From the NCBI GenBank assembly GCA_041659445.1, contig JBAZYG010000001.1:390001-422000 (forward strand): a stretch of DNA of 32,000 nt. Reading direction: 5' to 3'. This DNA comes from Candidatus Saccharimonadota bacterium (GTDB lineage: Archaea > Nanobdellota > Nanobdellia > Pacearchaeales > GW2011-AR1). The translations under genes were made by a program, and so were the position numbers. Position 1 is the stretch's first letter, and every line of letters begins with the position of its first letter. The notes under the pieces were generated by a model. It had not been told where the DNA came from. It saw only the letters and a program-made list of their open reading frames with translations, and ran no database searches. Positions 1 through 32,000 of the stretch are shown piece after piece.

Positions 1-300
1 CCTGTTTACATTTTGAATATTGATTTTACAGAATTTTCTGATTATAATAAAGTTTCTATATTTTATGATACAAGACCTATTATAAGAAATTCGAATGAAA
101 CTTTTGTAGATGTTGGAGATAATTTAGATGACATAGATAAAAAAGCATATGAAAATGCAAAAGGAGAAATGTTTGAAAAATTAAAAGAAAAATTTATGAA
201 ATCTAAGTATAATAAACCAAAAGGAAAAGTAAAACTTGTTTTAATTGATCTCACTGAAAGAGGAAAACAAAGTAAATTAGAAATTGGAGTTAAAGATTAA
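1..300 (+). CDS. hypothetical protein, probably the 3' part of a gene that starts upstream of the window
   Basis: Frame 1 is open from base 1 to TAA at 298-300. The ORF-track start at 13 is a TTG with no promoter context inside the window. The product is Lys/Glu-rich with no motif I recognise. Confidence 0.4.
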   Translation, partial: PVYILNIDFTEFSDYNKVSIFYDTRPIIRNSNETFVDVGDNLDDIDKKAYENAKGEMFEKLKEKFMKSKYNKPKGKVKLVLIDLTERGKQSKLEIGVKD

Positions 301-301
301 A

Positions 302-778
302 ATGAAAAAATTATCAGATAGAACAAAAAAAATAATAGGAAATGTTTCATTGGCTGTGCCTTTTGGATATTTAGGATATGCTTCTATATATAACGACCAT
401 TTATCAAAAAAAGAAAACAAAGATTCTGGAAAAGTTTATTCATCAAAAATAATAGGAAATTTGATATATACTACGATTTTAAGTGTCTGGGTTCTTTGGG
501 GAGTTATGACTAATGATTGGACACCAAAACAAATTATAAATGGACATAAACAAAGAATTGAGAAAGAAAAAGAAAATTCAAGACAAAAGTTAATAAAAGA
601 AATTAAAAAGAAATCCTTAATAGAAGAAATAGACAAAGATAAAAACGGATTAAGTTATGACGAACAATTTCAAATTTATAAATTAATGGGAATATCCGAT
701 AGTTCAAAAATTTATCAACCTACATTAGATGACTGGGAAAGAGCTTATGACAAATATATTTCAAATCAAATCGAATAA
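302..778 (+). CDS. hypothetical membrane protein
   Basis: ATG at 302 is preferred over the TTG at 284 used by the ORF track. Two hydrophobic segments (IIGNVSLAVPFGYLGYASIY, LIYTTILSVWVLWGVM) are followed by a charged tail. Confidence 0.5.
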   Translation: MKKLSDRTKKIIGNVSLAVPFGYLGYASIYNDHLSKKENKDSGKVYSSKIIGNLIYTTILSVWVLWGVMTNDWTPKQIINGHKQRIEKEKENSRQKLIKEIKKKSLIEEIDKDKNGLSYDEQFQIYKLMGISDSSKIYQPTLDDWERAYDKYISNQIE

Positions 779-783
779 TTAAA

Positions 784-1041
784 ATGCCTAAAAATTTAGA
801 AGCAATAAAAGATTTTGGAAAAATAGGATTAAAAACATTAAGAAATGGATTGGTTGTTTTTGGAGCAACTTATTTTATTAAAGAAGGATTTGACTATAAC
901 TCAAATTTGGATTCTTTAAAAGAAAGCATTAATTATGCACAAGACACAGGGATAGTAACTTCTATTTTAACAGTAAGTTATTATTTTGTAAAAGGCACTA
1001 TAAAAGCAATTGATAATTTTTCATCAATATCAGAACATTAA
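784..1041 (+). CDS. hypothetical small protein
   Basis: 85-aa ORF starting 5 nt after the previous stop, so probably co-transcribed. No recognisable motif. Confidence 0.4.
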   Translation: MPKNLEAIKDFGKIGLKTLRNGLVVFGATYFIKEGFDYNSNLDSLKESINYAQDTGIVTSILTVSYYFVKGTIKAIDNFSSISEH

Positions 1042-3899
1042 TCCAATTTCAAACTGATAATTTTACTGACTCCGTCGTGCATTGAAACTCCGAAGATGTT
1101 TGTTGCATTTGAAATAATTTCATCGTTGTGACTTATAACAATGTATTGTCCTTTTTGCATGTATTTCTTAAGTAAATTTCCAAGTCTTTCTGAATTTCTT
1201 TTATCAAGAGCAGCATCAATTTCATCCAAAATGTAAAAACAATATGGTTTTAATTCTTGAATTGCAAAAATTAAAGACAGAGCAACTAAAGTTTGTTCTC
1301 CTCCTGAAAGAGATTTGACATCGAAATATTTTCCGTGTCCTGTCTTGACTGTGATATTTACACCTCCTTCAAAAGGATCTTTTTTGTTTTCCAAATCCAA
1401 CCAAACTTCACCTTTTGTACTTAATTCTGCAAAATTCCTAGAGAAAATTGAATTTAATTCTTCTAAAGTTTTAAGAAATGTTTTTTTCTTCTTGACATCA
1501 ATTTCATGAATTATCTTAAGAATTTTTTCTTTTTCATTAACAATAATTTCTGATTTTTCATTTATTTTATCATATTCTTCTTTTACAGAATCATAAACTT
1601 CCAAAGACCTTAAATTTACAGAACCAATTCTCATCAAAGTATCTTGAATATTTTTTAATTTTGATGAAAGATTCTCTTTATTTCCATGAACAATTTCAAC
1701 TTCTTTAAATTCAGAAAGTTCTTCTTGGATGTTCTCTAATTCTGCTGTGACTTTTGCTCTTTCAATTTTGAAATTATTGCAATCCTGTTCTAATCCATAA
1801 ATTTCATTTTTTTTATTAGAAATTTCTGACTCAATTTCTCGAATCTTATTTTGAGATTCATCTCTTTGAGAAATTAATTTTTGGAATTTTTTTGTTAATT
1901 CTTCTTCTGAATCTCTTTTTTGCTTAAGAGTTTTTTCTTTTTCTGAAATTGATTTTTGAATTGATGATAATTCTTCATTTACTTCTTTTTCATCACGAAC
2001 AACTTGTTTCAAAGAAACTTCAATTCTCTCAATTTCCCTTTGCTTAAAAGATATCTCTGAATCTACATTTTCTTTATTTCTCAAGGATATTTCTTCTATT
2101 TCAATTCTTAAATTTTCATATTTTTGATCAACATTTGAATTTTGATCAAAATCATTTTCTAAATTCTTTCTTTTTTTAATCAAATTCTCAACTTCTTGCT
2201 TTAATGGATTTATTTTTTCCTCTAAGATTTTTATTTGATTTTTTTTATCCTCTATTGAAATTAATTTAGTCAAATCAGATTTTCTTTTACTTAATTCAGA
2301 ATTAATTAATTCAATATCTTTTTTTAGTAAATCTATTTTCTTATAAATTTCAGAAATTTCTTTTTCTGAATTTTTTATTTCAGATTCTAGTTGAGATATT
2401 TTTGGATTTATGTCTGATTTTATTGAAGAAACATGTTCATGTGTAATTTTACTTCTGCAAAGAGGACAAACTTCTAATTTAGAAACTTTTTCCAAAACTT
2501 TTTTTTGCTTGTCAATTTCATATTCGTTTGTATGAATTATTAATTCTAATTCCTGTTCTCTTATTTTTAATGATTCAATTGCCTGACTTTTTTCTTGAAA
2601 TGAAACTTGAAGAGATTCTAAATTTTCTGGTTTTGATTTTTTATCAAATAATTCTAAAGAAAGTCCATTTATTTGTTTGAGCAAAAAGTTAGATTCATTT
2701 TCATAATTTAAAAGCATATTTTTTTTATCTTCAATACGTTCAGAAACTGATTTTAATTCAGATTTTAACATATAGAATTTTTTTCTTTTTTCTTCTAATT
2801 CTTCAAGCTCTTTCTTTTTTTGTTTTAATTCTTTTTCTTTTTTATCTAATGCAGGAGATTCTATTTTTAACTCTCCCACAAGTTCTTCTAATTCTGTCAA
2901 GGAATGTTCAAATTCTCTTTTTTGGTTTGATAGATTACTTATTTTTCTTTCAGAATTCTCTAATTTAACCCTTAAACCTGTTAGTTCTGCTCTTAAATTT
3001 GCTATTTCATTGTTTAATTTTTCTTGTTCTATTCCAGTAGATTCTTTTATTGTAATATTTATTTCATTGATTTTAGAATTTAAACTATCTACATTTGTCT
3101 TTAATGTCAAATTTAATTTTTTTATTTTTTCAATTTCTTTGTTTTTCTTTTCTATTTCTGAATTTATTCTTTCTTTTTCTTTATTTTTTTCAATAAGATT
3201 TTCATTAAGAATGCTTGCTTTCAAGACTTCGACTTCTTTCTCGAGTTTTTTGAATTTGAGTGCTTCTTGCCTTTCTTTTTCCAGATTATTTAAATAAGCA
3301 GTTCTTTCTCTTAATATTGCAGAAATTTCTTTTAATTTCTCTTCTGTTTTTTCCAATTCTTTTATTGATTTTTCTTTTCGAGATTCATAAATAGAAATTC
3401 CAGCGACTTCTTCAATTATCTTTCTCCTTTCTTCTGATTGCATTCTCACAAAATTTTGAATTTCGCCCTGTAAAATAATATTAAATCCATATGGATCAAT
3501 TCCTGCTTGAGCAAGCAAAGACAAAACTTCTTGTCGGGTTTTTGTTTTGTCATTTATTTTATAAATACTTTGTCCGTTTCTTCTTACAATTCTTTTTATT
3601 AAAATTTCCTGTTCTTCCATTCCAAAAGAATTATCTGAATTATCTATTATTACTTCGACTGAAGCTTCTTTAGATGGAGATGCAATTTTTGTTCCTAAAA
3701 AAATTAAATTTTTTGCTTTTGCTGCTCTCATGGATTTTATACTTAATCTTCCGAGGACAAAACATAAAGCATCAGAAATATTTGATTTTCCAGAACCATT
3801 TGGTCCGAGGATAACATTTATCCCTGGAGTAAAAGGGAGTTCTGTTTTTTTTGGGAAACTTTTAAACCCATACATCACCAATTTTTTTATGTAAGGCAT
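1038..3899 (-). CDS. smc: SMC-family chromosome segregation ATPase with an atypical middle (CxxC hook instead of a hinge)
   Basis: N-terminus MPYIKKLVMYGFKSF...GPNGSGKSN (Walker A). QG-loop region ILQGEIQNFVRMQSEERRKIIEEVAGI. C-terminus LSGGEQTLVALSLIFAIQ (signature motif) and FYILDEIDAALD (Walker B). Long heptad-like Lys/Glu/Leu arms lie between the heads. Confidence 0.9.
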   Translation of the reverse strand: MPYIKKLVMYGFKSFPKKTELPFTPGINVILGPNGSGKSNISDALCFVLGRLSIKSMRAAKAKNLIFLGTKIASPSKEASVEVIIDNSDNSFGMEEQEILIKRIVRRNGQSIYKINDKTKTRQEVLSLLAQAGIDPYGFNIILQGEIQNFVRMQSEERRKIIEEVAGISIYESRKEKSIKELEKTEEKLKEISAILRERTAYLNNLEKERQEALKFKKLEKEVEVLKASILNENLIEKNKEKERINSEIEKKNKEIEKIKKLNLTLKTNVDSLNSKINEINITIKESTGIEQEKLNNEIANLRAELTGLRVKLENSERKISNLSNQKREFEHSLTELEELVGELKIESPALDKKEKELKQKKKELEELEEKRKKFYMLKSELKSVSERIEDKKNMLLNYENESNFLLKQINGLSLELFDKKSKPENLESLQVSFQEKSQAIESLKIREQELELIIHTNEYEIDKQKKVLEKVSKLEVCPLCRSKITHEHVSSIKSDINPKISQLESEIKNSEKEISEIYKKIDLLKKDIELINSELSKRKSDLTKLISIEDKKNQIKILEEKINPLKQEVENLIKKRKNLENDFDQNSNVDQKYENLRIEIEEISLRNKENVDSEISFKQREIERIEVSLKQVVRDEKEVNEELSSIQKSISEKEKTLKQKRDSEEELTKKFQKLISQRDESQNKIREIESEISNKKNEIYGLEQDCNNFKIERAKVTAELENIQEELSEFKEVEIVHGNKENLSSKLKNIQDTLMRIGSVNLRSLEVYDSVKEEYDKINEKSEIIVNEKEKILKIIHEIDVKKKKTFLKTLEELNSIFSRNFAELSTKGEVWLDLENKKDPFEGGVNITVKTGHGKYFDVKSLSGGEQTLVALSLIFAIQELKPYCFYILDEIDAALDKRNSERLGNLLKKYMQKGQYIVISHNDEIISNATNIFGVSMHDGVSKIISLKLD
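2457..2468 (-). other. CPLC motif (Cys478/Cys481 of 953) in the context KLEVCPLCRSKITHEHV; candidate zinc hook
   Basis: The reverse complement of 2457-2468 reads tgt cct ctt tgc. Its position is the arithmetic midpoint of the SMC ORF. Confidence 0.6.
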
Positions 3900-3920
3900 A
3901 CATACAAAAGAATAGAAGGA

Positions 3921-3929
3921 TTTTTAAAG
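3921..3929. promoter_or_regulatory. shared TATA-like box between divergent genes (tttttaaag, reverse complement ctttaaaaa)
   Basis: The box lies 21 nt upstream of the ATG at 3950 (+) and 22 nt upstream of the ATG at 3899 (-). This is the same spacing seen at other starts in the window. Confidence 0.55.
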
Positions 3930-3949
3930 ATTGCCAGAATAAAAAAACT

Positions 3950-4363
3950 ATGAAAAAAAACACTAGAGCGATAAGATATAATTTAAAGAATAGTGCAAAC
4001 TCTGATGATTTAAAAACAGAGTGGACATTTTTCATTGTCAACGACGCAGATTACATTCCTGAAATAATAAAAAACATTAAATATTATTTTGAAGAATCTG
4101 GAATCAATAAAATAGATGGAATGAATGACTTAATTAGAAACAAATTTAACGGAAATGGATTAGAATATTTATTATTAAAATTCAAAAGCGATAGAAATGC
4201 TCTTTTATCTAAACAAGAAAGAGATAAAATATGGCTTAGTCCAGGAAGATTCAAAAAAGATTGTGAAATGAACATAGAAGGAATTTATGATTTAAAATCT
4301 TGGGCAGATGAATATTTAAACAAAATTTTTGCTGAATCTGATGACGAAGAAACTGTTAAATAA
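3950..4363 (+). CDS. hypothetical protein
   Basis: 137-aa ORF with a TATA-like box 21 nt upstream. No recognisable motif. Confidence 0.55.
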   Translation: MKKNTRAIRYNLKNSANSDDLKTEWTFFIVNDADYIPEIIKNIKYYFEESGINKIDGMNDLIRNKFNGNGLEYLLLKFKSDRNALLSKQERDKIWLSPGRFKKDCEMNIEGIYDLKSWADEYLNKIFAESDDEETVK

Positions 4364-4370
4364 GGGTAAT

Positions 4371-5039
4371 TTAAAATAACTTTTCTTGGTTTGCGTTGTT
4401 TTCTGCATTTTTCCAAGTTTCCCAAGTCTTTCTAAATATTCCTTTATCTTTTAATTTTTTAACATTTTTTTCAAGAAACCTGCATGTAAGAGGATCTGCA
4501 GGATAACCTGTTCCTATTTCTTCTCCATAAATTTTTCTTAATTTTTCCATTTCTCTTTCTCTCTCGCACTTTGCCAAAATCGAAGCTGCTGAAACAACTG
4601 GATAATTTTTATCTGCTTTATGCTCACAAACAACTTCTAAGTTTGAAAGGTCTGAGATTTTGGTTTTCAAAAAATCTTTCCATTTTGAAATCGTTGTTGA
4701 TGGACAATCGACGATTAATTTTATTTTAGATGAACTATTTACATTTAATTTGTTTACAACTTTTGCCATATGAACTGCTTCTAATTCATTTAATTTTAAT
4801 CCTCGAGCATTAGATTCATCAATTTCTGACGGAGAGATTATAGAAATTTCAAAAGATATTACTTTTTCTTTTATTTTTTCTTCTAAAAATTCTCTTCGCT
4901 TTTGCGTTAATTCTTTACTATCTCGAACTCCCAATTCTTTTAGAAATTTTTCATCTTTATCGTCAATTAAACATCCTGCAATAATCATTGGACCAATTAC
5001 AGGACCTCTTCCTGCGTCATCAATACCTATTTTTAACAT
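4371..5039 (-). CDS. rnhB: ribonuclease HII
   Basis: N-terminus MLKIGIDDAGRGPVIGPMIIAG, then ...VDCPS..., and CEHKADKNYPVVSAASILAKCEREREMEKL. These are the archaeal RNase HII blocks. Confidence 0.9.
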   Translation of the reverse strand: MLKIGIDDAGRGPVIGPMIIAGCLIDDKDEKFLKELGVRDSKELTQKRREFLEEKIKEKVISFEISIISPSEIDESNARGLKLNELEAVHMAKVVNKLNVNSSSKIKLIVDCPSTTISKWKDFLKTKISDLSNLEVVCEHKADKNYPVVSAASILAKCEREREMEKLRKIYGEEIGTGYPADPLTCRFLEKNVKKLKDKGIFRKTWETWKNAENNANQEKLF

Positions 5040-5040
5040 C

Positions 5041-5850
5041 TTATAAAAAAAAGAACTTTGTTTTTAAGATTTTGTGAGAAAGAAAATTATGTTTATCTTT
5101 TGGGAAATTAAGATTGCATCTTTTTTGTTTAGTTGACAAAATATAAAGAAAGAAAGAAGAAAAAAAAAGGATAATACTAATTATCGAATTATTACCTATT
5201 TGTGAATTTCCTATAATATTACCTGTTAAAGTTGAAGATAAAAAAAAGATTCCTCCAAAAAAAGCAATTATCGATGATATCTTTAAAATTTTTTCCAATG
5301 TTTTAGGATTATTTTCTATTTCCAAATTGTTTGTATTATTACCATTTTTAATTGTCTTTTGGATAGAATTATAAAAAAAACTTTTTTCCTCTTTGCTTAA
5401 ATCATCAGGATAACAAGGTTTCCCATATTTTTCCATAAACTCTTTTAATACTCCTTTATACTCTCTTCCTGTTGGAGTTCTTTCACTATTTTCTTCATCA
5501 ACTTCTGCAACAATATACCTATATCTTAAAGCCTTACCTGATGCTCTTTCCCTCTTAGGTATTTTTACAAGAATATCTTTTATTTTTTTTAATCTCAAAT
5601 TTTTTCCTATCCAAATTCCTTCTTGTCCTAATTCTGTACTATCATTTCTATAATCTCTAAAAAAATTAGGATTAGAATAGTGTATTTCAAATAAAGTATT
5701 AATTTCTTCTCCTGACCTATTAGGAGCATGTATTCCTAAATATGCACCATTAGATTTTGGTGCAACATACAATGCGTCTTTTATAATAAAATAATCTTTT
5801 TCTAAGTCTTTTTTCTTCCAAACCCCACCATGAAATACAATTTTACCCAT
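5041..5850 (-). CDS. hypothetical protein with C-terminal transmembrane segments
   Basis: 269-aa ORF whose stop lies 1 nt from the rnhB start. C-terminal hydrophobic stretches are ISSIIAFFGGIFFLSS and SIISIILFFSSFFLYIL. Confidence 0.55.
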   Translation of the reverse strand: MGKIVFHGGVWKKKDLEKDYFIIKDALYVAPKSNGAYLGIHAPNRSGEEINTLFEIHYSNPNFFRDYRNDSTELGQEGIWIGKNLRLKKIKDILVKIPKRERASGKALRYRYIVAEVDEENSERTPTGREYKGVLKEFMEKYGKPCYPDDLSKEEKSFFYNSIQKTIKNGNNTNNLEIENNPKTLEKILKISSIIAFFGGIFFLSSTLTGNIIGNSQIGNNSIISIILFFSSFFLYILSTKQKRCNLNFPKDKHNFLSHKILKTKFFFL

Positions 5851-5888
5851 ACTTCAAACAAGAAAATACATATTTTTAAGATTTTGTA

Positions 5889-6884
5889 TTAAAATGGAAC
5901 ATCTTCTTTTGGTATTGGCTGAAATTCTTCTTCTAAATCTTCAACAGGTTCGGTTCTTAAAATTAATTTATTATTTGAATTTAAAAAAGAATTTAAATGT
6001 ATATTAAACTCTCTAGGAAAAATATATTCATTCTTAATTAATTCATTAAACTTTTCACTCCATTTTTCAGAATTAACATTTTTTATTATTAATATTGGAA
6101 ATGGGGAAATTTCAAAATTATTTAATTTCATACCTTCTGGCAATTTAGATTTTATTATTTTTAATCCTTCTAATTCCACATTGAAATAATTTAATGTTTC
6201 TTCTGGATACGCTAAAAGAGCATTAATTGGAGATGAATCAATTCGTGTATAAGAATCATGCTTTTCATTTCCCTTTTGCCTAGAACATTTTCCAGAAATA
6301 TAAATGTCAAAAATAACTCTAAAGGGTAAAGAAATCATAAATTTTGTAGAATCTGCAAGTTTTTTAAAAAGAATTTCAATATCTTTTTCTATATAATCTG
6401 ATTGAAGTTTTTTTATACCATGTCTAAATATCTCAAATTTAATCTCTTTTTTTAAATCTATTTTATATCTTTCTAATAAAAAATTTTTTGCCATTTGTTC
6501 ATCTTTTAGTTGTAAACAACGTCCTGGACTAATAGATTTAGTTTCCCTAAAAAAATCCTTACAAGAAACATCTGGTTCTACTAATAAATAATTTTCAAGG
6601 GGACTTAATTTTATTCCATATTGTTCTTTTAATTCTCCCCCATAAATCCCTTTAGTAAGAATTTCATAAAAACGACTCAATTTTACTCTTAATCCATATT
6701 CTGATTGAAACAAATCTAATTGCTGATTTAAAGAATAAATAATATCTTTATTATAAATCTTAATTGAATCTGATTCAAAATAATCTTTTAATCCTTGAAA
6801 GGATTTTCCTCGAATAAACTTCATTCTTTTTTGATAATTTTGAATTTTAAGTTCATTTTTTATAAAATAAGTTTGATGATTCAT
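5889..6884 (-). CDS. hypothetical protein (start trimmed relative to the ORF track)
   Basis: The ORF-track version (to 7013) overlaps tRNA-Ser at 6985-7065 and its promoter. The first ATG clear of them is 6884 (MNHQTYF...). ATG 6824 (MKFIRGK...) has a cttaaaatt box about 20 nt upstream and is an alternative start. Confidence 0.5.
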   Translation of the reverse strand: MNHQTYFIKNELKIQNYQKRMKFIRGKSFQGLKDYFESDSIKIYNKDIIYSLNQQLDLFQSEYGLRVKLSRFYEILTKGIYGGELKEQYGIKLSPLENYLLVEPDVSCKDFFRETKSISPGRCLQLKDEQMAKNFLLERYKIDLKKEIKFEIFRHGIKKLQSDYIEKDIEILFKKLADSTKFMISLPFRVIFDIYISGKCSRQKGNEKHDSYTRIDSSPINALLAYPEETLNYFNVELEGLKIIKSKLPEGMKLNNFEISPFPILIIKNVNSEKWSEKFNELIKNEYIFPREFNIHLNSFLNSNNKLILRTEPVEDLEEEFQPIPKEDVPF

Positions 6885-6950
6885 TTTTAAATTTTTGTTT
6901 GAAAGATCATTCAACAAATTTTTTTCTCCATTAATTATCTTTGAAAAAAC

Positions 6951-6959
6951 CTTTAAAAA
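6951..6959 (+). promoter_or_regulatory. TATA box (ctttaaaaa) for tRNA-Ser(GGA)
   Basis: The context aacctttaaaaag ends 26 nt before tRNA position 1. The same aacctttaaaag context precedes the initiator tRNA. Confidence 0.6.
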
Positions 6960-6984
6960 GATTATGTGTTCTGTAGAATATATT

Positions 6985-7065
6985 GCCCAGATGGCGGAGT
7001 GGTTAACGCACACGATTGGAAATCGTGGTCCTCTGGACTCCTAGGTTCGAATCCTAGTCTGGGCG
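6985..7065 (+). tRNA. tRNA-Ser (anticodon GGA)
   Basis: Hand fold: acceptor GCCCAGA/TCTGGGC; anticodon stem CACGA/TCGTG with loop TTGGAAA; long variable arm GTCC-TCT-GGAC; T arm CTAGG-TTCGAAT-CCTAG. A T-run follows the gene. Confidence 0.9.
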
Positions 7066-7123
7066 TTTTAAATTTGAGAAAGATTAAAACAAAATTTATA
7101 TACCTTATTTTCTAAGTAAAGTT

Positions 7124-7300
7124 ATGAATAAAAAAATAAAAAAGATTAAAGATGAAGAAATTGAATTAGCAGAACAACATATTGAACTTGCAGAACAATT
7201 AGTTTCTGAAAAAGATAAAAAAGCAAAAGAACAAAATAACAAACTTCTCAAAGATGCAGCATTTTGCCTTGAAGCAGATTTAGAAGAATATTCTGAATAA
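7124..7300 (+). CDS. possible 58-aa acidic coiled-coil micro-protein (below the ORF-track cutoff)
   Basis: ATG 7124 to TAA 7298-7300, translating to MNKKIKKIKDEEIELAEQHIELAEQLVSEKDKKAKEQNNKLLKDAAFCLEADLEEYSE. A tttatata box at 7095-7102 ends 22 nt upstream. Confidence 0.35.
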   Translation: MNKKIKKIKDEEIELAEQHIELAEQLVSEKDKKAKEQNNKLLKDAAFCLEADLEEYSE

Positions 7301-7333
7301 TTCTTTCAAAAACAAAAACTTCAATAAAGAAAC

Positions 7334-7341
7334 CTTTAAAA
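7334..7341 (+). promoter_or_regulatory. TATA box (ctttaaaa) for the initiator tRNA
   Basis: The context aacctttaaaag ends 23 nt before tRNA position 1. Confidence 0.6.
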
Positions 7342-7363
7342 GTTAGATAATACATTCAATTTC

Positions 7364-7439
7364 AGCGAGGTGGAGCAGCCTGGAGTGCTCGTCGGGCCCA
7401 TAACCCGGAGGTCGTGTGGTTCAAATCCCACCCTCGCTA
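7364..7439 (+). tRNA. initiator tRNA-Met (anticodon CAT)
   Basis: Acceptor AGCGAGG/CCTCGCT gives an A1:U72 pair. The anticodon stem TCGGG/CCCGG has three consecutive G:C pairs next to the loop CCCATAA. Both are archaeal/eukaryotic initiator hallmarks. Confidence 0.85.
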
Positions 7440-7529
7440 TAATTTTTTAAAAAATTTCAAAAACAAAAACAACGAATTCAAAAGGATTATAATCTAAAGG
7501 AGATTAATTAAATTTACAAAACATTAATA

Positions 7530-9035
7530 ATGAAAGATAAAAGAGGCCTTTCAGACGTTATAACAACTATTTTGTTAATTTTATTAGTTGTTATAGCTTT
7601 GGGAATTGTTTCTGTTATTCTTTTTTCCTTTGCAAAAAATAATTCAGAAAAAGCAGAATTAAAAGTTTCTTTGCTAAGTGAAAATTTTAAAATAAAAAAA
7701 GTATTAATTGATTCACAGGACCCTTCAAAAATTAATATTACTTTTTGTTGTGCTACAGGTTCATATCAAATTAAAAAACAAACAGAAGAAAATAATACAG
7801 AATTAGATATTGGACTAGTCATAGATCGTTCTGGAAGTATGAGACAAAGTGGATGGACAATTAATTTAGACTCAAGTCTTATTTCTTCGTATAATTTTTA
7901 TAATTTAAATGTCCCAAGAAATTCTTATAGTTCTTCACAAACTTTTAATGTAAATTCTAGCAACACACGAATTGCAATTTTGTTGATGTGGGATAAAAAA
8001 CAAGGATATAATGGTTCTGAAGGTTCAGAATTTTCACTTAATTTAAGAAGACCTTCAGGAGAATGGATTTTTGGTTCAGGTCAACCAAACACTGGGGGAA
8101 AAGTTGATCCCCCAGATTCTCTGGGAAACAGCAACGAATATTTTAATGGAATTTCTTCAAAACCCCAAATAATTTATATTGAAAACCCACAAGTAGGAAA
8201 TTGGGAAGTTAAAGTATGGGGTTGGAATTTAAGACCGTCGACAAATCCTCCAAATTCCCAAAATGTAAATATTTCAGTTTTCAAGGGAAATGCTCAACAA
8301 ATTTCTAAAAACCCAACAATTATTTCAATCGACGCTGCTAAAAATTCTTCAAAAAGTTTTGTTAATTCTAAAAAAGATGATGAACAAATAAATTATGTTG
8401 TTTTTGGAAATTATGGAGAATTAAAACAAACTTTAACATCAAATCTTACAAAATTAATAAATGCTATTGACAACACTGGAATGGAAGGAGGCACAGCAAT
8501 ACAAACAGGAATTGAAACTGCTGAAGAAGATTTACTAAATAATGGTAGAGAAAATTCTGAAAAAATAATGGTAATCTTAACAGATGGACAAAATGACGCA
8601 GGCTCTGAAATTGTTATTCAAACAGCACAAGAAGTCAAAGACAATGGAATTATTATTTTTACAATTGGTTTAACAGGATTTGTAGACGAGAACATGCTTA
8701 AACAAGTTGCAACTAAACCAGAATATTACAATTATGCACCTGATGCTTCGAATTTAAATTTTATATTTGAAGAAGTAAGAAGAGATATCACAAATTTATT
8801 TGAAAAAAATGAAAAATTATCAGATTATTTTCTTTTAATTTTTTATAACAATACAAACAGCTATGAATACAAACTTGACGACCCTTCTTTAAAACCACTT
8901 CAAACAAAAGAATATTTTTTTGATTTAACTGGAAAATTGACAAATGTCACAAGAATAGAAATTTATCCTGTTATTTTAGCAAAAAATGGAAAAGAAGTAA
9001 TTGGACAACTTCTTCAAACATTTGAGATTGCATAA
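7530..9035 (+). CDS. surface protein with an archaeal pilin-type (class III) signal peptide and a von Willebrand factor A domain
   Basis: N-terminus MKDKRGLSDVITTILLILLVVIALG is an archaeal pilin_N-like pattern. MIDAS elements are DRSGS, GGTAIQTG and ILTDGQND, followed by IIIFTIGL. Confidence 0.8.
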   Translation: MKDKRGLSDVITTILLILLVVIALGIVSVILFSFAKNNSEKAELKVSLLSENFKIKKVLIDSQDPSKINITFCCATGSYQIKKQTEENNTELDIGLVIDRSGSMRQSGWTINLDSSLISSYNFYNLNVPRNSYSSSQTFNVNSSNTRIAILLMWDKKQGYNGSEGSEFSLNLRRPSGEWIFGSGQPNTGGKVDPPDSLGNSNEYFNGISSKPQIIYIENPQVGNWEVKVWGWNLRPSTNPPNSQNVNISVFKGNAQQISKNPTIISIDAAKNSSKSFVNSKKDDEQINYVVFGNYGELKQTLTSNLTKLINAIDNTGMEGGTAIQTGIETAEEDLLNNGRENSEKIMVILTDGQNDAGSEIVIQTAQEVKDNGIIIFTIGLTGFVDENMLKQVATKPEYYNYAPDASNLNFIFEEVRRDITNLFEKNEKLSDYFLLIFYNNTNSYEYKLDDPSLKPLQTKEYFFDLTGKLTNVTRIEIYPVILAKNGKEVIGQLLQTFEIA

Positions 9036-9109
9036 TTTTAAAAACAAAATCTTTAAAATAGGTCAGATTATTCTATTTTAAGAAGAATTAAACAAAATTG
9101 CTTAATACT

Positions 9110-9190
9110 GCCCTCGTCGCATAGTGGTTATTGCACCGGTTTGCTAAACCGGGCCCTTTGGGCGCGCAGGTTCAATTCCTGCCGAGGGCG
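9110..9190 (+). tRNA. tRNA-Ser (anticodon GCT)
   Basis: Acceptor GCCCTCG/CGAGGGC; anticodon stem CCGGT/ACCGG with loop TTGCTAA; long variable arm GCCC-TTT-GGGC; T arm GCAGG-TTCAATT-CCTGC. A T-run follows. Confidence 0.9.
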
Positions 9191-9249
9191 TTTTCTTGTT
9201 TAGTTTACATTATAATAATACTTATAAATAAAAAATTTGTTTTAAAATC

Positions 9250-9514
9250 ATGGAACACAAAGTAAAATTAAACTTTTATAAAGGTATAGGAGATGTTAAT
9301 CTTGTTCAACTAGAAAAAGATATCCTAAAAAATCTCAGTGGAAATCATTTAAGAGGATTCCTGTTTTTGCGATACTCCAAATGAGAGTATATTTAGAAAG
9401 ATCATAAACTATTTTGAGGATTATTCTTCATTTAGAATATCTTTTTCACCTATGAAGGAAAAGAGAAATCAAATATTTTATAGGATTGAATTCTCGATAA
9501 ATTTTTTCTGGTAA
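9250..9514 (+). pseudogene. possible frameshifted gene remnant, or an intact 44-aa micro-ORF followed by junk
   Basis: ATG 9250 has a cttataaataa box about 25 nt upstream and reads 44 codons to TGA at 9382-9384. A second open stretch (NESIFRKIINYFEDYSSF...FFW) continues in the +1 frame from 9380 to TAA 9512-9514. The ~380-nt spacer from 9191 to 9571 is the longest ORF-free stretch in the window. Confidence 0.25.
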
Positions 9515-9571
9515 ACTTAAATTAGAGTATTTTCGCTCCAATTATTCAAGACAAAGAAGTCTCGAGAGATT

Positions 9572-10372
9572 CTAAATCCCGCTTCCACTGCCAAAAATAC
9601 TCCACATTAATAAAACAACACCTAAAACCAAAAATAAAATTCCTGCAGCTGATTTTAATTGTTTTTCAGATAATAAATTTGCAAAAACAGAAGAATATCT
9701 AGAACCGATAATTCCTCCAATGCATCCTACTCCCAACAAAATTAATGAAAAAGGTTTATAATAAAAATGTGAGAGCCCGCCGAAAAATGCAATAAATATC
9801 ATCATCAAAAGTGAAGTTCCAATTGCTTTATGAATTGTATAATCTAAAATAAAAACTAAAACAACAAACATCATCAATCCTCCCCCTGCTCCAAATGCTC
9901 CAGAAATAAATCCAATAAAAATTCCAAGAAAAATTAAAAAAGAAATTTTCCTTTTTTTGGTTTTGTTGAACCATGCAATGATTTTTGGAGGTGTTCTTTT
10001 TTTCTTGTCTTTTCTAAGTAAAATTGAAATTCCTACAATAATAATTCCAATTCCAAGTAACAAAGAAAAATTATAAGATGGGATATAAAAAGAAATATAA
10101 CTACCAATTGCCACTCCAAAAAAAGAAGCAAGCAAAATTGGAAGAGCAGACATTAAAGCAATATTTTTATTTTTGTAATAAACTTTAACAGCGACTAAAG
10201 AAATTGCAACATCTACTAATAAAGTTAAACCAACGACAATATAAGGATCCATTTTTAAAAAAATCATTAAAATAGGAACCATAACCATAACTGCACTTGC
10301 TCCAGCTAAACCTGCGACCACCCCTGCAATTATTGAGGACGTAAGCACGATAATGATTGAAAACCAATCCAT
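9572..10372 (-). CDS. TauE/SafE-family (sulfite exporter-like) permease
   Basis: 266 aa, polytopic, with two halves each carrying a Gly-rich helix (AGVVAGLAGASAVMVMVP and ISGAFGAGGGLMMFVVL), as is typical of the family. Confidence 0.75.
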   Translation of the reverse strand: MDWFSIIIVLTSSIIAGVVAGLAGASAVMVMVPILMIFLKMDPYIVVGLTLLVDVAISLVAVKVYYKNKNIALMSALPILLASFFGVAIGSYISFYIPSYNFSLLLGIGIIIVGISILLRKDKKKRTPPKIIAWFNKTKKRKISFLIFLGIFIGFISGAFGAGGGLMMFVVLVFILDYTIHKAIGTSLLMMIFIAFFGGLSHFYYKPFSLILLGVGCIGGIIGSRYSSVFANLLSEKQLKSAAGILFLVLGVVLLMWSIFGSGSGI

Positions 10373-10423
10373 TAACTTTTTAAAACAAAAAGACTTTAAG
10401 AATTTATCTAAAAGAGGATAAAA

Positions 10424-10825
10424 ATGAATAAAATTCCTAAAGAATTAAAAACAATTTATCAAGTTGGATATGTTTTTTCAATTATTGGTGTGATTATTTT
10501 TGTTATAAATTTTATAATTTCTTCTTTTTTGTATTTACTGTCTTATAGAGAAGCAAATAAATTCACCATTATAATTTATCTTTTAGTTTTATTATTAATT
10601 CCAATATTAATGTTTTTAATTTCACTAGGATTGCATAAAGGAAAAAAATGGGGAAGAAAAATGGGAATTTTCTCTGGGGTTTTAAGTATTATCTCTATTA
10701 TTCTTGTTTTAATATTTGATTGGAAAACAATAATTTTTTTAATAATTCCTTTTTCATTCTTTATTATAATTGGAATATTCTTGCAATATAACAAAAATAT
10801 TAAAAAATACTTTTCAAAAAAATAA
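10424..10825 (+). CDS. small integral membrane protein (paralog of 21605-22006)
   Basis: 133 aa with four hydrophobic segments and a central motif GLHKGKKWGRKMGIFSGVLSII. An aagagg sequence lies a few nt upstream of the ATG. Confidence 0.6.
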   Translation: MNKIPKELKTIYQVGYVFSIIGVIIFVINFIISSFLYLLSYREANKFTIIIYLLVLLLIPILMFLISLGLHKGKKWGRKMGIFSGVLSIISIILVLIFDWKTIIFLIIPFSFFIIIGIFLQYNKNIKKYFSKK

Positions 10826-10872
10826 TCTTAAAACATAAATTTATAAATTTAAATTATTAAATAGATAATGAA

Positions 10873-10879
10873 AGGAGGT
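10873..10879 (+). promoter_or_regulatory. Shine-Dalgarno-like site (aggaggt)
   Basis: The aaaggaggtaaaa context directly precedes ATG 10884. Confidence 0.55.
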
Positions 10880-10883
10880 AAAA

Positions 10884-11342
10884 ATGACTGGAGAATTTTT
10901 AACAAATTTGAATAATACCGCAAGTACTGCTCCTATTTGGGGTTTTATAAGCGGATTAGTTTTGGGACTTTTAATCGTGATGATATTAGTATTCATTGGA
11001 ATATATATTTATCATGCAATAGCTTGGTCAAGAATAGGTAGAAATCAAAAATACAAACGTCATTGGCTTGCATGGATTCCATTTGCAAATCTTTCAATGA
11101 TTTTAGAAATGGGAGGATTTCATTGGGCATGGGTATTCTTGGTTTTAATCCCAATTGCAGGTTGGATTGCAATTCTTGTTTTATTGACAATATCTATGTG
11201 GAGGGTTTTTGAAAAAGCTAAATATCCTGGATGGTTGTCTTTAAGTTATGTCTTGGTTTTAATCCCAATAATTTCTATACTTTTCTGGATTGCATACTTA
11301 ATAATAATAGGATTTGTAGCCTGGAAAAAAAAGAAGAGATAA
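10884..11342 (+). CDS. integral membrane protein, unknown function
   Basis: 152 aa with several hydrophobic helices and a WLAWIPFANLSMILEMG motif. A strong SD lies upstream. Confidence 0.6.
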   Translation: MTGEFLTNLNNTASTAPIWGFISGLVLGLLIVMILVFIGIYIYHAIAWSRIGRNQKYKRHWLAWIPFANLSMILEMGGFHWAWVFLVLIPIAGWIAILVLLTISMWRVFEKAKYPGWLSLSYVLVLIPIISILFWIAYLIIIGFVAWKKKKR

Positions 11343-11394
11343 ATTTATTTTTTATTTTTTTATTTAATGTTTTTTATATACTTTATTATTTAAT

Positions 11395-11721
11395 TTATCT
11401 AACATCTTTTAATTCTTTTTTATCCCACCAAGAATAATCTGGATAATAATAATGGCATAAAACTTGAAACCCAATGAAATCAAAAGTAGGATTATCAAAT
11501 TTTTCATTATAATAATCTTCCCAAATATTATTAATAACCCTATCTAAAAGATTATTGAAAATTAATTTATCTGATAAAGTTGGTTTAAAAGGAGTTGGTT
11601 TAAAAGATGTAACTTTTTTAATTTCTTGAATACCCTTCATACTCCTAAAATTCTCAGCACTTCTACACATTCCATCAAAAACTTTTTTTCGAAATTCTTG
11701 CTTTGTTAATTCTTTACTCAT
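11395..11721 (-). CDS. hypothetical protein
   Basis: 108-aa ORF with a tttttaaag-type box upstream on its strand (11740s). No motif recognised. Confidence 0.5.
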   Translation of the reverse strand: MSKELTKQEFRKKVFDGMCRSAENFRSMKGIQEIKKVTSFKPTPFKPTLSDKLIFNNLLDRVINNIWEDYYNEKFDNPTFDFIGFQVLCHYYYPDYSWWDKKELKDVR

Positions 11722-11761
11722 AAAAAAGTCATAAATAAAATGTTTTTAAAGATTTATATTA

Positions 11762-13429
11762 TTAATTTTCGTCACAATTTGTTTCATACATTATTCCATC
11801 TGAAAAAGCCATCCAACAATTTCCAACTGAATAATTTCCTGTCAAACCAATATTATTTTGAGAAATTAAATTTCCTGAGAAAGAAATATCTCCGTTAACA
11901 TCTAATTCACTTTGAGGAGTTGTTGTTCCAATTCCAACTTTTCCACCCATAATTGCCATTGTGTTTGCTTGACTTACAATAGTTCCTGATTGATCATTTA
12001 ACCCTATTCCTACTGAATTACTTCCTGAAACTTCTATTCCTTTACCCATTGCGACAGAGTAAGGTCCTGATGCAATTGTATTTCTTCCAAAAGATGTTGA
12101 AGCTTCTCCAGATGAAACAGTCACCAAACCCATTGCTGTTGAACCATAACCTGAAGAAATAGTTCCAGAGCCCATTGCTGTTGAAGCAGTTTCAGATGCA
12201 GTTGTAGAATATCCCATTGCTGTTGAATAATCTCCTAAAGCTTTTGTGTAACCCCCAGTTGACATTGAACTATAACCTGAAGATTCAGTGTATTCTCCCA
12301 TTGCTGTTGAATAATATTGCGAAGATTCTGAACCATAACCTGTTGCTGTTGAATAATATCCTGATGAAATTGTTGCACCACCCATTGCAATTGCACCAAT
12401 TTCAGAGGCTAATGTGCTTGGTCCTATTGCTGTTGAATATAAATTTGAAGCATTTGCATAATAACCCATAGACATTGAATGCTTATTTGGATTAATTAAA
12501 AGAGTATTTTCACCAACATAAAAATTTCCTGTAAATTTCCCATCACCGATGACAGTCAATGCATTTTGGGGATTGTTTGTTTTTATTCCAACATTTCCAT
12601 TATTATTTACAACAAATGCCTTTGAAGAATTTGCTCCTGGACTAAAATACAAACTTTCATCTCCTGCAGATGTAAAATCTATTTTAAAGATTTCTTTATT
12701 TCCAGAACGAATATTAAAACTATCTGCTAAAATAAATGCAAGATATCCACCATTGTAATCACCCAAAATAAAATCATTTGTAGAATGAATACTTCCATTA
12801 ACATCTAAATTATATTGTGGGTTGCTTGTTCCAATACCAACATTTCCCCCCATAATTGCCATTGTATTTGCTTGAGAAACATTCAAATTATTTTGATCAT
12901 TCAATGCGATAGCAAAACTATAATCTCCTCCTGCAATAATTTCTCTACCCATTGCTGTTGACAAAAACCCAGAAGCTGTTGTTGCAAAACCAGTCGCTGT
13001 TGAAGAAGCTCCTGAAGATTTTGTTAAATCACCTAATGCTATTGAAGAATCTCCTGAAGCATTTGCATAATGTCCTAATGCTATTGAAGAATCTCCTGAA
13101 GAGAATGCATGATTCCCAACAGCTACTGAAGAAGGCCCTAAAGCTGTTGATGAATATCCTAAAGCAACAGAATATAATCCCGAAGCTGTTGAGGTTCCTG
13201 ATGAAATTGAATAGGTATTTGTATTAACAAAAAAATCAGTTCCTCCAACACTGAAATTGTAATCTCCTAAAACAACATTATGATTTGAGCCAACGTAAGG
13301 AACATAACTTGAATTATAATTTGATGAAATTAATTTATTATTTGTCTTTGCTAAAGAAAAAGAAGATAAACATAAAATCAAGATTAAAACAAAAACCATT
13401 CCAAAAAAATATTTATTTTTACATTTCAT
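11762..13429 (-). CDS. secreted repeat protein with YadA-head-like (Hep_Hag-type) repeats and two fiber-neck-like modules
   Basis: Signal peptide MKCKNKYFFGMVFVLILILCLSSFSLA. Dozens of 7/14-residue repeats have the form S(T/V)A(M/L/I)G.x.xAsG. The motif ANTMAIMGG(N/K)VGIGT..P...LDVNG occurs twice, about 300 aa apart. Confidence 0.75.
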   Translation of the reverse strand: MKCKNKYFFGMVFVLILILCLSSFSLAKTNNKLISSNYNSSYVPYVGSNHNVVLGDYNFSVGGTDFFVNTNTYSISSGTSTASGLYSVALGYSSTALGPSSVAVGNHAFSSGDSSIALGHYANASGDSSIALGDLTKSSGASSTATGFATTASGFLSTAMGREIIAGGDYSFAIALNDQNNLNVSQANTMAIMGGNVGIGTSNPQYNLDVNGSIHSTNDFILGDYNGGYLAFILADSFNIRSGNKEIFKIDFTSAGDESLYFSPGANSSKAFVVNNNGNVGIKTNNPQNALTVIGDGKFTGNFYVGENTLLINPNKHSMSMGYYANASNLYSTAIGPSTLASEIGAIAMGGATISSGYYSTATGYGSESSQYYSTAMGEYTESSGYSSMSTGGYTKALGDYSTAMGYSTTASETASTAMGSGTISSGYGSTAMGLVTVSSGEASTSFGRNTIASGPYSVAMGKGIEVSGSNSVGIGLNDQSGTIVSQANTMAIMGGKVGIGTTTPQSELDVNGDISFSGNLISQNNIGLTGNYSVGNCWMAFSDGIMYETNCDEN

Positions 13430-13484
13430 CTTGTTTAACTTTATGAAAGCCCTTATTTAAACATTTTTATACTGTAATATATTT

Positions 13485-14297
13485 TCAGTTTATCTCGCTT
13501 GCTCTTTTCCACTGAATATAATTTTTATTCAAAATTTCAACTACTTTGTCTCTTTGTTCAGAATTACCCAAACCTTTCCAATCTAAAATCACAAAATCAA
13601 TTTCTTCTAAAGTTTTTTCAATTGCTTCTTCTATAAATTCCTCGGTGATTGGAGAAACATACCCTGGAATTATGTGAGAAATCGCGACATTTGAATTTGA
13701 TTGAATTTTATTAAATGAGGGACAATAATGCGGACCTCCAATTGCAACAGCAATTTCTCGATATTTATTTTCTTCAAAAGTATCAATTGCTTTTTTTAAG
13801 GCATTTGCAATCACAAAACCTGCTCGTTTATCTTTCCAATCTATTTCAGTGCTTCCAATTTCCAAAAATAAACAAGGCTTATTTATTAACGGGCCGTGAT
13901 GAGTTACTTCAAGAGTTAGTTTATATCCTCGTAAATCTAAATCTTGAATTTGTTGTTCTAAATTTTCAAATAAATGCTTATTAAATAAAGCAGAAGAAAT
14001 TCCAAGTTTACCTTGTTTCCCTCCACCCCAAACTTCTCGGAAATTTCCAGGAGCATGAATTGAAATTGTTTTTTGCTTTTCAGTCGAAGATGTGGAATGC
14101 TTTGAAGCAAAAACTACAAAATCAAAATTATTTATTTTTTCTAAATCAAGATTTCCTTCATCTAAAATTGAACCATCGACAGTTTCAAATTTTACATTCT
14201 TATTCTGAAATTCATCAATATACTGAAAAAACTGCGTTAAGATATTCATCCCAGCTAAATCTTGTTTACTCGCAATAATTAAATATTTTTTAAACAT
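13485..14297 (-). CDS. dtdA: D-aminoacyl-tRNA deacylase, archaeal type (DTD2)
   Basis: Blocks FASKHS, HAPGN, LEVTHHGP, FLEIGSTE..W.D..AG, AIGGPHY and DWKG match the archaeal DtdA family as I remember it. Confidence 0.8.
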   Translation of the reverse strand: MFKKYLIIASKQDLAGMNILTQFFQYIDEFQNKNVKFETVDGSILDEGNLDLEKINNFDFVVFASKHSTSSTEKQKTISIHAPGNFREVWGGGKQGKLGISSALFNKHLFENLEQQIQDLDLRGYKLTLEVTHHGPLINKPCLFLEIGSTEIDWKDKRAGFVIANALKKAIDTFEENKYREIAVAIGGPHYCPSFNKIQSNSNVAISHIIPGYVSPITEEFIEEAIEKTLEEIDFVILDWKGLGNSEQRDKVVEILNKNYIQWKRASEIN

Positions 14298-14379
14298 ATT
14301 TTTTTGAAGATACTTACAGTTTTAAAATTTGTTGTGGTGAAAAACCAAGTTATAAAAACCCCATTTGTATTAATTTGTT

Positions 14380-14694
14380 ATGGAAGAATGGCTTGAATTA
14401 GTGATTGGAATTGTTGTATTAATATTAGGAATTCCAATTGGACATTTTTTGGCAAAAGCTACAAAAGAAGAATTGAACTCAAGAAAAAATCTTTTCAAAA
14501 TAATTATAATTTTTAGTTTAATTTTATCAATTATTTGTTTGATATTTCAACAAGATTTTTTGCTTTTTGGTTTTCTCTTTGTTGCAATTGTTACAAGTCA
14601 AAATTTGAACTATGCTTTGAAAAAAGAAAATATTAAAAATACAAAAACTTTTATAAAAAAGAAGAAAAATGAAAAACTTAAAAGAAAAAATTAA
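14380..14694 (+). CDS. small membrane protein with a Lys-rich tail
   Basis: 104 aa with two hydrophobic helices. A gttataaaaac box lies about 22-30 nt upstream. Its 3' end overlaps the next start by 26 nt. Confidence 0.45.
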   Translation: MEEWLELVIGIVVLILGIPIGHFLAKATKEELNSRKNLFKIIIIFSLILSIICLIFQQDFLLFGFLFVAIVTSQNLNYALKKENIKNTKTFIKKKKNEKLKRKN

Positions 14695-15010
14695 AGTTCC
14701 AAAAGTAAAATTAGCTCACGAATTTAAAGAATTCTTAAAAGAATATAAAGTAATGAGTTTGGCTATTGCATTTATAATGGCTTTAGCAGCAAACACTCTT
14801 GTTAAGGCACTTGTTGACGATATTGTAATGCCTATAATTACTCCTTTTATTCCGAGTGGGGGATGGGAAACAGCCACATTCACTGTTTGGAAATTTATTA
14901 TTGCTTGGGGTCCTTTCTTATCTGCATTAATTTATTTTATAATAATTGCATTAGTAATTTTCTTTGTTGCTAAATTTTTAATGCGAGAAGAAAAGGTAAC
15001 TAAAAAATAA
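14669..15010 (+). CDS. mscL: large-conductance mechanosensitive channel
   Basis: FKEFLKEYKVMSLAIAFIMALAANTLVKALVDDIVMPII matches the MscL N-terminal and TM1 signature. A second TM and a charged tail follow. Confidence 0.8.
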   Translation: MKNLKEKIKVPKVKLAHEFKEFLKEYKVMSLAIAFIMALAANTLVKALVDDIVMPIITPFIPSGGWETATFTVWKFIIAWGPFLSALIYFIIIALVIFFVAKFLMREEKVTKK

Positions 15011-15073
15011 GAAGTTAAAAAGTTACATTAAAGGAATATCAACATTTTTAAATCAGTTATATCTTTTACTTTT

Positions 15074-15793
15074 ATGTTATATCTAATGGGTCTGGGACTA
15101 AATGAAAGAAGTTTGACAAGAGAGTCATTTGAAATTTTATCTAGATGTAAAAGAATTTATCTTGAAAATTACACTGTTGATTTTCCTTATACTACTTATC
15201 AACTTGAAGAAATTGTTGGGAAAAAAATAATTGAAGCTAATCGAGAAAAGGTTGAAAGTTTGGAAATTGTCGACGAAGCAAAAAAAATGGATGTTGCTTT
15301 ATTGATTTACGGAAGTCCATTAATGGCTACAACGCATATTTCTTTAATACAAGAAGCAAAATACCTTGGAATAAAATGTAAAGTTCTTTACAATGCTTCG
15401 ATTTTTGATGCAATCGGAGAAACAGGATTGCAATTATATAAATTTGGAAAAGTTACTTCAATGCCTGCTTGGAAAAAAAGTTTTCGTCCGACTAGTTTTA
15501 TGGAAATAATTAAAGAAAACTTTTCAATTAATGCACACAGTTTAATTTTAGCAGACATTGGATTGGAATTTTCAGATGCATTAAAACAATTAAAAGAAGC
15601 TTCTGAAGAACACAATTTCAAAATTAAAAAATTAATTGTCTGTCAAACACTTGGAACAAAAAATTCAAAAATATTTTATAGAAGCATAAAAGAATTTGAG
15701 GAATTTACTGGAGTTAGAAAACCTTATTGCATAATAATCCCTTCTGAAAAACTTCACGAAGTTGAAAGGGAATTCTTGAAATTGTTTGAATGA
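15074..15793 (+). CDS. dph5: diphthine synthase
   Basis: MLYLMGLGL...YLENYT...LIYGSPLMATTH is the tetrapyrrole-methylase-fold Dph5 pattern. This enzyme is specific to archaea and eukaryotes. Confidence 0.9.
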   Translation: MLYLMGLGLNERSLTRESFEILSRCKRIYLENYTVDFPYTTYQLEEIVGKKIIEANREKVESLEIVDEAKKMDVALLIYGSPLMATTHISLIQEAKYLGIKCKVLYNASIFDAIGETGLQLYKFGKVTSMPAWKKSFRPTSFMEIIKENFSINAHSLILADIGLEFSDALKQLKEASEEHNFKIKKLIVCQTLGTKNSKIFYRSIKEFEEFTGVRKPYCIIIPSEKLHEVEREFLKLFE

Positions 15794-15857
15794 AAATTTC
15801 AGATAATTTTATAAATCTACTGAATTAATTAAAACGTAAAAAAATAATTTAAATAAA

Positions 15858-16523
15858 ATGCTCGAAAAAAAGTTTTTGAATTTTGCAAAAAAGATTTTCT
15901 TATTTGGAATTATAAATTATTTTAATTTGAGTTGTCAAACACAAATTTTCCATGAAGAAAATAATTCAAAAGAAAATGAAAAAGAAACCTTTCAAATAAA
16001 TAGTCCTTGGTACTCAAATGAAAGAATCTTTGAAAGAGTTTACTTTTTTGATGATTTTTTTGATAAAAAAGAAAAAGATTATGGGATTCCAAAAGGATTG
16101 TTAAAAGGACTTGCAATGCAAGAAAGTCTTGGAAATCCTTTAAGTGTAAGCTATGATGGAGGGGTTGGAGAATTTATGCTCCAGCCAGGAACTGCAAGAA
16201 AATACGGATTAAAAGTTTACGGAAATTCAAATAAAACTGGGGCAGATACAACTCATGCAAAAGAAATGAAAAAATTATTAAAAAAATACAATTATGATTA
16301 TTCAAAATTAATAAAAATCGACGAGAGATTTGATATTAAAAAAAGTTCAGATGTTGCTGCAAGATGTTTAATTGATTTGCATAAAGGCAAAGGTCATAAT
16401 TCTTGGAATAAAGCTTTATCTGCATATAATCAAGGAACACCTGCATTTTATGCTTCAAGAACAAAACATGTAAAAAAAATAAGAGAATATCAAGAGTATT
16501 ATAATGAAAGAGATGGAGATTAA
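15858..16523 (+). CDS. lytic transglycosylase (SLT domain)-like protein
   Basis: GLAMQESLGNPLSVSYDGGVGEFMLQPGTARKYG followed by ALSAYNQG matches the SLT family E-S...G-x-M-Q...AYN-x-G blocks. The N-terminus is hydrophobic (IFLFGIINYF). Confidence 0.7.
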   Translation: MLEKKFLNFAKKIFLFGIINYFNLSCQTQIFHEENNSKENEKETFQINSPWYSNERIFERVYFFDDFFDKKEKDYGIPKGLLKGLAMQESLGNPLSVSYDGGVGEFMLQPGTARKYGLKVYGNSNKTGADTTHAKEMKKLLKKYNYDYSKLIKIDERFDIKKSSDVAARCLIDLHKGKGHNSWNKALSAYNQGTPAFYASRTKHVKKIREYQEYYNERDGD

Positions 16524-16604
16524 TATTTCATTAGTCCAAGATGTATTAACTTTATAAAAGTAACAAGTAGTAAAGTTTATAAATAGTTAATATTTAAAAA
16601 AACA

Positions 16605-17090
16605 ATGGAATACAAACCTCAAGAAGAACCAATTGATTCATTGCCTTCAAAATATATTCGAGAATCTTTTATTCCTAAAACTATATATTTTGATTTCAAA
16701 AAAAAAGGCTTAAGTGAAACATTTTCTTTTGATAGCCCAATATGTTTGCAAGAGAGTATTATGTTTGATGTTACTAATAATTTAGGATATACTAAAATAA
16801 AGAAATCTGGAAGACCAATAACAACAATTGACGGACTTCAAAAGCATCTTGAAAAAATGAATAAAAAAGTTTTTGAAAATATAGATGGTCTAAAAAGACA
16901 AAAAGAATATCTCTTATTAGATTCATTAAATGAGGCATACAAGGGGTTAGTGGAAGTAATGAAACATCTGGAAAAACAAAATAGGCATTTTGATAGATTA
17001 ATTAATGAAATAGAGATACATTCACAAGGCACTCCAAAAAAAGAACAAAAGAGTTTAGTTAATAGAATAATTGATTGGTTAATAGAATAA
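16605..17090 (+). CDS. hypothetical protein
   Basis: 161-aa ORF with a gtttataaata box about 25 nt upstream. Its 3' end lies inside a 20-bp tandem duplication. Confidence 0.5.
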   Translation: MEYKPQEEPIDSLPSKYIRESFIPKTIYFDFKKKGLSETFSFDSPICLQESIMFDVTNNLGYTKIKKSGRPITTIDGLQKHLEKMNKKVFENIDGLKRQKEYLLLDSLNEAYKGLVEVMKHLEKQNRHFDRLINEIEIHSQGTPKKEQKSLVNRIIDWLIE

Positions 17091-17098
17091 TTGATGGG
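17059..17098 (+). repeat. 20-bp tandem duplication (ttaatagaataattgattgg / ttaatagaataattgatggg)
   Basis: Two adjacent copies with one mismatch; read directly from the sequence. Confidence 0.9.
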
Positions 17099-17135
17099 TT
17101 AACATTTGATTAATTCTATCTTTGATTATATAAAT

Positions 17136-17144
17136 CTTTAAAAA
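17136..17144 (+). promoter_or_regulatory. TATA box (ctttaaaaa)
   Basis: Ends 23 nt upstream of ATG 17167. Confidence 0.55.
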
Positions 17145-17166
17145 TGAATTAAAAGATTATTAGAAT

Positions 17167-17541
17167 ATGAAAAAAATTACTTTAGGATTATTTGGGTTAC
17201 TTGCAATAGTTTTTTCTTTAGAGATAAAGGATGAAATAAAATTTGGTAAAAAACAAAATAAAGCAGATTTAATAATTGAATATTCTGAAAACAATGGAAA
17301 AAAATGTACTGTAGCAGGATTTTATAGTCGTGATAGCTTGGATAGTGTTATGGTTAAAGAACATACAAAATATCTTGACCCTTATTTCGAAATTAACAAA
17401 AATAAAATTTTGTATCCTGAAAATAAATCATTTGATTTTTACAAAGAAAAATTATCTAAAAATTTAGCTGGAACAATGAGCTCAGAAGAAATAAAAAAAA
17501 CTAAGAATAATTTAGAATTAACACCTTTTCAAGAAAATTAA
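17167..17541 (+). CDS. hypothetical secreted or membrane-anchored protein
   Basis: N-terminal signal-like segment MKKITLGLFGLLAIVFSL. Confidence 0.5.
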   Translation: MKKITLGLFGLLAIVFSLEIKDEIKFGKKQNKADLIIEYSENNGKKCTVAGFYSRDSLDSVMVKEHTKYLDPYFEINKNKILYPENKSFDFYKEKLSKNLAGTMSSEEIKKTKNNLELTPFQEN

Positions 17542-17542
17542 A

Positions 17543-17848
17543 ATGCATGAAGAAAAGTTATCTGATTTAGAAATTAAATTAATTAATACGACTCTAAAAT
17601 TTTTAAAAAACACAAATCATTCTATGGAGTTTTATAAGGACAATAAAACTAATTCTTCTTCTATTACATTAAGAGCAGACGATGGACAAAGTATGGATTA
17701 TGCTTGTATTACTTATTCAGGAAATGCTGAAAAAGACGAAATAAAATTTGAGGGACCCAAACATTATTCTAAAGAAATAAAAAAGAAATACAAAATCTTC
17801 TTAATTAAAGAAATTCCAGAAATAAAAAATAGAATTAAAGAAGTTTAG
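17543..17848 (+). CDS. hypothetical protein
   Basis: Its ATG lies 1 nt after the stop of the preceding gene, suggesting translational coupling. There is no signal peptide. Confidence 0.5.
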   Translation: MHEEKLSDLEIKLINTTLKFLKNTNHSMEFYKDNKTNSSSITLRADDGQSMDYACITYSGNAEKDEIKFEGPKHYSKEIKKKYKIFLIKEIPEIKNRIKEV

Positions 17849-17862
17849 TTTCTTTTCAAAAA

Positions 17863-17871
17863 TCTTAAAAA
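17863..17871 (+). promoter_or_regulatory. TATA box (tcttaaaaa)
   Basis: Ends 22 nt upstream of ATG 17893 (ileS). Confidence 0.55.
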
Positions 17872-17892
17872 CACACATTATCTAATTCTATC

Positions 17893-20718
17893 ATGTATGA
17901 TTTTAAAGAAATTCAAAATAAAGCAAGAGAAATCTGGAAAATTCACGATAAAGAAATAAAAAAAGCTCTTCAAGATGATTCAAAAAAACCTTTGTTTAGT
18001 TTTTTAGAAGGCCCTCCGACAGCAAATGCTGCTCCAGGATTGCATCATTTAGAAGTCAGAACTTTTAAAGATGTTATTTGCAAATTCAAATTTATGAACG
18101 GTTTTTCTGTTCCAAGAAAAGGAGGGTGGGATTGCCATGGATTACCTGTTGAAGTTCAAGTTGAAAAAAAATTAGGATTAAATTCAAAAAAAGATATTTT
18201 AAATTATGGTGAAACTAAATTTATACAAAATTGCAAAACAGATGTTTTCTCAAATATTAAAGAATGGAATAAATCAACAGAAGAATTAGGATATTGGATT
18301 GATTTAGAAAATCCGTACAAAACTTTAGATAATAATTATATTGAAAGTGTTTGGTGGGCTTTGAGTGAATTGTATAAAAAAAATTTATTGTATGAAGGTT
18401 TTAAAGTCGTGCACTTTTGCCCGAGATGCCAAACTCCTTTGTCAAGTCATGAAGTTGCTCAAGGATATAAAGATGTTAAAGAAGAATCTGTTTATATTGC
18501 GTTCAAATTAAAAAATGAAAAAAATTCCTATATTCTTGCATGGACAACAACACCTTGGACACTTCCAGGAAATGTTGCTTTAGCAATAGGTAATAAAATA
18601 GATTATGTAAAAGTTAAACTTTCAGACGGAGATGAACTGATTTTAGGAAAAGAGAAAGTAGATTTAATTAAAGGAAATTATAAAATTATTAAAGAATTCA
18701 AAAGAAAAGATTTAATTGGATTAGAATATGAACCTTTGTTTGATATTCCAGAATTGAAAAATAATAATTCTTATAAAATTATCAGTGCAGATTTTGTAAC
18801 AACAGAAGATGGAACAGGAGTTGTTCATACTGCAGGAATGTATGGTGAAGATGATTACAATGTTTGCAAAGAAAATGATTTGCCTTTAATTCACACAGTT
18901 AATGAAGACGGGACGTTTAATGAACTTGTTCCAAAATGGAAAGGTAAATTTGTAAAATCTGTTGAAAAAGAAATTATTGAAGATTTGAAAAAAAGACATT
19001 TACTTTTCAAAACTGAAAAATTCGAACACTCTTATCCTTTTTGCTGGAGATGTGACTCGCCTTTGTTATATTATGCTATTAAATCTTGGTTTATTGCAGT
19101 AACAAATGTTAAAGATAAATTAGTTCAATTAAATTCAAAAATAAATTGGTATCCAAACCATATTCAAGACGGGAGATTTGGAGTTTGGCTTGAAAATATT
19201 AAAGATTGGAACTTATCTAGATTTAAATTTTGGGGAACTCCCTTACCTGTTTGGCGATGCACTAATGAAGAATGTAATGAAGAAAAAATAATTGGAAGTG
19301 TTGAAGAACTAAAAAAATATTCAACAAAACATTTTAATGAATATGATTTACATAGGCCTTGGATTGATGAAATAAAAATAAAATGCAAATGCGGAAAAGA
19401 AATGATTAGAGTTCCGGATGTTATTGATTGCTGGTTTGATTCTGGAAGTGCTACTTTTGCACAATTCCATTACCCTTTCGAGAATAAAAAAGAATTTGAA
19501 AAAAGATTTCCATATGATTTTATTTCAGAGGCTATTGATCAAACAAGAGGGTGGTTTTATACAATGCATGCAATTTCAACAATGTTATTTCAAGACATTT
19601 CTTATAAAAATGTAATTTGTGCTGGGCACATTGTCGATGAAAACGGAGAAAAAATGTCAAAATCAAAAGGAAATATTATAAAACCTGAAGAAATTTTTAA
19701 TCAGGCAGGAATCGATGCTGTTAGGTTGCAATTTTGCACTACAGACCCAGGTAATTTCAAAAGATTTTCTTTGAACATGGTTAAAGAAAGTGTTCTTCCG
19801 TTTTTAACAATTTTAACAAATTCTCAAAAGTATTACTTGCAATTAGAAGATAAAAAGAACAACCTAAAAATTGAGGATAAATGGATTTTGAGCAAACTTA
19901 ATTCTTTAATAAAAAGTACAACAGAAAATTTAGAAAATTATTCTTTAGACAAAGCTCTTCTTGAAATTATAGATTTTGTAACAAATGATTTATCTAGAGG
20001 ATATATTCGATTAACTAGAGAAAGAAATGATACTAAGGAAATTATTAAAGAAATACTAGAAAAAGTTTCACTTCTTTTAGCACCTTATGCTCCTTATGTC
20101 AGCGAATATATTTATTCTGAATTTGAAAACAAACAATCTGTTCACTTATCAAACTGGCCAAAAATTGAAATAAAAGAAATTGACAAAGAACTTGAAAAAG
20201 AATTTGAAAATATTTTAAAAATAATTGAAATGGGATTATCTGAAAGAGATAAATCCGGAATTGGATTGAAATGGCCATTAAATTTAGTTACAATTTATTG
20301 CAATAAAAAAGTTCCAGAAAAATATAATGAAATAATTCAAAATCAATTAAACGTAAAAAATATTGAATATGTTTTTAATAAAGAAGAAAACATCCAAGTA
20401 AAATTAGACACTCAAATAACTCCTGAACTTGAAGAAGAAGGTTATTGTCGTGAAATGTCTAGAAAAGTTCAAGCATTCAGAAAAGAAATTGGACTTGAAA
20501 AAACAGAGAAAATTGATTTAATTATTTATTGCAGTAAAAAATTGAAGAAAATATTTGAAAAACAAAAGAATTTTATTTTGGATAGAACAAATTCAAAAAA
20601 AATTGAAATTACCGAAGGGGAATCAAAAGAAAAAACAAATTTAATAACAGAATTTAAAATAAAACAAGAAATTGGAAACATCCAAATTGTTAGAGTAACT
20701 AGGAGTAACAAAGAATAG
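17893..20718 (+). CDS. ileS: isoleucyl-tRNA synthetase
   Basis: GPPTANAAPGLHH (HIGH region), WTTTPWTLPGN (editing/CP1 block), CPRC and CWRC zinc knuckles, DQTRGWFY and KMSKSKGN. Confidence 0.95.
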   Translation: MYDFKEIQNKAREIWKIHDKEIKKALQDDSKKPLFSFLEGPPTANAAPGLHHLEVRTFKDVICKFKFMNGFSVPRKGGWDCHGLPVEVQVEKKLGLNSKKDILNYGETKFIQNCKTDVFSNIKEWNKSTEELGYWIDLENPYKTLDNNYIESVWWALSELYKKNLLYEGFKVVHFCPRCQTPLSSHEVAQGYKDVKEESVYIAFKLKNEKNSYILAWTTTPWTLPGNVALAIGNKIDYVKVKLSDGDELILGKEKVDLIKGNYKIIKEFKRKDLIGLEYEPLFDIPELKNNNSYKIISADFVTTEDGTGVVHTAGMYGEDDYNVCKENDLPLIHTVNEDGTFNELVPKWKGKFVKSVEKEIIEDLKKRHLLFKTEKFEHSYPFCWRCDSPLLYYAIKSWFIAVTNVKDKLVQLNSKINWYPNHIQDGRFGVWLENIKDWNLSRFKFWGTPLPVWRCTNEECNEEKIIGSVEELKKYSTKHFNEYDLHRPWIDEIKIKCKCGKEMIRVPDVIDCWFDSGSATFAQFHYPFENKKEFEKRFPYDFISEAIDQTRGWFYTMHAISTMLFQDISYKNVICAGHIVDENGEKMSKSKGNIIKPEEIFNQAGIDAVRLQFCTTDPGNFKRFSLNMVKESVLPFLTILTNSQKYYLQLEDKKNNLKIEDKWILSKLNSLIKSTTENLENYSLDKALLEIIDFVTNDLSRGYIRLTRERNDTKEIIKEILEKVSLLLAPYAPYVSEYIYSEFENKQSVHLSNWPKIEIKEIDKELEKEFENILKIIEMGLSERDKSGIGLKWPLNLVTIYCNKKVPEKYNEIIQNQLNVKNIEYVFNKEENIQVKLDTQITPELEEEGYCREMSRKVQAFRKEIGLEKTEKIDLIIYCSKKLKKIFEKQKNFILDRTNSKKIEITEGESKEKTNLITEFKIKQEIGNIQIVRVTRSNKE

Positions 20719-20739
20719 TTACTTTTAGACAATAGCAAT

Positions 20740-20748
20740 CTTTAAAAA
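20740..20748 (+). promoter_or_regulatory. TATA box (ctttaaaaa)
   Basis: Ends 23 nt upstream of ATG 20771. Confidence 0.55.
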
Positions 20749-20770
20749 GGAAAAAGAACATTATAATAAC

Positions 20771-21577
20771 ATGATTGTGAAAGAAGAATTTTTAAGCAGA
20801 CTGAGAAAAATCTTTGATTTAAATTTATACGAAGTAAAAGTTTGGGCAGCTTTGCTTTCAAGAGGAACTTCTACAGCTGGAGAACTAAGTAATATTTCTG
20901 ATGTTCCAAGATCAAGAACTTATGATATTTTAGAGAGTTTAGAAAAAAAAGGATTTATTGTAATGAAAGTTGGAAAACCAATTAAGTTTGTTGCATTAAA
21001 ACCAGCAGAAGTTGTTGAAAGAGTTAAAAAAAATTTATTGGTTCAAGCTAAAGAAAGAACTCAAAGACTTGAAAAATTGAAGAACGATGAAGTTTTAGAA
21101 GAATTAAATTCTTTATTCACAAAAGGAGTTAAATTTGTTGAGCCTTCTGATTTATCTGGAAGTTTGAAAGGAAGACAAAATTTATACAATCATATGGATA
21201 TGATGGTAAGAGATGCTGAAAAAACAATTACACTTATTACAACTGCAGAAGGTTTGAATAGAAAACTTGAAGCTTTAATGCCAAGTTTAGATAAAGCTAA
21301 AAAAAGAGGAGTTAGAATAAGAATTGCTGCTCCTATTGATAATAATAATTTAAAAGTTGCAAAAGAATTAAAAAAAGTTGCAGAAGTTAGAAATATGCAA
21401 AATATCAAAGCAAGATTTATGATTATTGATAGTAATCAAGTTATGTTTATGCTTCTTGATGATGAAAAATTCCATCCAAATTATGATGTTGGAGTTTGGA
21501 TTAATACTGATTTCTTTGCTCAAGCTTTAGAAAAAATGTTTGAACTTGCTTGGAAAGACATGAAACAAGTTAAGTAA
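20771..21577 (+). CDS. TrmB-family transcriptional regulator
   Basis: The N-terminal winged helix LYEVKVWAALLSRGTSTAGELSNISDVPRSRTYDILESLEKKGFI is the TrmB signature. A C-terminal effector-like domain follows. Confidence 0.85.
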   Translation: MIVKEEFLSRLRKIFDLNLYEVKVWAALLSRGTSTAGELSNISDVPRSRTYDILESLEKKGFIVMKVGKPIKFVALKPAEVVERVKKNLLVQAKERTQRLEKLKNDEVLEELNSLFTKGVKFVEPSDLSGSLKGRQNLYNHMDMMVRDAEKTITLITTAEGLNRKLEALMPSLDKAKKRGVRIRIAAPIDNNNLKVAKELKKVAEVRNMQNIKARFMIIDSNQVMFMLLDDEKFHPNYDVGVWINTDFFAQALEKMFELAWKDMKQVK

Positions 21578-21593
21578 TTTTAAATATTAATAA

Positions 21594-21601
21594 AAGGAGG
21601 T
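21594..21601 (+). promoter_or_regulatory. Shine-Dalgarno-like site (aaggaggt)
   Basis: Lies 3 nt upstream of ATG 21605, which starts 27 nt after the TrmB stop. Confidence 0.55.
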
Positions 21602-21604
21602 AAG

Positions 21605-22006
21605 ATGAAAAATAAATATATTCCAGTAGGTGTTAAAGTAATTTCTATTTTGTACTATATTGGAGTTGTGGGATTGGTTGCATTAGCAATTCTCTCATTT
21701 ATTGGAACTAAAGCAATAGGATTAATTATGCCAGTACCAGAGCTTTTAACTTCAAGCATATTAATTGTAATGGGCATCATTTTCCTTGCATTTGCTGTTT
21801 TGAGTTTTTTTATAGGATATGGGTTATGGAAATCTCAAAAATGGGCTAGAATAGTTGCAATAATTTTTGCAATAATCGGAGTGATAATGTATATTATCTC
21901 ACTTGTTGGACAATTTACTGTATCACCTTTAATCATGCTAATAATTGATTCTGCAATTGCAGGATACCTTTTATTTGCTAAAGAAGTAAAAAAAGCATTT
22001 GCTTAA
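21605..22006 (+). CDS. small integral membrane protein (paralog of 10424-10825)
   Basis: 133 aa with the same four-helix layout and the central motif GLWKSQKWARIVAIIFAIIGVI. Confidence 0.6.
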   Translation: MKNKYIPVGVKVISILYYIGVVGLVALAILSFIGTKAIGLIMPVPELLTSSILIVMGIIFLAFAVLSFFIGYGLWKSQKWARIVAIIFAIIGVIMYIISLVGQFTVSPLIMLIIDSAIAGYLLFAKEVKKAFA

Positions 22007-22076
22007 ACTTCTTTTTAATTTTTTCTTATTTTTTCATTATAATAATTTTTATAAACTAACTAAATTATGAAAAGTT

Positions 22077-22400
22077 ATGAAAGACAAAAATTTTAAAGAA
22101 AATAATTTAATAGAAAAACTACCTATAAGAAATTTTATACTTCTTTTAGCTTCAATATCTTTTTATGGGTTGGCAATATTTTCTCAAAAAAAAGAATGCA
22201 AAGAAAATGAATTACAACAAATTAGTTCTAATCTTAATCATGTAAATTATGAAATGGATAGTTTAAAAAATTTAAAATTAAATTATCAAACAAATATAAA
22301 CTCAGCAAATGTTTTTGGTGAAGAAATTGAAGCATGGAATTTAGAATTAAAAAAACTTCAAAATAAAAAAGATTCTTTAGAAAATTTAACTAGAAATTAA
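22077..22400 (+). CDS. hypothetical protein (N-terminal TM plus coiled coil)
   Basis: 107-aa ORF with the hydrophobic segment FILLLASISFYGLAIF and an atttttataaact box upstream. Confidence 0.45.
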   Translation: MKDKNFKENNLIEKLPIRNFILLLASISFYGLAIFSQKKECKENELQQISSNLNHVNYEMDSLKNLKLNYQTNINSANVFGEEIEAWNLELKKLQNKKDSLENLTRN

Positions 22401-22448
22401 TTCTCTTAAATATAAATTCTTATAAACTATAATTACTAAAATTATTTA

Positions 22449-22730
22449 ATGAAGGAAATAAGTCTTAAAGAAGCTCAAGAAAAAGAATTTAAATTATTGT
22501 GCACAGATTCTTTTAACGCGGATTATTTGGAAGAAAATGGGGAAGAAAAAGCTTTAACTTTAGAACATCCGAATGCAACACATTACACTTTTTCAGGACA
22601 GGAGATTTTTGAAGATAAAAAAATCATAGGAAGAAGAATGGAAAAAATAGGTAGAACTACTGTATTTGTTCCAAAATGGGAATACGAATTAAAAGAAAGA
22701 AATTATTATTTAATTTGGTCTGAACATTAA
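22449..22730 (+). CDS. hypothetical protein
   Basis: 93-aa ORF with a ttcttataaact box upstream. Confidence 0.45.
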   Translation: MKEISLKEAQEKEFKLLCTDSFNADYLEENGEEKALTLEHPNATHYTFSGQEIFEDKKIIGRRMEKIGRTTVFVPKWEYELKERNYYLIWSEH

Positions 22731-22791
22731 TTCTTTTATCTAGTTGATTTATGTGATTAAAATATAGGTAATTAATCATCTTGAAAAATAA

Positions 22792-23376
22792 CTAAAGAAT
22801 TTGCCCATTAAAATTAGAATTAAAATCTTTAACAATTTGATTATCTTCATCAAAAAAATCAACTATAATAATTGCTTTTTCATAAGCACGATAATACCTT
22901 TTATCAGTAACTTTCACATAATTTACTTTGGATGCAACAAACCTCACTTGCCGATCATTATCGTCTTCAAAAAGTCCGCCTTCTTTTAGGGAATCAATTA
23001 TGTTCTTTGTATAGTTATCTACATCCCTATCTTTGTGGGTATTAACTAAAAGATATTTTATTAAAATTTGTATTGGTTTGTTTTTTATTTCTTCGCAGAT
23101 TGATTTTGTATTTTTTGATTTTTTTAATTTATCAACAATTATTTTTCTCATTCTCTTTCCTGCTTTTGTTTGAAAACTTGCAGGATATGCATCTGGCATT
23201 AACCACCAAAGGTGTTTCCCCTTTGGACAAGAATCAAAAGAATCTTTATGTATTATTGAAATTCCTCTTGAAGAAACTCCTTTTTTGAGGATATTCATCT
23301 TAACTTTTTCACTTCTTCTTTTTGGAATTTTTACATTGGGAAAATTACTCATAACTAATTCTCTCATAGTTACCAT
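22792..23376 (-). CDS. RusA-like Holliday-junction resolvase domain protein
   Basis: DVDNYTKNIIDSLKEGGLFEDDNDRQV matches the RusA core, which in E. coli RusA (from memory) reads [25 protein letters not shown]. The N-terminal ~50 aa are extra. Confidence 0.65.
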   Translation of the reverse strand: MVTMRELVMSNFPNVKIPKRRSEKVKMNILKKGVSSRGISIIHKDSFDSCPKGKHLWWLMPDAYPASFQTKAGKRMRKIIVDKLKKSKNTKSICEEIKNKPIQILIKYLLVNTHKDRDVDNYTKNIIDSLKEGGLFEDDNDRQVRFVASKVNYVKVTDKRYYRAYEKAIIIVDFFDEDNQIVKDFNSNFNGQIL

Positions 23377-23377
23377 T

Positions 23378-24043
23378 TTATCTAATTTTCATGTGTGTTT
23401 TTTTGTGACAAACCCCACAGAGAACGACTAAATTATTCACTTGATTATTTGAAGAATCTTCATCTTTATGATGAATGTGAAGACCTTCTGTTTTCCCACA
23501 AACAGCACATTCATTATTAAATTTGCCAAAGACCATTTCCTTTTCATCATTTGTTAAAAATTTTCTTTTAGCCTTAACTTTCCCATAAATCTTTTTCTCA
23601 GCTTCTTCTCTTATTTTTCTTTTTTCTTGTCTTTCCAAAATTTTATTTGATTCTATTTTTATAAGTTCATCACTTACAAGTTCATTTATTGCTTTTTCAA
23701 TATTATAATCTTTATTTATTACCTTCTTTATCACATTTTCTTTATTAAAATAGGAAATTCTTTGCTTAGATCTTTTTAGCTTCAAATATTCTTTTGCCTT
23801 AACAACTAATTGTTCTGGAGCAAATTTATCTTCTTGATGCCAATCTAAATGAGGCTCTTTTGATTCATTAGAAAGTTTGATGTAATTAATTATCTCTTTA
23901 ATTGCTTTCATTTCTTTTTTACTTCTTTGGTTTCTTTCTTTTATTTCTATTTCTTTTAAATAACAAGATTTGCATTTACCAGAAAACATATAACTATACT
24001 CTTCAAACTTTGTATAACATACTGAACAATTATAAAACCCCAT
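23378..24043 (-). CDS. HNH endonuclease with an N-terminal Cys4 ribbon
   Basis: C-terminus CAVCGKTEGLHIHHKDEDSSNNQVNNLVVLCGVCHKKTH (HNH). N-terminus CSVC...CKSC. ATG 24043 is preferred over the TTG at 24064. The stop lies 1 nt from the RusA-like start. Confidence 0.8.
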   Translation of the reverse strand: MGFYNCSVCYTKFEEYSYMFSGKCKSCYLKEIEIKERNQRSKKEMKAIKEIINYIKLSNESKEPHLDWHQEDKFAPEQLVVKAKEYLKLKRSKQRISYFNKENVIKKVINKDYNIEKAINELVSDELIKIESNKILERQEKRKIREEAEKKIYGKVKAKRKFLTNDEKEMVFGKFNNECAVCGKTEGLHIHHKDEDSSNNQVNNLVVLCGVCHKKTHMKIR

Positions 24044-24106
24044 TAAATAAAAAAGAAAGAACAATATTTAATATTTTCTAATTTGTAAAAAATCCAATAA
24101 TTAGAA

Positions 24107-25819
24107 TCACATTTCTTCTAAAACATCAATTCCAATTAAATAAAGTCCAGATTTTATTACATCCCTAAAAGTTTTAACAATATTCAATCTGAAAAACTCT
24201 TTATCTGAACCAATAACAGGACAAGCATGATAAAATTCATTAAACAATTGAGATAATTCATAAACATAATTTGAGATTAAACTTGGATTTAAATCATTTG
24301 CAGATTTTGAGATTATCAACGGAAATTCAGACATTTTTTTTATGACAAGAAATTCATTTGGTTCAATTTTATCAATTTCTTTTTTTGCATTTTGTTCGAT
24401 TTTTGCTTTTTTCAAAATTGAACTTGCACGAGCATAAGAATACTGAATGTATGGTCCTGTATCTCCTTCAAAATTTATTGAATTTTTTGGGTCAAAAACC
24501 ATATTTTTTCGAATATCTGTTTTAAGCAGAATATATTTTATTGCTGCTAAAGAAATTATTAAACTTCTTTTTTCAAGTTGAACATTTGAAAGTTTTGCCC
24601 TTTCAATTAATTCTTTTTTAACAAGATTCTGAACTTTTTCAATTAAATCATCTGCGTCAACAACTGTTCCTTCACGAGATTTCATTTTTCCTTCTGGCAA
24701 AAAAACCATTCCATAAGAAAGGTGATTTAATTTATCTTTTGATGTAATTCCTAATTTTTCAAGTAATTCAAAAAGAACATTAAAATGATAATCTTGTTCG
24801 TTTCCAACAACATAAATTAATTCGTCTAGTTTATATTTTTCAAAACGAGATTTTGCTAAATACAAATCCTGAGTAATATAAATTGAAGTTCCGTCTGCTC
24901 TTAACAAAACTTTTTCTCCTAAATTCTTTTTTCGCAAATCATAAATAATTGCTCCTGATTTGTCTTTTTTAAATATTCCTTTGTTCAACCCATCAAAAAC
25001 AATTTCTTTACCTTTTTTGTAAATTTTACTTTCATAATCTTCAACTTGATGTTTAATTCCAAATTTAGAATAAGTTTTTTCAAAACCTTTTAATGCCCAG
25101 TTATTCATTTTTTTCCAAAGAGCCAATGTTTTTTTATCTCCTTCTTCATATTTTTGTAAAAGTCGATGAGATAAAATTTCTAAATCATTATCTGTTTTTG
25201 ATTTTTCATTGAACTTAACATAAAACTCTCCAACAAAATGATCTCCTTTTATTTTTCCTGGGACCTTATTTTTTCCAAACTTAGAATATGCAGCCATTGA
25301 TTTACAAATGTGAATTCCTCTATCATTGTTTAAATTTGCCCTTATTACTTTATATCCTGAAAATTCTAAAATTCTTGAAACACTTTCTCCAATTGCCATA
25401 TTTCTTAAATGTCCCAAATGTAACGGCTTGTTTGTATTTGGAGAAGGAAATTCAACCATTATTGTTTTTTTGTCTTTTTCAGTATTCAAAATCTTTCCAA
25501 ATTTTTCTTTTTTTTGTAAAATTCCTTGAAGAAAATTGAAAGAAAAATTTAATTTATTCACGAAAAAATTAATATATGGTCCAACTGCTTGGATATCTTC
25601 AAAAATATTTTTATCAAATTCAATTTTTTGTCTTACATTAACTGCAATTTCATGAGGAGCAGTTTTCAGAATTTTTGCAAGAAAAAAACAAGGAAATGCA
25701 TAATCACCTAATTCATAATTTTTTGGAATTTCAATAATTTCTTCAATTTCAGAATCTTTTAATTTTAAATCTAATTCCTTAAATGCATTTTGAAGAATTT
25801 TTACAACCTCTGATTTCAT
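24107..25819 (-). CDS. argS: arginyl-tRNA synthetase
   Basis: The block EFPSPNTNKPLHLGHLRNMAIG, the Arg-specific N-terminal domain, the C-terminal DALR-like anticodon-binding region and the length of 570 aa. Confidence 0.95.
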   Translation of the reverse strand: MKSEVVKILQNAFKELDLKLKDSEIEEIIEIPKNYELGDYAFPCFFLAKILKTAPHEIAVNVRQKIEFDKNIFEDIQAVGPYINFFVNKLNFSFNFLQGILQKKEKFGKILNTEKDKKTIMVEFPSPNTNKPLHLGHLRNMAIGESVSRILEFSGYKVIRANLNNDRGIHICKSMAAYSKFGKNKVPGKIKGDHFVGEFYVKFNEKSKTDNDLEILSHRLLQKYEEGDKKTLALWKKMNNWALKGFEKTYSKFGIKHQVEDYESKIYKKGKEIVFDGLNKGIFKKDKSGAIIYDLRKKNLGEKVLLRADGTSIYITQDLYLAKSRFEKYKLDELIYVVGNEQDYHFNVLFELLEKLGITSKDKLNHLSYGMVFLPEGKMKSREGTVVDADDLIEKVQNLVKKELIERAKLSNVQLEKRSLIISLAAIKYILLKTDIRKNMVFDPKNSINFEGDTGPYIQYSYARASSILKKAKIEQNAKKEIDKIEPNEFLVIKKMSEFPLIISKSANDLNPSLISNYVYELSQLFNEFYHACPVIGSDKEFFRLNIVKTFRDVIKSGLYLIGIDVLEEM

Positions 25820-25915
25820 GTCTTTATTAAGAAAATTGCATTAATAAAATTTGGGGTTTGAATATATCCTTTGAAGTGCACTTAATTTTAAAAAGAATTA
25901 AATTTTAAAAAAAAG

Positions 25916-26212
25916 ATGACATATAGCTATAAAACATTAGCAGAAAGATTATTGCAAGGAAAAATAATAACATTAAGCTACGAGAAATACAATGATGGAA
26001 CAAAAGAAAATCCAGATATTTTAATTAACAGACTTTGTGCAAGTATAGAAGAAACCAAAGATAAAAAAAATAAAGATTTGGTTGTTTTTTTAAATAAAGA
26101 AGATGAAGAAGAGATAAATGAAACTTATGAAATTTACCGAATGCCTTTCATAAAAGACTTAGAAAAATTAGTTTATATTTTAAAAGAAACCAGAAAACAA
26201 TCACATCTTTAA
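25916..26212 (+). CDS. hypothetical protein
   Basis: 98-aa ORF with an A/T box upstream. Confidence 0.45.
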   Translation: MTYSYKTLAERLLQGKIITLSYEKYNDGTKENPDILINRLCASIEETKDKKNKDLVVFLNKEDEEEINETYEIYRMPFIKDLEKLVYILKETRKQSHL

Positions 26213-26223
26213 TAATTAATTAA

Positions 26224-26961
26224 TTAATTTTTTGCTTTTACATATGAAATTCTATGTTGAGAGTTGTTAGCGGGATTTTTATGATAAATTCCTTTAACTA
26301 AAAAATGAATTCCTGTTTCACTTAATTCAACATTTAATGAATCTCTTGACAATGGAAAGTAACTAAATAATTGTTCTTTAACTTCATCAACAGTCAAAGA
26401 GGCTCTCAAAGAATTATAAAGATCTTCTTTTAAATTATAACTTGCATTTCCAACAAGTTCATGAATAATTTTTTTTGCTTTTTCTTCTGTTTCTGGCCTT
26501 ATCCAATCCATATGATAAAGAACTGTTCCATCTTTTGCAGAGTTTTGAATGAATCTCCAAAGTTTAGTTGGATCTTTTAAATCATGAATAAACTCTTTTG
26601 AAATTACTGCATCGAATTTTTCTCCATCAAAAGGAAAATCTTGCATTTTAGACTCATAAAAAGAAAGTTTTTTTGAAAGATCTATTCCTTCTCCTCTATA
26701 AAAATCAATCATCTTTCGTTTTGCAAGATTTATCATTTCTGGTGAGCTATCTAAAGCCTGAATAACAAAATTAGGATTTTTAGAGATTAAATTAATATCA
26801 GTTTCTCCTGAACCACAACCGATGTCTAATAAATTTTTAACTTTTGAAAATTCTTTGACAAACCCAGATTCAAAAATATTATTAAAAGATAATTTATAAG
26901 AATTGTATTCTTCAATTATCTCTGGTTTTTTTATTAATTCTTTTCCAAATATTCTTTGCAT
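26224..26961 (-). CDS. class I SAM-dependent methyltransferase
   Basis: Motif I LLDIGCGSGE, a post-I acidic residue (ALDSS) and FDAVISKEFIH (motif II/III-like). Confidence 0.8.
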   Translation of the reverse strand: MQRIFGKELIKKPEIIEEYNSYKLSFNNIFESGFVKEFSKVKNLLDIGCGSGETDINLISKNPNFVIQALDSSPEMINLAKRKMIDFYRGEGIDLSKKLSFYESKMQDFPFDGEKFDAVISKEFIHDLKDPTKLWRFIQNSAKDGTVLYHMDWIRPETEEKAKKIIHELVGNASYNLKEDLYNSLRASLTVDEVKEQLFSYFPLSRDSLNVELSETGIHFLVKGIYHKNPANNSQHRISYVKAKN

Positions 26962-27077
26962 TTTTTAACAAGAAATAAAGGGTTTATAAAAATTATTGTG
27001 ATGAAATTACTGCAATAAAACTTCTTTATTTTTCAATTCTAAAGAACATTTATAAAAAACAAGTTCCTCTATAAAAT

Positions 27078-27992
27078 ATGACAAAAAAATACGATGTAAT
27101 AATTGTTGGAGCAGGACCTGGAGGAATTACTGCTGCAGTTTATTGTTTTAGATATAATCTCAAAACACTTGTTATCGGAGAATTACCTGGAGGATATGTT
27201 GGATTAACTCACAAAATTTGCAATGTTCCAGGAGACCAAGGAGTTTCAGGGCCAGAATTAGCTAAGAAAATGATAAATCATCTTCAAAATATCGACGTTG
27301 ATTTCAAACAAGAAACTGTTCAAAGCATTTCTGGAAAAAATGGAAATTTCAAAGTAAAAACAAACAAAACAGAATATCTTGGAAAAAAAATAATTATTGC
27401 AACAGGAACAGAACATAGAAAACTGGGTTTAAAAGAAGAAGAAAAATTCTTTGGAAAAGGAATAAGTTATTGTGCAACTTGCGACGCTGGATTTTATAAA
27501 GACAAAATTGCAGGTGTTGTTGGTGGAGGAAATTCTGCTTTAACTGCAGCAATATTGTTAAGTAAATATGCTAAAGAAATATTTTTGATTTATCGAGGAA
27601 ATTCATTTTCAAAAGGAGAACCAAGATGGGTTAAAGAAGTTGAAGAAAATCCCAAAATAAAAATATTATTCAATAGCGAAGTAAAAGAAATAAAAGGAAA
27701 AGAAAAATTTGAAGGAGTTGAAATAATCACTAAAGGAAAGAAAAAAGAATTAAAATTAGACGGAGTATTCATTGAAATTGGTTCTGTACCAAATATAAAA
27801 CTTGCTGAAGAATTAAATTTAAAATTAGAAAATTTGAGCATAAAAGTTGACAAAGAAAAAAGAACAAATGTCAAGGGAGTTTATGCTATTGGAGATGTAA
27901 CTGACACTCCATTCAAACAAATTTTAACTGCTCAAGCTGATGGTGCTATTGCTGCAAATTCTGCATACATAGATTTAGGGATGGAAAAATAA
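27078..27992 (+). CDS. trxB: thioredoxin-disulfide reductase
   Basis: YDVIIVGAGPGG (FAD binding), the CATCDA redox centre, VVGGGNSA (NAD(P)H binding) and the C-terminal GDV...Q block. Confidence 0.9.
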   Translation: MTKKYDVIIVGAGPGGITAAVYCFRYNLKTLVIGELPGGYVGLTHKICNVPGDQGVSGPELAKKMINHLQNIDVDFKQETVQSISGKNGNFKVKTNKTEYLGKKIIIATGTEHRKLGLKEEEKFFGKGISYCATCDAGFYKDKIAGVVGGGNSALTAAILLSKYAKEIFLIYRGNSFSKGEPRWVKEVEENPKIKILFNSEVKEIKGKEKFEGVEIITKGKKKELKLDGVFIEIGSVPNIKLAEELNLKLENLSIKVDKEKRTNVKGVYAIGDVTDTPFKQILTAQADGAIAANSAYIDLGMEK

Positions 27993-28015
27993 ATTATATT
28001 TTCAAGAATATATAT

Positions 28016-28024
28016 CTTTAAAAA
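28016..28024 (+). promoter_or_regulatory. TATA box (ctttaaaaa)
   Basis: Ends 22 nt upstream of ATG 28046, the first gene of the three-paralog array. Confidence 0.55.
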
Positions 28025-28045
28025 TTCATTAAATTCTTTAAATGG

Positions 28046-28354
28046 ATGAACAACATTGATGAATTTTTGGAAGATGGTTTTAAAATAAGAGAATATGAAA
28101 ACAATTTATCAAAAATTATATCTGAAATAAAAAGAGAATGTGAAGTTCAAAAAGAAGAAGATTTTGATTACAAAGAGCATATAGAAATATCTGTTAACGT
28201 CTTAAAAACATTTCTAGAAGGATATAAAAAATTAATAGAAAAATATCCTGATTCAAAATTTATTAAAAATAGAAAAAAATATTTATATTTTTTTGCAAAG
28301 AAAAACTTACCTAAAGAAGTATATAAAGAGGTTTATGAAAATGAACAACATTGA
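28046..28354 (+). CDS. hypothetical protein, paralog 1 of a tandem triplet
   Basis: Begins MNNIDEFLEDG and ends EKYPDSKFIK...LPKEVYKEVYENEQH. Confidence 0.6.
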   Translation: MNNIDEFLEDGFKIREYENNLSKIISEIKRECEVQKEEDFDYKEHIEISVNVLKTFLEGYKKLIEKYPDSKFIKNRKKYLYFFAKKNLPKEVYKEVYENEQH

Positions 28355-28637
28355 TGAAATCTTAGAGGATGGTAGAAAAATTTATTTATTGATGGAAAAT
28401 TCATTATATTTTGCTGAATTAATAATGAATGAAAGGAAATATATTGAAATTCTTCCTAAGGAAAAAGAAGGTTATAGAATGACCTTAAAAAATAACTGGA
28501 AAAGATTTCAGGAATTTTCAGAAAAATACCCTAATTCTGAATTTGTTAAGGAAACAGTTGAAAGAATTCTTAATTCAGCGAAAGAAGATTTACCAGAAGA
28601 AGTATACAAGGAGATTTATGAAAATGAACAACATTGA
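28341..28637 (+). CDS. hypothetical protein, paralog 2 of a tandem triplet
   Basis: Begins MNNIDEILEDG and ends EKYPNSEFVK...LPEEVYKEIYENEQH. The sequence aagaggt lies at 28326-28332. An alternative ATG lies 6 nt upstream at 28335. The ORF-track start at 28293 is a TTG inside paralog 1. Confidence 0.6.
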   Translation: MNNIDEILEDGRKIYLLMENSLYFAELIMNERKYIEILPKEKEGYRMTLKNNWKRFQEFSEKYPNSEFVKETVERILNSAKEDLPEEVYKEIYENEQH

Positions 28638-28914
28638 TGAAATCTTGAAAGATGGAATTAGTGCTCATTATATTGGAAGGGATTCTTTAGAAGATATTTC
28701 AAAAATAAGAGAATACTCAAAATTTCCAGATAAATTATGGAAAATCGGAGATTACAAAAAAAGATTAGTTAGTTATTGGAAAGGTTTGCAAGATTTAGCT
28801 AAAAAATACCCAGATTCTGAAGTTATTAAAGAACAAACTGAAATAATTCTTAACTCGGCAAAAGAATATCTACCCGAAAATATATATAAAGAAATTTATG
28901 AATCAGAAAAATAA
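28624..28914 (+). CDS. hypothetical protein, paralog 3 of a tandem triplet
   Basis: Begins MNNIDEILKDG and ends KKYPDSEVIK...LPENIYKEIYESEK. The sequence aaggag lies at 28608-28613. An alternative ATG is at 28618. Confidence 0.6.
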   Translation: MNNIDEILKDGISAHYIGRDSLEDISKIREYSKFPDKLWKIGDYKKRLVSYWKGLQDLAKKYPDSEVIKEQTEIILNSAKEYLPENIYKEIYESEK

Positions 28915-28953
28915 ATTCAAAACATTTATTAATAGACATTTTCTAAAAACATC

Positions 28954-29178
28954 ATGGCAAAAATAAACGACGATAAGTTAGAGAATGCGTTGAATAAAGA
29001 AAAAACAGAACAACCAAGAATGTCAAAAGAAATGGAAATTGGCTTTCATCAAGGAGCTGTAACAACTCTTGTAAATGAAAGAAATGAATTTATAAAAATA
29101 GTTGGAAATGTAGACGCTATTATTTCAGCACATTTGAAAAGACTTGAAGAACTTGGTGTTAAAATTAACAAGCAATAA
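28954..29178 (+). CDS. hypothetical small protein
   Basis: 74-aa ORF with an A/T box upstream. Confidence 0.5.
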   Translation: MAKINDDKLENALNKEKTEQPRMSKEMEIGFHQGAVTTLVNERNEFIKIVGNVDAIISAHLKRLEELGVKINKQ

Positions 29179-29222
29179 TTCACCACAATAATTTTTATAA
29201 ATAGAATTTTTCTTATTTTTAA

Positions 29223-29543
29223 ATGAGTTTAGAAAACATTCAAAAAGATGTAGACGAATGGTGTTCTCAATTTGACCCGCCTTATTTCAATGCCTTGAAA
29301 CAATTAGACAAACTAAGAGAAGAAACAGAAGAAGTTGGTGAAATTTTAGAAAAAGTATGTGGAACAAATAAAGAAGAATATGAAAATTATAAAAAAGATT
29401 TAGGTGGAGAACTAGCAGATGTCCTTTTTGTTGTAGCTTGTATTGCGAACAGAGAAAAGATAAATCTTCAAAAAGAATGGAAGATAATGATGAAAGAAAG
29501 AAGATATGGAAGAGATAATAATCGGTTTAAAAGAAAACAATAA
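29223..29543 (+). CDS. MazG-like nucleotide pyrophosphohydrolase
   Basis: LREETEEVGEILE followed by GGELADVLFVVACIAN are the EExxE and ExxD helices of the all-alpha MazG/NTP-PPase fold. Confidence 0.75.
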   Translation: MSLENIQKDVDEWCSQFDPPYFNALKQLDKLREETEEVGEILEKVCGTNKEEYENYKKDLGGELADVLFVVACIANREKINLQKEWKIMMKERRYGRDNNRFKRKQ

Positions 29544-29614
29544 TTCTTATAATTTTTATTTTAGATAAGTTTTTAAGTTCATATTTATTTGAAAATTTAT
29601 AATTTGCAATTTAT

Positions 29615-29698
29615 GCGGGGGTGCCGGAGTGGTCAAACGGGCTGGACTTAAGATCCAGTAGCTTAGTGCTTGCGCAGGTCCGAATCCTGTCCCTCGCA
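29615..29698 (+). tRNA. tRNA-Leu (anticodon TAA)
   Basis: Acceptor GCGGGGG/CCCTCGC (one G:U pair); anticodon stem CTGGA/TCCAG with loop CTTAAGA; long variable arm; T arm GCAGG-TCCGAAT-CCTGT. A T-run follows. Confidence 0.85.
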
Positions 29699-29746
29699 TT
29701 TTGATAGGATGAGAACCAAGCCTAAAAAAATATTTAGATTTTTGCC

Positions 29747-29773
29747 CGCAGGTCCGAATCCTGTCCCTCGCAT
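29747..29773 (+). repeat. 27-nt direct repeat of the tRNA-Leu 3' end (identical to 29673-29699)
   Basis: The sequence cgcaggtccgaatcctgtccctcgcat is present at both positions; read directly. Confidence 0.9.
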
Positions 29774-29846
29774 AGCCATTACGCATAGGCTTCGCGAGAC
29801 ACTGAATGAAAAAGCCATTACCCATAGGCTTCGCGAGACACTGAAT
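29774..29846 (+). repeat. two-copy tandem repeat, 34-nt unit with 39-bp period (agccattac[g/c]cataggcttcgcgagacactgaat)
   Basis: Copies at 29774-29807 and 29813-29846 differ by one mismatch. Each contains the palindrome tcgcga. The repeat is GC-rich relative to its surroundings. Confidence 0.9.
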
Positions 29847-29985
29847 AACGATTTCTTTAAATTGCCTCTGATTGAAATCGCAAATAATACTTAAACTCTT
29901 AAACAAAGTTGTTCAATTGCCTCTGGCAACAACAAAAAAAATTAATCACATAAATATTTTTAAATCCAAATGCAACTAAATTTTT

Positions 29986-30303
29986 ATGGAAAATATAAAT
30001 GATTTAATTTTTTATAAAATAAAAAGTAAAATAATTCCAAACAGAAATCCAAAAAAACATTTTTTTATTTTAGAAAATCCCGAAGCTAAAACAGAATTAG
30101 AAGATTTTGTGCTTTCTGGACAATTCTGCTCTCAATTTGATTTTGAAACAGATAGCTCAAACAATTTATACGGAGTTTATCTTCCAAAAGGCTCAGAATC
30201 AGGATTAATTTATTTAAAAGAATTTAAATCAGAAATAGGTGATTTTGTTTTTATTCAGACTCCTTTAAATTATTTAGATAACTCTCTTGATTTGAAAAAT
30301 TAA
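29986..30303 (+). CDS. hypothetical protein
   Basis: 105-aa ORF with an atttttaaatcc box upstream. Confidence 0.5.
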   Translation: MENINDLIFYKIKSKIIPNRNPKKHFFILENPEAKTELEDFVLSGQFCSQFDFETDSSNNLYGVYLPKGSESGLIYLKEFKSEIGDFVFIQTPLNYLDNSLDLKN

Positions 30304-30348
30304 ATCCAAAATATTTTTATTTACTAGATTCTTGAATAATTAATAAAA

Positions 30349-31107
30349 ATGAAAAAAATTTATTTATACGGGATTTTAATTCTTGTTTTAGTTGTAATTG
30401 CTTTGAATTATGGAAAGTTAGATAATTTTGTAATTAAACAACTTTCTGAAAATGAAAATTATGAAACAGGAGTTGTTGAAAGAATTGTTGATGGAGACAC
30501 AATAAAAATAAACAATGAAAGTGTTCGATTACTTGGAATAAATTGTCCTGAAAAAGGTGAGAAATATTATTCAGAGGCAAAAGAGTTTTTAGGAAAAGAA
30601 ATCTTAAACGAATCCGTTGAAATTCATTTTGGAGAAGATAAATATGATTTATACGGCAGAAAATTAGGTTATATATTTTACAAAAACCAAAACATAAATT
30701 CTTTAGTTGTCAAAAACGGGTTTGCAAATCCTTATTTTCCTTCAGGAAAAAATTCTTATTATCCTGAATTTTTTTCTTCTTGGAATGAATGTTTAGAGAA
30801 TGAATTGAACTTGTGTGAAAAATCACAAGACAAATGTTCAGAATGTATTATTTTAAAAGAATGGGGTACAAAAAACCAATTGGTGATTTTAAAAAATACT
30901 TGTGATTTTTCGTGTGACTTAACAGGTTGGACAATAAAAGATGAAGGAAGGAAGAAATTCGTTTTTGAAAAAACAATTTTGGAAAAAAACTCAATTATTG
31001 AAATTTCTGCACAAGATTTTAATGAAACTTATGTTTGGACTAGTTCTGGTGATACTATTTATATAAGAGACAACCAAGGCAAGCTTGTTTTATGGGAAAA
31101 CTACTAA
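30349..31107 (+). CDS. secreted or membrane-anchored thermonuclease (SNase) fused to a lamin-tail-like domain
   Basis: N-terminal anchor IYLYGILILVLVVIAL. SNase blocks are VDGDTIKI...VRLLGINCPE...YGRKLGYIF...LVKNGFA. The C-terminal ILKNTCDFSCDLTGWTIKDEGRKKFVF resembles the LTD pattern (L.N......L.GW.L.D.....F.F). Confidence 0.8.
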   Translation: MKKIYLYGILILVLVVIALNYGKLDNFVIKQLSENENYETGVVERIVDGDTIKINNESVRLLGINCPEKGEKYYSEAKEFLGKEILNESVEIHFGEDKYDLYGRKLGYIFYKNQNINSLVVKNGFANPYFPSGKNSYYPEFFSSWNECLENELNLCEKSQDKCSECIILKEWGTKNQLVILKNTCDFSCDLTGWTIKDEGRKKFVFEKTILEKNSIIEISAQDFNETYVWTSSGDTIYIRDNQGKLVLWENY

Positions 31108-31169
31108 AATGTTTTTATTCTTGCAGAGACAAAGATTTATAAAGAAAATCTCCTATAAAAAAGTATAAA

Positions 31170-32000
31170 ATGGAAGCAAAAAAATACCTTTTTCCAGTAA
31201 TGATTTTATTAAGTTTATTTTTGATTTGCTTTGTTAGTTCTGCCACAGAATTAACAATGTTTCATGTAAATTCTGTAGAAGATAATTCTAGTTTTATAGA
31301 TGACTCTTATGCAATGGATATGCAAAATGATTTCTTATATATTGGGGGCAATGTTCAAGGCTTTCAAATTGTTGATGTTTCTGATTCTGCAAATCCAGTT
31401 GTAACAGGATACTTGAATACTTTAAACGGAATAATTGATTTAAAAGTCCAAGGAAATTATGTTTATGCTGTTTCTCTTACTAGTCCTAGTGACTTGAATA
31501 TAATTGACATTTCTGATTCTGCAAATCCTGTAATTACAAACACAGTTACTTTAAACGGACAAGCTTCTGGAATAGATGTTGATTCTTTAGAAAGTTATGC
31601 TTATGTAGTTTATTCTGATAATTCAAATTTGGAAATAGTAAATCTTAGTGATAATTCAATAATAACTCCTTCATATGATTTAACAACAACTGCAAATGAT
31701 ATTTTAGTTGATGGAAATTATGCTTATGTTGTTTCAAGTGCTTCTGAATTAAAAATTTTAGATATTACTGATTTATCAAGCATTACTCAAGTTTCAATTT
31801 TAACAGATGACGGCACAACAGCATTGAATGGGGCTTGGTCAATTTTCAAAGAAGGAAATTACTTATATATTTTATCTTCAGAGGGTTTTGAAATAATTAA
31901 CGTCTCTGACCCTTTAACTCCAACTTTAATGAAAGCAGTTTACAAAACAGATGCAATTTTAAACAACCACGATGTTAACGGAATTTTTGTAAAAAATAAT
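31170..32000 (+). CDS. LVIVD-repeat (beta-propeller) surface protein, 5' partial; runs off the window
   Basis: Absent from the ORF track because no stop falls inside the window. ATG 31170 has a gatttataaag box about 30 nt upstream. Signal peptide MEAKKYLFPVMILLSLFLICFVSSA. Repeats have the form GNY.Y.....L.I.D.SD...P (e.g. FQIVDVSDSANPV, LNIIDISDSANPV, LKILDITDLSS, FEIINVSDPLTP). Confidence 0.7.
   Translation, partial: MEAKKYLFPVMILLSLFLICFVSSATELTMFHVNSVEDNSSFIDDSYAMDMQNDFLYIGGNVQGFQIVDVSDSANPVVTGYLNTLNGIIDLKVQGNYVYAVSLTSPSDLNIIDISDSANPVITNTVTLNGQASGIDVDSLESYAYVVYSDNSNLEIVNLSDNSIITPSYDLTTTANDILVDGNYAYVVSSASELKILDITDLSSITQVSILTDDGTTALNGAWSIFKEGNYLYILSSEGFEIINVSDPLTPTLMKAVYKTDAILNNHDVNGIFVKNN

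What the first reader, a model, noticed from the sequence alone, without database searches (positions are those of the whole stretch)
1038..3899. SMC with canonical heads but a Rad50-type CxxC zinc hook where the hinge should be
Both head halves look like orthodox archaeal SMC rather than Rad50. The N-terminus reads MPYIKKL..GFKSF..GPNGSGKSN, followed by ILQGEIQNFVRMQSEERRKIIEEVAGI. The C-terminus carries LSGGEQT and FYILDEIDAALD and ends ...GVSMHDGVSKIISLKL. However, the protein is only 953 aa, and I cannot find a Gly-rich globular hinge between the two coiled-coil arms. At the arithmetic midpoint (Cys478/Cys481, nt 2457-2468) sits KLEVCPLCRSKITHEHV. From memory, this closely resembles the Rad50 zinc hook (Pyrococcus Rad50 CPVCGRELTDEH: C-P-x-C, then T-x-E-H). 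A hinge-to-hook swap would change how the SMC dimerises, from a hinge interface to Zn-mediated apex pairing. It would be a natural SMC/Rad50 chimera. I am not aware of this architecture being described for the chromosomal SMC orthologue.
Basis: partly seen in the sequence, partly recalled or inferred. Interest (0 to 1): 0.75.

Follow-up and report, generated by a model that had tools for sequence, protein, structure and literature searches.

The report
Archaeal SMC with zinc hook apex
In a large group of tiny uncultured archaea (Pacearchaeota), the chromosome-organising SMC protein has lost its usual hinge and carries a Rad50-style zinc hook instead, which shows that nature has made the domain swap previously made only in the laboratory.

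Summary
Window 1038-3899 (minus strand) encodes a 953-aa protein with orthodox SMC ATPase heads: Pyrococcus SMC head E=6e-106, Rad50 heads about 1e-12; NCBIfam SMC 551 bits, Rad50 108 bits. It has two ~300-residue arms and no hinge. Pfam finds the hinge at E~1e-30 in the nearest longer relatives. Exactly at the arm reversal (AF2 turn 475-486) sits C478-P-L-C481.

CPxC is invariant in 120/120 close homologues, in 81/81 genes from other genomes, and in representatives down to 40% identity. The isolated apex passes the Pfam Rad50_zn_hook threshold. A family profile finds the Pyrococcus Rad50 hook structures as the two best PDB sequence matches (E=7e-7). Foldseek ranks Rad50 hooks first to third.

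The hook-type proteins form a 100%-supported clade nested among hinge-bearing DPANN SMCs. They share the same rnhB-smc gene position, so this is the lineage's SMC orthologue with about 215 aa of hinge replaced by about 25 aa of hook.

Zinc binding, apex dimerisation, kleisin partners and the absence of a second SMC in the same genome are inferred, not shown. I found no prior description; only engineered chimeras are known. Verdict: a real, natural new variant of a known kind, of high interest to the SMC field.

The parts
1038..3899 (-). smc gene, hook-type: 953-aa SMC protein without hinge, plus stop codon
   Evidence: ORF. SMC_N 1.3e-45 spanning residues 3-945. TIGR02169 3.7e-165. Pyrococcus SMC head 5xei 6e-106.
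3390..3899 (-). N-terminal half of the ATPase head (residues ~1-170): Walker A GPNGSGKSN 32-40, SMRAAK arginine region 56-61, Q-loop Q144
   Evidence: Aligns to Pyrococcus SMC head residues 1-183/199. Invariant residues are listed.
2478..3389 (-). N-terminal coiled-coil arm (residues ~171-474)
   Evidence: AF2 helices 156-344, 352-416 and 424-474. Collinear with the arms of hinge-type SMCs up to ~460-470.
2379..2507 (-). Rad50-type zinc-hook module (residues 465-507) as matched by Pfam PF04423
   Evidence: Isolated 60-aa segment: 26.0 bits against gathering cut-off 24.3, E=8e-6. 38/42 and 18/20 family members hit. Profile against PDB: 6zff_A 7e-7, 1l8d_A 9e-7.
2442..2477 (-). Apex turn (residues 475-486, LEVCPLCRSKIT), the only break between the two arms at the reversal point
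   Evidence: AF2 full length and apex fragment (pLDDT 95.5, pTM 0.78). Foldseek ranks 1-3 are Rad50 hooks.
2457..2468 (-). C478-P479-L480-C481, the predicted zinc ligands (two Cys per chain)
   Evidence: Invariant C-P-x-C in 120/120, 81/81 and 20/20 deep representatives.
1530..2441 (-). C-terminal coiled-coil arm (residues ~487-790)
   Evidence: AF2 helices 487-586, 590-605, 609-729, 741-758 and 764-826. Collinear with hinge-type arms from ~490.
1038..1529 (-). C-terminal half of the ATPase head (residues ~791-953): signature LSGGEQT 864-870, Walker B FYILDEIDAALD 888-899 with catalytic E893, H-loop H924
   Evidence: Aligns to Pyrococcus SMC head C-terminal halves (3kta_B, 1xew_Y, about 1e-36). 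Invariants.
4371..5039 (-). rnhB (RNase HII), conserved upstream neighbour on the same strand; marker of positional orthology, not a functional part
   Evidence: Pfam RNase_HII 3.7e-46. Same-strand upstream in 56/64 hook-type loci and 5/7 hinge-type DPANN loci.

Best explanation
This is the orthologue of the prokaryotic chromosomal SMC protein in Pacearchaeota-type DPANN archaea. The ~215-residue hinge module has been replaced by a ~25-residue Rad50-type zinc hook. The SMC heads and the two ~300-residue arms are unchanged.

Shown here:
- The architecture: SMC heads, collinear arms, no hinge, and CPxC at the arm reversal.
- Conservation of this architecture across a large clade.
- Significant profile and fold similarity of the apex to solved Rad50 hooks.
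- Derivation of the family from hinge-bearing SMCs, at the same genomic position.

Inferred:
- Two chains each give two cysteines to one tetrahedral Zn2+ and form a constitutive apex dimer with the arms side by side, as in the Rad50 rod structure.
- The ATPase heads engage and disengage with ATP (catalytic E893, signature motif, Q-loop and H-loop are all intact).
- The dimer is closed by a kleisin (ScpA, with ScpB) encoded elsewhere in the genome.
- The complex entraps and translocates on chromosomal DNA like Smc-ScpAB, with the hinge's role reduced to dimerisation, as in the engineered B. subtilis Smc(Zn-hook) chimera.
For: - Heads: SMC_N 1.3e-45. TIGR02169 551.5 bits against Rad50 models of at most 108.6 bits and ASRP 149.5 bits. 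PDB SMC heads 6e-106 against Rad50 about 1e-12.
- No hinge: none at E<=10, while the nearest longer relatives give PF06470 at 1e-30 to 1e-33.
- Collinearity: the hook-family HMM maps P0376 as 1-469<->1-475 and 490-952<->692-1139, and P0149 as 1-460<->1-462 and 491-952<->677-1157.
- Apex position: the AF2 turn at 475-486 lies between helices 424-474 and 487-586. The fragment model has pLDDT 95.5.
- Hook identity: Pfam PF04423 26.0 bits, above the 24.3 cut-off. 38/42 and 18/20 members hit, best 3e-8. The family profile against all PDB sequences gives 6zff_A 7e-7 and 1l8d_A 9e-7 over 67 of 71 columns, with the next hit at 0.036. Foldseek top 3 of 350,542 chains are Rad50 hooks, TM 0.74-0.75.
- Conservation.
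- Only C-P-x-C is invariant in deep members. Each chain therefore supplies two ligands, which requires a second chain.
- Phylogeny: the clade of hook-type plus apex-deleted forms has 100/100 bootstrap support and is nested in hinge-type DPANN SMCs.
- Synteny: rnhB-smc in 56/64 hook-type and 5/7 hinge-type loci.
- Feasibility: B. subtilis Smc with the P. furiosus Rad50 hook in place of the hinge supports growth (PMC5344682). Hook and hinge are interchangeable in Rad50 (PMC6969161).
Against: - No zinc, dimer or DNA measurement exists.
- No ScpA, ScpB or any kleisin-like gene was found in the window, in 81 hook-type loci with up to 10 kb flanks, or by a motif scan. Kleisin genes need not be linked to smc.
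- Whole genomes could not be searched, so a second, hinge-bearing SMC in the same organisms is not excluded.
- Apex-deleted orthologues with neither hook nor hinge (804 aa) exist at the same locus in some Pacearchaeota. Apex dimerisation may therefore be dispensable in this lineage.
- The protein fails the NCBIfam SMC equivalog cut-off (551.5 < 729.4).
- The short motif alone also resembles RING-finger knuckles.
- Foldseek E-values are weak (0.02).
- The tree is NJ on 393 head columns without Rad50/ASRP outgroups and is midpoint rooted.
Confidence: 0.75

Rival explanations
1. The CPxC turn is an intramolecular zinc knuckle or plain structural cap. It stabilises the hairpin of a single chain and does not join two chains. 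Any dimerisation comes only from the heads, a kleisin, or arm-arm contacts.
For: In the close family, H489 is invariant and D476 is at least 90% conserved next to the two Cys, which could in principle complete a Cys2-His-Asp site. Apex-deleted orthologues exist, so an apex link may not be essential. The short motif resembles RING knuckles.
Against: In deep-branching members H489 becomes Y, E or A and D476 varies, and only C-P-x-C remains invariant. The profile similarity to the Rad50 hook extends over both coiled-coil flanks at E=7e-7. The Rad50 hook carries the same T-x-E-H after CPxC, and to my knowledge its zinc is bound by four Cys from two chains. Foldseek's best matches are Rad50 hooks.
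Confidence: 0.1
2. It is a paralogous or accessory SMC-like ATPase, comparable to ASRP/ClsN, Lamassu LmuB or another defence or repair factor. It coexists with a canonical hinge-bearing SMC encoded elsewhere in the same genomes.
For: Whole genomes were not searched. PADLOC gives partial hits to mad3 (169 bits, C-terminal head only) and LmuB (102 bits). ASRP and many LmuB proteins carry zinc hooks. No kleisin was found nearby.
Against: SMC_prok_A scores 551 bits against ASRP 149.5 (cut-off 300) and LmuB 102. The size (953 aa) and arm length match SMC, not ASRP (~590 aa) or LmuB (~650 aa). The Walker B Glu is intact, unlike LmuB. The gene sits at the same rnhB-adjacent position as the hinge-type smc of sister lineages, among housekeeping genes. 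It is nested within, not beside, DPANN SMCs with 100/100 support. None of the 120 closest hinge-type proteins is labelled Pacearchaeota, although source labels are loose.
Confidence: 0.08
3. The architecture is as described, but the hook was not acquired from Rad50. After the hinge was deleted, a CPxC turn evolved de novo, converging on the Rad50 solution.
For: The non-SMC segment is very short, about 20-30 residues between collinear arm segments. The close-family profile gave only E=0.43 to 1l8d. Coiled-coil composition can inflate profile scores. CPxC knuckles recur in unrelated proteins. No Rad50 donor was identified.
Against: The diverse-family profile matches the Rad50 hook at 7e-7 across 67 columns with identical spacing C-P-x-C-x3-[IL]-T-x-E-H, four orders of magnitude better than any other PDB sequence. 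56 of 62 family apex segments hit the Pfam Rad50_zn_hook model.
Confidence: 0.3
4. It is simply a Rad50/SbcC orthologue mis-annotated as SMC.
For: Zinc hook at the apex. No hinge. Weak hits to Rad50 models (1e-31 and weaker).
Against: Rad50 NCBIfam models give at most 108.6 bits against cut-offs of 700-1087, while the SMC model gives 551.5 bits. PDB Rad50 heads score about 1e-12 against SMC heads at 6e-106. No Mre11/SbcD-like gene lies next to it in 81 loci. The arms are collinear with SMC arms.
Confidence: 0.02

Closest known systems
Prokaryotic Smc of Smc-ScpAB (e.g. Pyrococcus and B. subtilis Smc; TIGR02169/TIGR02168)
   Same: Head sequence and motifs match: 50%+ identity to Pyrococcus SMC heads, with Walker A, Q-loop, signature, Walker B and H-loop. 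The arm length and collinearity match. The gene position next to rnhB matches that in related DPANN archaea. It is annotated 'chromosome segregation protein SMC' in public records.
   Different: It has no hinge domain (PF06470 absent). About 215 residues are replaced by a CPxC hook of about 25 residues. It falls below the NCBIfam equivalog cut-off. Kleisin partners have not been demonstrated.
[quoted passage not shown] 2017, PMC5344682)
   Same: The domain architecture is the same: SMC head, SMC arms, Rad50-type hook. The junctions are at comparable positions: constructs such as Smc(1-480, hook, 691-1186) compare with the natural ~1-470 / 490-952, which corresponds to 1-475 / 692-1139 of a hinge-type relative.
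   Different: The chimera was made in the laboratory. The protein here is natural, conserved over a clade that has diverged to 40% identity, and present in at least 80 GTDB species representatives.
Rad50/SbcC zinc hook (PDB 1L8D, 6ZFF, 5GOX; Pfam PF04423)
   Same: CPxC sits at the tip of an antiparallel coiled coil. The spacing C-P-x-C-x3-[IL]-T-x-E-H is the same. The profile match is E=7e-7, and Rad50 hooks are the top Foldseek matches.
   Different: The heads are SMC-type, not Rad50-type. No Mre11/SbcD gene is adjacent.
Archaea-specific SMC-related proteins (ASRP: ClsN/coalescin, Sph1/2; Yoshinaga et al. 2022, PMC9389158)
   Same: Archaeal coiled-coil ABC ATPases with a zinc-hook motif at the apex.
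   Different: ASRPs are a separate, shorter family (model length 593). This protein scores 149.5 bits against a cut-off of 300 on the ASRP model, and only over the C-terminal head. Its best match by far is canonical SMC.
'Hinge-less' SMC of marine Actinobacteria (Sussfeld et al. 2025, PMC12153180)
   Same: A natural SMC-clade protein that lacks the hinge.
   Different: That group is bacterial and is explicitly reported to lack the CXXC zinc-hook motif. The present family is archaeal and has an invariant CPxC. The apex-deleted Pacearchaeota forms (P0141 group) are closer in concept to the actinobacterial case.
Lamassu LmuB
   Same: SMC/Rad50-like ATPase. Many members have a CPxCG-type hook.
   Different: LmuB is about 650 aa with short coils, usually has a Walker B E-to-Q change, and is encoded in defence operons with LmuA. 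This protein is 953 aa with SMC-length arms, an intact E893 and a housekeeping context. The PADLOC LmuB score is only 102 bits.

Membership tests
Prokaryotic SMC (Smc of Smc-ScpAB) | SMC-type ABC ATPase head split between the N- and C-termini, with Walker A, Q-loop, signature motif, Walker B and H-loop | tested here: met
   PF02463 1.3e-45 spanning residues 3-945. Pyrococcus SMC head structures 6e-106 to 1e-36. Motifs are invariant across the family.
Prokaryotic SMC (Smc of Smc-ScpAB) | Closer to SMC than to any other SMC-superfamily branch (Rad50, SbcC, RecN, RecF, ASRP, MukB-like) | tested here: met
   TIGR02169 551.5 and TIGR02168 528.3 bits, against ASRP 149.5, Rad50 at most 108.6, RecN 54, SbcC 37. 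Nested among hinge-bearing SMCs in the head tree, 100/100. No explicit outgroup tree was built.
Prokaryotic SMC (Smc of Smc-ScpAB) | Two ~300-residue antiparallel coiled-coil arms | tested here: met
   AF2 secondary structure shows long helices 156-474 and 487-826 with a few breaks. Collinear with the arms of hinge-type SMCs.
Prokaryotic SMC (Smc of Smc-ScpAB) | Globular hinge dimerisation domain (PF06470) between the arms | tested here: not met
   No PF06470 hit at E<=10. The same model gives 1e-30 to 1e-33 in the nearest longer relatives. Only about 20-30 residues lie between the collinear arm segments.
Prokaryotic SMC (Smc of Smc-ScpAB) | Passes the curated NCBIfam equivalog cut-off | tested here: not met
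   TIGR02169 551.5 < 729.4 and TIGR02168 528.3 < 567.35. The shortfall is explained by the missing hinge.
Prokaryotic SMC (Smc of Smc-ScpAB) | Kleisin ScpA and KITE ScpB partners encoded in the genome | tested here: inconclusive
   None found in the 32-kb window, in L001/L004, or in the flanks of 80 GTDB loci. Whole genomes could not be searched, and hinge-type relatives also lack adjacent scpA.
Prokaryotic SMC (Smc of Smc-ScpAB) | Orthology by gene position with smc of related lineages | tested here: met
   rnhB lies same-strand upstream in 56/64 hook-type loci and in 5/7 hinge-type DPANN loci.
Rad50/SbcC | CxxC zinc hook at the apex of the coiled coil (PF04423) | tested here: met
   The isolated segment scores 26.0 bits, above the 24.3 cut-off. 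38/42 and 18/20 members hit. PDB profile 6zff_A 7e-7 and 1l8d_A 9e-7. Foldseek ranks 1-3. The motif lies at the AF2 turn. The full-length scan misses it.
Rad50/SbcC | Rad50-type ATPase head | tested here: not met
   Rad50 NCBIfam models give 61-109 bits against cut-offs of 700-1087. PDB Rad50 heads score about 1e-12 against SMC heads at 6e-106.
Rad50/SbcC | Adjacent Mre11/SbcD nuclease gene | tested here: not met
   No such neighbour in the window or among conserved neighbours of 81 loci.
Rad50/SbcC | Interchain Zn(Cys)4 coordination that joins two chains | not testable with these tools
   It needs multimer modelling with metal, or biochemistry. Indirect support: only two Cys per chain are invariant.
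ASRP (ClsN/Sph) | Matches the ASRP model NF045487 above its cut-off; about 590 aa | tested here: not met
   149.5 bits against cut-off 300, matching only residues 637-923. Length is 953 aa.
Lamassu LmuB | ~650-aa SMC-like protein with short coils, Walker B E-to-Q, LmuA partner | tested here: not met
   PADLOC LmuB 102 bits at best. E893 is present. The neighbours are housekeeping genes. Features as described in PMC10586767.

The most novel reading that the evidence does not exclude
An entire, species-rich archaeal lineage (Pacearchaeota) runs its only chromosomal SMC complex without a hinge, using a zinc hook captured from Rad50. Some sublineages have gone further and deleted the whole apex. 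If so, every proposed hinge-specific function (DNA entry gate, hinge DNA binding, hinge-head contacts in loop extrusion) is dispensable in nature, not only in one engineered Bacillus strain. The textbook split 'SMC = hinge, Rad50 = hook' would then not be fundamental.
Probability: 0.5. Interest if true: 0.85.

Novelty: new variant of a known kind. Interest (0 to 1): 0.72.

Why it matters
The role of the SMC hinge is a long-standing open question. It may be only a dimerisation module, or it may be an active DNA gate or DNA-binding element in loading and loop extrusion.

So far the main evidence that the hinge is replaceable comes from one engineered B. subtilis chimera (PMC5344682) and the reciprocal Rad50 chimera (PMC6969161). 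A recent review from the field still defines SMC by its hinge and Rad50 by its hook (PMC10586767).

A natural hinge-to-hook replacement has several consequences:
- It has been maintained under selection across a clade that has diverged to 40% identity, with arm length held at about 952 aa. This is an evolutionary replicate of the laboratory experiment.
- It gives a set of natural sequences for biochemical and structural work, including a minimal SMC of about 950 aa.
- Together with the apex-deleted forms, it provides a graded natural series (hinge, hook, nothing) for testing what the apex contributes.
- It flags an annotation blind spot. These proteins fall below the curated SMC cut-off, and hinge-based searches for SMC miss them.

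Tried and rejected
- The full-length Pfam scan did not report Rad50_zn_hook even at E<=10. The hit appears only when the apex is scanned alone.
- The close-family apex profile against PDB sequences was inconclusive: 1l8d at E=0.43 among RING fingers. The single 38-aa segment hit only RING fingers. The more diverse profile was needed.
- The exact-sequence contig look-up for the window protein failed.
- I looked for ScpA, ScpB, Mre11 or Rad50 in four ways: Pfam on 20 window ORFs, neighbourhoods of homologues, clustering of 1,166 flanking ORFs from 81 loci, and a from-memory ScpA N-terminal motif regex. All were negative, and none is decisive.
The full-length alignment was used instead, so all 80 returned loci are hook-type and the scan could not test co-occurrence with hinge-type genes.
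- Source organism names proved unreliable. Hook-type loci are titled Pacearchaeota, Nanoarchaeota, Woesearchaeota, archaeon, and even Parcubacteria and Iainarchaeum. The taxonomic argument therefore rests on the tree and synteny, not on the labels.
- Hook-type alone is not monophyletic (0/100), because four apex-deleted forms nest inside. The combined clade has 100/100 support.
- The bacterial promoter/terminator scan was uninformative: 20 sites found against 19 expected.
- The apex is only modestly more conserved than the arms in the close family (0.77 against 0.70 +/- 0.10). The case therefore rests on the invariant residues, not on a conservation peak.
- The full-length AF2 model has poorly modelled heads (pLDDT < 50 for residues 1-77 and 934-953). 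I did not use it for fold searches.

Full report
**1. The observation.** The window has about 26% G+C. Coordinates 1038-3899 hold one 953-aa ORF on the minus strand. There are 477 residues before C478 and 472 after C481. The protein has only five cysteines, so a CxxC anywhere is expected 0.026 times by chance.

**2. The heads are SMC, not Rad50.**
- Pfam gives SMC_N (1.3e-45) spanning residues 3-945.
- NCBIfam gives the two prokaryotic SMC models 551.5 and 528.3 bits. It gives ASRP 149.5 bits, Rad50 models at most 108.6, RecN 54 and SbcC 37.
- Against PDB sequences the best matches are Pyrococcus SMC head constructs (5xei 6e-106, 5xns 1e-95, 4i99 9e-87). Bacterial and eukaryotic SMC heads follow. 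Rad50 heads appear only at about 1e-12.
- Walker A (32-40), Q-loop Q144, signature LSGGEQT (864-870), Walker B with E893, and H924 are invariant in the family.
- The protein misses the NCBIfam SMC cut-offs (729.4 and 567.35). This is what a missing hinge would cause. The first matched stretch covers model positions 1-479 of 1165.

**3. There is no hinge.**
- No PF06470 match appears even at E<=10.
- The model is sensitive in this part of the tree. The nearest longer relatives (P0148, P0158, P0170, P0178; 41-43% identical) give hinge hits of 1e-30 to 1e-33.
- An HMM of the hook family aligns hinge-type proteins collinearly on both sides. For P0376 the mapping is 1-469<->1-475 and 490-952<->692-1139. 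For P0149 it is 1-460<->1-462 and 491-952<->677-1157.
- So about 215 residues (hinge plus its junctions) correspond to about 20-30 residues here, and both arms keep their length.
- The junctions are close to those of engineered B. subtilis constructs such as Smc(1-480, Pf Rad50 hook, 691-1186) listed in PMC5344682.

**4. The CPLC is at the arm reversal.**
- AF2 on the full-length family alignment models the arms well but the heads poorly (mean pLDDT 72). It gives helices 156-344, 352-416 and 424-474, then a non-helical turn at 475-486, then helices 487-586, 590-605 and 609-729.
- The 105-residue apex fragment folds with pLDDT 95.5 and pTM 0.78 as a helical hairpin with the same 12-residue turn.

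**5. The apex is a Rad50-type hook.**
- Scanned alone, the apex hits Pfam Rad50_zn_hook as the top family, at 26.0 bits against a gathering cut-off of 24.3.
- 38 of 42 close family members and 18 of 20 deep-branching representatives also hit it, best E about 3e-8.
- A profile of the 20 deep representatives was searched against all 177,635 distinct PDB sequences. The Pyrococcus Rad50 hook structures are the two best matches (6zff_A 7e-7, 1l8d_A 9.2e-7). They align over 67 of 71 columns with identical spacing...D-x-C-P-x-C-x-x-x-I-T-x-E-H against ...G-K-C-P-V-C-G-R-E-L-T-D-E-H. The next hit, a RING finger, is at 0.036, and the human Rad50 hook is at 0.066.
- Foldseek of the apex model against 350,542 PDB chains ranks 1l8d_A, 1l8d_B (TM 0.74-0.75) and 5gox_A first to third. 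The E-values are weak (0.02-0.04), as expected for a bare helical hairpin.
- Cautions: the narrower family profile and the single sequence gave only RING-finger-level noise. The bare motif is therefore not diagnostic on its own.

**6. Conservation and breadth.**
- CPxC is present mid-protein in 120/120 homologues of 63-73% identity, all about 952 aa and none with a hinge domain.
- In that set C478, P479, C481, T486, H489 and I493 are invariant.
- An exhaustive search of 1.84 billion cluster representatives shows hook-type proteins down to 40% identity (P0121-P0143 and fragments), all with mid-protein CPxC.
- In those deep members only C-P-x-C is invariant (H489 becomes Y, E or A). Each chain therefore reliably offers only two ligands, as an interchain site requires.
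- A scan of one genome per GTDB species returned at least 555 relatives. The best 80 loci are all full-length hook-type genes at 61-68% identity. All 81 complete genes I could translate carry C-P-x-C-x3-[IMV]-T-x2-H.
- Named members are mostly Pacearchaeota or Nanoarchaeota MAGs. NCBI places Pacearchaeota in Nanobdellati, that is DPANN. Record titles are loose labels, including 'Woesearchaeota' and one 'Parcubacteria'.

**7. It is derived from, and orthologous to, hinge-type SMC.**
- I built an NJ tree on 393 head columns of 113 full-length representatives. Hook-type proteins plus four short CxxC-less forms make one long-stemmed clade nested among ~1140-1160-aa hinge-bearing SMCs. That clade has 100/100 bootstrap support in a 53-taxon subset.
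- The nearest hinge-type family is labelled Woesearchaeota, Nanoarchaeota or Nanoarchaeia. None of 120 is labelled Pacearchaeota.
- Gene order agrees. RNase HII (rnhB) lies upstream on the same strand within 1.5 kb in 56 of 64 assessable hook-type loci, with a median gap of 141 nt. In the window it is at 4371-5039 with a gap of 471 nt.
- The same arrangement is found in 5 of 7 hinge-type DPANN loci (L003, L005, L087, L088, L089).
- The other window genes are housekeeping. Pfam identified D-aminoacyl-tRNA deacylase, a TP_methylase-family protein (diphthine-synthase-like by eye) and TrmB. The isoleucyl- and arginyl-tRNA synthetases and the thioredoxin reductase are my reading of the translations. 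There are four tRNAs.

**8. What could not be shown.**
- No ScpA, ScpB, Mre11 or Rad50 gene was found in the window, in neighbouring DNA of homologues, or among conserved neighbours.
- Hinge-type relatives also lack an adjacent scpA, so linkage is not expected.
- Zinc binding, apex dimerisation and the absence of a second SMC per genome remain inferences.

**9. Mechanism proposed.** Two chains are joined at the apex by one Zn2+ bound by C478 and C481 of each chain. Their arms run side by side, as in the Rad50 rod structure 6ZFF. The SMC heads bind and hydrolyse ATP. A kleisin encoded elsewhere closes the ring. The complex acts on the chromosome like Smc-ScpAB. This is plausible because the engineered B. 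subtilis Smc(Zh) supports growth and shows the same arm-length dependence as wild type (PMC5344682), and because hook and hinge are interchangeable in fission-yeast Rad50 (PMC6969161). The near-constant length of about 952 aa across the family fits the 'tuned arms' idea of that work.

**10. Rivals.**
- A Rad50 orthologue is excluded.
- An accessory paralogue (ASRP, LmuB or another defence factor) is made unlikely by the scores, the size, the intact Walker B Glu, the housekeeping synteny and the nesting in the SMC tree. It is not excluded without whole genomes.
- An intramolecular zinc knuckle is disfavoured, because only two Cys are invariant in deep members and because of the extended similarity to the Rad50 hook.
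- Whether the hook was captured from rad50 or evolved convergently stays open. The 7e-7 profile match over both flanks favours capture.

**11. Prior knowledge.**
- Full-text searches found hook-bearing ASRP/ClsN (PMC9389158), hook-bearing LmuB (PMC10586767), engineered chimeras and a hinge-less actinobacterial SMC explicitly lacking CXXC (PMC12153180).
- They found no description of a natural canonical SMC with a zinc hook.
- A survey of archaeal SMCs counted DPANN proteins as 'canonical aSMC' and, by my term search, never mentions zinc or a hinge domain (PMC8665677).
- The searches cover open-access papers and bioRxiv only.

**12. Verdict.** This is a natural, conserved hinge-to-hook variant of SMC: a new variant of a known kind. 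It bears directly on the debate about what the SMC hinge is for.

Noticed in passing
Related proteins P0141/P0275 (804 aa), P0144 (779), P0145 (801), P0147 (781); locus L090 5001-7415: Apex-deleted SMC forms nest inside the hook clade. They lack hook-family positions ~408-560 altogether, with no hinge, no CxxC and arms about 75 residues shorter on each side. They sit at the same rnhB-adjacent locus in Pacearchaeota MAGs (PIU75690.1, GCA_002780285.1). This suggests a series hinge -> hook -> no apex module.
   Followed up: partly
Related proteins P0123 (1479 aa) and P0130 (1483 aa), hook-type; P0171-P0190, P0300, P0313, P0368, P0373 and others (~1660-1800 aa), hinge-type: A ~530-540-aa insertion lies immediately after the Walker A motif (query residues 1-45, then 39 onward, align around it). 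The precomputed Pfam hits are Intein_splicing (PF14890) and LAGLIDADG_3 (PF14528). This is an intein in the SMC P-loop, recurrent in DPANN SMCs of both apex types.
   Followed up: partly
Related proteins P0155 (943 aa) and P0157 (963 aa): These are hinge-bearing SMCs (PF06470 about 1e-31) of hook-type length. They have a normal hinge but arms about 100 residues shorter on each side. This is a natural 'mini-Smc' among DPANN relatives.
   Followed up: no
window 28046-28914 (+): Three overlapping tandem small ORFs (102, 114 and 123 aa) are paralogous. They share MNNIDE[FI]LEDG..., ...KYP[DN]SEF[IV]K... and ...LP[KE]EVYKE[IV]YENEQH. This is a tandemly repeated small gene family of unknown function.
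   Followed up: no
window 22792-24064 (-): A RusA-like resolvase (weak Pfam hit, 22.3 bits against cut-off 22.8) lies directly downstream of an HNH endonuclease-domain protein. This may be a remnant of a mobile or viral element between housekeeping genes.
   Followed up: no
window 29556-29906 (-) and 29614-29699 (+): The 116-aa ORF on the minus strand overlaps tRNA-Leu(UAA) and is almost certainly spurious. Other tRNAs are at 6984-7066 (Ser), 7364-7439 (Met) and 9109-9191 (Ser).
   Followed up: yes
Locus L089 219-2303: The RNase HII gene upstream of a hinge-type smc is 694 aa and carries an intein (PF01351 plus PF14890). This is another intein in the same neighbourhood.
   Followed up: no
Loci L019 and L053 (GTDB scan): Contigs carrying a typical hook-type archaeal smc are titled 'Parcubacteria group bacterium' (JBAZBJ010000017.1) and 'Candidatus Iainarchaeum archaeon' (JBDRJG010000005.1). 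Many others are titled 'Woesearchaeota'. This points to mis-binning or loose taxonomic labels in public MAGs.
   Followed up: no
window 11762-13429 (-) and 12001-14000: A 555-aa Gly/Ser/Thr/Ala-rich repetitive secreted protein raises local G+C to 0.32, against about 0.26 elsewhere. It has an internally repeated 'YS[TS]A[MI]G' type motif.
   Followed up: no
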